From an uncultured Candidatus Saccharibacteria bacterium (lineage in GTDB: Bacteria; Patescibacteriota; Minisyncoccia; Phycocordibacterales; UBA12088): a stretch of 64,000 bases of DNA. Each line of letters opens with the position of its first letter. Position 1 is the first letter of the stretch. A program made the translations under genes and the position numbers. Of the stretch, positions 1 through 64,000 are shown piece after piece. Below the pieces are notes generated by a model. The model did no database searches and was not told the origin of the DNA. It saw only the letters and a list, made by a program, of their open reading frames with translations. The stretch covers positions 38,937 to 102,936 of the forward strand of contig CAZLUD010000001.1 in assembly GCA_964562615.1 (NCBI GenBank), written 5' to 3'.

Positions 1-628
1 TGCATGACAGGACCTGGTCACCTATAACATGAACACGAAGCTCATATCTCTTAGGGATGTATTTTTGAAAAAGACAAGGGCTGCCGTTTAGAATATTTGG
101 ATCAATGGTACCTGCATTAATTTGGGAAGTGAGAATGCACTTATTCTCTAGGTGCACTCCGAGATTCCCTTGCTTAATTACAACGAGATCATTGCAAGCG
201 AAAGATAAGAGTTCTTCTTTACTGTTGGTAAAAATTGTATCAGGTGTCTTGAAGCCAATTGTTGTAGCAAGTTGTAACTGACCCAAGATGTTTTTGTTTC
301 TTAAAGTTGCCGATGGACGATTGATCCATCTAGCACCAGAGAATGCTGACTCCATCCACTCTTTAAGTGAGTCCCACGATGCTAAGAATAGTTTACGTTC
401 GTTTTCATCTTTGAACCAATCTTGTTTATAACTGATTCTAGGATGATGCACAAATACTGCGTTTGGCACTCGTTCAAAACGCTTACCAATAGCAACCCTT
501 GGAAAACATCCCAATTTCTGTGTATCAAAATTGAAATTGATACGTTCAACTGATGTGTGTAATTTGCAATTGGTCTCAATCACATCTGCATGAGTATTCT
601 CACTACGAGATAGCACCATGATAGACAT
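1..628 (-). CDS. ATP-grasp ligase of the MdnC/MvdD (graspetide/microviridin-type) family; N-terminal ~209 aa only, the gene runs off the window start
   Basis: Open minus-strand frame from ATG at 626-628 to position 1 with no stop, which is why the ORF track does not list it. AAGGAG lies 7 nt upstream of the ATG. Translation MSIMVLSRSENTHADVIETN...FNFDT...NKNILGQLQLATTIGFKTPDTIFTNSKEELLSF...LFQKYIPKRYELRVHVIGDQV matches motifs I recall from MdnC-type ATP-grasp enzymes (SRDNES..VI, FRFDTDRFP, KQLQLQVARQLGL.IP.T, FQENIPK..ELRI.IVGEQ). Confidence 0.6.
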   Translation of the reverse strand, partial: MSIMVLSRSENTHADVIETNCKLHTSVERINFNFDTQKLGCFPRVAIGKRFERVPNAVFVHHPRISYKQDWFKDENERKLFLASWDSLKEWMESAFSGARWINRPSATLRNKNILGQLQLATTIGFKTPDTIFTNSKEELLSFACNDLVVIKQGNLGVHLENKCILTSQINAGTIDPNILNGSPCLFQKYIPKRYELRVHVIGDQVLSC

Positions 629-645
629 TTTGACTCCTTTAAGGA

Positions 646-673
646 GTTGCCTACCTTGTTAAGGGTAGGCAAC
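646..673 (-). promoter_or_regulatory. Perfect 10 bp stem hairpin (gttgcctacc / ggtaggcaac) between the small upstream ORF and the ATP-grasp gene; candidate attenuator or partial terminator
   Basis: Inverted repeat read directly from the sequence. It lies 18 nt upstream of the ATP-grasp start codon and 12 nt downstream of the small ORF stop. Confidence 0.4.
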
Positions 674-684
674 CTACCTATTGG

Positions 685-777
685 TTACTCGTTGTTTTCG
701 TTACTTGAGTACTCGGTCGTTGGGCTTGCACCCTGAACGACAGGTGCTTCGGTGACGAAAAGGAACAGTAGACTCAT
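685..777 (-). CDS. Candidate graspetide precursor peptide, 30 aa (MSLLFLFVTEAPVVQGASPTTEYSSNENNE); a 34 aa form starts at the ATG at 787-789
   Basis: Hand-translated minus-strand ORF with stop TAA at 685-687 and GGAG 6 nt upstream of the ATG at 775-777. The C-terminus is rich in Thr/Ser and Glu/Asn, and the ORF sits immediately upstream of a graspetide-type ATP-grasp gene on the same strand. Below the 60 aa cutoff of the ORF track. Confidence 0.3.
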   Translation of the reverse strand: MSLLFLFVTEAPVVQGASPTTEYSSNENNE

Positions 778-1000
778 TTCAAACTCCATTGATTCGAGGT
801 TAAGCTTCCCAACACGTTTACACAACAGGGGTCATGCAAATGTTGGTCCAATTACAACCTAACATAATGCTTATTTATGTAAAGGATTAAGGAAACATTA
901 GGATTGCCAACAAACAATTATGCTATTGACTTTTCATAATAAAAACTTGTGATTGTTCAATCTCATCGGGGCATTTATTGATTTTGACCCATACAAAAAG

Positions 1001-1013
1001 TGGTGGACCATAG
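1001..1013 (-). repeat. 13 nt direct copy (12/13 matches) of the tRNA-Ala 3' end including the encoded CCA (tggtggaccatag versus tggtggaccctag at 1210-1222)
   Basis: Direct comparison of the two sequences; same orientation as the tRNA and about 200 bp downstream of its 3' end. Confidence 0.4.
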
Positions 1014-1209
1014 GTGACGCACACCTCAATACAAGCAATACCTGGTACTGCCCGTGGTGCGGCACAAAACAACTCCTAGAAGAAACTCCAAATTCAAGAA
1101 TTGCTACGCTCAGATAAGCGCTGTGACAAAAGCAGCAGCGTTTACTGCTGTTCAGTCCTTTGTAAGTAGACAAAAGAAAACCGCCAGACTGGTGACGGTT
1201 TATCAAATT

Positions 1210-1285
1210 TGGTGGACCCTAGCGGATTCGAACCGCTGACCTCCTGAGTGCAAAACAGGCGCTCTACCAACTGAGCTAAGGGCCC
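1210..1285 (-). tRNA. tRNA-Ala (anticodon UGC), CCA encoded
   Basis: Reverse complement GGGCCCTTAGCTCAGTTGGTAGAGCGCCTGTTTTGCACTCAGGAGGTCAGCGGTTCGAATCCGCTAGGGTCCACCA folds as a cloverleaf with anticodon loop TTTGCAC, G3:U70 in the acceptor stem (the Ala identity element) and T-loop GGTTCGAATCC. Confidence 0.9.
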
Positions 1286-1574
1286 GAGAAGTCGGCGCGA
1301 AAGTGCACCGACACGGATATATGAGCGAACTCACAAGAACAAAGTGCAAGGAATCACCTTCATAGAGACAAAACCCTCCAGCGACCCCTTGCGTAGATAC
1401 TGTAGCTGATTTTTGCCTAGAGTGCAATTGTGCAGGGGTAAAAAGGAAGACTATACTAGTAGAAGCAACCAGAAGGAGTGTCTCTTATGACTTGGTTTTT
1501 TGCGTTACTTCGCTGGCTATTTCCTGGGCTTTATAAGCCCATGTTCACCAAGAAGGAGTAGGCAGATTATTGTT

Positions 1575-1599
1575 AAGGCGTGCCCGCAGGGCACGCCTT
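1575..1599 (-). terminator. GC-rich hairpin (aaggcgtgccc..gggcacgcctt) just downstream of the ddl stop; putative terminator
   Basis: 11 bp perfect inverted repeat. No strong T-tract follows, so confidence is modest. Confidence 0.35.
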
Positions 1600-1604
1600 C
1601 TCAA

Positions 1605-2573
1605 CTATCTATGTAGCGCCAAGGTAAGTAAATGATCCAAAAAGTCTGGAAATTCGCACCCTACCGCTTTTAGCGCTTTTGGCACGAGGGATTCGCTGGT
1701 AAGTCCCGGGAGGGTATTAGTTTCTAGGTAAAAAATGCCTCGTTTTGAATGAATGATAAAATCGCTTCGTGAGTAATGTCTGAGTCCTAACGCTTCATGA
1801 ATGCTTTTGGCAAGACGTGATAATTCATAAGTTTCGTCTTTGGTGAAGTTGCCTGGACAACGCTCTTCACTATTACCTTTATATTTTGCATCATAGTCAA
1901 AAAAGCTACTTCCTGTCTTTGGGACTATTTCTATTGGCAACATGGCGTACAGTGGTTCAGAACGAAAATGTTCAAGCACCCCAACTGTTGCCTCCTTGCC
2001 TTGTATATATTCCTCAACTAACACCCTTGGGCTTATTTCAAACGCGGCGCGTACCGCATCTTCAAATGCAGCAAACGTACGTGGTAGTGACACCCCTACA
2101 CTAGAGCCGGAGTGTGCAGGCTTTACCACAAGTGGTGGTGCAAATGTTTTAAATGCACGAACCAAGTCTCCCGCGTGCGTACTTGAAACCACCAACTCAA
2201 CAGACCCTGGTGTTTTTAGCCCGGCTGTTTTTGCAATATCCTTTGCGCGTAGCTTATTCATTGCAAACGCACTCCCTAGTGCCTTTGAGCCAGTATAGCG
2301 GACCCCAACAGTATCCATAAGACGCTGTATCTGCCCATCCTCACCATATGTACCGTGAAGCGCATTAAATACTACATCTACTTGTCGTAGCACTGAGATT
2401 GGTTCTACAGGTCTTCCTTGATGGTGCCACACACCACTTGTATCAATAAAAATATCTTTTGCGTGATACTTTTCACTTGGGAGATGTTGTAGTACCTCGG
2501 CACCTGTACGCAAAGACACCTCATACTCATGTGAGGGTCCACCACGAACCACGCCTACTCGTACCCTATGCAT
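1605..2573 (-). CDS. ddl: D-alanine--D-alanine ligase
   Basis: ORF track 1605..2618. Start moved to the internal ATG giving MHRVRVGVVRGGPSHEYEVSL, the canonical Ddl N-terminus. ATP-grasp body with EEYIQGKEATVGVL and C-terminal LETNTLPGLT. Confidence 0.85.
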   Translation of the reverse strand: MHRVRVGVVRGGPSHEYEVSLRTGAEVLQHLPSEKYHAKDIFIDTSGVWHHQGRPVEPISVLRQVDVVFNALHGTYGEDGQIQRLMDTVGVRYTGSKALGSAFAMNKLRAKDIAKTAGLKTPGSVELVVSSTHAGDLVRAFKTFAPPLVVKPAHSGSSVGVSLPRTFAAFEDAVRAAFEISPRVLVEEYIQGKEATVGVLEHFRSEPLYAMLPIEIVPKTGSSFFDYDAKYKGNSEERCPGNFTKDETYELSRLAKSIHEALGLRHYSRSDFIIHSKRGIFYLETNTLPGLTSESLVPKALKAVGCEFPDFLDHLLTLALHR

Positions 2574-2607
2574 ACAATAATTATAGCACCAGGTGTCACT
2601 TCTCCTA

Positions 2608-3861
2608 TTACTCTCCAAATGATGCGCGTTGGCGCTTTTTTCTGTGCCACTCTATAGCAAATCGGTGTGCCTCGGCATTCGCTAAAATAATTGCTCGATC
2701 AATTGATGCTATTGCAGAGAGAGCAGGCGGCATGATGCCGATTATTTCTTTTGCTTTGTGATGCTCATCTTTTGTCACTGCAACAACAGGTATTTCATAG
2801 CCAAACGACGCAAGCACCTTTTGTGCCACACTCAGTTGTGCCTTAGCTCCATCTACAACCACCAATGTTGGGAGTCGCCACTCATGGTGAGTACATCGTC
2901 GCTCCAACACCTGCTTTAATGCACCCGTATCATCCGCACTTGTTATGCCGTTTATAATAAATTTTCTGTACTCAGTTTTTTGCACCTCCCCATTTTCAAC
3001 CACGGTCATAACTCCGACCATTTCCTTTCCTGAGGTGTGCGCAATGTCATACGCCTCAATGCGCACGGATGAGCCTGGCTCGTACAATGCTTCTCGCTTG
3101 ATAAGTGAAATGTCCCGTATGTGTTTAAGTGCGTATAGCTGGCGCTTTCGCTCCCCTGCTCGTTCAAACAACTCAGCATGTGCATACTCTTCCATCTCTT
3201 TGCTTAGTCTATCCAAGAGCTGTTTCTTCTTTCCTGAAAACAGAAGAATAATGTGTCGAATTGTTTTTGCATACTCACGCACACCATCGGCATCACTTTT
3301 TGGATATATACCTAATGATTGATAAAAGGCAATTTTGCCCTTTTCTGTCTTTGATGTAGCACTACCAACTGGATGCTTGGTATCAAAGAATGGAAAAATC
3401 TTTCTTATGAGTAGCAACGCTTCGGTTAGCTGATTTCCATACGGAAATGGTCCAAAAAGCTTTTTGATTTCTGATTTTTTAAATGCAGTAGACAAATCTT
3501 TTCCGCGTACCTTAAGCACTCGTGGAAATGCTTCATTGGTAATCACCACATAGTTATAGCTTTTATCATCCTTAAGGAGCGTGTTGTACTTTGGCTTATA
3601 GGTCTTAATTAAATTGGCTTCAAGGATAAGCGCTTCAAGCACTGAGTCTGTCGTACGATAATCTAGTATGTGTGCTTCTTCAACCATTTTTACAATGGTT
3701 GGACTTCTGCTTTCCACTAAATCCTTTGCGAAATAGCTTTTTGTTCGATCTTTTAGCGATGTTGCCTTACCTATGTACAACACCTTTTTTTGCTTATTAA
3801 GAAAAAAGTACACCCCTGGTGTTTGCGGTATATTTTTATTTTTTAGATATTCCTTTTGCAT
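2608..3861 (-). CDS. uvrC: Excinuclease ABC subunit C, short form (417 aa)
   Basis: N-terminal GIY-YIG motif (PGVYFFLNK...VLYIGKATSLKDRTKSYF) and a C-terminal RNase-H-like endonuclease region (LVVVDGAKAQL...). It lacks the long UvrB-interaction/HhH extension of canonical ~600 aa UvrC. Lies in an operon-like block with uvrA and uvrB. Confidence 0.8.
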   Translation of the reverse strand: MQKEYLKNKNIPQTPGVYFFLNKQKKVLYIGKATSLKDRTKSYFAKDLVESRSPTIVKMVEEAHILDYRTTDSVLEALILEANLIKTYKPKYNTLLKDDKSYNYVVITNEAFPRVLKVRGKDLSTAFKKSEIKKLFGPFPYGNQLTEALLLIRKIFPFFDTKHPVGSATSKTEKGKIAFYQSLGIYPKSDADGVREYAKTIRHIILLFSGKKKQLLDRLSKEMEEYAHAELFERAGERKRQLYALKHIRDISLIKREALYEPGSSVRIEAYDIAHTSGKEMVGVMTVVENGEVQKTEYRKFIINGITSADDTGALKQVLERRCTHHEWRLPTLVVVDGAKAQLSVAQKVLASFGYEIPVVAVTKDEHHKAKEIIGIMPPALSAIASIDRAIILANAEAHRFAIEWHRKKRQRASFGE

Positions 3862-3885
3862 ACGAGTAGTGAAAAGAAGTGCCCC

Positions 3886-4146
3886 CTAAGAGGGGGCGGG
3901 AACAAGCTTTACATAGAGCGCATCAAATTTTTGATGTAGATCAACGTGTGGGCAAGTTTTAAAGTATAGCGCTATTTGCTGTAAGCAAGGGATGCTAAGT
4001 TCTGCTTCTTGTAAGTGCACAAGCACCTGTTCATAGTACATTCTTGAGTCGGCACCTTCACTTGTAATGGACGCTTTATAGATAGCATCCAATATTGCTC
4101 CCACATGTTGGGAGGGTGTAAGTATATGCAACCCGTGACTTTGCAT
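3886..4146 (-). CDS. Hypothetical small protein between uvrC and uvrA
   Basis: ORF track 3886..4188. Start moved to MQSHGL because AAGGGGG lies 7 nt upstream. No recognisable motifs. Confidence 0.4.
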   Translation of the reverse strand: MQSHGLHILTPSQHVGAILDAIYKASITSEGADSRMYYEQVLVHLQEAELSIPCLQQIALYFKTCPHVDLHQKFDALYVKLVPAPS

Positions 4147-4187
4147 GACAAGCCCCCTTTTGACTTCCCTAAAAAATAATACTAGCA

Positions 4188-6770
4188 CTACTTTAAATAT
4201 CTTGCCAGATATGCGCCGGTGTGGCTTCCTTTGGTCTTTGCCACTTCTTCTGGGGTTCCCTTGGCTACCACCTTACCACCTCGCACTCCACCCTCTGGGC
4301 CAATATCAATAAGGTAGTCTGCGTTTTTAATAAGATCAAGATTGTGTTCAATAATAACCACCGAGTGACCTCTTCGCACTAGCTCTTGAAGGATATCAAT
4401 GAGTCGCTGTACGTCTTCATAATGAAGTCCCACAGTAGGCTCATCAAGAAGGTATATTGTTTTTGTTACACTAGATCTATATAGCTCTGATGCAATTTTT
4501 AACCGCTGCGCCTCGCCACCTGAGAGAGTGGTCGCACTTTGTCCAAGCTGAAGATATGAAAGACCGGTTTCTTCAAGAATACGTAGACGATCATATATCT
4601 GAGGGATATCTTCAAAAAAGACAATCGCCTCTTCAATGGTCATTTGCAGTATTTCGTGAATACTCTTCTTTTTATACTTAACCTCAAGTGTCTCCTTCAT
4701 AAACCTCTTTCCGTCGCACACATCGCAGGTTACATATACCGTAGGAAGAAAATGCATTTCAACCGCAATTAGTCCATTGCCTTGGCATGTTTCGCATCGC
4801 CCACCTTTTACATTGAAAGAAAATCTACTTGGCTTCCATCCACGTGCTCGTGCTTCATTTGTCTCCGCAAATAGCTCACGTATAAAGGTAAATGCGCCCG
4901 TATACGTAGCTGGGTTTGATCGAGGGGTACGCCCAATTGGCGATTGGTCAATAAGTACCGTACGCCCCAAGTATTCTGTACCGGTAAGACTCGCTATGTT
5001 GTATAGCTTTGTGGTTCTGTGACTTTTTTCAAGTCTTGCAAGAAGATTTCTATGCAGAATTTCGTACATAAATGATGACTTACCAGACCCCGAGACACCA
5101 GTGATGCATACCAGCTTTCCAAGCGGAACATCAACATTCATATTTTGGATATTAAATATTGATCCGCCACGGATTTTAAGCGAGCCTTTGTCTGTATCTC
5201 TCCTACTCTCTGGCACCGGTATTTTTTTGTCTCCTCGAAGGTACGCCACCGTGCTTGAGCCACTCACATCCTTCTTTGCCTTTAACAAGGTATCAACATA
5301 GTCGGCTACCATCACCTCACCACCGTGCCGTCCTGCCTTTGGTCCGATATCAATAAGGTAATCAGCAGATAGTATGGTGTCTTCATCGTGCTCTACTACT
5401 ATAATGGTGTTACCTAAGTCTCTAAGGTCTAGCAAGGTTTTGATAAGTCTGTCGTTATCACGTTGATGGAGTCCAATGGTAGGTTCATCAAGTACATAGA
5501 GTGCCCCGACAAGTCCACTACCAAGCTGGCTCGCTAGGCGTATGCGCTGTGCTTCGCCACCTGAGAGGGTGTTTGCTTTTCTATCGAGGGTAAGATACTC
5601 GATACCAACATTGATCATAAATTGCAGGCGATTGCTTATCTCTTTGAGTATCACACCAGCAATTTCTTTCTCTTTCTTTGTAAGTGAAAGAGTAGCAATA
5701 AACTTCATTGCATCTTCTATTGAAAGATTTACAAATTCAACGATGTTTTTACCCTCTCCTTTTTTATCTCCGCCCACATATACATTGAGCGCTTCTTTTC
5801 TTAGGCGGGCGCCATGACAAACATCACACACTTCGCTATTAAATATCCCCGCCATGCCAAGCCCATTACAGTTAGGACACGCGCCATACGGTGAGTTAAA
5901 AGAAAATAGTCGTGGCTCCACCTCCGGAAAGGGCGTACCGTCGGTAGGGCAAATAAACTTAGATGAGAGCATTTGCTCTGTGCCATCTGGAAATATGAGT
6001 TTAATAAGTCCATCGCTTTCATGCAGCGCTTGTTCGATTGCTTCTCCTAATCGCTCGTCTGAGCCTTTTTTATCTTCGGTAAATTCAGTAACAAAAATAT
6101 CATCCACCACCACATCAATGTGGTGACGCTTGTTTCTATCGAGCTCTATTTTGTCACGAAGGGATTTTGTTTCGCTGTCTATCACTACCTGCTCATACCC
6201 TTTACCCAAAAGGTCATAAAGCATTTGATAGTACTCGCCCTTGCGCCCCACAACAAGCGGTGCAAGTATGCGAAGTTTTAAATCATTAACCGCGACGCCC
6301 ATTACCTTCTTACTAGTCTTCTTTAGGTCAATTGCTTTAACTGCGTGTATAGCGACTGCCTTCATTTCTTCAATGGACATCTTAGTGATGCGTGCATCAC
6401 CCTCCATACAATACGCCTTTCCGACACGCGCATATAAAATACGAAGATAGTCGTATATTTCAGTAATGGTAGCTACAGTAGAGCGTGGGTTATTGGAGCG
6501 AGACTTTTGATCTATTGATATCGCAGGCGAGAGCCCCGTTATTTCTTCAACATCAGGCTTTTGCATCTGATTAAGAAATTGACGTGCATAGGAAGATAGC
6601 GACTCAACATAGCGTCGTTGTCCTTCTGCAAAAATGGTATCAAATGCAAGTGATGATTTTCCTGAGCCAGACATGCCTGTTATGGCAATCATTTTATTCC
6701 TTGGCATTTCTACCGTGATGTTTTTGAGATTATGTGTTTTTGCTCCTTTTACTATTATTTTGTCGTCCAT
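4188..6770 (-). CDS. uvrA: Excinuclease ABC subunit A
   Basis: N-terminus MDDKIIVKGAKTHNLKNITVEMP. Two ABC ATPase cassettes (GMSGSGKSSLAF and GVSGSGKSSF) with a Zn-finger CxxC insertion. Confidence 0.9.
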   Translation of the reverse strand: MDDKIIVKGAKTHNLKNITVEMPRNKMIAITGMSGSGKSSLAFDTIFAEGQRRYVESLSSYARQFLNQMQKPDVEEITGLSPAISIDQKSRSNNPRSTVATITEIYDYLRILYARVGKAYCMEGDARITKMSIEEMKAVAIHAVKAIDLKKTSKKVMGVAVNDLKLRILAPLVVGRKGEYYQMLYDLLGKGYEQVVIDSETKSLRDKIELDRNKRHHIDVVVDDIFVTEFTEDKKGSDERLGEAIEQALHESDGLIKLIFPDGTEQMLSSKFICPTDGTPFPEVEPRLFSFNSPYGACPNCNGLGMAGIFNSEVCDVCHGARLRKEALNVYVGGDKKGEGKNIVEFVNLSIEDAMKFIATLSLTKKEKEIAGVILKEISNRLQFMINVGIEYLTLDRKANTLSGGEAQRIRLASQLGSGLVGALYVLDEPTIGLHQRDNDRLIKTLLDLRDLGNTIIVVEHDEDTILSADYLIDIGPKAGRHGGEVMVADYVDTLLKAKKDVSGSSTVAYLRGDKKIPVPESRRDTDKGSLKIRGGSIFNIQNMNVDVPLGKLVCITGVSGSGKSSFMYEILHRNLLARLEKSHRTTKLYNIASLTGTEYLGRTVLIDQSPIGRTPRSNPATYTGAFTFIRELFAETNEARARGWKPSRFSFNVKGGRCETCQGNGLIAVEMHFLPTVYVTCDVCDGKRFMKETLEVKYKKKSIHEILQMTIEEAIVFFEDIPQIYDRLRILEETGLSYLQLGQSATTLSGGEAQRLKIASELYRSSVTKTIYLLDEPTVGLHYEDVQRLIDILQELVRRGHSVVIIEHNLDLIKNADYLIDIGPEGGVRGGKVVAKGTPEEVAKTKGSHTGAYLARYLK

Positions 6771-6818
6771 ATCAATTGATTGCTCAAAAGAGCACGTTAC
6801 GCGTGGTTCGAGTATACA

Positions 6819-8888
6819 CTATTTTCGCTTCCATCTCTTGCGCGCCTTTTTTGCTCCATCGTCTCCCATAAGCTCTGCAATTTCGTCTCGCAGAATGGCG
6901 GCAGTCTCAAAGTCTAGTAATTTTACCGCTTCTTCCATTTGTGTGCGTTTTTCAGCAATGGTTGCCTCTGGGTTGTTGTCGTATAGCGCTCGGTCTATTT
7001 CAAGTAATGCGCCGACCGCCTTTTTGTGTTCGGTTCGAAGGTGTTCTGTGATGTCATTAATAGATTTCTTGATACTGGTTGGTGTAATATTATGAGCAAC
7101 ATTGTATGCGTGTTGCACTTCACGTCTGCGACGTGTCTCGTTAATCGCTTTACTCATTGAGTCAGTCACCTCGTCCGCATACAGTATCACCTTACCTTCG
7201 ACATTTCGTGCAGCTCTTCCCATGGTTTGCATCAGGGATGTTTCTGAGCGCAAAAAGCCTTCTTTGTCAGCATCAAGTATCCCCACCAACGTTACTTCTG
7301 GTAGATCAAGACCCTCACGCAACAAGTTTACTCCTACCAGCACATCAAATGTCCCTTTTCTAAACTCAGTGAGTGTGGTGATTCGGTCAATGGTTTTTAC
7401 ATCGCTATGCAGATACTCTGCCTTAATATCTTTTTCTTTGAGAAATTCAGCAAAGTCTTCTGCCATTTTCTTGGTAAGAGTAGTCACAAGCACTCGTCCT
7501 CCCTTTTTTACTGCCGTACTTGTCTCGTGTATAAAATCTTTTACTTGTCCGCCGTACTTGCCTTTAGCAAGAATCGGACGAACCTCGATTTCGGGATCAA
7601 GTAGTCCTGTTGGGCGCACTATCTGCTCTGCAATGCCACCCATTGGCGGCACTGAATGTTCCTTTTCATAAACACCAGGAGTTGCCGAGGTATAGATTGT
7701 TTGCCCCACTCGAGCCTCAAATTCAGTAAAGGTAAGTGGTCGATTATCTTTTGCGCTTGGTAATCTAAATCCATGGTCAACCAGTGTCTGCTTTCGCGAT
7801 TGGTCACCAGCAAACATGGCCCTGAGTTGTGGCACCGTCACATGAGACTCATCAATAATGGTAATAAAGTCAGGTGAGCCGTCTTTATGATGTGGAAAAT
7901 AATCAATGAGCGTATACGGTGGATCACCAGCGTTTCTTCCATCAAAATGTCGTGAGTAGTTTTCTACCCCATTGCAATATCCAACCTCTCGTATCAGAGC
8001 AAGGTCATAGTTCGTTCTACGTTTGAGACGCTCTGCTTCTAGAATTTTTCCTTCTTTCTCAAACACCTTTAATTGCGCCGCAAGCTCAGCCTTAATATCT
8101 TTTGCAGCGCGCTCACGTTCTTCTTCAGGAGTTACGTAGTGCTTTGCAGGGAAAATAAAAATACTATCTACCTCTTTTACGAGCGCTCGAGAGACAGGGT
8201 CAATGATTGATATTGATGATATACCTGAACCCATAAATGCTACTCGATAAATAATCTTTTCATTGATGGGCATTATTTCAAGCACATTTCCTCTCCCTCT
8301 AAACTCCCCCGGCGAGAGGTCTGCGTTAGTACGGGTAAAATAAATCGCCACAAGCTTTCTTACCATTTCAGCCCTCGTTATTGTCACCCCTTTTGCCAAT
8401 TTGACATTAACCTTTTCATACTCACTTGGGGAGCCAAGTCCGTAAATACATGATACTGATGCCACCACAATGACATCGGTTCGAGTGAGGAGTGCTTGAG
8501 TTGCCGAGTGACGCAAGCGATCAATCTCTTCGTTTACCATTGCCTCCTTTTCAATATAGGTATCAGACGTGGGCATGTACGCCTCTGGTTGATAGTAATC
8601 GTAGTACGAAACAAAGTAGTGCACTGCCGCATCAGGAAAGAACTCTTTATATTCTTGCGCGAGCTGTGCTGCAAGTGTCTTGTTATGAGCAATAACAAGC
8701 GCAGGCTTGTTTACCGTTGCAATTACATTAGCGGCAGTAAATGTCTTGCCTGAACCAGTTACACCAATAAGGGTCTGGTGTCGAAGACCCTTTTCGTATC
8801 CTGATAGCAATGTCGAAATAGCCTTGGGTTGATCACCTGAGGGCTTATACTTTGATACCAGGGTAAATGGGTTGCGTGACTTTGCCAT
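6819..8888 (-). CDS. uvrB: Excinuclease ABC subunit B
   Basis: LIGVTGSGKTFT Walker A, YDYYQPEAY motif and C-terminal UVR domain (ILRDEIAELM). Confidence 0.95.
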   Translation of the reverse strand: MAKSRNPFTLVSKYKPSGDQPKAISTLLSGYEKGLRHQTLIGVTGSGKTFTAANVIATVNKPALVIAHNKTLAAQLAQEYKEFFPDAAVHYFVSYYDYYQPEAYMPTSDTYIEKEAMVNEEIDRLRHSATQALLTRTDVIVVASVSCIYGLGSPSEYEKVNVKLAKGVTITRAEMVRKLVAIYFTRTNADLSPGEFRGRGNVLEIMPINEKIIYRVAFMGSGISSISIIDPVSRALVKEVDSIFIFPAKHYVTPEEERERAAKDIKAELAAQLKVFEKEGKILEAERLKRRTNYDLALIREVGYCNGVENYSRHFDGRNAGDPPYTLIDYFPHHKDGSPDFITIIDESHVTVPQLRAMFAGDQSRKQTLVDHGFRLPSAKDNRPLTFTEFEARVGQTIYTSATPGVYEKEHSVPPMGGIAEQIVRPTGLLDPEIEVRPILAKGKYGGQVKDFIHETSTAVKKGGRVLVTTLTKKMAEDFAEFLKEKDIKAEYLHSDVKTIDRITTLTEFRKGTFDVLVGVNLLREGLDLPEVTLVGILDADKEGFLRSETSLMQTMGRAARNVEGKVILYADEVTDSMSKAINETRRRREVQHAYNVAHNITPTSIKKSINDITEHLRTEHKKAVGALLEIDRALYDNNPEATIAEKRTQMEEAVKLLDFETAAILRDEIAELMGDDGAKKARKRWKRK

Positions 8889-8910
8889 AGACTAAGACTA
8901 CACGATTTTC

Positions 8911-10101
8911 TTAAACTGACGAATCTAATTTTTCACGTTCAAGGCGAAGTAGCCGTTCAAGAAAAAATACATTCGACATACTACAGAGCACTCCGCCGAG
9001 CATCTCACCACTGCGTAGTAGATGCGCCACGTATGCTTTTGTATACCCCTTCAACCGTTCGCACTCGCCCGTCTCATCAAGTGGGCTCTCATCGTGTTTG
9101 TAGCGCTCGTTACAAAGATTGATTTTTTCACCCTGCGCGTTGTATATCATACCTGTCCTACCAAGCCGAGTTGGCTGCACACAATCAAATAAATCAATGC
9201 CTTTTTCTATACCGCTTATAACATCCTCCGGTTCTCCAATACCAAGCAAATGACGTGGTTTATCCTCAGGCAATATATCGGTCACCCATCCCACGGCGGT
9301 GTCCAAGTCCTCTTTTACATATGAGCCGCCAATGCCATACCCATCAAAATCCATATCTGCAAAAAATCGAGCACTTTCTTTCCTTAAATCCTCAAATCTT
9401 CCACCCTGCACAATACCAAAGAGTGCCTGCCGCTCTCCCATGGTGGTGTTTTGTCTATGTGCACTAAGAGAGCGCTTTGCCCAGCGGTGCGTTCTCTCCA
9501 TTGCTTCTAATTGATACGCATGATCTGCCGTAGCGCTAGTACATTCATCAAAAGCAAAAATTATGTCCGCGCCAATGTTGTGCTGTATTTCGATAGAACG
9601 CTCAGGAGTAAAGCGATGAAGAGTACCATCGATGTGTGAGGTAAAGGTCACCCCTTCATCATCTATTACTGCAAGCTTTCCGTGTTCAGAGAGTATATCA
9701 GGATCAAAAAACACTGGTCTTCTTTCATGCGCCACGCTGTCTATATCTGCTTTTGCCACCTTGGTAAGGTTCTTTCCAAACGCAGCACCAAGTGAGAATA
9801 CTTGAAATCCTCCCGAGTCAGTTGAGACTGGTCCATCCCAGTTCATAAATGAGTGAATCCCTCCCAATTTTTTTATTATTTCGTCTCCTACGGTGAGGTA
9901 TAGATGGTACGTATTTGCGATAACCGCATCAACACCTAGCGCTTTCCAATCATGTGCACCAATACCCTTTAACGTTGCCTTTGTGGCAACAGGAAGCAGT
10001 GTTGGTGTCTCGATAATACCGTGGGGGGTTATAAGCCTCCCCCGTCGCGCTTTACTATTTGTTTTCTTTTTAAGAATTTCAAATGTTATTGGCTTTTTCA
10101 T
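8911..10101 (-). CDS. tgt: Queuine tRNA-ribosyltransferase
   Basis: ARRGRLITPHGIIETPTLLPVATKATLKG, YHLYL and a zinc-site C-terminal region. Start set at MKKPITFEIL rather than the upstream in-frame ATG of the ORF track. Confidence 0.85.
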   Translation of the reverse strand: MKKPITFEILKKKTNSKARRGRLITPHGIIETPTLLPVATKATLKGIGAHDWKALGVDAVIANTYHLYLTVGDEIIKKLGGIHSFMNWDGPVSTDSGGFQVFSLGAAFGKNLTKVAKADIDSVAHERRPVFFDPDILSEHGKLAVIDDEGVTFTSHIDGTLHRFTPERSIEIQHNIGADIIFAFDECTSATADHAYQLEAMERTHRWAKRSLSAHRQNTTMGERQALFGIVQGGRFEDLRKESARFFADMDFDGYGIGGSYVKEDLDTAVGWVTDILPEDKPRHLLGIGEPEDVISGIEKGIDLFDCVQPTRLGRTGMIYNAQGEKINLCNERYKHDESPLDETGECERLKGYTKAYVAHLLRSGEMLGGVLCSMSNVFFLERLLRLEREKLDSSV

Positions 10102-10179
10102 AGATAGAAAAATACGCAACAATAACAAGCGCAACCGCGCAGGCGATTGCTCTTGTCATAGTACTAGGCATACTACGCA

Positions 10180-10542
10180 TTAGAGCGTGCAAGAAGTCTT
10201 CTCTGCAAGCGTTTCTAAGGTGACCACCCCGGTAAGGACTGAGCTGTCCTTAAATACCCACGTAGGATACCCTTCTACACCCGCATCTGTGCATACCGAC
10301 AACACTCCCTTTCCATCTGGGGTAGAGCATTCTACATACGGAAGAAGTGATGCTGATTTTCCAAAGAGAGCCTTTTGCTCTTTGCAATGAGGGCACCAAA
10401 AGGCACCATAAAATGTTGCCCCACTATCCGCAACACACTGTGCAAATGCGTCCTTTGGTCCTGGCATAAACATATTTGCCAAAAACAGACCAATGACAAT
10501 TATAAGTCCAATTACCCCCGTCCAAATTGTTTTTTTACTCAT
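10180..10542 (-). CDS. Membrane-anchored thioredoxin-like protein (VKOR-associated Trx-like type, WCPHC motif)
   Basis: N-terminal transmembrane helix. YGAFWCPHCKEQKALFG resembles the Trx-like domain fused to bacterial VKOR. Confidence 0.6.
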   Translation of the reverse strand: MSKKTIWTGVIGLIIVIGLFLANMFMPGPKDAFAQCVADSGATFYGAFWCPHCKEQKALFGKSASLLPYVECSTPDGKGVLSVCTDAGVEGYPTWVFKDSSVLTGVVTLETLAEKTSCTL

Positions 10543-10560
10543 AGTATGGTGACTATACCA

Positions 10561-11352
10561 CTATTTCCCACGAGGTGGGAGTGGTACAAAATAACTTGTA
10601 ATTGCAGCATATTTTCGATATGCAGGATCAGTCATAAACTTTCTTTCAAGCATTGGGCCAGTCACAAACAAAAGTATGTAGGTGATGGTGATTGGTGAAA
10701 TAAATACTAGATATGCCCACACCCCATCAAGCATACTTGCAGCCATACACGCCATACCCCACCATATCATTGACTCACCAAAATAATTTGGCCGTCTTGA
10801 ATATCTAAATAGCCCATGAGAAAGGATGCTTCCCTTATTTGCGGGGTCCTTGGTAAATCTATCAAGTTGATAATCTGCGAGCGCCTCAAAAAAGTAGCCA
10901 ATTGCAAAAAGACTAGTGCCGAGCATAAACACCCACGGCTCTGCCGCAGCAACGGATGACAATCCTAGTACTATTGGCAATGAGACAATGAGTATAATAA
11001 TCCCCTGGAGAACAAATACCTGAAACAGCGTGCGGAGATAAAAGTACGCAGTGCCGTGTAATAACCACTCCTCACGCCACGCGCAATATCTAAAATCTTC
11101 CCCTTTGCCGATTTTTCGTAAGTATATCCGTAATGACAAACGAATACCCCACGCAAACAAAAAGAGCATCAATAATTTTTGTGCAATAGATGCGTCAGGC
11201 GCCATGCCATAGAGTGCTGCGCCTATAATCATAAATACGATCCCGTACGCTATATCCATTATGCTATTGTCTTTCAGTAGTAGTGCTATTGCGTAAAGAC
11301 ACAATGCCACACTGGTTACTATTGCTATTGCAGTTATGAATGAGAATATCAT
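10561..11352 (-). CDS. DUF1295 / steroid 5-alpha-reductase-like polytopic membrane protein
   Basis: Multi-transmembrane protein with an SRRPNYFGE-type motif (LFRYSRRPNYFGESMIWWG). The start overlaps the stop of the upstream ABC ATPase gene in an ATGA arrangement. Confidence 0.6.
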   Translation of the reverse strand: MIFSFITAIAIVTSVALCLYAIALLLKDNSIMDIAYGIVFMIIGAALYGMAPDASIAQKLLMLFLFAWGIRLSLRIYLRKIGKGEDFRYCAWREEWLLHGTAYFYLRTLFQVFVLQGIIILIVSLPIVLGLSSVAAAEPWVFMLGTSLFAIGYFFEALADYQLDRFTKDPANKGSILSHGLFRYSRRPNYFGESMIWWGMACMAASMLDGVWAYLVFISPITITYILLFVTGPMLERKFMTDPAYRKYAAITSYFVPLPPRGK

Positions 11353-12047
11353 CGTTTTGATTTTAACACAGATGTTGGTGTACCATCATTAACTAATGCA
11401 CCATCAGATAGTTCAAGTACACGCTTTGCCATTCGCGCATACTCAAGTTCGTGCGTTACCATAATAATAGTCTGCCCAGCTTTATTTAGCTCTTCAAGAT
11501 AGGTGAGCAATAAGGTAGAAGTAGCGGTATCGAGATTTGCCGTAGGTTCATCTGCAAACAATACTAGTGGATTGTGGGCAATTGCTCTTGCGATTGATAC
11601 TCGTTGTTGCTCTCCTCCGGAGAGTTGGCTTGGTCGGTTATCAAGCCGCTCGTTAAGTCCCAATCGTGCTAGTACTTCATGCGCCCTTTTTCTTGAGGGA
11701 GTACTGGCAAAACCCTGCATAAGTAGTGGTACCATAACGTTTTCGGTCGCACTAAGCTCAGGAAGAAGCGCATAGTCTTGAAAGACATATCCTAGGTTAA
11801 ATAGCCTATATCGAGTACGTACCGCATTTGAAAACGTTGATGTGTCTTCACCATTTAGAAACAACTCACCACTTGTTGGAATATCAAGAAGTGATAACTG
11901 GTACATAAGTGTACTTTTACCTGCGCCTGACTTACCCACAATAGCGACAAACTCGCCTTCATTTATTTTGACATCAACACCTCGTAGCGCGTGTGTTTCG
12001 TGCCCTGCTTTGCCATATATTTTTTTTAATTGTTTTGCTTCTATCAT
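11349..12047 (-). CDS. ABC transporter ATP-binding protein (MacB/LolD-like)
   Basis: GKSGAGKSTL Walker A, LSGGEQQRVSIARA signature and a D-loop. Ends with a TGA stop that overlaps the next start codon. Confidence 0.85.
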   Translation of the reverse strand: MIEAKQLKKIYGKAGHETHALRGVDVKINEGEFVAIVGKSGAGKSTLMYQLSLLDIPTSGELFLNGEDTSTFSNAVRTRYRLFNLGYVFQDYALLPELSATENVMVPLLMQGFASTPSRKRAHEVLARLGLNERLDNRPSQLSGGEQQRVSIARAIAHNPLVLFADEPTANLDTATSTLLLTYLEELNKAGQTIIMVTHELEYARMAKRVLELSDGALVNDGTPTSVLKSKR

Positions 12048-12048
12048 G

Positions 12049-13329
12049 TTATCTACCTAAAATAGCATCGAGTGCATTCTTTCGTACAATAATTTTAGCA
12101 GGCATATACCCCGCAATGATAGTGGTTATCATAAGTATCGATGCTCGTATAAAGGTGCCATTTGCCGTAACTGACAACATGCCATCTGAAAATGGAAAAT
12201 CAATTGGGTTAGCATTAAAGTACGGCAAGATAAACACGTACAACATCGTGAGTCCTACCCCAATACCCACCACCGCATAAAAGAGCGACAACATAACATA
12301 CGACAACTCGATAGTCGCCCCTGTTACGCCAATTGCCTTCAAAATACCAATGTACTTTTGGCGAGTAATTGCGGTAATAAAGATGATAATAAAAATGGTA
12401 ATTGACGCCACAATAACTGAAATTGCACCGATGATATTTCCCAAAAATGAAAACGTATCTTTTATTTCATCAAGAAACTCTCCTACTGCTTCTTCGGTAG
12501 TTCGTACGAGTGCATAGTCACCTGCGCCTTGCGCTATGAGTGAACGTTTAACAAGATCGATATTTTCTCCTGGCAAAAGACGTACTGCAAACTCATCAAC
12601 ATTGTAATCACTTCTGTTAATGAGGCGACGAAGTTCGTTTGCTGGTAAAAATACACGTAAATCAGTTGCATCGGCTTTTGTTTTTACCACTCCTTTAAGA
12701 AGGTAATCCTTTGCTGCATTGCCAATAGTTATGCGCACCTTATCGCCAACATACACATCTGAAACTGTTTGTAGTCCTATTTCCGATGGAAAGTATCTAT
12801 CAAGTAAATTAGCTCCCATTACTATTTGATCATCATCAAAATCAGTAATAAATTCTCCTTCAACAAGGTAGTTTTCTATATTAGTTACCCTTGCCTCTTC
12901 ACGCACGGTAATACCAGCAATAGAAACACCAATCTTATCTGGAAGTACATTACTCTCTGCTACTGAGCGCTGAAAATTAGCCTCAAGCGAGCCTGATTCT
13001 ACAAGCCGCTCCGAGTACCCTGCTATCCCGGGCTCTCCTGCAAGAATTGCCCGTATCGCGGTGCTACGCTCTATATATTGCTTCTCAGGAAATTTTGAAA
13101 TCAATATATCTCCTGCATAGCGTTCGTTGTACCCTTTTAATGACCCGTCAATAAGCCCAACAAGGAGTCCTGTGACTACCACAAGATTAAGAAACGTGAG
13201 CATCATGACAAATACCACAAGCAGGGTTTGCCACAGACTTGTTCGCATGAGGTAGCGAACCGCGAGAAAAAATGCCACTTGTAGTGATGAAAGCATATTA
13301 CTCTTCAAATCGAGCCACAATGTCACCAT
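12049..13329 (-). CDS. ABC transporter permease, FtsX/MacB-type
   Basis: N-terminal transmembrane helix, a large periplasmic domain and three C-terminal transmembrane helices. The start may be the internal MLSSLQ. Confidence 0.75.
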   Translation of the reverse strand: MVTLWLDLKSNMLSSLQVAFFLAVRYLMRTSLWQTLLVVFVMMLTFLNLVVVTGLLVGLIDGSLKGYNERYAGDILISKFPEKQYIERSTAIRAILAGEPGIAGYSERLVESGSLEANFQRSVAESNVLPDKIGVSIAGITVREEARVTNIENYLVEGEFITDFDDDQIVMGANLLDRYFPSEIGLQTVSDVYVGDKVRITIGNAAKDYLLKGVVKTKADATDLRVFLPANELRRLINRSDYNVDEFAVRLLPGENIDLVKRSLIAQGAGDYALVRTTEEAVGEFLDEIKDTFSFLGNIIGAISVIVASITIFIIIFITAITRQKYIGILKAIGVTGATIELSYVMLSLFYAVVGIGVGLTMLYVFILPYFNANPIDFPFSDGMLSVTANGTFIRASILMITTIIAGYMPAKIIVRKNALDAILGR

Positions 13330-14977
13330 CGTTTAGTCCACTCACAATTTCAACCATTCCACCGTTTGTTTGTCTGCCAATGGTTACCGCGCGCTTTGTG
13401 TCTTTCGGCAAAGATGCGTCATGTACGTAGTAATCACCCCCTTCTTTTATCAAAAACCTTCTTGGAATTGAAAGTACATCCTCTGCCACCACCACCTGTG
13501 TACGTGCATTGGCAGTCATTCCAGAGTAAACACGATCATCGGGTATTTTAAGCTGTAGCGTAACGCCATACGCAGAAATACCATCAATTTTTTTCTCAGC
13601 AGGATCTATGTCGGTGATAACCGCCATAAATTCTTCTGTAGGGCCGTACGCATCAAGGGTGATAATTACTTCCATTCCTCGATTGAGTCCGACAATGTCT
13701 ATTTCTGATACATCAGCTTTAATTTCAAATGATGCATCTGATGCAATAGTTATCAGTGGGGTAAATGCTGAAACCAGTTCCCCTTCAGAAATTTCGATTG
13801 CCGTAACAGTTCCAGCGATTGGCGAAATGAGTGCATGCTTTGAAACCAATGACTCATACTTTTGTACTAGTGCTCGCTGTGCATCTACCCGCGCCTGCTG
13901 TTCACGAAGTTTCTCTGGTGTGGTACCCGCCTTTAGAAGTGCCACTTCTTCTTTGGCGACACTAATATTAGAAAGCGCGATATTTCTTTTCTCCTCTGCA
14001 ATAGAAAGTGCTGAAAGTTGTGCAACCACCTGCGTACGAGATGCAGAGACTGCAGCACGCCATGTGTCTATCTTTTCTTGACTGAGTGATGCACTGGTGG
14101 TCAGTGAGTTTACTAGCAGTGAAAGACTCTCTAGGTATAGTTTAATTTCGGTGAGATTGTTTCTCGTGAGCAAGCTGTACGCCTCGTAGTCTATATCACT
14201 TGAAATACTTGTTGATGCAGCGGCAAGTCCGCTTGTTTTAATAAATAATGAGAGATAACTAAATAATGTTGATTGGCTAGTTTCGGTAGGAGTAGAAAAT
14301 GCAGTGGTCATTTTGGAGCGAAGTCGTTCAGAATTTTCAGACCACCTAAGCAAAAGGTTTTCAAGCTCGATTCTTTTTTGCTCAATACCATTTGCGAGTT
14401 TGTAATCAACCGCGTCAAATTTTAATTGTGGATTTAGCCGTGGACTGTCAAATAGCTGATCAGTGCTATTTCTTACGGCATTTTCAGCAACCGTATACGC
14501 ATCGATATATTCATCAGATAGTGCTTGAAGCGCATCATTAAGGGACTGTTCGTATGAGGCAACCTTTTCAACTTTTACCTGTATTTCTTCTTCGCGTACA
14601 CCTTTTATAAGAGAATCAAGTGACGCAACCTCAGCAGAAAGAACCGCGCGTGCTTGCGCAACATCTGAGCGCGCATCCGCATCGCTCAGTGTAGCTATTA
14701 CCTGCCCCTTTCGTAGGGTATCACCAACATCAACAGAGAGTGTTTGTAATTTACCTTGAAGTTCAAAACCAAGAGAGACCTCATCGGCAGGTTCAACTGA
14801 ACCACTGAATCTCACCTCATTCTTTAGTGTGGATCGTTCAACAGTAAATACCTCGTCTGGTAATTCATTTGAAAAATAGCGATAGCTTGGATATGCAATC
14901 GCTACTACTACTAGTGAGCTACCAATAACAAACGTTATCAAATGTTGTGATATCCAATTTTTAAGTGCGACAATCAT
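13298..14977 (-). CDS. Periplasmic adaptor (HlyD/MacA-like membrane fusion protein)
   Basis: N-terminal transmembrane helix, biotin-lipoyl-like segments and a long coiled-coil region. Operon with the permease and ATPase. Start chosen at MIVALKNW. Confidence 0.65.
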   Translation of the reverse strand: MIVALKNWISQHLITFVIGSSLVVVAIAYPSYRYFSNELPDEVFTVERSTLKNEVRFSGSVEPADEVSLGFELQGKLQTLSVDVGDTLRKGQVIATLSDADARSDVAQARAVLSAEVASLDSLIKGVREEEIQVKVEKVASYEQSLNDALQALSDEYIDAYTVAENAVRNSTDQLFDSPRLNPQLKFDAVDYKLANGIEQKRIELENLLLRWSENSERLRSKMTTAFSTPTETSQSTLFSYLSLFIKTSGLAAASTSISSDIDYEAYSLLTRNNLTEIKLYLESLSLLVNSLTTSASLSQEKIDTWRAAVSASRTQVVAQLSALSIAEEKRNIALSNISVAKEEVALLKAGTTPEKLREQQARVDAQRALVQKYESLVSKHALISPIAGTVTAIEISEGELVSAFTPLITIASDASFEIKADVSEIDIVGLNRGMEVIITLDAYGPTEEFMAVITDIDPAEKKIDGISAYGVTLQLKIPDDRVYSGMTANARTQVVVAEDVLSIPRRFLIKEGGDYYVHDASLPKDTKRAVTIGRQTNGGMVEIVSGLNDGDIVARFEE

Positions 14978-15022
14978 GCAACAATTGTAGCATGTGACCA
15001 CAAGTATACAGAGTGGATATGT

Positions 15023-15052
15023 GAAAGGGGTCCCTCATGCAGGACCCCTTTC
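15023..15052. terminator. 11 bp perfect hairpin (gaaaggggtcc..ggacccctttc) between the small ORF and the adaptor gene start
   Basis: Inverted repeat read directly from the sequence. No clear T-tract follows. Confidence 0.3.
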
Positions 15053-15289
15053 GTAAATAGTGTTGAATGTTATCTTTCCATTCACTATAGAAACTTTTTG
15101 TATTTTGAAATTACGCTTTGTGACATACTTTTTTACGTACACAAGCGCTTTTGTTCTAGACCCAAAAATTTTGATTGACCCTACAGCTGCACATTCGGGA
15201 TGGTAAAAGCAAAACGACCCCACCGCTGCGCTAGTAGACAAAAAATAATTGCCCACTGAGACAGCATAGCCAAGACCTCTTTTAGACAT
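15035..15289 (-). CDS. Hypothetical 84 aa protein
   Basis: ORF-track frame only; no recognisable motifs. Confidence 0.3.
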   Translation of the reverse strand: MSKRGLGYAVSVGNYFLSTSAAVGSFCFYHPECAAVGSIKIFGSRTKALVYVKKYVTKRNFKIQKVSIVNGKITFNTIYERGPA

Positions 15290-15325
15290 CCAGCTTCTCC
15301 CGTAACTTTGAGGAGTGTAGCAAAA

Positions 15326-16492
15326 TTATAAATGCGTGGCTATATATGAGAGTCTGTTGTACTTTGCCACTCGTTCGCCTCGTGACGGAGCCCCAATTTT
15401 GAGTCCATCAGCACCAACTGCGTAGGCAAAATCGGCTATAAAGTCATCGTTTGTTTCTCCAGAGCGATGTGATACTACCACCTGCCATCCGTACACTCTT
15501 GCAAGGTGTACCGCCTCAATGGTTTCAGAAACAGTACCTATTTGGTTTGGCTTTATAATTATTGAATTGATACTCTGACTTTCGTGCGCCTTCTTCATTC
15601 TGTTTTTGTTTGTCACCGTGAGGTCGTCACCACTTATCATGGTGTTACCACCTATCTCTTTTGTAAGAGTTGCAAATGCCTCAAAGTCATCTTCAAAAAA
15701 TGGATCTTCAATGTAGCGTACATCATACTGCTCTTTCATTTCTTTATACTGTGAACGCAATTCTCCGGCATCCATAAATGTTGATGTTGCTGCTGCATCG
15801 ATACCTAAGTCGATACTACCCCACAAACCTTCCGCTTCTGAAACCAATCGTATAAAGCGAAGTGGTTCAAGGTTATCCAACATGTTTGGCGCATACCCTC
15901 CTTCATCACCGCAGTTTCCAGCGTTGGGACCTTTTTCAGCAACCAATGCTTCTTTGAGTGCGTGATATATTGATTGCCCTGTCTTCATTGCAGCAATCAC
16001 GTCATTTGTTTTAGGAATTATCATGTACTCCTGAAAATCAAGCTCATTACCCGCATGAAGCCCGCCGTTTATGACATTCATATATAGCCGAGGCATCGCA
16101 ACTCGCATGTCTGCAACATCACTTATGTATTGCCAGGTTTTGCGGCCAGATGAAATAGCACTTACTCTCGCATAGGCAATAGAGAGGGCAAGCAAGGTGT
16201 TGGCGCCGAGCTTTGATTTGTTTGGTGTACCATCAAGCACGATAAGCTCCTCATCAAATGATTTTTGCTTATTTGCTTCGTAATGATTGATACGTGGTCC
16301 AATGATGGTCTCGACTGATCGTATCGCGTCTGCTTCAGGAGCGTGGAATGCTTCGTTAGTGCCAACGCTCTTCCCTTGCGGTACTGAAGCCCAGGCACTT
16401 GTACCATCGTCAAGCACCATAGTCACTTCAAGAGTGTCGTTTCCTCTAGAGTCTAGTATTGTACGAGCTGAAACATCGCGTATACGTGCCAT
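15326..16492 (-). CDS. eno: Enolase (short form, 388 aa)
   Basis: MARIRDVSARTILDSRGNDTLEV N-terminus, SHRSGETND motif and KPNQIGT. Confidence 0.9.
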   Translation of the reverse strand: MARIRDVSARTILDSRGNDTLEVTMVLDDGTSAWASVPQGKSVGTNEAFHAPEADAIRSVETIIGPRINHYEANKQKSFDEELIVLDGTPNKSKLGANTLLALSIAYARVSAISSGRKTWQYISDVADMRVAMPRLYMNVINGGLHAGNELDFQEYMIIPKTNDVIAAMKTGQSIYHALKEALVAEKGPNAGNCGDEGGYAPNMLDNLEPLRFIRLVSEAEGLWGSIDLGIDAAATSTFMDAGELRSQYKEMKEQYDVRYIEDPFFEDDFEAFATLTKEIGGNTMISGDDLTVTNKNRMKKAHESQSINSIIIKPNQIGTVSETIEAVHLARVYGWQVVVSHRSGETNDDFIADFAYAVGADGLKIGAPSRGERVAKYNRLSYIATHL

Positions 16493-16497
16493 AATAA

Positions 16498-17514
16498 TTA
16501 TTTGATTACGTTATTTTGTGGGGTGCCCTTGAAATAACTAGTGATATTCTCAATGGTGGTTTGTAAAATGCGTTCAAGTGCCTCTTGTGTATTAAATGCA
16601 CTATGTGGCGTCATAATAACATTTGGCATATCAATGAGCTTGTGATTGATAAGCGCCACCTTGAGGTTATGTGTATCAAGCGCTCCCTCTGAAAGCAGAT
16701 GCATTTCGTCTTTAATGAAGCCTTCTTCCTCTACGACATCAAGTCCCGCTCCACGCAGATAACCATCGGTAAGCGCCGTAAACAGCGCCTCTGTCTCAAC
16801 CACTGCGCCTCTACTTGTGTTGATGAGTACTGCTCCCTTTTTTATCGTACCAATATTACCCGCATGTATCATGTGATGTGTCTCCTTTAGATACGGCACA
16901 TGGATGCTTATAACATCACTTGCAGCGAGTAGCTCATCAAGTGACTCTGCATAGGTAAATCCGTAGACACTCTCAAGTGCTTTATTAGGAAATGCGTCAT
17001 AGCCGATAACTTTCATACCAAAGCCATTTCCAATTTTGATGGCATGTTGACCAATCCTTCCGGTACCTATAACACCGAGCGTCTTACCATTAAGATCAAA
17101 ACCTCGTAATGCTCTTGGATCATAGCTGCCATTTTCACGCAATTGTTCATATCCATCAAAAATTCTTTTTGAAAGCGCCAGCAACAATCCAAATGCGTGT
17201 TCGGCAACGGTATTTGCGCCATACGCAGGCACCGATGAGACAGTGATGCCTCGCTCTTTTGCGGCATCAATTGCTATGTGATCAAATCCAGTTGATCGAG
17301 TTGCGATGAGTCGTAATGCTGGCATTGCATCAATCACCTCCTTTGTCACCACAGAATCAACAAATACAGAAATCGCCTCTGCCTGTGCTGCCTCTTGCGG
17401 TATTGTCTCTGGTGACAATATGCCATCAAAAAATACTACCTGATGGTCTTTGAGCGATGAAAGATATATATCTTTCTCCCATGGTTCGTAGGTAAATACT
17501 AGAATAGTGGCCAT
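16498..17514 (-). CDS. D-isomer-specific 2-hydroxyacid dehydrogenase (glycerate/hydroxypyruvate or lactate type)
   Basis: GVIGTGRIGQHAIKIGNGFGMKVIGYD NAD-binding fold and a catalytic His region (IMTPHSAFNT). Confidence 0.8.
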   Translation of the reverse strand: MATILVFTYEPWEKDIYLSSLKDHQVVFFDGILSPETIPQEAAQAEAISVFVDSVVTKEVIDAMPALRLIATRSTGFDHIAIDAAKERGITVSSVPAYGANTVAEHAFGLLLALSKRIFDGYEQLRENGSYDPRALRGFDLNGKTLGVIGTGRIGQHAIKIGNGFGMKVIGYDAFPNKALESVYGFTYAESLDELLAASDVISIHVPYLKETHHMIHAGNIGTIKKGAVLINTSRGAVVETEALFTALTDGYLRGAGLDVVEEEGFIKDEMHLLSEGALDTHNLKVALINHKLIDMPNVIMTPHSAFNTQEALERILQTTIENITSYFKGTPQNNVIK

Positions 17515-17520
17515 AGATAA

Positions 17521-19920
17521 TTAGTTACGCTCCTGCTCTGCAATAATAGGTAATGTTTTAATTACGGTATCAGGAGAAAGTGAGACCGTATCAATCCCCT
17601 CAGTAACAAGAAACTTGGTAAAGTCAGGAAAATCAGATGGTGCTTGTCCACAAATGCCGACGTACTTACCTCGAGCTTTGCAAGCATGTATCACCATACG
17701 AATAAGTGATTTTACCGTGTCGTTATTTTCGTTTGCAATATGCGAAATAATGTCAGAGTCTCTATCCATACCAAGCGCAAGCTGGGTAAGGTCATTAGAA
17801 CCAATAGACATACCGTCGAATATATCAAGAAATGCATCTGCTTGAAGTACATTTGATGGTATTTCGCACATGACATACACCTCAAGATTTGATCCTTCTC
17901 CTCGCACAAGTCCCGCATCTGCCATTACCTGTAGCACTTCTTTGCCTTCTTGTGGTGTTCTGCAAAATGGAATCATTACCATGACATTAGATAAACCCAT
18001 TTTTTCTCGAACACGCTTTATTGCCTCGCACTCAAGCATAAATGCCGCACGAAACTTTTCGTCATAGTAACGGCTGGCACCACGCCAACCTATCATTGGA
18101 TTTTGTTCTTCTGGTTCGTAGAGTTCACCACCAAGAAGTGTGCGGTACTCGTTTGTCTTAAAGTCAGAGAATCTGATGATTACTTTGTGAGGATAAAATG
18201 CAGCACCGATTTTTGCTATACCTTCTGCAAGTTCACTTACATAATACTCTCGCTTGTCACGATAGCCTCTAGTTAAGAGGGTTATCTTTTCAACCAGTGC
18301 GGCATGCTTACTATTTGATGCAAGTGAATCAAAATTAATAAGCGCATTAGGGTGTACGCCAATGTGTGAGTTGATAATAAACTCAAGTCTACCCAACCCC
18401 ACGCCTTTGACTGGAAGATAATGATTTTTAAATGCCTCATCCGGTGAGCCGATATTTACCGTAACGGCAGTTCTCGTCTCTGGGATATTAGCAAGATTAT
18501 GCTCAAGTATTTCAAACGGAATCACTCCTTCGTATATCGCTCCCTCTTTACTATTTGAGCAATCAACAGTAACCATCATGCCCGTACGAAGAACGGTTGT
18601 TGCGTTTTCTGTACCAACAATACACGGAATACCAAGCTCGCGAGAAACAATAGCAGCATGTGATGTTCTGCCTCCTTTGTCGGTAACAATAGCGCTTGCT
18701 ATCTTCATGATAGGTTCCCAATCAGGATCAGTGATTTGTGTCACCAGTACCTCACCCTCTTCAAAAGAGTTAATTTCGCTTACATCTTTAATGACTCTCA
18801 CCTTACCAGTGGCAATCTTTGCACCGACTGAAGAGCCACTTGCAAGTAGTGTTCCTTTTTTTGAAAGACGATATTCTTTATACAACGTTTTGTCACTCAT
18901 TGAGTGAATAGTCTCTGGTCGCGCTTGCACAATAAACAGCTCCCCGGTCTTTCCATCTTTTGCCCACTCCATATCCATTGGTTGATAGTGTCCGTGGTAT
19001 GCAGAGAAGTGCTTTTCAATGATGAGCGCCCACTTTGCAAGGGTACGAATATCATCATCTGAAATTGCGTACGTGTCTCTATCGGGTTGTGGTACAGGCA
19101 CAATCACGCCTCCTGTATCGCCATACACCATTTTTACGTCCTTACTTCCCATGTCTTTGGCGATTATTCCGTCAAATCCCGCTTCAAGACTTGGTTTAAA
19201 TACAATAAAACTGTCTGGGGTTACCTTACCTTGTACTACCATCTCGCCAAGACCATACGAGGCGTCTATAACCACCACCTTATCAAAACCGGTCTCGGTA
19301 TCAATCGAAAACATAACACCACTTGCCCCTACATCACTGCGTACCATCTTTTGTACACCGACAGATAGCGATACGTCATCGTGTGCAAACCCTTTATCAA
19401 CACGATAGGATATTGCTCTATCAGTAAACAATGACGCAAAACATCGCTTGGTCTTATCTATAACATCCTCAGGTCCTACTACGTTAAGAAATGTTTCTTG
19501 TTGTCCGGCAAATGACGCGCCAGGAAGGTCTTCTGCGGTGGCACTTGAGCGTACTGCGACATCAGTATTCTTTCCGTACCGCTTGCATAGAGTTTCGTAT
19601 GCATCAGTAATGGCTTTTGCTAAGTCATCTGGAAATGATGCCGAGACAATAAGCGCTCTAATTTCTTTTCCACATCGCTGTAACTCGGGTACATTTCTTG
19701 TATCCAACCCCTTGAGTATGTCTTGTATTTTTTCTGTAAGACCTGCCTCTGAAATAAAGTAATCATATGCCTTTGCGGTTACCGCAAACCCATCTGGCAC
19801 CGACACGCCAAGTGGTATGAGATTTGCCACCATTTCTCCTAGCGCAGCGTTTTTACCACCAACGGCAGTTACATCTTTTATAGTAAGATCCTTAAACCAA
19901 ATGATGTGTTCAGATTCCAT
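17521..19920 (-). CDS. ppsA: Phosphoenolpyruvate synthase
   Basis: VGGKNAALGEM ATP-grasp N-domain, a central phosphohistidine domain (GGRTSHAAIVSRELGIPCIVG) and a C-terminal PEP-utilising TIM barrel. Confidence 0.85.
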   Translation of the reverse strand: MESEHIIWFKDLTIKDVTAVGGKNAALGEMVANLIPLGVSVPDGFAVTAKAYDYFISEAGLTEKIQDILKGLDTRNVPELQRCGKEIRALIVSASFPDDLAKAITDAYETLCKRYGKNTDVAVRSSATAEDLPGASFAGQQETFLNVVGPEDVIDKTKRCFASLFTDRAISYRVDKGFAHDDVSLSVGVQKMVRSDVGASGVMFSIDTETGFDKVVVIDASYGLGEMVVQGKVTPDSFIVFKPSLEAGFDGIIAKDMGSKDVKMVYGDTGGVIVPVPQPDRDTYAISDDDIRTLAKWALIIEKHFSAYHGHYQPMDMEWAKDGKTGELFIVQARPETIHSMSDKTLYKEYRLSKKGTLLASGSSVGAKIATGKVRVIKDVSEINSFEEGEVLVTQITDPDWEPIMKIASAIVTDKGGRTSHAAIVSRELGIPCIVGTENATTVLRTGMMVTVDCSNSKEGAIYEGVIPFEILEHNLANIPETRTAVTVNIGSPDEAFKNHYLPVKGVGLGRLEFIINSHIGVHPNALINFDSLASNSKHAALVEKITLLTRGYRDKREYYVSELAEGIAKIGAAFYPHKVIIRFSDFKTNEYRTLLGGELYEPEEQNPMIGWRGASRYYDEKFRAAFMLECEAIKRVREKMGLSNVMVMIPFCRTPQEGKEVLQVMADAGLVRGEGSNLEVYVMCEIPSNVLQADAFLDIFDGMSIGSNDLTQLALGMDRDSDIISHIANENNDTVKSLIRMVIHACKARGKYVGICGQAPSDFPDFTKFLVTEGIDTVSLSPDTVIKTLPIIAEQERN

Positions 19921-21238
19921 AATGTGATTTTATTGCAATAACAACGTCCGCTGTATTACTGCCAGTATAGCCCGTATCGACATAATCCCCAATCTGTTTA
20001 TATGCAGTATATGAATTATTATCTTCAAGCATAGCGGCAATTGATACACCGGCATGCACGGCGGTATCTTTTGCGAGTGTATCCGCAATTGCTCCAGCAA
20101 CGGGTGAATTATCCTTCCCATCCGTAGCACACGCAAGAATGGTTTCTCCATCTCGAATATGCATAAGTGCAGCAAGTGCTAATTCTTGGTTGCGACCACC
20201 ACTGCCTGTGCCGTTTATTGTTACCGTTGATTCTCCACCAAACAAAAGTATATGTTTGGGCTTTGTACTATGGAGTCTCTCTGCTATTGCTTTACCCACA
20301 TCACGCGCCTCACCATATAAACAATGCGTACAAATCTCTGCCGTGTATCCAAGTTCGTGCGCACGCGCCGCCATCGCGCGCAACAACACGGTATTTGACA
20401 CCACCAGCAAGTGCTCCGCCTTTTCAAAGTACTTTTCTTCCTTTGGGGTATCGACAAGATTTACATATGCAACGTTGCAAGCCTCTTGTAGGTTATACTT
20501 TTCAAATATTCGTGCAGCGTCTTCTTTGGTGGTGGTATCACGCAGCGTAGGGCCAGAGGCAATACATGAGAGCTCATCACCCACCACATCAGAAAAAATA
20601 AGTGAGAGTGAACGGGCGGGATATGCCGCCTTAGCAAGGTTACCGCCCCGAACAAGTGATAAATGTTTTCGTACAGTGTTTAACTCCTGAATAGTAGCGC
20701 CTGCCTTAAAAAGCTCTTCCACCACCACTCGCTCGTCTTCGCATGTATGATTTTCAGGGTGACACAAGAGGGTTGATGCGCCGCCTGATATAATAAACAA
20801 CACCAGATCATCCTCATTTGTTTCTTCTAAGAGAGATATTATTTCTTTTGAATACTCAATATTTTGCGTAGAAGGATAGGGGTGTGTACCCACCCTAAGG
20901 GCAATAGTATGAAGACCTGCTGGCTCATCCCGCACATCTACAGCAATACCCTTATGTATATTTTTGCCAAATATGCGCTCAAGCGAGAGAGATGCATCAA
21001 TAGAACATTTACCTATTGCAACAACAAATAGTCGTTTATACGACTCATGCGCAATCATGATTTTTTTATTGTCACAACCAGTACATACAATATGATCACG
21101 CTCGATTGTTATAGCGCGATCAATCACCTCTTTGGTAGCAATTGCAGTAAGCCCCGCCTCAAGCAGTGCAAGTGCTACGGCACGCTCTGGTGTACGCGAA
21201 AGCTGCTTTGTATTTTTTACAAACAGTCTGTTACTCAC
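19910..21238 (-). CDS. Glycerate 2-kinase (MOFRL/GckA-TtuD family)
   Basis: DUF4147-like N-domain plus a MOFRL C-domain with TGSGGRNQELALAA. Confidence 0.7.
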   Translation of the reverse strand: MSNRLFVKNTKQLSRTPERAVALALLEAGLTAIATKEVIDRAITIERDHIVCTGCDNKKIMIAHESYKRLFVVAIGKCSIDASLSLERIFGKNIHKGIAVDVRDEPAGLHTIALRVGTHPYPSTQNIEYSKEIISLLEETNEDDLVLFIISGGASTLLCHPENHTCEDERVVVEELFKAGATIQELNTVRKHLSLVRGGNLAKAAYPARSLSLIFSDVVGDELSCIASGPTLRDTTTKEDAARIFEKYNLQEACNVAYVNLVDTPKEEKYFEKAEHLLVVSNTVLLRAMAARAHELGYTAEICTHCLYGEARDVGKAIAERLHSTKPKHILLFGGESTVTINGTGSGGRNQELALAALMHIRDGETILACATDGKDNSPVAGAIADTLAKDTAVHAGVSIAAMLEDNNSYTAYKQIGDYVDTGYTGSNTADVVIAIKSHYGI

Positions 21239-21288
21239 CTATACATACTACATCATGTACAGCCTACCGCTTATACATGTTATCTACA

Positions 21289-22497
21289 TCAGATAGCAAG
21301 TGAGGGGTCACATGCCGTCATGTCAGTTGCACTGCTATCACATACCGCTCCTACCTCCTTTGCGGTGTCAGACTGTTCTTGTAATAGAGCAGCGCCAAGT
21401 ACGTAATACAAGCCAAACAGTACAAGCACGATACCCGCAACCAGTGTTGACCACTTCACAAATCTGGTTGACGTCGCCCACACCTTCATTGAAACAACCG
21501 CGATAGCAAATACCACGATTTCATCCAACATATAAAAGAACATAAAAACAGCAATCGAGCTTAGATAACCAAATGTAGAAAGTTCGAGCGTAGAGAGAAA
21601 TCCAGCAAACGTTACCGGTATTGCCGCAGAACAAGGAAATTCAACCACGGTTATCACACCAGCAAAGACCATCACCGCGCCTAGTGTTGCCATAATCCCC
21701 TTCCCAGCAAACGCCTTTTCGAGTAACGCAGAAGTACTCGAGACCACCATACCTGTACCCGCATCGCACGTAAGACCTTGAGTACGAAAACGATAGTATT
21801 CGTGCAAAAAATACACACCTCCCGCAAATGAAATGGCACCTACTACAAGTTCAAGCGCGCCTACATATGGACCAATGGCAGTAAAGAGCGTATGCCACAG
21901 TACGATAAGCAATCCGTAGGTAAATGCAGTAATAGCAATAAATAATCCGCCATATAGTACTACCAACTTTCTTTCACGCAGCTTGAGTACCATACCAAGC
22001 ACCAACATAAGCGCTCCTAGTGAACACACATTAAATCCATCAAGGACGCCAAGGAGTGCTGAAAGTGTAGGCACTGAATACGAGGTTGGATCCACAGAAC
22101 CTATAAACGGAAGCGTAAAGACGTTTGGTACCGCTGCCTCTATATTCATTAGTTTGTTATAGATACGCTCCTTAACGCCCGCATCAAAGCCCACAAAATA
22201 ACTACCATCGTAAAAGATGAGCGGTACAAGACCCCGATAGCGTTGCGCCTCAGGATACTCTTGTAGTACCTCATTTAGTACCACAATGTTTTGTGCCTGT
22301 GTAATATCAAATCGCTTCACCACTAGCTCTGGTACTTCTAGATGCATCTCATCCAAAAATTGCTGAGCCGCCTGACAGTGTGGACAGGTTGGTGAATAAA
22401 AAATCAAAAGAGGTTCAGTGACTCCCTCGCTTGCCATTACTACAGAGAGCGGAGAAAACGACACCAACAATGACAGTATAAAATATAGTATTTTCAT
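21289..22497 (-). CDS. Thioredoxin-like domain fused to a CcdA/DsbD-family transmembrane thiol-disulfide transporter
   Basis: Signal peptide, CPHC-containing Trx-like domain, then a multi-transmembrane CcdA-like domain with conserved Cys residues in the membrane helices. Confidence 0.7.
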   Translation of the reverse strand: MKILYFILSLLVSFSPLSVVMASEGVTEPLLIFYSPTCPHCQAAQQFLDEMHLEVPELVVKRFDITQAQNIVVLNEVLQEYPEAQRYRGLVPLIFYDGSYFVGFDAGVKERIYNKLMNIEAAVPNVFTLPFIGSVDPTSYSVPTLSALLGVLDGFNVCSLGALMLVLGMVLKLRERKLVVLYGGLFIAITAFTYGLLIVLWHTLFTAIGPYVGALELVVGAISFAGGVYFLHEYYRFRTQGLTCDAGTGMVVSSTSALLEKAFAGKGIMATLGAVMVFAGVITVVEFPCSAAIPVTFAGFLSTLELSTFGYLSSIAVFMFFYMLDEIVVFAIAVVSMKVWATSTRFVKWSTLVAGIVLVLFGLYYVLGAALLQEQSDTAKEVGAVCDSSATDMTACDPSLAI

Positions 22498-22503
22498 GTA
22501 GCA

Positions 22504-22944
22504 CTATGATACTTCACTGAGCCAACGTTTAGCCTTTTGCACGTCGGTAAACCATTTGATCTTATCATCACCAACACGCACTAAAGAGAGCACATGAAGC
22601 ACTCCGAGCGCTAAACTTTCTATATGTGATGAGGAACCTAGTACCGCAACTCTTTTTAATTGTGGTTGATTGAGTATTCGTGCGTATATTTCTTTAGTTA
22701 GAGGTGTGAGCACTTCTGTTGCACTGTCACCAAATTGTATTAAATCTACAATAGCGGTATACGACTTCTCTGGACTCATTCGTAAAATCTTTCTAAAGTC
22801 ATCCTCTATAAGCTCAGCGGTTCTCGCATTATCCTCCTCATGTGGTTCATTCCAAAAAAATATGAGCACAAGGAGATTCGACTCAGGATTGTTCTCTGAA
22901 TGAAATAACCTATAGCCCTCCCTAAGGAGTTCATCTGTCTTCAT
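22504..22944 (-). CDS. Hypothetical protein, possibly STAS/SpoIIAA-like fold
   Basis: Weak pattern only (…RVAVLGSSS…KIKWFTDVQKAKRWL). No firm motif. Confidence 0.3.
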   Translation of the reverse strand: MKTDELLREGYRLFHSENNPESNLLVLIFFWNEPHEEDNARTAELIEDDFRKILRMSPEKSYTAIVDLIQFGDSATEVLTPLTKEIYARILNQPQLKRVAVLGSSSHIESLALGVLHVLSLVRVGDDKIKWFTDVQKAKRWLSEVS

Positions 22945-22980
22945 ACCAACAGTATAAATTAAATTACCCTACCCGTTAAG

Positions 22981-23223
22981 CTAGTACCGCTTAAGCAGCA
23001 AAATAAACATGAGCGCCGCCGCGCCGAGTGATACCAGATTAACTGCAAAATTATAGGTCAGTACGCCAAAGCTAGCTTCATTAAGCAACAACATGAGGAC
23101 GCCTGCACCAAAAAGGGCTGCAAATGAGGGGCGGATGTCGTTTCCGTACTTATACAACGAGTACACCTGAACTACCCACGCAAGCATGATAAGAAGCAAC
23201 CCACCGGAAACAAGATCAATCAT
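22981..23223 (-). CDS. Small hydrophobic membrane protein (80 aa)
   Basis: Two predicted transmembrane helices; ORF track. Confidence 0.35.
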   Translation of the reverse strand: MIDLVSGGLLLIMLAWVVQVYSLYKYGNDIRPSFAALFGAGVLMLLLNEASFGVLTYNFAVNLVSLGAAALMFILLLKRY

Positions 23224-23432
23224 GAATGACGTTCAATGGAGATAAAGTACCCCATGCAAATACCCATTACTGAAAGTGATCCAACCATAAACGGCAACAG
23301 TGGCGCGTGTTCACTAGCAAACAACAACACGACCGCAGTAAGTCCAACGGAGATAGCTGCGATAGAAACAGCAATAGTCACAAATGGGTTATCACGAGTT
23401 TCCTTTTTTTGTACTTGTCTTGGCATATACAA
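23220..23432 (-). CDS. Small hydrophobic membrane protein (70 aa)
   Basis: Two predicted transmembrane helices; overlaps the downstream gene by 4 nt. Confidence 0.35.
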   Translation of the reverse strand: MYMPRQVQKKETRDNPFVTIAVSIAAISVGLTAVVLLFASEHAPLLPFMVGSLSVMGICMGYFISIERHS

Positions 23433-23634
23433 ACATTACTTATTGTTTGTAGTATACCGCACATTGCAAGGTTGCGATGAAAGTAATCCACACATCACCA
23501 CACTGAGTGTTTGTTATCCAAAGATAAGAGTAAACACCGTCGCAATGATACCTAGTGACACCCCAAGTGAAAGACCAAAAAACCACTCGATACCATGCTT
23601 GTCTAAATTAAATCTTCGTTCAACTTCTCGTTCA

Positions 23635-25692
23635 CTAATTAAATAAAGCCTTGAGTATTCTTCTTGTAGTGTTTGTAAGGCGTCGCGACTCATACGCTCT
23701 ACAGAGGGATAGTATTGCGCGTGCAGGGATAGGATACGGGTACGTAGTGTCAAGTAAATCTTTGACTGTAAGACCTTTTGCAGTTGCGAGTATAAGTTCT
23801 CGTACAAGCTCACCAGCATAGTCGCTGACAAGCGTACCACCGTAGATTTCTCCATTTTTACCAATATAAAGCGAAATGTATCCATGGGTAGCGTGTTCTA
23901 TTATAGACCTATCGTCATCACGTAATGAAAATACTTCTTTAGTATAAAATTGCTTTCGTTCTTTGAGTTGATTCTCTTGTAATCCAAATGTCGCGAGTGC
24001 TGGAGATGTATACATCACATTTGCAAATGTGTCAAGAGATACCTTCTTCCACAATGGTCGTGGTGCAAAGAACGTACGCAACACCACTGCCGCATGGAGC
24101 TCGGTAAGGTGGGTAAACTGTGCCCCACCCGCTGCATCGCCAACCACATACACATGCTTGTTTGACGTGCGCATAAACTCATCATGAGTAATCCTATTAC
24201 CCGAGTAAGTAATGCCTGCTTTCTCTAGCAACAAACCCTCAACAGACAGTTCTCTACCGATTGCAACCAATACCTTGTCCGCTTTAATGCGCGTCGTTGA
24301 CGAACCAGAAGTCACAAATACTTCATGAGGAGTAATTTCAGTGACCGTGCTGTCCATGTAAAAATCAATCCCCTCTTTGGTCATTGTCGTATACAGCACC
24401 TCTCCCGCCTCCCTTTCATACATAGGAAGAAGGCTTCCTGTATTATTGACTATTGTTACCTTACTCCCTAAGCGTGCAAATGCCTGACCGAGCTCAAGCC
24501 CAATAGGACCAGCTCCAATTACCACCAAATTGGTAGGAAGATCATCTAAGGCAAATACTTCAGTGTTATATAGCACATGCGGAAGTGTCGCACCCGAAAC
24601 AGAGAGTTTTCGTGGCGAGCTACCTGTAGCTATCACTATTTTTCTTCCAGAATATATTTTTCCTTCTACGGACACTGAGTGTGAACCAGCAAAACACGCC
24701 GATCCTATAACAACCTCATGCCCAAGTGATCTAAGATATTCTGCGCTTTCTTTTTCTCTAAAAACTTCTTGTGCTTGTGTAAGCAACTCGCGCACCTTTT
24801 TTAATGACACCACACCCTTTGTGGTAATACCAAACTCTGAGAGTCCGCGAGCGGCATGAACTTGATTTGCAATATGTAGTAGTCCTTTACTTGGCACGCA
24901 TCCACTATTGAGACAATCACCGCCGATATTACCTTCATCCTTCTCAATAATAAGAGTTTTGCACCCCACTCTTCGCAAAAATCCAGCAATGTTAAGACCA
25001 CCAGCACCAGCGCCAATGACTATGACATCAAAATCATATGATGACCTATCCAGTATTCGTGGCAACAACGACGAAACAATAAAAAGGAGCACAAACCATA
25101 GCGCGGCAATCACCACACCAAGCACGGTCGGCATGGCAATTACATTACCAAAATACACATACGCAAACGTACCAGGGATAATACCTACCACGGTACCAAT
25201 CACGTAATCTTTTGCGCGCACTTGTGTAAGTCCAAGGACAAAATTAAGCGCATTAAATGGAAACAGCGGTACAAGACGCAAAAATAGCATGGTAATAAGT
25301 CCGTGCTGTTCTAGCTTTTTGTCGTACTCATATATGGTACGTGCATAGGTGTGAAGTACGGCATCAACTGCCTCTTTTCCAAAAAAGCGGGACAGTATGA
25401 ACGCAAGAAACGCCCCGACACTTGCCCCAACCACAACAACTGCGGTACCCGTAAACGTACCAAACAATACCCCCGCAAGTATGGTAAAAGGTGTCCCCGG
25501 AAGAAATAGCACCGTAGCTAAAGCATACAGCGCAGCAAACAGTATCAATGATTGTGCGGTTGGTTGTGCTGAAAGAAAACTCCTTAGTGCGTCAGGAGAG
25601 AGCACATCAAACAACATATAGTGATGCGATAGATACCCAATCACCATCACTACTATAAGCAATGCTGCTATCTTTAATAATGAAGCGCTCAT
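23635..25692 (-). CDS. DedA/TVP38 membrane domain fused to an FAD-dependent pyridine nucleotide-disulfide oxidoreductase (lipoamide/mercuric-reductase-like)
   Basis: N-terminal ~200 aa polytopic DedA-like region. Then VIVIGAGAGG FAD-binding fold, redox-active GGDCLNSGCVPSK, a second Rossmann fold (VVIGAGPIGLE) and a dimerisation domain. Confidence 0.75.
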   Translation of the reverse strand: MSASLLKIAALLIVVMVIGYLSHHYMLFDVLSPDALRSFLSAQPTAQSLILFAALYALATVLFLPGTPFTILAGVLFGTFTGTAVVVVGASVGAFLAFILSRFFGKEAVDAVLHTYARTIYEYDKKLEQHGLITMLFLRLVPLFPFNALNFVLGLTQVRAKDYVIGTVVGIIPGTFAYVYFGNVIAMPTVLGVVIAALWFVLLFIVSSLLPRILDRSSYDFDVIVIGAGAGGLNIAGFLRRVGCKTLIIEKDEGNIGGDCLNSGCVPSKGLLHIANQVHAARGLSEFGITTKGVVSLKKVRELLTQAQEVFREKESAEYLRSLGHEVVIGSACFAGSHSVSVEGKIYSGRKIVIATGSSPRKLSVSGATLPHVLYNTEVFALDDLPTNLVVIGAGPIGLELGQAFARLGSKVTIVNNTGSLLPMYEREAGEVLYTTMTKEGIDFYMDSTVTEITPHEVFVTSGSSTTRIKADKVLVAIGRELSVEGLLLEKAGITYSGNRITHDEFMRTSNKHVYVVGDAAGGAQFTHLTELHAAVVLRTFFAPRPLWKKVSLDTFANVMYTSPALATFGLQENQLKERKQFYTKEVFSLRDDDRSIIEHATHGYISLYIGKNGEIYGGTLVSDYAGELVRELILATAKGLTVKDLLDTTYPYPIPARAILSLCRAYESRRLTNTTRRILKALFN

Positions 25693-25693
25693 A

Positions 25694-25972
25694 CTAATTA
25701 AGTAGATACATGCCTACTGCCTCGATAGCAACCTCACCAAAATAGATGTTGTATACCACCACCGCAAGTAGTAGCAATAAGGTAAACGCAAGTACGATTT
25801 TTGTTTTATCCTCCACCCCATAAGTATCCCACACATAGTATCTATAAGAAAATTGGAGATGCTTATTCAGCACCTCCAAGATGCCACAATGGCATTTACA
25901 GCACGGTGACCGTGTGGTCAGGCAATCTAACTCCATCTTGATTTTTTCCTCCAACATGATGGAGGATCCCAT
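25694..25972 (-). CDS. Small Cys-rich membrane protein (CLTTRSPCCKCHC plus one transmembrane helix), tightly coupled to the DedA-reductase gene
   Basis: Its stop is 2 nt before the downstream start. Five Cys in 12 residues, followed by a hydrophobic helix. The N-terminal 77 nt overlap another ORF; the true start may be MELDC at 25936. Confidence 0.35.
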   Translation of the reverse strand: MGSSIMLEEKIKMELDCLTTRSPCCKCHCGILEVLNKHLQFSYRYYVWDTYGVEDKTKIVLAFTLLLLLAVVVYNIYFGEVAIEAVGMYLLN

Positions 25973-26432
25973 GCACTATTACTGCTGGGAATCTTTTTTT
26001 TGCTTGCCTAATAGCATCACGAAGGTGCCTCTCGGCATCTTCGCATCCATCAAGGCAAGGAGTATGTGCACTTAAGACAAGCACCGTAGGACTGCTGTTA
26101 ATTACTGCAAATGCAAATCCTACCATTTTCCACTGTTTTTCTATATCTACAGTTTCTCGAGAAAAATTTCCCGCTCTTACTAAAGACAACGCCCTGCCGG
26201 GTATGACGATTTTTGTCATCGGGACATGATTACCTTCCCTTAGACCGAGGATTTTGTTAACTTTTTTCGCCATCCATCTCGAATGAAGTGGATCGAAACA
26301 ACCTACCGTTACTACCTGTTTAATGTATGTTTGCTCATGCACCCCACCAAAACTTATTTGGCCTAATGTAGGAGAAAACATACCACCCTGTACAAGACTC
26401 GTCTGGTTCTCCTTTGTGACCCCGAAAGGCAA
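25896..26432 (-). CDS. Hypothetical 178 aa protein (TTG start in the ORF track; internal ATG starts possible)
   Basis: Long ORF with no family recognised (VGFAFAVINSS…LSAHTPCLDGCED…VIVHGILHHVGG). Overlaps the small Cys-rich ORF in another frame. Confidence 0.3.
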   Translation of the reverse strand: MPFGVTKENQTSLVQGGMFSPTLGQISFGGVHEQTYIKQVVTVGCFDPLHSRWMAKKVNKILGLREGNHVPMTKIVIPGRALSLVRAGNFSRETVDIEKQWKMVGFAFAVINSSPTVLVLSAHTPCLDGCEDAERHLRDAIRQAKKRFPAVIVHGILHHVGGKNQDGVRLPDHTVTVL

Positions 26433-26484
26433 TACTCCTCTGTCAGGAGGTTGTCTATAGAGTTATCAACATGTCATTTTTTGA

Positions 26485-27606
26485 CTATGATTTCCAGAAC
26501 TTTTTAGCAAAGCGCCAGCCGTATTTTGCGGCAACCAAAAGCACAAATAGGTATAAACACAGCACCACTCCGTAAGCAAGCATGGTCAAAAGTCCAAGTG
26601 TAGCTTTTTGGAATGAGTTGCTGATCTCATTTACAAATTGTTCAAATGAACCTCTCCACGCATCAGCAAGACGCTCTGTGTCAACCAGTGGTCGCTCGTA
26701 TACCGAGACGGTAAAGAAGGTGTACTCAACCCTATCTAATTCTCGGGTCTTTGCTCGCTCAAGCCTATCTATTTCTGCCTCTATCATTAGTTTCTCGTTT
26801 GTTAGGCGTTCGATAAGTTGAATCTTGCTATCAATGATAACCGCGAGACTATCTGGATCATTTGCTTTAGTAGCGATTGACTGTATCTCATTATATGAGG
26901 AGAGAGCACTCGAAAGCGTCTCATCAATAACCTCTAATTTATTAGTAAGTGTAGAAATTGCATCGGTAAAATCTTTTACCTGTTCTTGTATGGTATAGGT
27001 CGACTCTGTAACATCTTCTGGGGTATAGCTATCAAGCAACGCTTTTACTTCTAACGCCTTCTCTTTTTCTACCTTAAATCGATAGTCACATCCCCTATCT
27101 GATTCATTACTACTTTCAAAAATAACGCGAGTGTCACTCTTTAGCGCGTACACAGCATCACACAACACCCCTGATGATGTTGGCGTATACGAATAGAAAA
27201 AATCTTGCACTTCAAATGCTTCTGCGGTATTACCCACAGAAGCACCGTATGGCGGCATTGGTGGCATCACTTCAATCGCTTGTGTTGCATTTCTGGTAGA
27301 AAATGTCGCGTCGCCATATGCAGAAATGTTTACCGGTCTTGCTGATGATCCAGCCCACATTGGTGATTCGCTTTCTATACCATAACCACCGTCTTTGTAT
27401 GAAAATGAATTATCATAATCATCATGGAGAGCAAACGGCATAGATATACCTGCGGAGCGTGAGAAGGTACTCAGTGACGAAAGCACAAGTGACGTCATAA
27501 ATATACCTACTGCTAAAAATGCTACTCCAAGACCAACCACCTTAAGTACACCTATTGGTGTCTTTATCGCGTTTTTTAGAAATTGCATACGTTTGTAGTA
27601 TAGCAT
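26485..27606 (-). CDS. Membrane-anchored coiled-coil protein (N- and C-terminal transmembrane helices)
   Basis: Hydrophobic segments at both ends with a heptad-rich centre. Start uncertain: 27639 is GTG, and ATG codons lie at 27606 and 27588. Confidence 0.4.
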   Translation of the reverse strand: MLYYKRMQFLKNAIKTPIGVLKVVGLGVAFLAVGIFMTSLVLSSLSTFSRSAGISMPFALHDDYDNSFSYKDGGYGIESESPMWAGSSARPVNISAYGDATFSTRNATQAIEVMPPMPPYGASVGNTAEAFEVQDFFYSYTPTSSGVLCDAVYALKSDTRVIFESSNESDRGCDYRFKVEKEKALEVKALLDSYTPEDVTESTYTIQEQVKDFTDAISTLTNKLEVIDETLSSALSSYNEIQSIATKANDPDSLAVIIDSKIQLIERLTNEKLMIEAEIDRLERAKTRELDRVEYTFFTVSVYERPLVDTERLADAWRGSFEQFVNEISNSFQKATLGLLTMLAYGVVLCLYLFVLLVAAKYGWRFAKKFWKS

Positions 27607-27646
27607 TACTTGTTGTAGGCAATAGCAACGTATCCGCACCGAGTTA

Positions 27647-27675
27647 TTGACAAAGTTATTAAAGCGTTCTATTAT
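27647..27675 (+). promoter_or_regulatory. Sigma70-like promoter TTGACA-17 nt-TATTAT upstream of the DEAD-box helicase gene
   Basis: Consensus -35 and near-consensus -10 hexamers with a 17 nt spacer. The implied 5' UTR is about 110 nt. Confidence 0.5.
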
Positions 27676-27790
27676 ATACGCAAGCTTTTGACTAACGTGT
27701 AGGGCTCTCTAGCTTATGGAGTTGATTCTATATCGCTCCTCATTATACCTGCACAGCCCTAACACAACCCCATACGGGGATTAATCCATC

Positions 27791-29071
27791 ATGTATTCAC
27801 CATCATCTAGCAGCCACAGGGGTGGCAAGCCTCGCAGTAACGCTCATACCAGTCATCGTCGCGCGCCTCATGGTGCGGGCGCTCCATATCGTGGAGGCAA
27901 CTCATCACGACCCTCTCGAGGGCGCGGTGGTAACCGCGGTGGCGGAAGAAAAATGCCGACATTTGACCCAACACGATTTATAAATACCAACCCAGCAACA
28001 GTAGAAGAGGTGGTGTACACGCACACGCACACATTTAGCACCTTTGGTCTTGATACGCGCCTTTCTAGCATCATAGAAGCAAGTGGTATCACTATCCCTA
28101 CCCCAATTCAGGATCAAATAATTCCTCATATTATCAAGGGGCATGATGTAGTAGGTATAGCCGAAACAGGAACAGGCAAAACCGCTGCGTTTCTTGTGCC
28201 GCTTATTGAGCGAACTATCAAAAAAGAAATACGCCAAACACTTATTCTTGCACCAACACGCGAGCTTGCTGTACAAATAGAAACCGAGCTTCGTACCCTA
28301 TCGAAAGGCCTTCACGTGTACTCAACTATTGTGGTGGGCGGTATGAGCATTGGCCCACAGATTCGCTCACTACGTGGTATCAACCACTTTATCATTGGTA
28401 CACCAGGGCGAGTCCTTGATCTTATTGAAAGAGGCAATATACAACCACGACACATGTCGGCGGTAGTACTTGATGAAGCAGATCGAATGCTCGACATGGG
28501 CTTTATTAACGACATGAGAACAATCATTTCTGCAATGCCAAAGGAGCGCCAAACGCTATTCTTCTCGGCTACTATGTCTGACAAAACAGATTCACTCGTA
28601 AGAGAATTTTTGCACAAGCCAATTACTGTCTCTGTAAAGAAGCAAGATGTGATTAGCACCATCGAGCAAACCATAGTGAAGTATGACGCACACAGCAAAT
28701 TTGAAACCCTACGCGCACTCTTTAATGACGCATCATTTTCTCGAGTGATCATCTTCGGTTCTATGAAGCACAGTGTAGAAGCACTTTCAAAGCAACTCAC
28801 TGAAGTGGGGGTTCCTTCGGAGTCTATTCACGGCAACAAGAATCACACCCAACGCCAACGCGCACTCTCAAGCTTTAAAAATGGCACGGTAAAGGTATTG
28901 GTTGCAACTGATGTTGCAGCTCGTGGTATTCACGTTAATGATGTATCGCATGTTATTAACTACGACCTACCACAAACATTTGAGGACTATGTGCACCGCA
29001 TTGGACGCACCGGTAGAGGTAAAAAACGAGGTAAGGCAATATCATTTGTGCCGTTTACCCATCGGTACTAA
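27791..29071 (+). CDS. DEAD-box ATP-dependent RNA helicase with an N-terminal Arg/Gly-rich tail
   Basis: Q-motif region, AETGTGKT, PTRELA, DEAD (VLDEADRMLDMGF), SAT and HRIGRTGR. The first ~55 aa are rich in R, G and S. Confidence 0.85.
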   Translation: MYSPSSSSHRGGKPRSNAHTSHRRAPHGAGAPYRGGNSSRPSRGRGGNRGGGRKMPTFDPTRFINTNPATVEEVVYTHTHTFSTFGLDTRLSSIIEASGITIPTPIQDQIIPHIIKGHDVVGIAETGTGKTAAFLVPLIERTIKKEIRQTLILAPTRELAVQIETELRTLSKGLHVYSTIVVGGMSIGPQIRSLRGINHFIIGTPGRVLDLIERGNIQPRHMSAVVLDEADRMLDMGFINDMRTIISAMPKERQTLFFSATMSDKTDSLVREFLHKPITVSVKKQDVISTIEQTIVKYDAHSKFETLRALFNDASFSRVIIFGSMKHSVEALSKQLTEVGVPSESIHGNKNHTQRQRALSSFKNGTVKVLVATDVAARGIHVNDVSHVINYDLPQTFEDYVHRIGRTGRGKKRGKAISFVPFTHRY

Positions 29072-29092
29072 CGGATACTAATGCTACTATCA

Positions 29093-29126
29093 AAAAGCCC
29101 CGAGTCTTTATGACTCGGGGCTTTTT
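29093..29126. terminator. Bidirectional rho-independent terminator between the convergent helicase and typA genes
   Basis: aaaa-gccccgagtc-tttat-gactcggggc-ttttt: a 10 bp GC-rich stem flanked by an A-tract and a T-tract. Confidence 0.65.
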
Positions 29127-29155
29127 GATAACCATAACCACACCTAGCATTGCTC

Positions 29156-30955
29156 CTAGCTTTTAGATTTATTTTTTGATCGCTCACTCTCCTTCAAAAA
29201 TCTTTTTCGTAGACGAACTGACTTTGGTGTTACCTCTAGAAGCTCATCATCTGCCATTATTTCAAGACCGATTTCAATGGTAAGTGTTAGTGGTGGCACA
29301 AGATCAAGCGCTTCATCAGAACCTGATGCGCGTACGTTGGTAAGCTGCTTACCCTTAGTTGGATTTACTGCCATCTCTTCACCCTTTGAGGTGTTTCCGA
29401 TTACCATACCTTCATATACCTCGGTAGCAGGGCCAATGTAGAGCGTGCCTCTATCTTGTAGATTCCAAAGAGAAAATCCAAGTGCCTTTCCGGTAGCCAT
29501 AGAGATCATAGAGCCAACAAATCGCTTCTTTACTTCTCCTGCATATGGCTTAAAGCCAATAAATCGAGAACACAAAATACCCTCACCTTTAGTATCAACA
29601 ATAAATTGGTTTCGGTAACCAAGGATTCCACGAGTTGGTCCTTCAAATATAAGTCGCACGGTATTTCCCTCTGGGATCATGTTTTGCATGATAAACAATC
29701 GCTGAGAGAGCTTTTCGATAATTGCTCCTTGAAAGGCAACCGGAGTATCAACTATGACTTCTTCAAATGGTTCCTTTTTTCCATCAGCATCTTCATGGAA
29801 GATTACCTGGGGCTGCGACACCGCAAGCTCGTACCCTTCACGGCGCATGTTTTCAAGCAAAATCGAAATATGCATTTCTCCGCGTCCATATACCTTGAAA
29901 AAGTTTCCATCTGAAAAATCAACTTGTAGTCCTACGTTTATCTCAAGCTCTCGTTCTAGTCGAGCCTTTATCTCTCTACTGGTAACAAATTTGCCTTCCT
30001 TACCGGCAAATGGTGAGGCGTTAGGCATAAACTCAAGTGCAATGGTAGGTTCATCAATAGCAATTGCTGGGAGTGGCTCAGCTCGCTCGTCTGTGGTAAG
30101 CGTGTCGCCAATGTTGATATCAGGAAAGCCGGCAACAAGAACAATGTCGCCCGCATATGCTTCGGTTACTACCTCTTTTGAAAGACCAACAAAGGTAGAG
30201 AGCTTAATTACTTTTCCACGTCGTGGCGCGCTTCCTTGTTGTAGCAAAAAGAGGTTAGCCCCATCTTTAATACATCCCTCATACACACGAGCAATCGCAA
30301 GTCTGCCGGTAAAGTTATCGTATCCAAGGTTAAATACCTGCGCACGAAGCACGTCACCCTCTGTGTATGCCTTTGCAGGTGGTACCTCTTCAAGAATAGT
30401 ATCAAGGAGAGGAGTTAGGTCAGTCGCAGTGTCTTCAAGTTTTCGCTTTGCGACGCCCTCTCTACCAATTGCATATACCACTTTAAAATTTGCCTGTTCA
30501 TCACTAGCGCCTAGTTCAAGAAACAACTCAAGCACCTGCTCCTCACATCGATGTGGGTCTGCGGCAGGTTTGTCGATTTTGTTAATTACTACGATAGGCT
30601 TGAGTCCTAGCTCAAGAGATTTTTTTAGCACAAAACGAGTTTGTGGCATTGGGCCTTCCTGCGCATCTACCACAAGAAGAACAGAGTCAATCGAGCGTAG
30701 CACTCGCTCTACTTCTGATCCAAAGTCGGCGTGTCCAGGCGTGTCTACGATATTAAGCTTTGTACCCTTGTATGAAAGAGAGGCATTTTTAGCATAGATA
30801 GTAATACCCCGCTCTTGTTCGAGCGCATTAGAATCCATGGTGATTGTGTCATCAGTCACCGCACCCGTTTGACGCATAAGCGCATCGGTAAGGGTGGTTT
30901 TGCCGTGGTCTACGTGTGCGATTATAGCTATGTTGCGTGTTTCTGTGTGTTGCAT
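29156..30955 (-). CDS. typA: Translational GTPase TypA/BipA
   Basis: IIAHVDHGKTTL G1 motif, DTPGHADF, NKIDK, and EF-G-like domains III-V plus a C-terminal domain. Confidence 0.9.
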   Translation of the reverse strand: MQHTETRNIAIIAHVDHGKTTLTDALMRQTGAVTDDTITMDSNALEQERGITIYAKNASLSYKGTKLNIVDTPGHADFGSEVERVLRSIDSVLLVVDAQEGPMPQTRFVLKKSLELGLKPIVVINKIDKPAADPHRCEEQVLELFLELGASDEQANFKVVYAIGREGVAKRKLEDTATDLTPLLDTILEEVPPAKAYTEGDVLRAQVFNLGYDNFTGRLAIARVYEGCIKDGANLFLLQQGSAPRRGKVIKLSTFVGLSKEVVTEAYAGDIVLVAGFPDINIGDTLTTDERAEPLPAIAIDEPTIALEFMPNASPFAGKEGKFVTSREIKARLERELEINVGLQVDFSDGNFFKVYGRGEMHISILLENMRREGYELAVSQPQVIFHEDADGKKEPFEEVIVDTPVAFQGAIIEKLSQRLFIMQNMIPEGNTVRLIFEGPTRGILGYRNQFIVDTKGEGILCSRFIGFKPYAGEVKKRFVGSMISMATGKALGFSLWNLQDRGTLYIGPATEVYEGMVIGNTSKGEEMAVNPTKGKQLTNVRASGSDEALDLVPPLTLTIEIGLEIMADDELLEVTPKSVRLRKRFLKESERSKNKSKS

Positions 30956-31033
30956 AAAAAAATGCGCGCATTCGCGCCACCAAACAATACATTACTTTTG
31001 CGAGTTTATCAATAGTATGCGCCGAGGTGTAAA

Positions 31034-31064
31034 TGCAAAAGGCCGCGAGCTTACGCTCGCGGCC
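31034..31064 (-). terminator. Rho-independent terminator downstream of the 31080..31610 gene
   Basis: 10 bp GC stem ggccgcgagc/gctcgcggcc with a 4 nt loop, followed on the minus strand by TTTTGCATTT. Confidence 0.5.
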
Positions 31065-31079
31065 TTCGGTGAGAGATAC

Positions 31080-31610
31080 TCACCTGGGGAGGTAATTCCC
31101 CGTAGTGTTGATCAGGTGATCGAATTGTGTATATTCTCTTTCGGGCCCTATACAGTCACACAACCTTTTGACCCCCTGAACGAGAGTTTTTTTCTCCTCA
31201 GCAGAAAAATCGTTGTACTTAATATAGTCGCAAACTCGATTCAGAATATTCTGAATCGATCCTCTTATATTCGACGGCTCACTTATGTGAGCCTCCCCGT
31301 CATGACCCTCCAATGAGGGGTGCGACACGTATGTCCCACCCAATGGAAGGAAGACCTTGACCCATATTTGAACGTACTTTGTGTGCGGCGAGACCCTCGC
31401 CTTTACCCTCACCTTACCATAATCCCCAGACAACTCATGCACGACATGGTGCAAAAAATCGAAGGGGCAGGAATTCTCATCGCAAAAGTCGAACTTTCGT
31501 GATGAGAACAGCTTCTGGGAAGGAAGGGTCGCGTTGATCATAGACATGATTCTTCTCCACCCCAATCTCGCATCAGCGTAGACGGGGTACCGGTTAGGCA
31601 AAGGCACCAT
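31080..31610 (-). CDS. Hypothetical protein (176 aa)
   Basis: ORF track; no family recognised. The start codon lies in the loop of a small hairpin. Possibly the C-terminal half of a gene split by the upstream 321 bp insert (see findings). Confidence 0.4.
   Translation of the reverse strand: MVPLPNRYPVYADARLGWRRIMSMINATLPSQKLFSSRKFDFCDENSCPFDFLHHVVHELSGDYGKVRVKARVSPHTKYVQIWVKVFLPLGGTYVSHPSLEGHDGEAHISEPSNIRGSIQNILNRVCDYIKYNDFSAEEKKTLVQGVKRLCDCIGPEREYTQFDHLINTTGNYLPR
31237..31258. repeat. 22 bp perfect palindrome cgattcagaatattctgaatcg inside the 31080..31610 CDS
   Basis: Read directly. It produces mirrored peptides (SIQNILNR) in ORFs on both strands. Confidence 0.6.
31579..31591. repeat. 13 bp direct repeat tagacggggtacc, copy 1 (second copy at 31913-31925)
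   Basis: Exact match read from the sequence. Both copies encode YPV in the flanking ORFs. Confidence 0.6.
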
Positions 31611-31714
31611 GCTCTTTGCCTTTCATCAAGGTCAAGGCCCTGATATCCGCTTCCAAACATTGCGGCGAGAGAGGGCCGAGGGAGACGCGCCGCAGCGCAC
31701 AAATGAAGGTATCC

Positions 31715-31767
31715 CTCACCACCTTCTATCAAAGGACTTATTAAGCCATCTCATAGAAGGTGGTGAG
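31715..31767 (-). promoter_or_regulatory. Long hairpin (15 bp perfect stem ctcaccaccttctat/atagaaggtggtgag, 23 nt loop) in the putative leader of the 31080..31610 gene
   Basis: Perfect inverted repeat read from the sequence, downstream of the minus-strand promoter-like element. Confidence 0.4.
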
Positions 31768-31802
31768 TATGTAGTTGTCGAGTAGCAACCTAAACTAGAT
31801 AT

Positions 31803-31831
31803 ATAATAGCACATTATATGCTCTATGTCAA
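31803..31831 (-). promoter_or_regulatory. Sigma70-like promoter (TTGACA-17 nt-TATTAT on the minus strand)
   Basis: Reverse complement reads aagcTTGACAtagagcatataatgtgcTATTATatatc. It would yield a ~185 nt structured leader before the 31610 start. Confidence 0.45.
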
Positions 31832-31872
31832 GCTTACCAGGAATGTTCAAATGCCCTGCAGGTTGGGTTTGT

Positions 31873-31903
31873 AAAAAAATACCCGCTAGTCGAAACTAGC
31901 GGG
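31873..31903 (-). terminator. Rho-independent terminator of the 31912..32673 gene
   Basis: 9 bp stem cccgctagt/actagcggg with a 4 nt loop, followed on the minus strand by TATTTTTTT. Confidence 0.55.
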
Positions 31904-31911
31904 CGGCTCGA

Positions 31912-32673
31912 TTAGACGGGGTACCCTAAGCTCTTCCGAGCAGCAATAAGAACGTTGTATATTTTTTCTTCCAATTCTGGCGATAGGTTGATGACATGGT
32001 TAGAACATAGTTGCAGTTTGTCATTAAGCATAACAAGTCTGTACGTAATGCGAAGTGTTCCATTATTAAACTCGAGAAGAACGACAGGGTGAAAAAACCC
32101 GTTATTTACGTCCACTCCATACAAGACTTTTGTTCCCAGCCCAAAAGGATCTTCCTGTGCACCATTTTCTTTTGTTGCATTTTCAAAAACACTACGCAAA
32201 TTGTCGAGTATTTTCTGTCTTGTACCATTCAATTTGCCTTCGGCGCATTGTCTGGTATACCAATGCAGGTCCCCCAAATCCAATACGTTACGTAATGCAT
32301 TGAAGACATTAACAAGTTCTGTAGTATTACTTGGATCTTCAACGAACCCTTCCAGGTGCTTGGTTATGTTATCCACTGATATGCGTACCGCACGTCTGCA
32401 AAAGAGACTTTCAAGGTACAAAGCCGGAATAAGTATTCCCGGAAGTAGTAGTGTTTTCAAATCACCTAAATAATTGTAGATAGCGATTCCACCTATAGAA
32501 AGCATAATGATTGCAAGAATCAATAGACCTCTTGCTAGAGGCCTGTCCCGTAGATGCATGGTTTCTACTTTGTGCATTTGCTCATCAAGTTCTAAGAGAC
32601 GGGTGATTTGTTTAGAGTCAAACATCTTCCACACTCCACTCACACCTCCCCATGAGGTGTTTTCTGGTAGCAA
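31912..32673 (-). CDS. Hypothetical membrane-anchored protein (253 aa)
   Basis: ORF track. One N-terminal transmembrane helix (LLILAIIMLSIGGIAIYNYL). The last codons overlap the second copy of the 13 bp repeat. Confidence 0.45.
   Translation of the reverse strand: MLPENTSWGGVSGVWKMFDSKQITRLLELDEQMHKVETMHLRDRPLARGLLILAIIMLSIGGIAIYNYLGDLKTLLLPGILIPALYLESLFCRRAVRISVDNITKHLEGFVEDPSNTTELVNVFNALRNVLDLGDLHWYTRQCAEGKLNGTRQKILDNLRSVFENATKENGAQEDPFGLGTKVLYGVDVNNGFFHPVVLLEFNNGTLRITYRLVMLNDKLQLCSNHVINLSPELEEKIYNVLIAARKSLGYPV
31913..31925. repeat. 13 bp direct repeat tagacggggtacc, copy 2
   Basis: Exact match to 31579-31591. Confidence 0.6.
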
Positions 32674-32695
32674 TGTACATTGATTACTTGCCTAG

Positions 32696-33961
32696 TCAAG
32701 ATTGCTGAGGCGTAGCCACCTGACTCCCTGCAACATAACCCGTAGTCCAACATAGCTGTAGCGAATAGCCACCCGATGGGCGGTTAATATGAAGCAAATC
32801 GCCAGTAACAAAAAGATTTTCTACCTTTTTTGACTGCATGGTTCGCATGTCTATTTCAGACAATACTACTCCCCCATCTGCAATTACTGCCCTATCAAAA
32901 CCCATAAGTCCATGGATACTCATTGGTAGCGCCTTGAGTAAACGAGTAATGGTTTTTCTATCTTCTTTACTTACAGAATGCACTCTGTTGCTTATATCAA
33001 CCACACCTTCAAGAAGTATTTCAATCCCCTTCACGGTACCTGCTGGTACAATATCTTTGAGTACGGTTCGTAGTGTTTTGTTTTTATTTGCATCGAAGAC
33101 ACTGATTATTCGCTTCTCAAGCGCTCCTAAGTCAGTATCTGGATACGCATCAATAGTAGCGGTTACCGCACCGGTGTGGAGTAGGTCTGCAACAGCAACC
33201 GCACTATTTAAAATGAGTGGACCTGATATTCCAAAATGGGTAAACAACAATTTTCCTGTTTTACTGAATGCCTTTTTGCCTTCAATAAAAAAGGTGATTT
33301 TCATAAAAGAAAGCGACACCCCTGCAAGCTTTTTACTCCATGGCTCCTTTGTCGCAAGCGGTACTATGGTGGGGGTTGGCTTTTGTACGGTGTGCCCAAG
33401 TGCTTTTAAAAATGCATATCCGTCTCCCGTTGATCCAGTCTCAGGATGCGATACCCCACCGGTAGCAAGGATATACTGTGATGCGGTATAGGTCGCCTTT
33501 CCGGCAACCACATGGGTAATACGTCCGTTCTCGTGCGCAATACTAGTTATTGGAGTACCAGTCTGTATCTCTACATTGCCCTTTTTTGCATACGCCGCAA
33601 GCACCTCAACCACATCATGTGCCTTTTGTGATTTAGGAAAAGCTCTCTTTCTTGCCTCAACCACAATCGGAAGTCCCTGTGACTCAAAAAAGTGGCACGT
33701 ATCCTTCATGCCAAATTGTGAAAATGGTGAATACAAAAATTGCTCTGCAGCACCATAGTGAGAAAGGAGGATTCGTTCATCTTCTTCTGCATTTGTGATA
33801 TTGCACCTACCCCCACCGGTAATACTAAGTTTCTCACCTACTTTTTTGTTTTTTTCTAAGAGAAGCACCGAGAGTCCTCGCTCGCCGGCGCGCCCTGCTG
33901 CCATAAGACCAGACGCGCCTCCCCCGATTACAATCACGTCGTACTTCTTACTCATCGTCAT
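32696..33961 (-). CDS. HI0933-family flavoprotein (BaiN/aminoacetone-oxidase-like NAD(FAD) dehydrogenase)
   Basis: YDVIVIGGGASGLMAAGRAGERGLSVLLLEKN dinucleotide-binding fold and the GGGRCNITN motif typical of HI0933-like proteins. Confidence 0.75.
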   Translation of the reverse strand: MTMSKKYDVIVIGGGASGLMAAGRAGERGLSVLLLEKNKKVGEKLSITGGGRCNITNAEEDERILLSHYGAAEQFLYSPFSQFGMKDTCHFFESQGLPIVVEARKRAFPKSQKAHDVVEVLAAYAKKGNVEIQTGTPITSIAHENGRITHVVAGKATYTASQYILATGGVSHPETGSTGDGYAFLKALGHTVQKPTPTIVPLATKEPWSKKLAGVSLSFMKITFFIEGKKAFSKTGKLLFTHFGISGPLILNSAVAVADLLHTGAVTATIDAYPDTDLGALEKRIISVFDANKNKTLRTVLKDIVPAGTVKGIEILLEGVVDISNRVHSVSKEDRKTITRLLKALPMSIHGLMGFDRAVIADGGVVLSEIDMRTMQSKKVENLFVTGDLLHINRPSGGYSLQLCWTTGYVAGSQVATPQQS

Positions 33962-33981
33962 ACAATAATTCTAACAGATTG

Positions 33982-35442
33982 CTACTTAGAAAGATCAAGT
34001 ATTTCATCAATACGTATCTGCTCTACAAATTCTGGTACGTGCGATACCAGTATCATCGCTCCCTTGTATGCATCAAGCGCCTTAGCAATAACCGGTAGAT
34101 GTCTAAAGTTTATGTGGTTTGTTGGCTCATCAAGAATAAGTAGCCCCGGCTTTTCAAGTACAAGCCGAGCAAATGCCACTAGCCCCTTTTGCCCTTCAGA
34201 GAGGCGTCCAATCTTAGTCTTGATCATCTCTGCATCAATCAAAAATCCTGCCGCGGTAGCACGCAGGCGCTCTTCAATCTTTTGATCCATCACTTCAAGG
34301 AGAGATTCAAGTACGGTATGTTCAAAATTAAGCGTAGAAAAATCCTGCCGATAGTAACCAATGCGCAGATCTCGCTCTAGCTCTACACCTTTTGCGGTGC
34401 CATTTGCAATACTCTCAAGCAAGGTACTCTTACCTATACCATTAGGACCACTAAGCAGTAGGTGTTTGTTTTTATTGAGTGATATATCAACGTTGTGCGT
34501 CACCACTTTGTGGTTTTTCATGGTACTTAGTGAGGTGATGTGTACCAACTTTCCTGAAAGCTCTTCTTGATGCGGGATGGTAAAAGGGCGAATAGTCTTA
34601 TCCTCCTTTCGTACCTCAACCATATCCTCTTCCATCTGCTCGGCCTTTTCGCGCATGCGCTTGGCTAGTAGTCGCATCTGTCCTCCTTTATTTGCAAAAA
34701 AGTTTGCTTTATCTTTATTTTCTTGCGCGGCCTTTGCAAGCTGGGCATTTTTTCTATTTTCTTTTTCGATTCGTGCGCTAATGTCTCTAAGTACATCTGT
34801 ATAGTTACCCGCGTATTGCTCTATCTTTTTGGTGCGTACATCAAGATACAAGACGCCTTCAGTAAAGGCATTAAGAAACTCAGTATCGTGCGAGATAACA
34901 ATAATCGATTTTTTATAGTTTTTGAGAAAGTCAGTGAGATGCGCAATACCCGCCTTATCAAGATTGTTAGTTGGCTCATCAAGAAGAAGAAGGTCTGGTT
35001 CTTGAATAAGCGCTGATGCCAAGAGTAAGCGTGCTTGCTGTCCACCAGAAAAGGTATTCATGATTCTGTCATGCACCTTTTCGTGCCCCTTCAGGTGTAC
35101 TACCTCAAGTACCTCATCGATTCGGGGATCAATGTCATGTACTTTCTTAGGAAAACATTTCTGAAAAAACTCTCTCACCGAGAGGGTAAGCTCATCTCGA
35201 GGTATCACCTGTCGCGATAGTGCTATAGATAATCCGTGAGAAATATTTATTTTACCCTCTTCAGGAGTGTGGGTACCCATCATAAGGGAGAAGATGGTAC
35301 TCTTTCCTGCGCCGTTTTGCCCCATGAGCGCAAGCTTTATACCTCTTCGCACTGAAAAATCCACCACATCTAAAATGGGCTTGTTGTGTCCAAACTCAAA
35401 TGACACTTTTTCAAATGAAAGAATTGCTTCTGCTTTCGACAT
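33982..35442 (-). CDS. ABC-F family ATPase (tandem ABC cassettes, no transmembrane domain; Uup/EttA-like)
   Basis: Two Walker A motifs (GQNGAGKST and GPNGIGKST) and two LSGG signatures (FSGGQQARL and LSEGQKGLV), with a charged linker between them. Confidence 0.8.
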   Translation of the reverse strand: MSKAEAILSFEKVSFEFGHNKPILDVVDFSVRRGIKLALMGQNGAGKSTIFSLMMGTHTPEEGKINISHGLSIALSRQVIPRDELTLSVREFFQKCFPKKVHDIDPRIDEVLEVVHLKGHEKVHDRIMNTFSGGQQARLLLASALIQEPDLLLLDEPTNNLDKAGIAHLTDFLKNYKKSIIVISHDTEFLNAFTEGVLYLDVRTKKIEQYAGNYTDVLRDISARIEKENRKNAQLAKAAQENKDKANFFANKGGQMRLLAKRMREKAEQMEEDMVEVRKEDKTIRPFTIPHQEELSGKLVHITSLSTMKNHKVVTHNVDISLNKNKHLLLSGPNGIGKSTLLESIANGTAKGVELERDLRIGYYRQDFSTLNFEHTVLESLLEVMDQKIEERLRATAAGFLIDAEMIKTKIGRLSEGQKGLVAFARLVLEKPGLLILDEPTNHINFRHLPVIAKALDAYKGAMILVSHVPEFVEQIRIDEILDLSK

Positions 35443-35472
35443 ATATGTGTACCCTAGCTACGCCGTTGCGAT

Positions 35473-35970
35473 TTACTTTTTTGCTGCCTTTTTTGCAACC
35501 GTTGCTTTTACCTTTTTAGGCGGAGCGACTTCTTCTGTTTCTGGAGCGTCATCCGCAATAAGTAGCCCTTCCACGGCGCGAATCAGTCTTTCTAGTTTTT
35601 GATTTACTGCCTTTAGTTCTGTGGTAAGTGCATCAACACCACCCACAGACACCGAGCTTGTGTGTGTAGATTCTGGCACTTGTCGCTTTGCGACAAAAGA
35701 TTGTTTTGCTTCTCTATCACCATATCTTCCTTCTGTAGATCCAAAGCACTCTTTGCAGTACACAGGCTTTCCAGCAGATGGTCTAAATGGTACCTCGCAC
35801 GCCTTTCCACACACTGAGCATGTTGCTTTAAATAGCTCTAGTCGTTCAGTACGCGCAGGTCGCATCTTTGAACCAAATACCGCTCTCTGAGATTTTGGTG
35901 CGCCAAACACAGGCTTTCCACCCTTTCCGGCAAATGGCTTTTTCCCTCCTCTATTCATGTATGCTGACAT
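35473..35970 (-). CDS. Zinc-ribbon protein (CxxC…CxxC) with a Lys/Ala-rich histone-H1-like C-terminal tail
   Basis: CSVCGKACEVPFRPSAGKPVYCKECF is a four-Cys ribbon. The C-terminus is PPKKVKATVAKKAAKK, and the N-terminus is glycine- and lysine-rich. Confidence 0.5.
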   Translation of the reverse strand: MSAYMNRGGKKPFAGKGGKPVFGAPKSQRAVFGSKMRPARTERLELFKATCSVCGKACEVPFRPSAGKPVYCKECFGSTEGRYGDREAKQSFVAKRQVPESTHTSSVSVGGVDALTTELKAVNQKLERLIRAVEGLLIADDAPETEEVAPPKKVKATVAKKAAKK

Positions 35971-36027
35971 AATGAATAGAGTGTGGTCTATTTTTGGCTA
36001 AATAGCAAGCGCCCCAATAAATGCTTG

Positions 36028-36432
36028 CTACGCCTGCGGCATGGCAAGTGCCTGATGAATCCCGAAGATATTATTCTCGGTGTCATAAAAGTATGCCTGA
36101 TGTGCCATTCCTGCTATCTCAAACTTTGGTGTTTGTACTGAGCCACCAGCAGCAAGTATCTTTTCTGACATAGCATCTATATCATCAACTACTACCGTAC
36201 AGACAAATGCATTTACACCTTTCCCCTTTTCTAACACAGGGCCATGTCGCTTTAACAAGCCGCCACTAATACCAGCTTCTGTGCTCCCTTGCGGTGCGGT
36301 CATGACCATATAGTAGTCGTAGCCCAGCCCCTTCCACTCTTCTATCACCCACCCAAATACACTGGTATAAAAGGCAATTGCCCGTGGTATATCATCAACT
36401 TGTATTTCAAAATGTAGTACTCGATTACTCAT
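36028..36432 (-). CDS. Glyoxalase/bleomycin-resistance/dioxygenase (VOC) family protein
   Basis: HFEIQVDDIPRAIAFYTSVFGW and a second beta-alpha-beta-beta-beta module (VVVDDIDAMSEKILAAGG). Confidence 0.7.
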   Translation of the reverse strand: MSNRVLHFEIQVDDIPRAIAFYTSVFGWVIEEWKGLGYDYYMVMTAPQGSTEAGISGGLLKRHGPVLEKGKGVNAFVCTVVVDDIDAMSEKILAAGGSVQTPKFEIAGMAHQAYFYDTENNIFGIHQALAMPQA

Positions 36433-36562
36433 GAATGTATGGTTACACTAATACAACCACTCTACCAGTATTCTGTGTAATTTGTAAGCAGCAATCAACT
36501 TCTCACCTCATACCTAGTCCCTCTTGCAACGATCTCAACAGCTATCCATCTACTAGAGTAGA

Positions 36563-36994
36563 CTACCAATTTAAATACGTAATAGTGAGCTGAAGACACG
36601 TAGCAAAGGTGCCCCACAAAAGGTACGGAATATTTATGTAGACCGCCCAGCGCATATCTGGCACTGCATACCACAGCGCAAGAAGCGCCCACACCAAAGT
36701 AACCACCACAAGCAAGATATCGATAGATGCAAGAAGATTATTTTGTAAGCCAAACTGTATCGGCGTAAACGCAAAGTTAAAGATTAGGTTAAGTGCAAAT
36801 GGCAGTGCAACCATCCACGAAATCACTCCCGTGTAGGCTTTATAAAATACCATGCTAAAGGTAACCGCGATTATGGCATACAGCACTGTCCAGACAGGAC
36901 CAAATAGCCACGCAGGAGGCGACCACCACGGTTTAACAAGAGCAAGATAGTACGTAGGTTCATTCATAGAGACAGTATACCATTTGACAATCAA
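36563..36994 (-). CDS. tspO: TspO/MBR (tryptophan-rich sensory protein) family membrane protein; apparently lacks TM1 (see findings)
   Basis: LVKPWWSPPAWLFGPVWTVLYAIIAV is the hallmark TspO motif, followed by four transmembrane helices. The ORF-track start is TTG; the first ATG gives MNEPTYY at 36967. An in-frame TGA lies 9 codons upstream. Confidence 0.65.
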   Translation of the reverse strand: MIVKWYTVSMNEPTYYLALVKPWWSPPAWLFGPVWTVLYAIIAVTFSMVFYKAYTGVISWMVALPFALNLIFNFAFTPIQFGLQNNLLASIDILLVVVTLVWALLALWYAVPDMRWAVYINIPYLLWGTFATCLQLTITYLNW

Positions 36995-37012
36995 TGCTGT
37001 GCTATATATATT
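36984..37012 (+). promoter_or_regulatory. Sigma70-like promoter TTGACA-17 nt-TATATT driving plus-strand transcription into the TspO-LUD spacer
   Basis: Consensus -35 and a good -10. The predicted transcription start (~37019) coincides with the first base of a 10 bp closing stem. Confidence 0.45.
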
Positions 37013-37018
37013 CGACGT

Positions 37019-37210
37019 GGTTCAGGCAAACACCGGCTTGGAATGCACGCAGGTGCCGCTTGCGTTTAGGGTTCGAAGCCCTTTCGGTGGGGTCAACGAC
37101 TTATCCTTCCTGCGAAGCATAAGTGGGAGACAGAGAAACCAGTGCTCAGCACATAGGCGTACAAGACCTGCCTGAACCACCACGCCACCCATTATTATGA
37201 GTGGCGTTTT
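37019..37210 (+). ncRNA. Candidate small RNA (~190 nt): promoter, a 160 nt body closed by a 10 bp terminal stem (GGTTCAGGCA…TGCCTGAACC), then a hairpin and T-tract terminator
   Basis: All elements read from the sequence. No plus-strand CDS lies downstream. Several internal helices are possible. The architecture (5' and 3' ends paired, irregular long hairpin) is 6S-like but unverified. Confidence 0.4.
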
Positions 37211-37243
37211 GCATACTATATATAATAAGACGATAAGCTTCAC

Positions 37244-37861
37244 CTAGAAACCAAGTTTCTCTTTCACAATAATCACCATTACCTTTCTTCCCATAAAGGC
37301 AGGTTCACATTCAATCGTAAGCACTTTTGATAGTACCGTACCGCCCATCCCCACTTCTTTCATACGTACATCTTCAAGCGGAACCACATACTCGCGGATA
37401 CGCTGCATGGCATCAGCGTGGGTTGGCGTTATCTTTTGTGCTCCCACCACAAAAATAATATTCTTTGAAGTAAATACGATAGGTGGCAACTGACTCCCTG
37501 ATGCAGAAGCTATTATCAGCTCACCAGTTTGTGCAAGCGCATGAACGCTACCAAGATAGTACTCAGCAAACAACGATGCATTTCGTAGCTCTTGCTTTTT
37601 TGCAGGATCACTCTCTGCAACCACGCTCGCATGGAGATTATTCCATCCATGCGTATCTGATTTTAGGTAGTCTACTAGCCCAATCTCTTCAAGGGTTCGA
37701 GATGAACCGTTGTTTACAGAGGCTCCCTGAGGGATAAGCTCGATCACTTTTGCTAGCGCCTCTTCTTTGGTGGCAACCACCACCGCTTCAATATTACGCT
37801 CGGTAAGTGCTTTGGTGGCTTGTTCAATAATGTTGTCATCCGGTAGTAGATCGTAACTCAT
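37244..37861 (-). CDS. LUD-domain protein (LutC/YkgG-like, DUF162)
   Basis: Size and pattern consistent with the LUD domain (…IIFVVGAQKI…). Moderate confidence. Confidence 0.55.
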   Translation of the reverse strand: MSYDLLPDDNIIEQATKALTERNIEAVVVATKEEALAKVIELIPQGASVNNGSSRTLEEIGLVDYLKSDTHGWNNLHASVVAESDPAKKQELRNASLFAEYYLGSVHALAQTGELIIASASGSQLPPIVFTSKNIIFVVGAQKITPTHADAMQRIREYVVPLEDVRMKEVGMGGTVLSKVLTIECEPAFMGRKVMVIIVKEKLGF

Positions 37862-37930
37862 ACAATAGTTATGTTACTGATTAAAGGTGAATACTCCACA
37901 ATAGTGCACTATACCACGCTCCCTACGTTC

Positions 37931-38293
37931 CTATTGCTTTGATTTTTCTTCTTTGAGGCGGTATGAAATTATTTTTTTAATAAGCGACACTGGCAATGGC
38001 TCGTAGTATGAAAAGCGAATGCACCCTTTAGAAAAAGATATATTTCGTTTTGTTAGCTCATCAGCATACGCAACAACGCCAGAAGGTGCAGGATAAAACC
38101 CTAGGTGTCCTTTCATCGCTGCAAAATGAACAACATTTTTTCCATATAGCTGTATGGTAGGCATACCGTACCTAATCACCTCCTCACCCTTAGGAACAAG
38201 CGAATTAATAAGCGCTCTCATTTCTTTTACCTTAGGCAAAAACTCTGGTGCCACCCCTTTCATATACTCTTGTATCGTAGAATAATCTTTCAT
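37931..38293 (-). CDS. DUF1801 (YdhG-like) domain protein
   Basis: VVHFAAMKGHLGFYP pattern typical of DUF1801. Confidence 0.5.
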   Translation of the reverse strand: MKDYSTIQEYMKGVAPEFLPKVKEMRALINSLVPKGEEVIRYGMPTIQLYGKNVVHFAAMKGHLGFYPAPSGVVAYADELTKRNISFSKGCIRFSYYEPLPVSLIKKIISYRLKEEKSKQ

Positions 38294-38326
38294 GTGTAGT
38301 GTTGCTACTCTCTACTATTATCATTC

Positions 38327-38743
38327 CTATAATCCATACAACCCAATAAGCGCTGCCGCTATCCATGAGCACACCGACACTCCTCCTGATACCAGTAGTA
38401 CATGCTGTTCATCTTTTCCTAGAGACGCATACGTCGCTGCCGACGCTTTATGCATCAGTGCATTAATAAAGAAGCTATTTATTAATAGTGTAGTTACGCA
38501 AGCAAGCTTTGCATAAAAGAGCGGTTTCTCAAGTAATATCTCCCACATTGGTAGCGCGGTAGCTACACCAGTAGCAATAAGCAGCAACAAACCCGCCATG
38601 ACTGCCCGATGTGTCCAAACGATCTTTTTTTGAGGTATGGTTGCTGATCTACCCGTAACATAGGCGACACCAAGATGATCACCGTACAATACCGCAGGTA
38701 CAGTGATGAGTAGTGCAAGAAAGTGAAGTGATACGGTGTCCAT
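38327..38743 (-). CDS. Hypothetical polytopic membrane protein (138 aa)
   Basis: Four predicted transmembrane helices; no motif recognised. Confidence 0.4.
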   Translation of the reverse strand: MDTVSLHFLALLITVPAVLYGDHLGVAYVTGRSATIPQKKIVWTHRAVMAGLLLLIATGVATALPMWEILLEKPLFYAKLACVTTLLINSFFINALMHKASAATYASLGKDEQHVLLVSGGVSVCSWIAAALIGLYGL

Positions 38744-39231
38744 TATTTGATGATACCTATCTCATAACCAGTAATAGTTTCTTGCGGGCGTGCATCACCA
38801 CTGTGTTGTCCGGTAAAGGCAGCAGTACCATCAATACCGCAAATACCAAGTATTCGCTTAGCGCCACCAGGGTGTTTTGTGATAAACGAAGTAAGGTCGT
38901 ACACCTTACCCTCAACGATAGTCCAACATGAACTTTGATTATTATGAAGCGCAACGTCGGCAGTAGTGTAGCTAGCAACAGTAGTTGGCTTGGTGGTTGG
39001 CTCAGTGGTTGGTGTTGATGATGGGGCGGTTGTTGGAGTTGATACTGATGCTTCTGAAGAAGCACCTTCTGTTTGTGTTGGTGCACTTGGCGTTACAGTT
39101 ATATCTGCTGAAGTGGTTTCTGATACAGAGGTATCTACAGTGCGATTATCAGCAGGCGACATAACAATATATGCCCCAATAAAAATGATAAAAACGCCGG
39201 CAACAATGCCAAGTAATGTTTTTGTTGTCAT
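38743..39231 (-). CDS. Membrane-anchored cytochrome b5-like heme/steroid-binding domain protein with a Ser/Thr/Pro-rich linker
   Basis: C-terminal domain with a pattern typical of cyt b5-like domains (HNNQSSCWTIVEGKVYDLTSFITKHPGG…CGIDGTAAFTGQHS). N-terminal transmembrane helix. ATG at 39231 chosen; a TATAAT box 6 nt upstream suggests a leaderless transcript. The ORF-track start at 39270 is TTG. Confidence 0.55.
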   Translation of the reverse strand: MTTKTLLGIVAGVFIIFIGAYIVMSPADNRTVDTSVSETTSADITVTPSAPTQTEGASSEASVSTPTTAPSSTPTTEPTTKPTTVASYTTADVALHNNQSSCWTIVEGKVYDLTSFITKHPGGAKRILGICGIDGTAAFTGQHSGDARPQETITGYEIGIIK

Positions 39232-39365
39232 GTGCCGATTATATACCAATCTCCCCCTTTTGTTTATCAAAAGGTGATTACTAATCTAGTCATGACAGTA
39301 AGTGCAAATCATAACTATCCCGATTTCCGATTTTTATGGAGTAGATTGTGACTTACTCTAGCTTT

Positions 39366-40118
39366 CTACTTCTTTGAAAATCCTTCAAGTGCGCGAAGTG
39401 CTTCAACCGGAATCATATATACCACCGTGTTACTTTGGTCTGAGGAAATATCATTAATTGATTGCAGTGTGCGTAAATGAAGCGCTCCGGGCATACTTGA
39501 AAGCATCTCTGCAGCTTTGGCGAGATTTTGTGACGCTGCAAGTTCACCTTCTGAGTTAATGATCACCGCTCTTTTCTCACGCTCTGCTTCAGCTTGCTTT
39601 CCTATGGTGCGCTCCATATCTGCTGGCAGACTCACATCTTTGAGTTCAACATTTTGCACCTTAAGTCCCCAGGCATCTGTTTCTTTGTCTACTATCTCAC
39701 GAATACGCTCTGCAATTTTATCCCTACTTGAAAGGAGCTCATCAAGGGTTACTTCGCCCACAATATTTCGCATCGTTGTTTGTGCGTATTGCGATATAGC
39801 ATACTGATAGTCCTCAACCTCTATCACTGCCTTGTTTGCATCTACTACTTTGTAGTAGATAACGGCATTTACCCGTACGACTACGTTATCCCGTGTGATG
39901 GCATTTTGATCTGGTACGTCTACCGCTTTTGTACGGATATCTACTTTTTGATACCCCTGCACAATAGGAAACACGAGGCGCCACCCAGGCTCCATAATGC
40001 TCGTAAATTTACCAAGGGTGAACTTCACCCCTCGCTCATACTGATTTATTTGGCGGATACTTACCACCACAAGCGTGATAAGTGCTATGACTATAATGTA
40101 CAAAAGTGATGTGGTCAT
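39366..40118 (-). CDS. SPFH/band-7 (stomatin-like) membrane protein
   Basis: N-terminal transmembrane helix, SPFH domain and a C-terminal coiled coil (ERTIGKQAEAEREKRAVIINSEGELAASQNLAKAAE). Confidence 0.75.
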   Translation of the reverse strand: MTTSLLYIIVIALITLVVVSIRQINQYERGVKFTLGKFTSIMEPGWRLVFPIVQGYQKVDIRTKAVDVPDQNAITRDNVVVRVNAVIYYKVVDANKAVIEVEDYQYAISQYAQTTMRNIVGEVTLDELLSSRDKIAERIREIVDKETDAWGLKVQNVELKDVSLPADMERTIGKQAEAEREKRAVIINSEGELAASQNLAKAAEMLSSMPGALHLRTLQSINDISSDQSNTVVYMIPVEALRALEGFSKK

Positions 40119-40201
40119 AGCGGTGCATTAGATACTGATATGTATGCAGTATACCACTCACCAACACACGCGTGAATAACTCCTTGGCTTTGAGAAAATA
40201 C

Positions 40202-40221
40202 TAATCGTGGCTGTCCCTATT
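40202..40221. repeat. 20 bp direct repeat taatcgtgGctgtccctatt, copy 1 (copy 2 at 42204-42223 with one mismatch)
   Basis: Read directly. Both copies are intergenic and flank a ~2 kb three-gene segment. Confidence 0.55.
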
Positions 40222-40318
40222 TTCTACCCTATTCGCTACTGGTCGTCTGATGCAAAGAATAACTGGGTATGTTTAAAGAAGAGACCCCATCCTACGATGG
40301 GGTTTAAGTTAGCCGTGA

Positions 40319-40768
40319 TCATTCGCTAGATGCATGAGTAACGATGGCATCATAAATATTGTCCTCCTTCAAAACAATTTGTTGCGCATATACTATACCC
40401 CTTGGGAGATAGTTGGGGTGATAGAAACGTAGCTGACCTTGATCAGCGCTCAGATCCTCCGGAATACTTGAGAGAATTCGAATATCGATAGTCGATTGAG
40501 GTGACTCGGATACATCATTCCCTTGGCCTACAATTCGTTTTGTTCGCTGTATTGCTACAATCTTATCTGTACTCAACATTTTATTGAGAACACTAATCAG
40601 ATCGGAACTGTCTTTGAACCTTCGAGTGAAGTGAGTCTCTAACTCTTTCATAGTGACCCCTAGATGGCCATTGCCACCACAGGTCTGGTGATTCCGCTGT
40701 CGACGCTCTTTGTAAACGATAATTACTGCCGAAAGAAACTTCTGTTTCGAGGCAAGTGTACCAGTCAT
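40319..40768 (-). CDS. Hypothetical protein (149 aa), compositionally distinct (GC-richer codons)
   Basis: ORF track; no family recognised. Confidence 0.4.
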   Translation of the reverse strand: MTGTLASKQKFLSAVIIVYKERRQRNHQTCGGNGHLGVTMKELETHFTRRFKDSSDLISVLNKMLSTDKIVAIQRTKRIVGQGNDVSESPQSTIDIRILSSIPEDLSADQGQLRFYHPNYLPRGIVYAQQIVLKEDNIYDAIVTHASSE

Positions 40769-41022
40769 CCAACGCTCCTCCAGTTGGTCTACTTACAGTA
40801 AATACAATTTAGGCAATTAATTCAAGGTGTGTATGTCGCAAGGTGCTGAATCATGACTATCAGCATTTTTCATTTCCGAAGAAATAATAGTGCCTGTCCA
40901 TACAATTTCTGCCTTGGTGAAGAGCTTGATTTAATACATTTCTATATATATCCTATATAGTGGTTGTGAACTAAAAACTACTCACAGTTTGCAACAACCT
41001 AACCAGTCTGGGAGAAACGTCA

Positions 41023-41556
41023 ATGCATCTACAAGTGTCTAACCCCGACCCCCACAAGGTCACACGACTCAGCGAAGACACAATCCCCTCAGTAAAGGGA
41101 GAGTGGTATAACTACCGCTCTGTATTCACACCAATGCGACCGCTTGGCTACCTCATGAAGTGCAAGGCGAACAAGGACAGGCCATTGTGTTTCGTTGAGG
41201 AGAACGATGGTGTCGACATAACCTTTGTGTTCGACGAGGAGGTTGTTCAGGTTTGCTCACCAGACTCGGAGCACTCCCTGAAGATGATGGCTGGCCGAGT
41301 TGACCCTAAAACTCTCAAGAAGGTCAACTTCGTTCAAACATCTCTAACCAAAGTGCAGTTTGACGCTATTCGAATAGGTAAAGATGTTGTCAGTCTACTC
41401 ACGGTGTGCCAGAGCGGATCGGTGGCAAATTGTTTGCTAGTAACGAAGGGTATAATTCTGGCTATCAAAACGCAAGCAGGGATATACTGCTTGATGCGAG
41501 CTACAGAGGTAAACCCTCACAAGGTATGCTTTGATGCATGCCACATACTTCTCTAG
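41023..41556 (+). CDS. Hypothetical protein (177 aa), GC-richer codon usage than its surroundings
   Basis: ORF track. Third-position G/C-rich codons (ccc, gac, aag, gtc) contrast with neighbouring AT-rich genes. No family recognised. Confidence 0.45.
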   Translation: MHLQVSNPDPHKVTRLSEDTIPSVKGEWYNYRSVFTPMRPLGYLMKCKANKDRPLCFVEENDGVDITFVFDEEVVQVCSPDSEHSLKMMAGRVDPKTLKKVNFVQTSLTKVQFDAIRIGKDVVSLLTVCQSGSVANCLLVTKGIILAIKTQAGIYCLMRATEVNPHKVCFDACHILL

Positions 41557-41582
41557 AATTACTTTCAGCACACAGCTCTGCC

Positions 41583-41614
41583 GAGAAATCTCTCGGCAGA
41601 GCTGCAAGTCTTTA
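41583..41614 (+). terminator. 14 bp perfect hairpin cagctctgccgaga/tctcggcagagctg downstream of the 41023..41556 gene
   Basis: Perfect inverted repeat with a 4 nt loop. No T-tract follows. Confidence 0.45.
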
Positions 41615-41687
41615 GAATAATTGTTGAGTAATAGCAATAAAGTTATACTCAGTAATACTTTTTTAAACTAAATTAAGTAAATAAATT

Positions 41688-42158
41688 ATGCATATACGAG
41701 AATTTGAAAAAAATGACCAGGAAGCTGTAGAAAAAATATTTGCCTTATATTGGACAGACCCAGAGTTTCTTAAAGAGCTTTCAGATGAATTGGAATCGTA
41801 TATCCAAATACACCAACATAGTGAGTCTGGTTTCTTTGTTGCTGAAAAAAATGCGGAGATTTTAGGAATAGTCGGTTTTAAGAAATTGCCTGATTACCTA
41901 AAACCATTTGCAAAAACCAGTAGGCCTGTTGAGTTTTATATTATTGCTGTGAAGAATAAAAGAGCTGGCGTAGGAAAGATCTTGAAATCAAGACTAATTG
42001 AAGAAGCGTATAAATCTGGTTTTAGTGAGATTCTTCTGTATAGTCCAGGTTCTCACAATGAATCCTGGAAATTTCATGACATTCTAGGTTTTGAAAGAGT
42101 TGGAGAGGTGACTCCCCCAGAAGATGATATTGGACACGTCTGGCGAAAGATTCTGTAG
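41688..42158 (+). CDS. GNAT-family N-acetyltransferase
   Basis: FYIIAVKNKRAGVGKILKSRLIEEAYKSGFSEILLY matches the acetyl-CoA-binding motif A of GNATs. The gene and its upstream region are very AT-rich. Confidence 0.7.
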   Translation: MHIREFEKNDQEAVEKIFALYWTDPEFLKELSDELESYIQIHQHSESGFFVAEKNAEILGIVGFKKLPDYLKPFAKTSRPVEFYIIAVKNKRAGVGKILKSRLIEEAYKSGFSEILLYSPGSHNESWKFHDILGFERVGEVTPPEDDIGHVWRKIL

Positions 42159-42202
42159 ATGCTTTCTATGGGCAGGTCAGGACCCATTCTTCACTTGTAT
42201 AT

Positions 42203-42757
42203 TTAATCGTGACTGTCCCTATTCCCTCTCTTCTGAATCTTTTTTCCAATTTCTTTTAAATCCCTCAAGAAAACATTCTTATTGTTTACCATCCTATAGG
42301 AGTTTGGATGTTTGATGCAGAATACGTGTTTGAAACTTGGAAATGTGGGGAGGAAAAGTTTCTCTGTATTTTTTCCAATACATAGAATCGAAGTAGTTTC
42401 CTTCACCCCGAGAATTTTAAATTGCTTTTCCAAACTCTTAATATTATCTCTCATAAATTTTCCATCCTTCTCTTTCCATTTCCGAATTACAATCCCAGAT
42501 TTTGGTTCAGGACAAAATATAAGATCGGTCATGTATGAACCTAGAAATGGCGACCTTGAAAATCCTTCTAAATACCATTTGTCAAAACGATGTCCAACTT
42601 TGTGATAATTCTCTCCAAACTTAATCACCGCAGCGGGATTGAGACCAATTATGACAATTCGGCAATGCAATAATTTTGTAGTTTTCCTGGGATCAAATGG
42701 CCAAATCGCAAACGATGCCGTTGTAAATTGTTTCAGTTTTTTAAGTTTTTCTTTCAT
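42203..42757 (-). CDS. Uracil-DNA-glycosylase-superfamily-like protein (Mug/TDG-like motifs)
   Basis: HCRIVIIGLNPA resembles UDG motif 1 (GINPG), and CIKHPNSY resembles motif 2 (HPSP). Low-moderate confidence. Confidence 0.35.
   Translation of the reverse strand: MKEKLKKLKQFTTASFAIWPFDPRKTTKLLHCRIVIIGLNPAAVIKFGENYHKVGHRFDKWYLEGFSRSPFLGSYMTDLIFCPEPKSGIVIRKWKEKDGKFMRDNIKSLEKQFKILGVKETTSILCIGKNTEKLFLPTFPSFKHVFCIKHPNSYRMVNNKNVFLRDLKEIGKKIQKRGNRDSHD
42204..42223. repeat. 20 bp direct repeat taatcgtgActgtccctatt, copy 2
   Basis: 19/20 identity to 40202-40221. Confidence 0.55.
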
Positions 42758-42808
42758 ATAAAATTTGGGTCATGGAGGAAACAGGGACGACATCCGAACT
42801 ACACTTTT

Positions 42809-43450
42809 TTAGTTATTCAATACTTCTCTTAAGGCCATGTCTACTCGTTTAAACGTAAAGTAAAATCCTTTTACAAAATCATCCTTTGCAAAATCTTCAA
42901 GGCCTGGAATACATCTTTTTTCAGCAGATAGCTTTGGATCAAGCTGGACGTTTATATCAAAAGGATGACATCCACCTTCATAGAGACTATATCCTAAATT
43001 GTAATAATATTCAGCTCCAGTAGCCATTGTATTCAAGTCCTCACGAATTTCCTCGCCAAGAACCACTTCAATGCGAGGTATAACGTTATAGTAGTTATCA
43101 AGTGCGAGTCTTAATTTTTCTAACCGACTTCTAAAGGCACTATCAGTCCAGTGCCTCTTATCCGGGAATTTGGGTTCGCCTTCTGAATCCCAAACAATCC
43201 CCCCTCTTAGTGCCGTCTCTTCAACGTTAATATCGGTTGTTTTAACTAAAGCTAGAACGTCACGAAGGTCGTATATTGCAACAAGCGCATCTCTTGCAAC
43301 ATTGTATTTATCTAAACCTCTTGTTTCTTCATACCAAACATTTAGAGCCAGAAAGGCTATAGCAACTAGTATCCCTTGGAGAAATACATTTATCCATACT
43401 GCAATTGAGTCGGTCTTTATTGCTTTTAGTTTTCTTAAAAAATTTCTCAT
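42809..43450 (-). CDS. Hypothetical membrane-anchored protein (213 aa)
   Basis: ORF track; one N-terminal transmembrane helix; no family recognised. Confidence 0.4.
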   Translation of the reverse strand: MRNFLRKLKAIKTDSIAVWINVFLQGILVAIAFLALNVWYEETRGLDKYNVARDALVAIYDLRDVLALVKTTDINVEETALRGGIVWDSEGEPKFPDKRHWTDSAFRSRLEKLRLALDNYYNVIPRIEVVLGEEIREDLNTMATGAEYYYNLGYSLYEGGCHPFDINVQLDPKLSAEKRCIPGLEDFAKDDFVKGFYFTFKRVDMALREVLNN

Positions 43451-43696
43451 TACTAGGTGTTATTCTTACCAACCATGCAGGGATAATGGGGACTGGGACA
43501 ATATTCAAGCAAATATCGTGTCCTAATTACTCTTCGGTCTTCCCACTCCCAGCTACTGCAACTCGAGCTGTTCTTGGCATAAATATATTAATATCACACT
43601 TTATTTGATTTTATTGTCCTTGTCCTTATTTCTATCTTAAGGCTCCTTTTTGTTTTGCTTCCTTCGCTTTGTCTAAGAGTTTTTGCAAATCCATAT

Positions 43697-43945
43697 TTAC
43701 TTGAATTTAAGCTTGTCTCCGAAGAACCACAAAAAGAAAGCTGCGCCAGCAAAAAAGTAGGCGGCTTCAGTATATCCTAAAACTTCCGCACCTATGGCTA
43801 AAAATAAACTTACTATCCAATAGAAACCAAGGTCTTTGTGAGCGTTGTGTGCTCCGCCAGAATAAATACTGATAATAATTATGCCTAAAATTCCAAGAAC
43901 TATGTAGTTAAGAATCATGGTGTAAATTATAACCCCTCCAATCAA
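43697..43945 (-). CDS. Small membrane protein (82 aa, three predicted transmembrane helices)
   Basis: ORF track; hydrophobic throughout. Confidence 0.35.
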   Translation of the reverse strand: MIGGVIIYTMILNYIVLGILGIIIISIYSGGAHNAHKDLGFYWIVSLFLAIGAEVLGYTEAAYFFAGAAFFLWFFGDKLKFK

Positions 43946-44378
43946 GTTGTCCCTTGTAAGACGCTGCCGGGAAGTTATTTGAACTGGAGTTGATCTGTAC
44001 GATTATTTGAGCAATTCCAACAATTATTGAAATAATGATTGCCGCAATAGCTATTCGAGTAGCACGTTTACCACCTTCTTGTGCCATTTTTAGCTCCAAA
44101 TAGTCGACCGCAGCGGCAATACCTTGAGCGCTTAAATAATATACTTCCCGAAGCTTGCGGCCTTTAGGAAGAAATTCTTCGGAAATGATCCAGATTAGTG
44201 GAGCATTTCCATTTAGTCCGTTGAAAAACATCCAATGAATCCACGTCCATTCCTCATCAGACAAATTAAGAGCGTCTTTCATTTCTGCTTCTGTAAAGCC
44301 TGTATGTTGTTTTTCATACGCCCACAGTAGCGTACGTACGTAGATAGATTTTTCTGGTTTTACATCCATAATCCCCAT
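43908..44378 (-). CDS. Hypothetical protein with a C-terminal transmembrane helix
   Basis: ORF track 43908..44489. Start moved to the internal MGIMDV because the upstream part overlaps the inverted tRNA-fragment hairpin. Uncertain. Confidence 0.3.
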   Translation of the reverse strand: MGIMDVKPEKSIYVRTLLWAYEKQHTGFTEAEMKDALNLSDEEWTWIHWMFFNGLNGNAPLIWIISEEFLPKGRKLREVYYLSAQGIAAAVDYLELKMAQEGGKRATRIAIAAIIISIIVGIAQIIVQINSSSNNFPAASYKGQLDWRGYNLHHDS

Positions 44379-44535
44379 TGTATCGTTTTGGACAGATTTG
44401 CTAAGCGACGCGACTTGAGCGCGAGAACCTATCACGACTTGGCTGCCGAACCTCAAATCTTCACTCCTTGGAAACCCACGGTTTTCCATAGCCTTCCTTC
44501 ACGGGAAAACAGCTGTTTTCCCGACCCCTTTCGCG

Positions 44536-44552
44536 TTCGAATCCAAGTCCGA
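44536..44552 (+). repeat. Inverted 17 nt copy of the tRNA-Gln 3' end (gttcgaatccaagtccg) 26 nt beyond the tRNA 3' terminus
   Basis: The reverse complement is identical to tRNA positions 51-67 (T-loop to acceptor). It forms a long hairpin with the tRNA 3' half. Confidence 0.55.
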
Positions 44553-44574
44553 CATCGCTCATTTCATTCGCTAG

Positions 44575-44645
44575 CTGCCGGACTTGGATTCGAACCAAGA
44601 TACACGCCTCCAAAGGGCGTAGTCCTACCATTAGACGATCCGGCA
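44575..44645 (-). tRNA. tRNA-Gln (anticodon UUG)
   Basis: Reverse complement TGCCGGATCGTCTAATGGTAGGACTACGCCCTTTGGAGGCGTGTATCTTGGTTCGAATCCAAGTCCGGCAG folds as a cloverleaf with anticodon loop CTTTGGA, U1:A72 and G73 (Gln identity). CCA is not encoded. Confidence 0.85.
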
Positions 44646-44686
44646 ATGGCTACATCAGGCACTTTAGCACAAGAAATTATATGATT

Positions 44687-45316
44687 CTAGCTGAAAAAGC
44701 TTTTGCGTATGGGGGTAAATCTTTCTACGCGCCACTTCCCTTCTGTTGTGCTGGTTGCATGAAAGCCTGCACAATGCGCAAGCTCGGCAATTACCGCAAG
44801 GGGGCGGCGAAAAAATGGCACAAATCTGTTACCCTTTAGCACATCCGCCATCTCTAAAATAATAGCATTGTGCGCAATAATAAGTAGCCTCTCTTGCGGT
44901 GCCGCACCTGCGTGTATACGCGCGAGCGCCTTAGTGGTTCTTGCTCTAAATTCATACGGATTTTCTTCATCACTGTGGTGCGCGCGACTTGCGCCAAGCA
45001 AAAAAAGTAGTGAGGCGATATAGAGTGAGCGTGGATGAAAGTATGAAAGATCAGCAAGCACTGATGGGCGGCGCTCTTCACGCAAATCTTCATGACATGA
45101 GAGTGGTACACCAAGTGCCTTAGCAACAATGGTTGCGGTTTGCATGGCTCGTGTTGCGGTACTTGTCTCTATGTGGGTAATACCGTGTGTGGAGAGTGCT
45201 GCTGCTAGTGCGCGTGCCTGCTCCTCCCCTTTTGGCGATAGTGGAGTGTGGTGCCTTTGGTGTGCAAGACGAGCGTTGTGCCCTGTTATCCCATGTCGCA
45301 CGATAAACAATTCCAT
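44687..45316 (-). CDS. Histidine phosphatase (phosphoglycerate-mutase-like) family protein
   Basis: LFIVRHGITGHN RHG motif. Start set at MELFIVRHG to avoid overlap with dnaX. Confidence 0.65.
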   Translation of the reverse strand: MELFIVRHGITGHNARLAHQRHHTPLSPKGEEQARALAAALSTHGITHIETSTATRAMQTATIVAKALGVPLSCHEDLREERRPSVLADLSYFHPRSLYIASLLFLLGASRAHHSDEENPYEFRARTTKALARIHAGAAPQERLLIIAHNAIILEMADVLKGNRFVPFFRRPLAVIAELAHCAGFHATSTTEGKWRVERFTPIRKSFFS

Positions 45317-45317
45317 A

Positions 45318-46331
45318 CTAGGAGAGTACCTCAAGAAGAGAAAGCTCAAGCACAATGTATGGGTCGTATGCCTTTGGCATAGTGCCAAGCGCGCTCAGGA
45401 GCCCAATTAATGCCTTTTTTGCTAGCGCCTCATCAATACTGCTAAGAAGTAGTACATCCGCTTCAGAAAATCCTTCTTCGTATTTCTTAGCAAGAAGAGG
45501 TGCCACCGTATAGAGTAGTGCTTGTCTAAATTTTCGTACTAAAAGCTCAGCAAGTAGTACTGGGTGCATGCCATCGCGTGAGGCTTTTGCTAACTCGGCA
45601 AATACCGCCTCTTTATCTCCACTTTTTATTGCAGATAAAAGAGCGTGTACTAATGCTCCCTTTGGGGCGCCGGTCATGCTCTCTACTACTTCTCTTGTGA
45701 TGGCGGTTCCATCGGTTGCGCTCATTGCCTTTTGCAATATGCCATGCGCATCACGAAAGGAACCTTCTGCGATAAGCGCGATAAGTTCTGTTGCTTCTTT
45801 TTCTATGCTATACCCCTCCTTTTTGGTTACCGCCTCAAGCATTGCCACAAGCGTAGTGGGTGATGGTTGTTTGAAATGAAGCGTCTGACAACGCGAAATA
45901 ATTGTCTCAGGAAGGCGGTCAATCTCGGTGGTTGCAAGAATAAACATGACATGAGCAGGTGGCTCTTCGAGCGTTTTGAGGAGTGCATTAAATGCTTCTT
46001 TAGTGAGCATGTGCACCTCGTCAATGATGTATACCTTTTTTGGAGATTCAAAGGGCAATACGGCAATGGCGCTTTTTAGCTCTCGCACATCATCAATACC
46101 TCTGTTTGATGCAGCGTCTATCTCTACCAAATCATTGTGCGTGCAGCCAACCGCATCCGCGAGGATACGCGCAATGGTGGTCTTGCCGGTGCCGCGGGGG
46201 CCAGCAAATAGGTATGCATGGGCAACGGCGTTATCTTTGAGGGCGCCTTTAAGTGTTTGTACTATGTGGTCTTGCCCTAAGACTTCACTGAAGGATTTTG
46301 GACGGTATTTTCTGTATAGTGCCTCGCTCAT
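45318..46331 (-). CDS. dnaX: DNA polymerase III subunit gamma/tau, short form
   Basis: LYRKYRPKSFSEVLGQDHIV…YLFAGPRGTGKTTIARILA, DEVHML and SRCQTLHF sensor motifs. Start chosen at MSEALYRKYRP. Confidence 0.8.
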   Translation of the reverse strand: MSEALYRKYRPKSFSEVLGQDHIVQTLKGALKDNAVAHAYLFAGPRGTGKTTIARILADAVGCTHNDLVEIDAASNRGIDDVRELKSAIAVLPFESPKKVYIIDEVHMLTKEAFNALLKTLEEPPAHVMFILATTEIDRLPETIISRCQTLHFKQPSPTTLVAMLEAVTKKEGYSIEKEATELIALIAEGSFRDAHGILQKAMSATDGTAITREVVESMTGAPKGALVHALLSAIKSGDKEAVFAELAKASRDGMHPVLLAELLVRKFRQALLYTVAPLLAKKYEEGFSEADVLLLSSIDEALAKKALIGLLSALGTMPKAYDPYIVLELSLLEVLS

Positions 46332-46425
46332 GTATGGCTTAGTATAGCAGAGGTTTATGGTAGCCAAAACTCCACACAAAAAGCGCCCATAGACGGCGCT
46401 TTTTGTGTGGAGTTTTGTTGAGTGA

Positions 46426-46800
46426 TTACTTCTTTTCTACTTTCTTTGCTGTCTTTGTTGCTTTTGGTTTTGGGGCAAGTTCTTTCTCTATTTCTTTCCA
46501 ATGCTTCTTTAGTTCTGCGCCAAGTTTTTTTGCTTCTACCTCTCCTACTGATGCTGCCTTTTCGTACTTGGCAGTAACGGTATCTACCACCTTCATAAAC
46601 TTATCCTTGTCTACTTCTTTAAGTTTTTCTACCTGCTCAAGAACCTCACCCTTTGCCTTTAGCATCCAACCCTTTGCCTTCTTTCGGTTCTTTGCTGCTT
46701 CTTTAGTGCCATATAAAAAGTATGCGCTTGCAATTCCGGCGACGGCAGCTGCTGCTATCCCTAGCTTTACCCCAGCGCCCGATGCTTGTTTCTTAGCCAT
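46426..46800 (-). CDS. Lys-rich protein with an N-terminal transmembrane helix (124 aa)
   Basis: ORF track; low-complexity K/E/A-rich. Confidence 0.4.
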   Translation of the reverse strand: MAKKQASGAGVKLGIAAAAVAGIASAYFLYGTKEAAKNRKKAKGWMLKAKGEVLEQVEKLKEVDKDKFMKVVDTVTAKYEKAASVGEVEAKKLGAELKKHWKEIEKELAPKPKATKTAKKVEKK

Positions 46801-46824
46801 GCAGTATGATTAACACAATAATAA

Positions 46825-47148
46825 TTACGCTGATTCATCATCTTCTCGCTTTGTACGCTTTGCCCTCTTTGGCTTTGCGCCCGATCCAAATCGTTCTGCC
46901 TGATGAGCGACAAACGACATAATCGGCATTATTTTTGACTCACCTTCTTCTACCATCTTTTTCACGGTATCTACTCCGTCAGATACTGAACGCACTCCCT
47001 TTCTTACCGTATCTGTTATCTCTGCGATGGTACGTACTATTTTTAGTACATAATAAAGAACTACGATAACCATCACGGTTACAAGCACCACCGCAACGGA
47101 GGTGATATAGAAAAAAATATTCGTCTGAAGAATGAGCTCGCTTTCCAC
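46825..47148 (-). CDS. Small membrane protein (DUF948-like architecture)
   Basis: One N-terminal transmembrane helix plus a charged tail; ORF track. Confidence 0.35.
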   Translation of the reverse strand: MESELILQTNIFFYITSVAVVLVTVMVIVVLYYVLKIVRTIAEITDTVRKGVRSVSDGVDTVKKMVEEGESKIMPIMSFVAHQAERFGSGAKPKRAKRTKREDDESA

Positions 47149-47198
47149 CTCTATAGTATCCCTCTCATATGCATGGGGCGCAATGTGTATAACAGTGC

Positions 47199-48179
47199 CT
47201 AGTCGTGAGTGGCAAGAAACTGGGTAATTACCTCCTTCACCTCAAGAGCGGTTTGCACATTCATGAGGCGCTCGCGCAAGTCTTTGGCGCCGTCAAAGCC
47301 AGAAACATAGGATTTATACATGCGGCGCACTTTTATAAAATGTTTATGAGGCAACAATTCTTCATATAGGGCGGTATGCGCAAGTAGCGCGCTGAGTCTA
47401 TCGCGTAGCGATAGGGTTGCTTCGTTTACTCGCTCATCAAAGAGCCATGGTCTACCAAACACCGCTCGCCCAATCATAGCCCCATCAGCTCCTGTTGCGG
47501 CTATTTTAGCTCGGGCATCGTCAAGACTTTGAACATCACCATTACCCAGTATGCGCGCGCTACTACCGCACTCGTCTCGTATTTCTACGGCGCGCGCTAC
47601 TCTCTCCCACCGCGCTGGGACAAGGGATAATTCTTTTTTAGTACGTGCATGAATAGTCACCGCAGATGGCTCTCCCCTAAGGAGGGTAGGGAGCCACGTC
47701 TCAAGCTCGTCTTTGTTATACCCTAATCGTGTTTTTACCGATACTGGGAGGCCGCTCTTTTTTGCAGCATGGATAAGGGCAACTGCCTGCTCGGGATACC
47801 GTATGAGCTCTGCACCAGCTTTTTGCTTCATCACACTTCTGTCGGGGCATCCCATGTTGATATCTACTCCATCAAATCCAAGTGATGCTACCAGCCTTGC
47901 TGCATACTCCATCATGTCGGGAGAGTGCGTAAATAGCTGCGCTACAATAGGTCGCTCTGCTGCATCATACTGCAAATCAAGCATGAGGGGATTTTCAGCG
48001 TCGGGTATTTTTTGCACTTCTCTGGTGTGATACAGACCATCAGCAGAGACAAACTCTGTCCACATCACATCCGCGCTTTTGTATGAGGCGATAAGTTTTC
48101 TAAATGCAGGATCAGTGGCATCCGCCATTGGCGCAAGGGCAAAAAAGGGCTTTTTGAGATTGTTCCAAAATGAGTCCAT
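47199..48179 (-). CDS. tRNA-dihydrouridine synthase
   Basis: FFALAPMADATDPAFR N-terminus and a TIM-barrel flavoenzyme pattern (…MGCPDRSVMKQKAGAEL…). Confidence 0.8.
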   Translation of the reverse strand: MDSFWNNLKKPFFALAPMADATDPAFRKLIASYKSADVMWTEFVSADGLYHTREVQKIPDAENPLMLDLQYDAAERPIVAQLFTHSPDMMEYAARLVASLGFDGVDINMGCPDRSVMKQKAGAELIRYPEQAVALIHAAKKSGLPVSVKTRLGYNKDELETWLPTLLRGEPSAVTIHARTKKELSLVPARWERVARAVEIRDECGSSARILGNGDVQSLDDARAKIAATGADGAMIGRAVFGRPWLFDERVNEATLSLRDRLSALLAHTALYEELLPHKHFIKVRRMYKSYVSGFDGAKDLRERLMNVQTALEVKEVITQFLATHD

Positions 48180-48249
48180 ACCTGAAGCCTAGCAATTGAC
48201 TAATTACTGTCAAATGTGCAAAGTATTAGTAGCAACAACGGAGGTGCAA

Positions 48250-48549
48250 ATGAGTGACGGGAGATCGCAAGAAATATATATTGCCGGTGTTGGGTACTTA
48301 ACAATAACCAAGTCCCCGGAGGTGTTGGCAAAAATACCCGACTCAGAAGGAGCGTGGGTTGTTTGTAATCATGAGCATCTATTTGTCCCTTTCTATAGAG
48401 ATATGGCATCAATTATCAACCCAGAGATAGCTACTGCGAATAATCTTGCATTTGTTTGCTTGTCCAGAACAATTACTGAAGAAGAAATTTTGTTGTTGAA
48501 AAAAAGATTAAGTCAAAAGAAAGGTCAGAGAGTAGTAGCAAACAATTGA
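48250..48549 (+). CDS. Hypothetical protein (~100 aa)
   Basis: ORF track 48196..48549. Start moved to the ATG preceded by GGAGGTG. No family recognised. Confidence 0.35.
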   Translation: MSDGRSQEIYIAGVGYLTITKSPEVLAKIPDSEGAWVVCNHEHLFVPFYRDMASIINPEIATANNLAFVCLSRTITEEEILLLKKRLSQKKGQRVVANN

Positions 48550-48551
48550 TA

Positions 48552-48582
48552 GGGGGGCGTTCAACATATTTGAACGCCCCTC
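48552..48582. terminator. Bidirectional rho-independent terminator (13 bp stem, 5 nt loop, T-rich tail) between convergent genes
   Basis: aggggggcgttcaa-catat-ttgaacgcccct, followed by cccttattta. Confidence 0.6.
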
Positions 48583-48588
48583 CCTTAT

Positions 48589-51018
48589 TTATATAGTTAT
48601 CGTCTGTCCTCTTTTAACCTCTCCTGCTATTAGCTTGTCTGCCACCTTTTGTTCTATATGTTCTTGTATTGCCCTATTCATTGGGCGAGCACCAAATTGT
48701 GGGTCGTATCCCTCTTTTACTATCATCTCAAGCATTGCATCTGATACCTCAAGGTTTACCCCTTGCTCTCTTAGTCGCTTTTTTAACTTTAGGAGCATAA
48801 GACCGGCGATTTTTTTAATATGCTCAACAGAAAGTGGGTGAAAGACAATAACACCATCAAAGCGGTTAAGTAGCTCGGGTTTAAAAATCCCTCGCTTGAT
48901 GATTTCATTGGTAAGGTCATCAGCATGTAATGATGGGTCAATGTCACTTTTTGCGTACTCCCATATTTTATCGCTTGCCGCATTTGATGTTGCTATCACA
49001 ATAACGTTGCGTGCGTTTACCCGCTTGCCGTGAGCGTCAGAAAATTGCCCCTCATCAAGAATCTGAAGAAATAGATCATGAACGTCTGGATTTGTTTTTT
49101 CAAACTCATCCAAAAGCACAATGCCGTACTGCCCCTCTCTTAGTGCGCTTGATAGCGTTCCGGCTTTTCCAGATTGAAATGAGCCAATGAGTCTATCAAG
49201 GGCATCAGCACCTCGATACTCGCTCATGTCAAAGCGCATGATTTTTTCTTTGTTTCCAAAAAACACCTCAGCAAGCGCCTTTGTGGTTTCGGTCTTTCCT
49301 ACACCAGTAGGTCCTAAGAACAAAAACGATCCCATCGGTCGCTCCATAGTACGTACTCCCGCCCGAGACCTTCGCATGGCCTTTGCTATAGCGGTTACCG
49401 CTTCGTCTTGCCCAATGATTTTTTCATGTAGTCGCTTTTCCAAATCGATAAGCATTTTTTGTTCTTCTTTGGTTGGGGCGCTAAGGGGTATGCCTGTTTT
49501 TCCTTCTACAAGCGTGAGTACGTCTTTTTGTACAATATATCCCTGCTTGTGTGCTACTGCAGTAGTTACCAATTCTCGCATAAGGTCAAATCCCTTGTCT
49601 GGCATCACCCCATTTGCAAAGTATCTGTCTGCGCTTCGTATGACTTCCAATATTGCTTGGTAGGTAAAAAACACACCATGTCGCTCTTCAAGCATGAGCG
49701 ACTCACGCCCCAAGACACGCACCAACATGTACTCGTCTAAATCTTCAACAAATACTGTATCAAAATACTGCATGATGGTTCCGTGCTTTTCTAGCGTGTG
49801 GTGATACGCCTGTGGGTCATCGGTAAAGATGATTTGCAAATCTTTCGATGAAAAGTACGGCGTCATCAAATCAATCACATCTACTCCTATTGCCTTGGTC
49901 GCCTCTATAAATGAGGTGACATTTTGTACCACCAAAATAATATTGCCTGCATATGCAGACTGGTCGAGTATCTTTATAAATTCATGCTCAAATGCGCCAG
50001 ATGCCTTACCGGTCTCTACCATAGCGGTAGGGTTGAAAATAAACACCGTCTTATCCATAAGGGGAGGAAGTGCGCTCCCTTCTTTAATACGGCGAGCAAT
50101 GCGAGCAATGATTTCCATTTCTCCTATTCCAGGCTCTCCTACCAATAGCACATTGGATTGTCGGTTTCGCGACAAAATAGTTTCAAGTTTGTCTACCTCT
50201 TCACGTTCACGCCACGCAAATTGCGATGACTCGTACACTGCATCCGTTACAATGTCGTGACCGTACTTGTCCAAAAAGTATGTTTGTCCATAGCCAAGTG
50301 ATCTGCCTATTGCAGGGAATCTTCCCAAGTTATCTCTTCCCCACCAGCGTTGACGCAATCTACGTTCTCTGAAAATTTCTTCTACCCATAGCGAGGTACC
50401 GACAAAATCACTTTCTTGAACTTCTACAGAAAACAAAAATTCTTGCAGTGACGTATCCGCACGATAGATTGCAGATGCATACTTAGAGATGGTTACCGGA
50501 CCCTCTCCATAAAAGCTAACGGCACCACCACTTAGGTGTGCCCGCTGACTTTGCAAAAATTGCTCGCGTGCATCATCACTCACTCCTAATCGGGTAAGAA
50601 TAACGCCACCAAAGTATGAGGTAAGAAACCCCTCGGTAACATCATACGGATTGGTCGAGTACACAATAGAACTAACTTCAAAACTTACCGAAGTAGACCC
50701 GTGACTTTCTAGTTCTGCAAGGACAAAATCAAGTCCGCGATAGTAGTATGATCTTCTAAACCACTCAAGCAGGGCAAACGAAGTCCATAGTGAAAATAGT
50801 ATAAGCGAGCTTCCTGCCCAGAGAGTCTCGAAGCTGGTGATAAAGGGAGATGCTTGTGGCACAACAATAGCCGCTGCAAAAAGGATCACCATTGCAAAAA
50901 ATGCCGCTGCAATAACACGAGAAATTCTTCTGCGCACCGGCGTGTCGATAGTAGCCTCAAGAACAAAGATGGGTGCAAAGTGCTTATATACGTATTCTTG
51001 TAGGTCAGCAAAGCTCAT
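48589..51018 (-). CDS. Membrane-anchored Clp/Hsp100-type AAA+ ATPase with a degenerate D1 Walker A
   Basis: The C-terminal D2 is canonical (GPTGVGKTE, GARPMNRAIQ). D1 reads VGEPGIGEMEIIARIA instead of GEPGVGKTAIV. Two N-terminal transmembrane helices and no ClpB N-domain. Start set at MSFADLQEY. Confidence 0.7.
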   Translation of the reverse strand: MSFADLQEYVYKHFAPIFVLEATIDTPVRRRISRVIAAAFFAMVILFAAAIVVPQASPFITSFETLWAGSSLILFSLWTSFALLEWFRRSYYYRGLDFVLAELESHGSTSVSFEVSSIVYSTNPYDVTEGFLTSYFGGVILTRLGVSDDAREQFLQSQRAHLSGGAVSFYGEGPVTISKYASAIYRADTSLQEFLFSVEVQESDFVGTSLWVEEIFRERRLRQRWWGRDNLGRFPAIGRSLGYGQTYFLDKYGHDIVTDAVYESSQFAWREREEVDKLETILSRNRQSNVLLVGEPGIGEMEIIARIARRIKEGSALPPLMDKTVFIFNPTAMVETGKASGAFEHEFIKILDQSAYAGNIILVVQNVTSFIEATKAIGVDVIDLMTPYFSSKDLQIIFTDDPQAYHHTLEKHGTIMQYFDTVFVEDLDEYMLVRVLGRESLMLEERHGVFFTYQAILEVIRSADRYFANGVMPDKGFDLMRELVTTAVAHKQGYIVQKDVLTLVEGKTGIPLSAPTKEEQKMLIDLEKRLHEKIIGQDEAVTAIAKAMRRSRAGVRTMERPMGSFLFLGPTGVGKTETTKALAEVFFGNKEKIMRFDMSEYRGADALDRLIGSFQSGKAGTLSSALREGQYGIVLLDEFEKTNPDVHDLFLQILDEGQFSDAHGKRVNARNVIVIATSNAASDKIWEYAKSDIDPSLHADDLTNEIIKRGIFKPELLNRFDGVIVFHPLSVEHIKKIAGLMLLKLKKRLREQGVNLEVSDAMLEMIVKEGYDPQFGARPMNRAIQEHIEQKVADKLIAGEVKRGQTITI

Positions 51019-51019
51019 A

Positions 51020-51397
51020 TTACATAACACTTATAGCCACCCCAAGCGCGACAAGTCCAGGAATAATAATTGGTATAAAAAACCACACGACAAATAATAG
51101 TAGCCCGAGACTAAAGGTAAGGATAAGAAAAACAAGTCCAATTATTATTAGGATACTGCGTATGCAAAATCCAACGATACGCATAATAAGACTGACGATA
51201 ATCACCTCTGCTAGTTTGTCGAGGTGCAAGCCGCCACTGTACCGCTCGCTTAATCGTTGAAAGGGGTCAAATAATGTACGTAGCAAGATAGGTATCGAAA
51301 ACACATGGAGTACAAACCACATAAAGTTTACCCACACACCAAGATATTCTTTTGGTGCGCGCGTATAATGCCAAAGCGTGTAGTAATACAACAGCAT
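51020..51397 (-). CDS. Hypothetical polytopic membrane protein (125 aa)
   Basis: ORF track; about four transmembrane helices. Confidence 0.4.
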   Translation of the reverse strand: MLLYYYTLWHYTRAPKEYLGVWVNFMWFVLHVFSIPILLRTLFDPFQRLSERYSGGLHLDKLAEVIIVSLIMRIVGFCIRSILIIIGLVFLILTFSLGLLLFVVWFFIPIIIPGLVALGVAISVM

Positions 51398-51417
51398 TAG
51401 AAATAGTATACCGCGAC

Positions 51418-52272
51418 TTACCCGTCTATGGGGAGAGTTGCTGTTCCCTGCGGGGTATCCTCACCAACAAATCGATAATACAGTTTCTTTCCAAATCGCA
51501 TATCAATGTAGTCAATACTTGAAATAGCAATATCACGCAGTGGCTCCTCATTAAAGATGGTAATAATCATATCTGCCCGTGCAGAAAGTTCATCCTCAAT
51601 ATTAATACGAATTTCAGGACCGTTTTTGATAGTCAAAAATGCTTCTTGCTCATCTTCACTAATAGCAACCTGCGTAATTGGATACTCATGCGCTGTCAAA
51701 AACGACACCAGCTCGCTTAGGTGGGTATAGTGCGCTGGAGCTATCAATGTCTTTCCAAGTGGCGCTTCTGTACTACCCTCTTTTGAGTATTTTACATACA
51801 CCGAGTCCGAAAAGATGGGGGCAAGAGCGTATCCAATAGCAGTCTCATCTATGTAGTAACACGATGCATCTGCCATGCACCATAGCGCGTGCGGCTCTCG
51901 CTCAACCACTGCTATCTCAAGTGCGGTTAGTCCCGCTCGTGTTACAGCGACCTCTTTCATTCTTGGGAGAGAATTCAAAATTTGTGCCGCAATCACATCA
52001 AGAGGAACAAGGAGTATGTTATTTTGCGGAAAAATAAAAAAAGATTTTTTGTTGAGTACCTCATTTGCTTGCGCTTGTATGGTTGCCACTTCCTCTACGG
52101 CATTACCATGCACAACAATGGTAGAAATTCGCCAAAATGCCATATGGAGGGAATACACCATGGCTACCACCGCAACAATTACACACAAAGAAATCACTCC
52201 TGTTCGTATGAGTAGCTTTTTTCTGTATCTCGCTTTACGTTCTAGTGAGGAAAATGTATGCGGCCTCGGCAT
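51418..52272 (-). CDS. FtsQ/DivIB-like cell-division protein (transmembrane anchor plus POTRA-like domain)
   Basis: N-terminal transmembrane helix, then ISTIVVHGNAVEEV…ILLVPLDVIAAQILNSLPRMKEVAVTRAGLTALEIAVVEREPHALW, resembling the FtsQ POTRA/beta domain. Confidence 0.5.
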   Translation of the reverse strand: MPRPHTFSSLERKARYRKKLLIRTGVISLCVIVAVVAMVYSLHMAFWRISTIVVHGNAVEEVATIQAQANEVLNKKSFFIFPQNNILLVPLDVIAAQILNSLPRMKEVAVTRAGLTALEIAVVEREPHALWCMADASCYYIDETAIGYALAPIFSDSVYVKYSKEGSTEAPLGKTLIAPAHYTHLSELVSFLTAHEYPITQVAISEDEQEAFLTIKNGPEIRINIEDELSARADMIITIFNEEPLRDIAISSIDYIDMRFGKKLYYRFVGEDTPQGTATLPIDG

Positions 52273-52276
52273 ATAC

Positions 52277-53548
52277 CTATAAGCGTATCACGTCTTTGCC
52301 CATGTAGGGACGAAGCACCTCAGGAATAACAATCGAGCCATCTTCTTGCTGATTGTTTTCAATGATTGAGATCAAAATACGTGGGGTAGCGATAGCCGTA
52401 TTATTGAGCGAGTGCGCAAAACGCATTTTTCCACTTTCATCTTTGTATCGAATATTCAATCGACGTGTCTGAAAATCATGGAAGTATGAAGCGCTGTGTG
52501 TCTCGCGATAAGTCTGCTCGCTTGGGACCCACGCTTCAATGTCGTACTTCTTTACCTGTCCAAGACCAATGTCTGCTCCACAGTTAAGCACCACGTGGTA
52601 TGGCACATTAAGAAGCTGTAGTAGTTTTTCAGAATTGCTGGTGAGCTCTTCATGAAAGGCAACTGATGTCTCGTGTGATGCCTCGCATAGTATGACTTGC
52701 TCAAACTTGAAGAATTCATGCACACGCATAATACCCTTGGTGTCTTTTCCGTGGCTTCCTGCTTCTCGTCTAAAACATGGTGAAAAAGCAAAGTACTTCA
52801 TCGGGAGTGATGCCCCATCGAGCACCTCATCCATAAAGTATCCCATCATCGAAACCTCTGCCGTTCCCGCTAGGTAGTCACCATCTTGTGTCTTATACAA
52901 ATCTTCTTCTGACTGTGGTAGATAGCCGGTGCCCAAAAATGGTTCGCGGCGTACCATACTAGGGACAATCATTGGCACATACTCTGGCTTTTGTTTAAGA
53001 AAATGATCCATCACAAATTGCCATACCGCAAAATTAAGCCGAGCGCCGTCACCCTTTAAAAAGTATCCTCTAAACCCAGCAACCTTTGTACCACGTTCAA
53101 GATCAAGCATGTTAAGCGCCAACATCAAGTCAACGTGACTCTTTGGGGTAAATGAAAATGTTGGAATAGTACCCCATGTTCGCACTTCTTTATTATCTTT
53201 ATCACTCTCACCATCTGGTACCGTCATGTCTGGTACGTTGGGTACCTGCACCATAAGCAGCTGCCACTCTTGCATTACCTGCTTCAATTTTTCTTCTTCT
53301 TTTTGTAGCTCATCCTTATGGACACGCATTTTACTAATGAGTATCTCTCTTTCGCTTGCATTTGCTGCCTTGGTAATGCCGTCTGATGCAGCGTTTTGCA
53401 TCGCTCGCAATTCATCCACCTTTTGCTGAAGTTGCTTTCGCTCGTCATCAAGAGACACAAGTCTATCCAAATCAACGGTGACGTGCTTTTTTCTTGCCGC
53501 ATCCTTTACTACGTCCAAATTTTCGCGAATGAATTTAATATCGAGCAT
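52277..53548 (-). CDS. serS: Seryl-tRNA synthetase
   Basis: N-terminal coiled-coil arm (MLDIKFIRENLDVV…) and a class II catalytic core (motif 2 FRREAGS, motif 3 GLGQ). Confidence 0.9.
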   Translation of the reverse strand: MLDIKFIRENLDVVKDAARKKHVTVDLDRLVSLDDERKQLQQKVDELRAMQNAASDGITKAANASEREILISKMRVHKDELQKEEEKLKQVMQEWQLLMVQVPNVPDMTVPDGESDKDNKEVRTWGTIPTFSFTPKSHVDLMLALNMLDLERGTKVAGFRGYFLKGDGARLNFAVWQFVMDHFLKQKPEYVPMIVPSMVRREPFLGTGYLPQSEEDLYKTQDGDYLAGTAEVSMMGYFMDEVLDGASLPMKYFAFSPCFRREAGSHGKDTKGIMRVHEFFKFEQVILCEASHETSVAFHEELTSNSEKLLQLLNVPYHVVLNCGADIGLGQVKKYDIEAWVPSEQTYRETHSASYFHDFQTRRLNIRYKDESGKMRFAHSLNNTAIATPRILISIIENNQQEDGSIVIPEVLRPYMGKDVIRL

Positions 53549-53654
53549 ACTAGTGATTATTTTCCCGTATATCCATAACGGTAGCAGTACACGGGAAAGA
53601 GGTCAAACACCTCTACCCTATTGCACGCGCAGGTACCTAGACTACAATAGTGAC

Positions 53655-54527
53655 ATGGACACAATATACACCTGTGCCACCGATACTACCTTTCCTCTTT
53701 TAGCTACCATTTCTGATGCACCAAAGTCCCTCTACGCAATCGGCACTCTCCCTCAAAAAGAATACAAGTACCTGTGTGTCGTAGGGACACGCTCTCCTAC
53801 TGCATATGGCGCTATGGTCGTAGAAAAGTTACTCGCAGGATTAACGCAGTATCCAATATGTATCGTCTCTGGACTTGCGCTTGGTATTGATGGCATTGCG
53901 CACGAACAAGCACTTGCGCTTGGTTTACCAACTATCGCGGTTCCAGGTTCAGGACTCCGCGAAGATGTGCTGTATCCACGTCGCCATCGAATCCTCGCAA
54001 AAAAAATCGTGAGTAGCGGTGGATTGTTACTCTCTGAGTTTGAACCTGATTTCACCGCACAAATGTGGAGCTTCCCAAAGCGCAACCGCATTATGGCGGG
54101 ACTCTCTCATGCAACACTTATAATAGAAGCAACTGAAAAATCCGGCACGCTTATTACTGCCCGATTAGCACTCGAGTACGGCAGAGAAGTCCTTGCGGTA
54201 CCTGGGTCAATATATAGCGCCACCTCGCAACTACCCCATGCCCTAATAAGAGACGGGGCAACACCAATTCGCACACCAGAGGATATCCTTGAAGCGCTAG
54301 GTATTAGCACATACGCTGATACCCCTCCTCAACCACGCATACTCTCGGCTGCTGAGCGGGCGGTACTCTCTATTATAAGTAGAGAGCCAATGGAACGAGA
54401 TGTGTTGTTGCGCGAATTGCGTATGCCACCCCATGAAGCCATTACCCTTTTTAGCGCAATGGAATTGCGCGGACTACTACACGAGCAAGGAGGGTATATG
54501 TATCCAAGCATCACGTACACACCGTAG
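53655..54527 (+). CDS. dprA: DNA-processing protein DprA (Smf)
   Basis: Rossmann-like DprA core (VVGTRSPTAYG…VSGLALGIDGIAHEQAL…TIAVPGSGL…EFEP) and a C-terminal winged-helix-like region. Start at MDTIYTC to avoid overlap with serS. Confidence 0.8.
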   Translation: MDTIYTCATDTTFPLLATISDAPKSLYAIGTLPQKEYKYLCVVGTRSPTAYGAMVVEKLLAGLTQYPICIVSGLALGIDGIAHEQALALGLPTIAVPGSGLREDVLYPRRHRILAKKIVSSGGLLLSEFEPDFTAQMWSFPKRNRIMAGLSHATLIIEATEKSGTLITARLALEYGREVLAVPGSIYSATSQLPHALIRDGATPIRTPEDILEALGISTYADTPPQPRILSAAERAVLSIISREPMERDVLLRELRMPPHEAITLFSAMELRGLLHEQGGYMYPSITYTP

Positions 54528-54661
54528 TGTTGCTGTACATAGTTGATACCATTAGTACAACACGTGCATTGGTTGTACACAGTGCTGTTATTTGCACTCT
54601 TTGTACTGCTGTGGTATTGATTGCCCTGCACGAGCGTGTAGAGAACAATACATAACTATCC

Positions 54662-57022
54662 ATGAAATTAATTATCGTTGAGTCGCCTGCAAAGGCAAAG
54701 ACAATTTCAAAATATGTATCTGCCATGCCAGAATTTAAAGACGAGCGTGTAGAAGTGCGCGCGTCTATTGGGCATGTACGTGACCTTCCTAAGAGCAATA
54801 AGCATGCTATTGACATAGAGGCGGGATTTGTTCCCCACTATGAAATTGCAAAGGGTAAAGACAAAGTGATTTCTGATCTCTCCGCACTTTCAAAAAAAGC
54901 AGACGGCATTATCCTCGCAACCGACCCGGACAGAGAGGGCGAGGCAATTGCGTGGCATTTATATGAGGCCCTATCGCTCCCAGCATCAAAAACCAAACGA
55001 GTTACCTTTAACGAAATTACCAAAGAGGCAATACAGGAGGCGATACGATCTCCTCGTGATATAGATCAAAATCTCAGAAAGGCGCAAGAGGCACGAAGGG
55101 TGCTTGATAGACTAGTGGGCTATGATCTTTCTGGTCTTATCTGGAAAAAAGTGCGGTACGGACTATCCGCAGGAAGAGTACAGTCTCCAGCACTGCGCAT
55201 CATCATGGAGCGTGAGCGTGAGATACGCGCATTTATCCCTGAAGACTATTTTGTTATTGAGGCAATACTCAAGGCTCATGAAGGTACTGAATTTACCGCT
55301 ATATGCTCAGAAGAGCCCAAAACAAGTGCTGAAGCTGATGACATACTCACCAAGGGTAACAACGGCGCCTGGTACGTAAAAGAAATAAAAGAGACAGACA
55401 CCGCCCGCTCACCAAAACCTCCCTTTACTACATCCACCCTGCAACAGGTGGCTAGTACCCGTCTTGGCTTTTCACCAAGCCGCACTATGGGTGCAGCGCA
55501 AAAGCTATATGAAGCGGGACATATTACCTATATGCGTACCGACTCACCTGCACTATCTACACAGGCACGCAATGCAATTAGTGAGTATGTGACGGATACC
55601 TTTGGAAAAAAGTACCACACAGGAAGAGAGTACAGTGCTAAATCAAAAAACGCTCAGGAAGCACACGAAGCAGTACGCCCGACTACCATATCAGTACGAA
55701 GCGCAGGTGATAACGAAGATCAAACACGTCTCTACGACCTTATATGGAAGCGTACCGTTGCTTCACAAATGACCGACGCACTTATGAAGAAAACCCGTCT
55801 TGCGGTTACTATTAGCAATCATACTATTCCAGATTTTGTTGTTAATGGTTCTAGAATTCTTTTTGATGGATGGATGATGGTTGATCCTGCGGCGCGTACC
55901 GAAGAAGTTGAAATACCGCCAGTAAAAGAAGGCGAGGCGCTATCCCTTATTGCTATACACAAAGAAGCAAAGCAAACACAGCCACCTGGTCGCTACTCAG
56001 AAGCGGGACTTATTAAAGAGCTTGAAAAGCGCGGTATCGGACGACCATCTACCTATGCCTCAATCATAAAGACACTTGGTGACCGAGGGTATGTCGAGAA
56101 GCAGGGTCGCACACTGTTACCCACCATTACCGGTGACGTGGTGTCCTCGTTTTTAGAAACACACTTCCCTACTTATATTAGCGATACCTTTACGGCAGAA
56201 ATGGAAGACGAGCTGGATGATATTGCCGATGGAAAACGCTCGTATGAAAAAACCCTCAAGGATTTTTATACCCCATTTACTAAAGAAGTATTGTCAAAAG
56301 CAGACATAGAAAAGCAGACATCATTAGGAAAGGCGCCTGAAGAATTTCCTTGCCCAAAGTGCGGCGCTGCTATGGAGTACAAACTTTCTAAGAATGGAAC
56401 ATTTATGAGTTGTACGAAATTTCCTGAATGTGACGGTGCCCGCACTGAAGCAGGAAAAGAAATTTCACTCAATGAACCAATTGGTATATACCCAGAAACC
56501 GGTGAGCCAATTTATCTTATGGAAGGAAGATTTGGTGCATACGTACAAGTTGGCGATGGTGCCAAAAAGGAGGGTAAGAAAAAGATAAAGCCAAAACGAG
56601 CAAGTGTACCAGCGGGGTATGACCTTGCAACAATCACTCTTGCCGATGCACTAAAGTTTTTGAGCTTGCCGCGAGTGCTTGGAAACCACCCAGAAACTGG
56701 TGAAGCAATATCTGCTAGTGTTGGTAAATTTGGACCATTTATAGTCCACCAAAGTGATTTTAGATCTCTAAAGGAGGACGATGTATACACCATAGAACTT
56801 CCCCGTGCTCTTGAAATATTAAGCGAGCCAAAGCAACGCCGAGGCGCAAAAATAGCTCGAGAAGTAGGCGCGCATCCAAAGACGGGTAAACAGATAAAAG
56901 TATTCACCTCAAAACAAGGGTACTTTCTTAAGCGCGGATTTACCAATGTGTATCTCCCTAAAGAGATTGATATTGAGGCACTCACCGTAGAGCAGGCTCT
57001 TGAATACCTCAAGAAAAAATAG
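54662..57022 (+). CDS. topA: DNA topoisomerase I
   Basis: TOPRIM (MKLIIVESPAKAKTI…), catalytic Tyr region (ITYMRTDS), C-terminal Zn-ribbon (CPKCGAAMEYKL…CTKFPECDG) and a basic tail. Confidence 0.9.
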   Translation: MKLIIVESPAKAKTISKYVSAMPEFKDERVEVRASIGHVRDLPKSNKHAIDIEAGFVPHYEIAKGKDKVISDLSALSKKADGIILATDPDREGEAIAWHLYEALSLPASKTKRVTFNEITKEAIQEAIRSPRDIDQNLRKAQEARRVLDRLVGYDLSGLIWKKVRYGLSAGRVQSPALRIIMEREREIRAFIPEDYFVIEAILKAHEGTEFTAICSEEPKTSAEADDILTKGNNGAWYVKEIKETDTARSPKPPFTTSTLQQVASTRLGFSPSRTMGAAQKLYEAGHITYMRTDSPALSTQARNAISEYVTDTFGKKYHTGREYSAKSKNAQEAHEAVRPTTISVRSAGDNEDQTRLYDLIWKRTVASQMTDALMKKTRLAVTISNHTIPDFVVNGSRILFDGWMMVDPAARTEEVEIPPVKEGEALSLIAIHKEAKQTQPPGRYSEAGLIKELEKRGIGRPSTYASIIKTLGDRGYVEKQGRTLLPTITGDVVSSFLETHFPTYISDTFTAEMEDELDDIADGKRSYEKTLKDFYTPFTKEVLSKADIEKQTSLGKAPEEFPCPKCGAAMEYKLSKNGTFMSCTKFPECDGARTEAGKEISLNEPIGIYPETGEPIYLMEGRFGAYVQVGDGAKKEGKKKIKPKRASVPAGYDLATITLADALKFLSLPRVLGNHPETGEAISASVGKFGPFIVHQSDFRSLKEDDVYTIELPRALEILSEPKQRRGAKIAREVGAHPKTGKQIKVFTSKQGYFLKRGFTNVYLPKEIDIEALTVEQALEYLKKK

Positions 57023-57173
57023 AGCACCCAAGACTTGCTTGGGCGCCACTACATGTTGATGCTATTTTTTATTTTTCTTTTCTACCTTCTCTAACCTTTC
57101 TCTTGCGTCTCTTTTCCTTATTTCTTTCTGCTTTTCTGGACAAGAAAGTCTATTTCCATCAACGTGAATATTT

Positions 57174-57201
57174 CCACACAACATGCATGTATGTTGTGGA
57201 T
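57174..57201 (+). promoter_or_regulatory. Imperfect hairpin (tccacacaacat/atgttgtgga) immediately upstream of the RelA/SpoT homolog start region
   Basis: Inverted repeat with one 2 nt bulge. Function unknown. Confidence 0.25.
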
Positions 57202-57271
57202 TTAGATGCAACACGTAGGTCAACACACTTCCTCCCATTGCCTTTACCGCACAAGACTATACAATCTTTAT

Positions 57272-58795
57272 ATGGAAATGCAATCATCTAAAGAACTTGT
57301 CACCCTCATGCACTCCCCAAGCAAGGAGGATATTGCCTTGGTTGAAAAGGCATACACCTTTGCCATGGATGCACACAAAGATCACAAGCGACTTAGCGGC
57401 GAGCCGTACTTTATCCACACCTACGCCACCGCAAAAAAGCTTGCAGAAATAGGCATGGGCGCACAAACCATTGCCGCAGGACTACTTCATGACACCATTG
57501 AAGACGTGGGGGTCTCTCCTGAGGATATTCGTCGTGAATTTGGTGATGAAATACTCTTTCTTGTAGATGGGGTAACCAAGCTAGGGAAGCTTAGGTACCA
57601 AGGACTAGAGCGACATGTTGAGTCACTCCGAAAATTGTTTGTGGCAACTAGCCAAGACGTTCGTATTCTTATCATCCGCCTCATGGATAGACTGCATAAT
57701 CTTGAGACACTTGAGCATGTGCGTGAAGACAAGCGCAAACGCATCGCGCTAGAGACACTAGAGATTTATGCCCCTATTGCAGACAGGCTTGGTATGGGCT
57801 TCCTCAAACGTTCACTTGAGGATCTGTCGTTTGCGTATGTATACCCTGAGGATTACAAAACCATCAGTGACCTTCTTAATGACAAGGAGAAGAAGATGGA
57901 GATGGCACTTAACGAAGTACAGCACACACTTAAGCGTGAGCTAGCAAAGGCGGGACTTCGTGATTTTCATACTAGCTCTCGAATCAAGGGTTTATATAGT
58001 CTATGGCGCAAGCTTGCTCGCAAAGACAATGATATCGAAAAGATTTTTGATATTGCCGCGATACGAGTAGTAGTTACCTCGATAGATGACTGTTATAGAG
58101 CGCTTGGTATCGTACATGCGCAATGGAGACCGCTTCCTGGTCGTATCAAAGACTTTATTGCATTTCCTAAACCTAATGGCTACCAATCACTCCATACGAC
58201 AATTTTTGCAGGTGATGGCTCTATCATTGAGGTACAAATCAGAACACCTGACATGCAAAAGGAGTCTGAGTGGGGTATTGCTAATCACCTCTCGTACAAA
58301 GAGCAAGGGAGAGGTGAGGGGCGCTTTTTGTGGGTGTGGCAAATGCTTCCAGGATTTGGAAAAAAGAAACTAGCAACACCAGCAGATACCACAAAGCCAA
58401 GTAGTGAGATACCCGAATGGATAGAAGAAATAGCACACGCGCAACGCTCTGTACTAGAGGGTGAGGAATTTTTAGATGAACTCAAGGGTGACTTTTTTAG
58501 TCATCGTGTATTTGTCTTTACGCCAAAGGGAGATGTGATTGATCTACCTATTGATTCTAGCCCAGTTGATTTTGCCTATACCATCCATTCAGACATTGGT
58601 GATCATCTCTCTGGTGCAAAGGTAAATGGCAAGCTTGTCTCGCTAGATACTAAACTAAAAAACGGCGACATCGTTGAAATTGAAACAAAAAAGTCAAACA
58701 AGCCATCAAAGAAATGGCTTGAACATGCAAAGACCTCAATTGCAAAGCGTCACATACGAAATGCGCTGGGGCTCACCCCTATCGTTAAAAAATAA
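57272..58795 (+). CDS. Short RelA/SpoT homolog (HD hydrolase + synthetase + TGS, ~510 aa, no ACT/C-terminal regulatory region)
   Basis: HD motif (AAGLLHDTIEDVG), synthetase domain (…GRIKDFIAFPKPNGYQSLHTTI…) and TGS (VFVFTPKGDVIDLP…GAKVNGKLVSL). Start taken at MEMQSS. Confidence 0.8.
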   Translation: MEMQSSKELVTLMHSPSKEDIALVEKAYTFAMDAHKDHKRLSGEPYFIHTYATAKKLAEIGMGAQTIAAGLLHDTIEDVGVSPEDIRREFGDEILFLVDGVTKLGKLRYQGLERHVESLRKLFVATSQDVRILIIRLMDRLHNLETLEHVREDKRKRIALETLEIYAPIADRLGMGFLKRSLEDLSFAYVYPEDYKTISDLLNDKEKKMEMALNEVQHTLKRELAKAGLRDFHTSSRIKGLYSLWRKLARKDNDIEKIFDIAAIRVVVTSIDDCYRALGIVHAQWRPLPGRIKDFIAFPKPNGYQSLHTTIFAGDGSIIEVQIRTPDMQKESEWGIANHLSYKEQGRGEGRFLWVWQMLPGFGKKKLATPADTTKPSSEIPEWIEEIAHAQRSVLEGEEFLDELKGDFFSHRVFVFTPKGDVIDLPIDSSPVDFAYTIHSDIGDHLSGAKVNGKLVSLDTKLKNGDIVEIETKKSNKPSKKWLEHAKTSIAKRHIRNALGLTPIVKK

Positions 58796-58799
58796 AAGA

Positions 58800-59780
58800 C
58801 TAGATAGAAAAATTTCGAACAGAGTATAGCTCACTCTCCTCTTCTTCTTTCTTTGGCATGTCATCTGTGTATAGTGACGCCTCTTCAGGAGCTGGTTCAA
58901 TACCGGTAGCCTCAGCAAGGGTTATAGCGGGCGCGCCTAATGAGTGCTGCAATCTATCAAGAATACTCTTGATGTCACTGGTGTCATAAAAGTCTATGGT
59001 GACTTTTCCTCCTTGATCTTTTGGCTGAATGGTTACTCTTGTGCCGAGTGTCTCGGTGAGTGTGCGCTCAAGCTCAAGCATATCTGGTGGGAGTGGCTTT
59101 TTTCGAGCTCTGTCTTCTGCGATACGCCGTGCTATACCCTCAGCTTCACGTACGGTAAGGCGCTTGAGTAACATTTCTTTATAGAGCGTTCGCTGCTCCT
59201 CAGGTCTATCCACTAACATCATAAGTGGTCTGGTAAGTCCTTCGGTTATCTCCCCTTTTGCAAGACTATCAAGCATGTCTTGTGGCAACATGAGCATACG
59301 TATGGTGTTTGATACGTACTCTCTACTTTTACCAAGCTTTTTACCAATCTCTGTGTGCTTGTATCCATACGTATCTACAAGCTGCTTAAAGGCGAGTGCT
59401 CTATCTACCGCATTGAGATCTTCTCGATGCAGGTTTTCTATGATAGCAAGCTCTAGCTTCATTTTGTCACTCTGCTCACCCGCGCGGATTATAACCGGCA
59501 ACAGGGTAAGCCCTGCGAGTTTTGATGCACGTAATCTACGCTCTCCTGCGATAAGCTCATATTCAACCGTGATACCTACATCAGGTTTTTCTATTTCTTT
59601 TCGAGTTACTACGAGTGGCTGAAGCAAACCGTACTGTCTGATAGAGTCTGCGAGCTCTCGCATTTTTGCTTCATCAAACTCTTTTCGAGGCTGAAATGGG
59701 TTTGGCTTTATCTTGTCTAATTCAACCCAAAAGATTGATTCATAGTATTGCCTATCTGATTTTGCTTCTTGTGCGCTCAT
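58800..59780 (-). CDS. parB: ParB/Spo0J-family partition protein (no adjacent parA in the window)
   Basis: ParB N-domain (IAGERRLRASKLAGL, GLLQPLVV), HTH region and C-terminal dimerisation region. Confidence 0.85.
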   Translation of the reverse strand: MSAQEAKSDRQYYESIFWVELDKIKPNPFQPRKEFDEAKMRELADSIRQYGLLQPLVVTRKEIEKPDVGITVEYELIAGERRLRASKLAGLTLLPVIIRAGEQSDKMKLELAIIENLHREDLNAVDRALAFKQLVDTYGYKHTEIGKKLGKSREYVSNTIRMLMLPQDMLDSLAKGEITEGLTRPLMMLVDRPEEQRTLYKEMLLKRLTVREAEGIARRIAEDRARKKPLPPDMLELERTLTETLGTRVTIQPKDQGGKVTIDFYDTSDIKSILDRLQHSLGAPAITLAEATGIEPAPEEASLYTDDMPKKEEEESELYSVRNFSI

Positions 59781-59845
59781 GCAAAACAGTATAGCAAATA
59801 TTGTTATAGTGGAAAAATTTCAAAAAACCGTTATAGTTTGACCAT

Positions 59846-59928
59846 GCTGGGGTGGCGGAATGGTAGACGCGATTGACTCAAAATCAATTGCCCGAAAGGG
59901 TGTGAGGGTTCAAGTCCCTCCTCCAGCA
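59846..59928 (+). tRNA. tRNA-Leu (anticodon CAA), type II with a long variable arm
   Basis: GCTGGGGTGGCGGAATGGTAGACGCGATTGACTCAAAATCAATTGCCCGAAAGGGTGTGAGGGTTCAAGTCCCTCCTCCAGCA. Anticodon loop CTCAAAA, long variable stem-loop, discriminator A. CCA not encoded. Confidence 0.85.
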
Positions 59929-59951
59929 CAAACGAGTGAAGCGAGTGTAGT

Positions 59952-60053
59952 ACTGGAGGAGAACAGTACCTTCGTACTGTTCGTAGGGACTTGCACCACA
60001 AGAGTATTTCCATTTTACTAACTCACTTTGTTCGTAAGTAAAATTGGTCATGA
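59952..60053 (+). repeat. Repeat unit R1 of a tRNA-Leu-associated repeat family (~100 nt)
   Basis: The core (gggacttgcaccacaagagtatttccattttactaactcactttgttcgtaagtaaaattggtcatgacc) aligns with R2 and R3. It carries the hairpin aacagtaccttcgtactgtt, which is also present with compensatory changes in R3. Confidence 0.6.
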
Positions 60054-60115
60054 CCGGAGCCTTATCGAGCGAATGCGAGATGGCGAGGTCCGACCTAATT
60101 TTTACGACCGTAGGG

Positions 60116-60147
60116 AGATAAAAATGGAAGTACCCTTGTGGCCGACC
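60116..60147 (-). repeat. Partial inverted copy (R4) of the repeat core (agataaaaatggaagtacccttgtggccgacc)
   Basis: Reverse complement matches the ccacaagggcatttccattttt core of R1/R2. Confidence 0.45.
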
Positions 60148-60186
60148 AGCGTTCTTATGAGCGAAGCGAATTAGCAAAAGCGTGTC

Positions 60187-60202
60187 AGTCCCTCCTCCAG
60201 CA
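60187..60202 (+). repeat. 16 nt exact direct repeat of the tRNA-Leu 3' end (agtccctcctccagca)
   Basis: Identical to 59913-59928 in the same orientation, 259 bp downstream of the tRNA. Confidence 0.6.
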
Positions 60203-60250
60203 CCATGAACAAAGGAGTCAGAAGCGGAGCTTTTGACGACTATTGTGAAT

Positions 60251-60330
60251 TGCTGGAGGAGGGACTTGTACCACAAGGGCATTTCCATTTTTCTAACTCG
60301 CGTTGCTCGTAAGTAAAATTGGTCATCGCC
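60251..60330 (+). repeat. Repeat unit R2; it begins with an inverted 18 nt copy of the tRNA-Leu 3' end (tgctggaggagggacttg)
   Basis: About 85% identical to R1 and R3 over ~70 nt; 37 nt identical to R3. Confidence 0.6.
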
Positions 60331-60497
60331 GTAGGCGGTCTACGATTTTGCGAAATGAAGTGAAGCAAAATTGTCGCCGAGCTGGGGTCGAGAGTGCTTA
60401 GTGGTTTAGAACGTAGTGAATAAACTACTTAGCAACTCGTGACCAAGTCCTCCAACACTCAAGAAATATAGCCAAAAATCTCAACAAGTATATTTAC

Positions 60498-60803
60498 TTA
60501 TTTTGATTTATTTTGATTTTCTTCTCGTGCCAGGCGCGTAGATAGATCAGCAAGTTCTTTTTGCGCTTGTGCTGCCTTTCTTTTGAAATCTTCTATTTGC
60601 TTTTTAATTGTTTCTGCCTCTTGATCCTTGCGCTCAAGTATTCTTTTCATTCTTTCTATGTCACCTTCCTTTCTTTTTATTTCTTCCTCATCCTTTTTAA
60701 TTTCAGCTTCTTTTTTTGTTAATTCTGAATTCAGTCTTTCTTCTTGCTTTTCAAGATTTTCTATCTCTCTTTCTGTTTGTTGTATTAATTGTTCTATGGC
60801 CAT
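60498..60803 (-). CDS. Small coiled-coil protein (101 aa, E/K-rich)
   Basis: ORF track; heptad-rich with no transmembrane helix. Flanked by the repeat family. Confidence 0.45.
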   Translation of the reverse strand: MAIEQLIQQTEREIENLEKQEERLNSELTKKEAEIKKDEEEIKRKEGDIERMKRILERKDQEAETIKKQIEDFKRKAAQAQKELADLSTRLAREENQNKSK

Positions 60804-60873
60804 AGGTATATTGGTCTAAGTGTATATTTAATAGTATACAAGCATTGCCTAAGAAGAAAAGTATGGAATACTC

Positions 60874-61773
60874 ATGTCAATGAGTAAGCAAAAAGCAATT
60901 GCCGTAGTGGGTCCAACTGCCTCAGGTAAAAGTGCCCTAGCTATAACCCTTGCAAAAGAGATACACGGAGAAGTTATCTCTGCTGATTCACGTCAGGTAT
61001 ATGAAGGATTTGATACCACCACCGCAAAGGTGACGCCGGAAGAAATGTTAGGTATTCCTCATCACTTACTAGATATTGCCCCTATTGAAAGAGAGTACAC
61101 CGTCGCAGACTTTGTACACGATGGAAAGGCGGCAATTACTAGTATCGCCGCAAAAGGTGCTATTCCTATTATTGCAGGTGGTACTGGATTTTATATAGAT
61201 GCACTGCTGTTTGGACAATCTTTACCCCAAGTACCACCAAACCAAGTGCTTCGTGCATCACTTACTACAATGACCACCGATACCCTTTTTGCCATGCTAC
61301 AAGCAAAGGATCCTCACAGAGCCGCTACAATTGAACAACAAAATAAGCAGCGCCTCATCAGAGCTCTTGAAATAGTAGACACACTTGGAGTAGTGCCTCC
61401 TCAAGCAACTATGAGCGACGCACCGTACGACACGCTATGGATAGGTATCCTGTGGCAGCGAGATGAGTTAATCCAGCGAATACACGAAAGGGTTTTACAC
61501 CGTGTAGATAATATGATTACAGAAATCAGCAATGAGAGGAATCGCCTCACCCCTCAAATTGCCTCACGTCTTGGCTTTGATTTTACCCTCACCCTTTCAT
61601 ACGTAGAGGGCGCAATGACAAAAGACGCACTTATAGATGCTCTTACACAAAAGGATGCTGCCTATGCCCGCAGACAGATGACGTGGTTTAAACGAAACAA
61701 GCAAATCACCTGGCTTTCGCCAGAAACACTTCCATCGTCTGCCATTGATCTTGCGCGGCGATTTCTTGCGTAG
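60874..61773 (+). CDS. miaA: tRNA dimethylallyltransferase
   Basis: AIAVVGPTASGKSALAITLA P-loop, SADSRQVY, and IAGGTGFY. Confidence 0.9.
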   Translation: MSMSKQKAIAVVGPTASGKSALAITLAKEIHGEVISADSRQVYEGFDTTTAKVTPEEMLGIPHHLLDIAPIEREYTVADFVHDGKAAITSIAAKGAIPIIAGGTGFYIDALLFGQSLPQVPPNQVLRASLTTMTTDTLFAMLQAKDPHRAATIEQQNKQRLIRALEIVDTLGVVPPQATMSDAPYDTLWIGILWQRDELIQRIHERVLHRVDNMITEISNERNRLTPQIASRLGFDFTLTLSYVEGAMTKDALIDALTQKDAAYARRQMTWFKRNKQITWLSPETLPSSAIDLARRFLA

Positions 61774-61800
61774 CTCGGCTAAAGAGTATCGTATTAACAC

Positions 61801-61821
61801 GACGATAGTAATTCTATCGTC
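61801..61821 (+). terminator. 8 bp hairpin gacgatag/ctatcgtc just after the miaA stop
   Basis: Inverted repeat read from the sequence; no T-tract, so confidence is low. Confidence 0.25.
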
Positions 61822-62002
61822 ACTGAAGCTTTGGCATGGCAAAGCTCAGCATATGCGATATCTGTGGCGGGCATTGCCACGCCGTTGCGTATGCGAAGGC
61901 GGGCCCACTCCGATTGGCGTCAGCTCACTAAGCACGTTGTGCTAAGTGGCTCCTGCCCGACCTCGCCTGTCGTGCTCGCTATGCTCCGCGCGACATGGCT
62001 CC

Positions 62003-62115
62003 GGTGCTGACCAATTTTTGTTACGAGCACTGCGAGTTAGAAAAATGGAAATGCCCTTGTGGTACGAGTCGGAACAAACAGCACGAAGGTGCTGTTTTGT
62101 GTTCCCTTCACTCGC
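62003..62115 (-). repeat. Repeat unit R3 (inverted orientation relative to R1/R2)
   Basis: Reverse complement aligns with the R1/R2 core. It contains the hairpin aacagcaccttcgtgctgtt, covarying with the R1 hairpin. Confidence 0.6.
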
Positions 62116-62227
62116 TAGACGCTCGTTGCGGGCCCACTCCGACTCGAACGGAGGACGCTGGTTTTGGAGACCAGAATTTTACCTCTAAACTATAGGCCCG
62201 TTATATTTGATTCCCTCAGGTGGCGTA

Positions 62228-62252
62228 GAAAAGCGCCCATGAGGCGCTTTTC
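62228..62252 (-). terminator. Rho-independent terminator downstream of rpmG (bidirectional A/T-flanked hairpin)
   Basis: gaaaagcgcc-catga-ggcgcttttc. Confidence 0.55.
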
Positions 62253-62263
62253 ATACTACCCTA

Positions 62264-62416
62264 TTATTTAGCTTCTTTAAAGACTACGTGCTTTCTAAGT
62301 TTTGCTGAGTACTTTTTTAGCTCAATTTTTCGAGCTACTTTCTTCTTATTTTTACGGGTATAGTACGTCTCGCCCGTTTCTTTATTTTTGATTTTAATCA
62401 ATCTTTCATTGGCCAT
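62264..62416 (-). CDS. rpmG: 50S ribosomal protein L33
   Basis: Hand translation MANERLIKIKNKETGETYYTRKNKKKVARKIELKKYSAKLRKHVVFKEAK (50 aa) matches the L33 pattern (Y.T.KNK…KLELKKY…KH..FKE.K). Below the ORF-track size cutoff. Confidence 0.8.
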   Translation of the reverse strand: MANERLIKIKNKETGETYYTRKNKKKVARKIELKKYSAKLRKHVVFKEAK

Positions 62417-62482
62417 AATGAGAAACTATACATGGATAAACATAATTGGTCAAACAAGCTTTAGGTAGATATTTAAGATTGA

Positions 62483-63961
62483 CTACAGAGAGCATGAGGC
62501 AGTTCTCGCCTGATTGCAGTAGATTGAAAAGTGTGATTTTCCTGAACCAAGAGTAGGTACAACTCTAACATTATCATCTGGAATAGGTGTGCCAGCTAAC
62601 CTTGAAGCTGCTAGTAGATCGTCCTTTTCTTTTTGATTGTTAACCTCCCATTCTGCCTTCATTCCAGTACTATTTGCCGCATTTACTACCTTGTTAATGT
62701 TTTGAAGCTCAGATTGAGTGTAGTACGCATCATTATATGATGGATTTGTAAAATCAAAATCAGCGCAGGTACCATTACTATGACAGGCGTTAACATGATT
62801 TACCGTGTCGTAGGCAGATGTCATTACAATCGCTTCAGATCCTGAGCTATCCAAGTTACTTTTAAATGTAGACAGCTTGGAATTATATGCGGGATCTACA
62901 TAACACACACCACCTGTATACGAGCAACCACTATTTGGATACGCAGTAGATTGTTCCAACCCACTTGGTGGTGTCGTTGGAGTTGTAGGAGTGGTTGGGG
63001 TTGTAGGGGTTGTAGGTTGACTGCTTTCAAGCGCAGCTATTTCACCATCCAGCGCTGCTCGTCTTATTGCAATATTAACGCAGACTTCTCTAGATGAATT
63101 TGCTGCAATATCACACTGATTTCTAATTCCTTCTGAAATTAAGGATCTCCTTTCTGCGCGTAATCTCTCTAAATTTTCTCTATCATTTATAGTTGCAATA
63201 TTCTCCAAGATTTGTAATCTTTCTGCACGATACGCATCAAGTTTTGCCTGCGATTCTCTTATACAAGCCACTCTATCAGATTCATATGCAAAGTTTTCGC
63301 ACAATTCAATTTCTCTTTCTAATCTTTGAATTTCAGTTTCTGCATTGGTGAGCGCCTCTCTAGCTTTGGTTATTTCAGTTGCTACAGTAACTACTTGCCC
63401 TGCGTTAGGATTTGGTAACAAACCTGCATTTCTTCCATCGTTCTGACAAGCAATCTGACTAACATCGGCAAGCGATCTTCCTGCAAGGGTATTTAGTACA
63501 GTATTTACCACAACCCACGCACCAAGCACTGCAACAAATCCAAAGAGTACATTCCAAAATATACCCTTTGCCTTAGAAATATTTCCTGGATTAGTGCTGG
63601 AGGTAAGGTACAAAAATCCAGCATAGGTGAACATGATACTCGCAAGAAGTGCAGACGCGAGTATTATGAATCTAATTATTCTTTGGATAGTAGCAAGAAA
63701 TTCGCACGGCCCACAACTGCTTGTATCTCCCACGTGATAACCTCTATTACATGTTACTAATCCCGATGCGTTTTCATTTGCTCCAAACTGTGTATTGGTG
63801 ATATCAACCACCTGCGCACTCTGTGACGAATCAATATATGGCGAATCAGCTACCCCACGTACCGCTACTATCGATGAAGAAAGATCAAAAGCAGGTAACA
63901 CGCCACCATGTTCGCCTTTTTCAACAACCATCCCAGCTCCTATAAGCAAGAAGAATTGCAT
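62483..63961 (-). CDS. Large membrane/secreted protein with a TrbC/VirB2-like double transmembrane hairpin, coiled coil, (TPT)n linker and a Cys-containing C-terminal domain
   Basis: Signal-like N-terminus, then two adjacent transmembrane helices (RIIRFIILASALLASIMFTYAGFLYL…IFWNVLFGFVAVLGAWVVVNTVL). Coiled coil, TTPTTPTTPTTPTTPP linker and a C-terminal domain with seven Cys. Confidence 0.45.
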   Translation of the reverse strand: MQFFLLIGAGMVVEKGEHGGVLPAFDLSSSIVAVRGVADSPYIDSSQSAQVVDITNTQFGANENASGLVTCNRGYHVGDTSSCGPCEFLATIQRIIRFIILASALLASIMFTYAGFLYLTSSTNPGNISKAKGIFWNVLFGFVAVLGAWVVVNTVLNTLAGRSLADVSQIACQNDGRNAGLLPNPNAGQVVTVATEITKAREALTNAETEIQRLEREIELCENFAYESDRVACIRESQAKLDAYRAERLQILENIATINDRENLERLRAERRSLISEGIRNQCDIAANSSREVCVNIAIRRAALDGEIAALESSQPTTPTTPTTPTTPTTPPSGLEQSTAYPNSGCSYTGGVCYVDPAYNSKLSTFKSNLDSSGSEAIVMTSAYDTVNHVNACHSNGTCADFDFTNPSYNDAYYTQSELQNINKVVNAANSTGMKAEWEVNNQKEKDDLLAASRLAGTPIPDDNVRVVPTLGSGKSHFSIYCNQARTASCSL

Positions 63962-64000
63962 CGCAACTGCAGCAAAAATTATTTTAACTGATGGTGAGTG

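Follow-up and report, generated by a model that had tools for sequence, protein, structure and literature searches.

In the 64-kb window (the whole 64,000-nt stretch of Saccharibacteria DNA analysed here), short units that repeat pieces of the neighbouring tRNA lie behind the genes for tRNA-Leu, tRNA-Trp and tRNA-Gln. Those behind the first two, a tandem pair after tRNA-Leu and a single unit after tRNA-Trp, are 230-275 bp long and contain no genes, and copies of a second, shorter repeat (the core, R1 to R4) sit inside them. The features are as follows.

44440-44573, minus strand: tRNA-Gln(ttg) unit, downstream of tRNA-Gln(ttg) (44574-44645) and without a core; a spacer of ~20 nt, inverted tRNA-Gln T-arm copy 44540-44551, class-3 body 44456-44528 and decayed 3'-end copy 44440-44450
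59846-59929, plus strand: tRNA-Leu(caa) gene (ARAGORN; Rfam tRNA score 60.4 bits), whose last 17 nt (59913-59929) are repeat copy A1, AGTCCCTCCTCCAGCAC
59930-60203, plus strand: tRNA-Leu unit 1, 274 bp; trailer 't' 59930-59949, inverted acceptor copy 59950-59961, hairpin 59962-59981, inverted T-arm copy 59985-59993, core R1, body, core R4 and direct repeat A2 60187-60203
59994-60050, plus strand: core R1 (nhmmer 59993-60050, E 8e-11), reading CACCACAAGAGTATTTCCA, then a stem-loop, then TTGGTCA
60092-60143, minus strand: core R4 (nhmmer 60141-60090, E 2.5e-11), complete and of another stem subtype
60204-60458, plus strand: tRNA-Leu unit 2, delimited by inverted repeats and orthologous in locus L120; spacer 60204-60250, contiguous (unsplit) inverted tRNA-Leu 3' end 60251-60268, core R2, class-2 body 60384-60446 ending CTCGTGACCAA (class-2 model match 60368-60446, E 3e-14) and decayed tRNA 3'-end copy 60447-60458, GTCCTCCAACAC
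60269-60325, plus strand: core R2 (nhmmer E 5.6e-12)
61899-62127, minus strand: tRNA-Trp unit, delimited by repeats and by alignment with Leu unit 1; trailer 't' 62107-62127, inverted acceptor copy 62099-62106, hairpin 62077-62096, inverted T-arm copy 62065-62074, core R3, class-2-like body and direct repeat 61899-61913
62008-62064, minus strand: core R3 (nhmmer E 3.3e-12; 93% identity to R2)
62128-62199, minus strand: tRNA-Trp(cca) gene (ARAGORN; Rfam 59.7 bits), the anchor of the tRNA-Trp unit

The general order of a unit is a short trailer or terminator, an inverted arm, a conserved body and a direct repeat of the tRNA. The inverted arm comprises the acceptor strand, T-stem and T-loop of the unit's own tRNA, usually split at the acceptor/T junction by a hairpin of ~25 nt; the body has two conserved hairpins and ends in CTCGTGACCRA, and the direct repeat runs from T-loop C56 to the tRNA 3' end. 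At tRNA-Leu this repeat is exact over 17 nt (59913-59929 = 60187-60203) and not the 16 nt given in a preliminary description of the locus; at tRNA-Trp it is exact over 15 nt (61899-61913). The same description placed inverted copies of the tRNA-Leu 3' end at R1 and R2; R3, next to tRNA-Trp, carries the inverted T-arm of tRNA-Trp instead. Leu unit 1 and the Trp unit are homologous in trailer 't', side hairpin and body, and differ in their arms. Their 20-nt side hairpins (59962-59981, and 62077-62096 on the minus strand) lie outside the shared core, at the position where they split the inverted tRNA copy, and differ by a compensatory T:A to C:G change, in agreement with what had been reported for the hairpin near R1 and R3. 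The proposed use of an attachment site at tRNA-Leu is supported as regards tRNA 3' ends but not as regards leucine: units are associated with the 3' end of whichever tRNA is adjacent, here Leu, Trp and Gln, and elsewhere 19 isotypes and tmRNA. Two other origins of the inverted arm and the repeats were rejected. A primer-binding site of retroviral type would require the TGG complement of CCA, which is lacking, the arm instead matching the genomic trailer base after the discriminator; and the differences between R1 and R2 are not adenine-specific, unlike those of diversity-generating retroelement repeats.

This anatomy recurs across CPR genomes. Among 80 tRNAs in the CPR loci examined, 28 have a copy of their own 3' end (last 14 nt, at most 2 mismatches) no more than 450 nt downstream. 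In a metagenome sample chosen solely by the body motif, 84 of 127 motif matches lie within 600 nt downstream of a same-strand tRNA, representing 19 isotypes, and in 34 of these 84 tRNA-linked units the next 16 nt are an exact copy of the end of that tRNA; tmRNA genes also serve as anchors. The motif CTCGTGAC stands immediately before the point in the T-loop at which tRNA identity begins, and the body end, CTCGTGAC followed by CGA or CAA, tracks the T-loop sequence (CCGA with TCGA, CCAA with TCAA) in 44/45 cases. In 30 of 76 units the two halves of the inverted arm each match the neighbouring tRNA, against a rough chance estimate of ~1, and 22 of these 30 contain an insert of 23-27 nt that folds as a hairpin, typically with a 9-bp stem, and is unrelated in sequence. 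The body class of the Gln unit is common to two further loci (L057 and L066). Many units have a terminator between the tRNA and the inverted arm, and in some the complementarity extends into the A-rich trailer and the T-rich terminator tail.

A copy, an inverted copy and a second copy with hairpins at the turning points are the expected outcome of two template switches during replication. Such switching at T-arm and terminator hairpins would produce the tRNA-end copies as an inverted triplication, with no recombinase, and the small elements would have been inserted later at the palindrome centre; the complementarity that extends into trailer and terminator tail also fits. We nevertheless disfavour this reading as very unlikely, since it does not account for the homology of trailer 't', side hairpin and body between the Leu and Trp units despite their differing arms, for the exact family-wide boundary at C56 preceded by the conserved motif CTCGTGAC, or for the recurrence of the unit's module at one end of a 9.7-kb element that encodes a recombinase (below).

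Comparison with two loci of the window's own species (L122, a near-identical strain, and L119) and with one of a related species (L120) reveals both gain or loss and conservation. Unit 1 is missing as a block from the syntenic L120, in which the tRNA-Leu end directly joins the sequence of window position 60204 onward. At tRNA-Trp, L120 has no inverted arm, hairpin, core, body or direct repeat; the tRNA end lies ~30 nt from the miaA stop, and of trailer 't' the initial ~20 nt (AACGAGCG..TAGCGAGTGA) persist. Unit 2 is common to the window and L120 at 90.8% identity, whereas four-fold degenerate sites of the same two species are only 42-50% identical, a difference that points to constraint on unit 2 beyond that expected of a decaying scar.

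The preliminary description also raised the possibility that R2 and R3 form a switch that inverts the 1.7-kb segment with a coiled-coil gene and miaA between them. The two are indeed inverted repeats (72 nt, 89% complementarity, 1664 nt apart), but the window, L122, L119 and L120, the last of which lacks R3, do not differ in gene order or orientation, no invertase gene is adjacent, and R3 is accounted for by its own tRNA-Trp unit. An inversion switch at this locus is extremely improbable.

The four full copies R1-R4 are all the cores that nhmmer finds in the 64-kb window (E 3e-12 to 8e-11), and all are confined to this one repeat region; the core pattern has 3 matches, against 0 expected from shuffles. 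Four related elements sharing a core had been described, and this stands, except that R4 is a complete copy of another subtype and not a partial one, and that the core measures 52-58 nt (52-57 nt in the four window copies) and not ~70 nt. Pairwise identity is 93% for R2/R3, 88% for R1/R2, 82% for R1/R3 and 70-72% for R4 against R1, R2 or R3. Each core consists of a conserved 5' arm of ~19 nt, CACCACAAGRGYAYTTCCA, a covarying hairpin and a 7-nt 3' arm, TTRGGTC. R1 and R4 form a tail-to-tail pair, and contigs of the source species terminate in R2 and R3. The core is a mini-element separate from the tRNA-anchored units and nested in them, and every core-bearing unit in the window has been colonised at a T-loop-derived site. 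The earlier view of a single family of small elements is supported in that these are small non-coding repeated elements at the part of tRNAs that serves as attachment site, but they are of two nested types.

A 21-nt core pattern matched at least 118 genome stretches, nearly all of them CPR (Patescibacteria) MAGs; in those pattern-selected loci and the window together, nhmmer made 153 core matches. The core and body patterns gave 0 matches in viral contigs, BLAST against phage and plasmid collections found no match, and in Rfam 15 nothing overlaps the repeats at the gathering threshold or at E up to 10, only tRNAs reaching the threshold. Neither topic-based nor sequence-string searches of the literature turned up an account of the core or unit elements. 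The core has no coding capacity: its lengths across the family (50, 51, 52, 53, 54 and 55 nt) are not confined to multiples of three, so that the short conserved frame is a by-product of nucleotide conservation, as had been suspected, and ORFs across the repeats have no Pfam match. On the same two grounds a coding remnant was excluded.

Covariation persists when more homologs are considered. The first stem pair of the core is Watson-Crick in 89 of 97 copies (C:G in 50, A:T in 38), compared with a mean of 47 and a maximum of 65 in shuffles; the length of the T-run covaries with that of the A-run; and the inner stem of the R2 ortholog in L120 has exchanged G:C for A:T, a compensatory change. The family-wide figures are anchored pair counts, which replaced RNAalifold on a plain MAFFT alignment of 96 cores; the latter returned no structure because the 4-T and 5-T subtypes were out of register. 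A TC/TC internal loop (GA/GA on the opposite strand) and GCGAAGC-type loops recur. The inference of an RNA structure from covariation is only partly upheld, for although the compensatory changes are family-wide, the stems are strictly Watson-Crick (zero G-T or A-C mismatches scored) and core orientation relative to flanking genes is random (23/21/21/19), a combination that a DNA hairpin fits at least as well as an RNA. The random orientation also led us to reject the core as a co-transcribed terminator or 3'-UTR element.

It is nonetheless possible, if unlikely, that the units, and perhaps the cores, function as structured RNA or as single-stranded DNA folds, with mobility secondary. In such a structure the inverted arm would pair with the downstream tRNA-end copy and close a tRNA-like three-way junction of an acceptor-like helix, the side hairpin and an extended T-like helix with the body hairpins, which might mimic or sense the neighbouring tRNA or act in tRNA processing or termination. 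The predicted RNA folds of unit 2 (-72.4 kcal/mol, z -3.99) and the Trp unit (-74.5 kcal/mol, z -2.24) do close through the inverted arm and the repeat. The conservation of unit 2 relative to four-fold degenerate sites, the compensatory changes between orthologs and between paralogs, the covariation of the core stem, and a side hairpin of constant geometry and free sequence in 22/30 units all favour this reading, and the recurrent internal loop and GCGAAGC-type loops suggest a selected structure. An RNA role is, however, at odds with the lack of any Rfam match, the strict pairing and random orientation of the cores, and the variable presence of units and cores among close relatives. Moreover, the better-folding core strand is the opposite of the tRNA-sense strand in R1-R3, a terminator precedes the inverted arm in many units, and no promoter-like site was found within the units.

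Insertion sites show how the core relates to its surroundings. Nested and tandem copies with precise bounds occur, and units that otherwise read ..TCGAA.. are split by the core as ..TCG|AA... In three loci (L094, L112, L109) the core sits within the T-loop of duplicated tRNA pieces, with no target-site duplication; other insertions lie in loops of hairpins that resemble terminators or REPs, and in other cores. The target is loose, T-Y-G|R, typically T-loop TTCG|A or CTTG|A in both orientations, and the flanking 3-mers are identical in just 9 of 101 copies. R4 is a strain-level insertion polymorphism, present in the window and missing from the near-identical contig L122. The unoccupied site there is GGTCCGACC|AGCG; in the window, CCGACC flanks the insertion at either end, and the boundary carries a 6-nt ambiguity. 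CACCAC... and ...TTRGGTC, the two ends of the core, do not form an inverted repeat, the only hairpin being internal, and inverted repeats flanking the core are not universal, since they occur in a subset only (mean best stem 6.1 against 5.3 in controls). Like classical MITEs (Correia elements, RUP, BOX), the core is small, non-autonomous, assembly-breaking, strain-polymorphic and self-nesting. MITEs are defined by terminal inverted repeats and target-site duplication; the core has neither terminal inverted repeats nor a duplication of fixed length.

Movement of the core by an HUH-type single-strand DNA enzyme, in the manner of REP/RAYT systems or miniature IS200/IS605 derivatives, is a further explanation that we regard as tentative and rather unlikely. 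The enzyme would recognise the hairpin with its conserved flanks and insert the element 3' of a short motif in single-stranded hairpin loops. REP/REPIN-RAYT elements and IS200/IS605 miniatures are likewise short, non-coding, intergenic and multi-copy, with one hairpin between conserved flanks (a ~19-nt 5' arm and a 7-nt 3' arm in the core), no terminal inverted repeats or clear target duplication, and occasional tail-to-tail doublets, which R1/R4 resembles. Insertion after T-Y-G into the loops of T-arms, terminators, REP-like hairpins and other cores fits such an enzyme, as do the GA/GA mismatches and GCGAAGC mini-hairpins seen here; both are stable in single-stranded DNA. Yet the core lacks the GTAG-type motif conserved in REPs and shows no orientation bias with respect to gene direction, a proxy for replication direction; flanks resemble the element ends only weakly (2.1 against 1.6 matches of 6). 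No Y1 transposase or RAYT gene was noticed near any copy. Unlike REP/REPIN-RAYT elements it also prefers T-loop-like TTCG|A sites, and conservation of its 5' arm extends, at the 21-nt level, over CPR lineages of class rank.

For the units, relatives point to a recombinase. In one locus (L221) the order is a tRNA-Glu gene, a 519-aa large serine recombinase overlapping the tRNA in antisense, ~9.7 kb of sequence, and then an inverted arm, class-2 body and direct repeat. It is the only complete element in which the recombinase and the inverted-arm/body/repeat module occupy opposite ends: L245, L246, L228 and L248 have no distal repeat within the DNA examined (within 10 kb for L248). The recombinase overlaps the tRNA 3' end in 7 of 9 loci examined, and of 109 full-length homologs, 83 have a C-terminus that corresponds to a T-loop translated in antisense. 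There are 3575 homologs with E below 1e-40; none of its relatives was found in viral contigs. The similarity of trailer 't' to the C-terminal codons of the recombinase is too weak to support its being a remnant of them. Because tblastn found no recombinase in the 64-kb window, it is by homology of the body module alone that the window units would belong to these tRNA-integrating elements.

We propose, with a probability of roughly 0.6, that the locus is composite mobile DNA in which cargo-less tRNA-integrated units were later colonised by a hairpin mini-element. The units would have arisen when DNA integrated site-specifically in tRNA genes, in the T-loop/3'-end region, most likely as non-autonomous derivatives of a Patescibacteria-wide family of integrative elements whose large serine recombinase gene is convergent with the tRNA 3' end and overlaps it. 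The element would supply a tRNA end identical to the displaced one, and the tRNA-side junction would still resemble the empty target, so that a further copy could integrate before an older one, as unit 1 may have done ahead of unit 2; the mini-element would insert into units afterwards. This proposal draws directly on the anatomy of the units, their family distribution, the presence/absence polymorphisms, the match of each unit to its tRNA and the recombinase-tRNA overlap in relatives. We infer the movement of small units by the serine recombinase in trans, the position of the crossover and the mobiliser of the core.

It should be noted that neither the inverted tRNA copy nor its hairpin is accounted for by the att sites of serine recombinases, that the two-layer reading does not explain how the arm is re-matched to each new tRNA while the remainder stays homologous, and that circles of 230-275 bp are small for recombinase-mediated excision, which counts against it. 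A functional role for the inverted arm, hairpin and tRNA-end copy as a target-matched, tRNA-like three-way junction, of RNA or folded DNA, is doubtful and improbable on present evidence. Such a structure might program or license the integration site, or act on the neighbouring tRNA, and its arm would be re-templated from the target at each move. If true, the junction would give a serine-recombinase element a specificity module guided by nucleic acid, and would account for the spread of one family over at least 19 tRNA isotypes and tmRNA.

The closest described layout under the composite reading is that of the ssrA islands of Dehalococcoides, in which a serine recombinase gene (DsiB) lies next to attL with its 3' end overlapping the tmRNA gene in antisense, and each island is bounded by a ~20-bp direct repeat of the 3' end with a conserved motif immediately upstream of each repeat (McMurdie et al. 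2011, PMC3146451). Those islands form tandem arrays, and the ones without an integration module are read as cis-mobilizable elements (PMC3146451). The recombinase-bearing elements and units described here have the same layout (PMC3146451), but target at least 19 tRNA isotypes and tmRNA in place of one gene, belong to a Patescibacteria host and, in the window, are gene-free units of 230-275 bp; an inverted, tRNA-matched arm split by a hairpin does not figure in the portions of that description considered here. The units also resemble CIMEs, deletion derivatives of integrative elements that keep only the att sites, in being bounded by attL- and attR-like tRNA-end repeats, in lacking a recombinase of their own and in standing in tandem with other units (accretion). 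CIMEs described so far measure kilobases, with few copies in a genome; the units here are of ~250 bp and highly stereotyped, and in many genomes they follow a large share of the tRNA genes.

The genomes of CPR/Patescibacteria are small and commonly regarded as repeat-poor, yet a substantial proportion of tRNA genes in the CPR loci sampled bear stereotyped, tRNA-matched mini-units. These elements break assemblies and give rise to false small ORFs; they are also markers of active site-specific recombination in organisms that resist cultivation. The recombinase family, together with its minimal substrates of ~250 bp, could serve as a set of compact integration tools for tRNA sites. Finally, the re-matching of the arm to each tRNA, combined with the strong conservation of an orthologous unit, suggests a mechanism or function that has not yet been described.

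Two layers make up the repeats around tRNA-Leu and tRNA-Trp: a hairpin mini-element of 52-58 nt (the core) and, separate from it, the tRNA-derived parts of gene-free, tRNA-anchored blocks of 230-275 bp (units). A preliminary description had proposed one MITE/REP-like or RNA family at the tRNA-Leu attachment site, which is right in part; the family has these two layers, and its inverted tRNA-end copies (arms) match whichever tRNA adjoins. The relatedness of the repeats is borne out by two core patterns, each with 3 matches in the window against 0 in shuffles, and by a search with a family-derived profile, which gives exactly four core copies across the whole 64 kb. R4, previously taken for a partial copy, is a complete core of a different stem subtype.

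Repeats, tRNAs and the Gln unit of the window (cores placed by the family profile)
44440-44573, minus strand: Gln unit with class-3 body, matched to its tRNA
44574-44645, minus strand: tRNA-Gln(ttg)
59846-59929, plus strand: tRNA-Leu(caa)
59913-59929, repeated at 60187-60203: 17-nt direct repeat of the tRNA-Leu end
59962-59981 and 62077-62096 (the latter minus strand): 20-nt hairpin
59994-60050, plus strand: core R1
60092-60143, minus strand: core R4
60269-60325, plus strand: core R2
62008-62064, minus strand: core R3
62128-62142, repeated at 61899-61913: 15-nt direct repeat of the tRNA-Trp end
62128-62199, minus strand: tRNA-Trp(cca)

The tRNA-Leu 3' end recurs in inverted form directly before cores R1 and R2, as had been reported for their starts. 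Before R3 the inverted sequence is that of the tRNA-Trp T-arm (62065-62074 versus 62138-62149), accompanied by a weaker acceptor copy; the tRNA-derived part therefore fits the neighbouring tRNA. The direct repeat of the tRNA-Leu end was also correctly recognised, at 17 nt rather than 16; its 15-nt counterpart at tRNA-Trp had been overlooked. The 20-nt hairpin occurs at just two sites in the window, which do differ by one compensatory pair as had been claimed, but it lies outside the common core, at the junction of the acceptor and T-arm portions of the inverted tRNA copy, which it interrupts. Trailer, hairpin, core position and body are common to Leu unit 1 and the Trp unit, which differ in both arms; their bodies are diverged members of class 2, which is clear in the tandem Leu unit 2 (60384-60446, profile E 3e-14). 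The Gln unit has a spacer of ~20 nt, an inverted T-arm copy (44540-44551), a body at 44456-44528 (GGGGTCGGGAAAACAGCTGTTTTCCCGTGAAGGAAGG...GGAGTGAAGATT) and a decayed 3'-end copy (44440-44450), so that three of the four window tRNAs, Gln included, carry units. Downstream of tRNA-Ala(tgc) (window 1000-1285, minus strand) a 9-10 nt end copy, GGTCCACCA, lies at a distance of ~200 nt and is too short for a unit call. Motifs of the GAGCGAAGCGA / GAACGTAGTGAA type recur in unit trailers (59930-59949, 62107-62127) and also in unit hairpin loops (60156-60170, 60405-60420); GCGAAGC is a very stable DNA mini-hairpin.

Among the fetched CPR loci, 28 of 80 tRNAs, some of them without a nearby core, are followed by a copy of their own end (last 14 nt, at most 2 mismatches, within 450 nt downstream). 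The common order runs from the tRNA end through a trailer, frequently with a terminator, to an inverted copy of the acceptor 3' strand, then usually a hairpin, an inverted T-stem/T-loop copy (..TCGAA), a body of one of at least three classes and the direct tRNA-end copy. Both halves of the inverted arm were found, with at most 1 mismatch, in 30 of 76 units, where a rough estimate gives ~1 by chance; in 22 of these 30 they are split by an insert of 23-27 nt (mode 25) that folds as a hairpin, typically with a 9-bp stem and a 4-nt loop, the sequences being unrelated. The 20-nt hairpin represents this module in the window. The class-2 body, (G)CCGAG-NN-GGGGTCGAGAG followed by a hairpin and CTCGTGACCRA, matches at least 120 metagenome loci when scanned by motif alone, and viral contigs gave zero matches to the motif. 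Of the 127 class-2 matches listed, 84 have a same-strand tRNA no more than 600 nt upstream, covering 19 isotypes, and 34 of these 84 are followed by 16 nt identical to the end of that tRNA; several other matches are preceded by tmRNA genes. The body ends in CCGA with a T-loop TCGA and in CCAA with a T-loop TCAA in 44 of 45 cases, so that identity with the tRNA begins at C56.

The core is widespread. A 21-nt degenerate core pattern matches at least 118 species-representative genome stretches, those listed being almost all Patescibacteria MAGs (Saccharibacteria, Paceibacteria, Taylor-, Vogel-, Nomura- and Kaiserbacteria), with zero matches in viral contigs, and the profile recovers at least 153 copies from the pattern-matched loci and the window. 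Its layout is CACCACAAGRGYAYTTCCA, a hairpin variable in sequence and length, and TTRGGTC, spanning mostly 50-55 nt from CCAC to GGTC. The stem covariation of the preliminary description holds across the family: 89 of 97 copies have a Watson-Crick pair at the first stem position after the T-run (C:G 50, A:T 38), against a mean of 47 and a maximum of 65 in shuffles, T-run and A-run lengths are matched to each other, and G:C to A:T exchanges occur in the inner stem among R1, R2, R3 and the R2 ortholog of a related species (L120). The step from covariation to a functional RNA is unsupported, since the stems are strictly Watson-Crick and core orientation is random relative to flanking genes. A TC/TC internal loop recurs, which on the opposite strand would be a tandem G-A mismatch, and the opposite strand gives the better fold in 95 of 101 copies. 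Cores are intergenic in 113 of 133 copies, and they are found nested within cores, in tandem, or splitting T-loops and terminator-like and REP-like hairpins, with exact boundaries. The left flank is loosely T-Y-G, and the copies compared have neither terminal inverted repeats nor a regular duplication. Additional small repeat families occupy core loops in other CPR genomes (L010, L040, L068, L033, L016; L011, L060; L041, L049), among them CTGTCCACTCATTGGAT...ATCTCAATGAGTCTTGCG, CAACAGCTGTTGATACCCGGGAGCGGTAC and a core-like sister family, CACCGCAAGGGCACTCCTTGTTTTC...GAAAACAATGTCG.

Comparison with a near-identical strain (L122, MiaA 99%) provides direct evidence of recent core mobility: unit 1 with R1 is present and the 52 nt of R4 are missing, the empty site reading GGTCCGACC|AGCG and the filled site being flanked on both sides by CCGACC. 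The body hairpin adjoining the insertion (window 60144-60186) has many differences from L122 in these otherwise near-identical strains, and in L122 unit 2 has TTGGCCCCGAG in place of GGGGTCGAGAG within its class-2 motif. Public contigs of the source species, L119 (1658 nt) and L122 (2004 nt), end inside R2, R3 or R1, and the repeats thus fragment short-read assemblies.

In L120, a Saccharibacteria MAG locus with the order topA-relA-parB-tRNA-Leu-small ORF-miaA-tRNA-Trp-rpmG and a MiaA 75% identical, the sequence corresponding to window 60204 onward directly follows tRNA-Leu; unit 1 is therefore a repeat-bounded insertion/deletion difference of 274 bp. The Trp unit is absent from L120, where the first ~20 nt of its trailer are kept after tRNA-Trp. 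Unit 2 is orthologous, with 90.8% identity over 250 nt against 42-50% at four-fold degenerate sites of flanking genes, a contrast that speaks for either constraint or concerted evolution within a common family. The suggested inversion of the miaA segment between R2 and R3 finds no support: the window, L119, L122 and L120 agree in gene order and orientation. Nearby, window 62483-63961 (minus strand) encodes a 492-aa protein with a PTTPTTPTTPTT repeat, whose syntenic neighbours in L120 match T4SS_pilin and lysozyme-like domains.

A link to recombinases comes from L221, in which a class-2 match lies 9.7 kb away from its own tRNA. A gene for a 519-aa large serine recombinase (Resolvase, Recombinase and zinc-ribbon domains) overlaps tRNA-Glu(ctc) antisense with its 3' end and is followed by a helicase and other genes; at the distal end lie an inverted tRNA-Glu-end copy, a class-2 body that closely resembles the one in window unit 2, and a tRNA-end copy of 16 nt (1 mismatch). 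The recombinase family comprises 3575 proteins at E below 1e-40, with 60-90% identity among the best matches, and the named relatives belong to Patescibacteria. Overlap of the recombinase with a tRNA 3' end was seen at 7 of the 9 loci examined, and 83 of 109 full-length homologs terminate in an antisense translation of a T-loop. Because no recombinase gene was found in the 64-kb window and no second complete element was recovered, the link consists of one full example and family-level adjacency. The layout of recombinase and tRNA end matches that of the published Dehalococcoides ssrA islands, with a serine recombinase overlapping attL, T-loop insertion, a 20-bp repeat with a conserved motif before it, tandem accretion and module-less cis-mobilizable forms (PMC3146451).

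Other recombinase loci vary in setting and cargo. In L243 (11480-11700) and L244 (11470-11700) the genes abut a tRNA 3' fragment only (T-arm and acceptor strand), and in L243 body-like sequence, GCGAAGGGCGAG, lies ahead of the fragment; both sites are candidates for attP-like or secondary junctions. Four loci from different samples (L246, L247, L248, L249) are all at tRNA-Thr(ggt), and L248 carries a 1318-aa Peptidase_S74 protein and DUF3800, with no distal repeat found within 10 kb. An element at tRNA-Gly(tcc) (L245, 1-11561) encodes type I restriction-modification, a PIN protein, an M78 peptidase and a TrwB-like coupling protein, which suggests defence cargo and conjugative transfer within the same element family.

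We propose that the units are cargo-less derivatives of serine-recombinase integrative elements; they would have inserted at the T-loop/3' end of the tRNA, with movement probably in trans. The tRNA end supplied is identical to the one displaced, leaving the tRNA-side junction still like an empty site, and this likeness would account for tandem units; the cores would have inserted later, into the TCG|AA site that each unit derives from the T-loop. To our knowledge, serine-recombinase sites need no inverted, tRNA-matched arm with a hairpin of fixed size. Predicted folds (z -2.2 and -4.0) have arm and tRNA-end copy closing a tRNA-like three-way junction, and for this reason we keep in view that the structure may act as RNA or as folded DNA; with low probability, the tRNA-matched arm is the trace of a guided-specificity mechanism. 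Rfam has no entry for these elements, and the literature, as far as searchable, holds no description of them; as a type, they resemble known tRNA/tmRNA-integrating serine-recombinase elements and also hairpin-type repeats.
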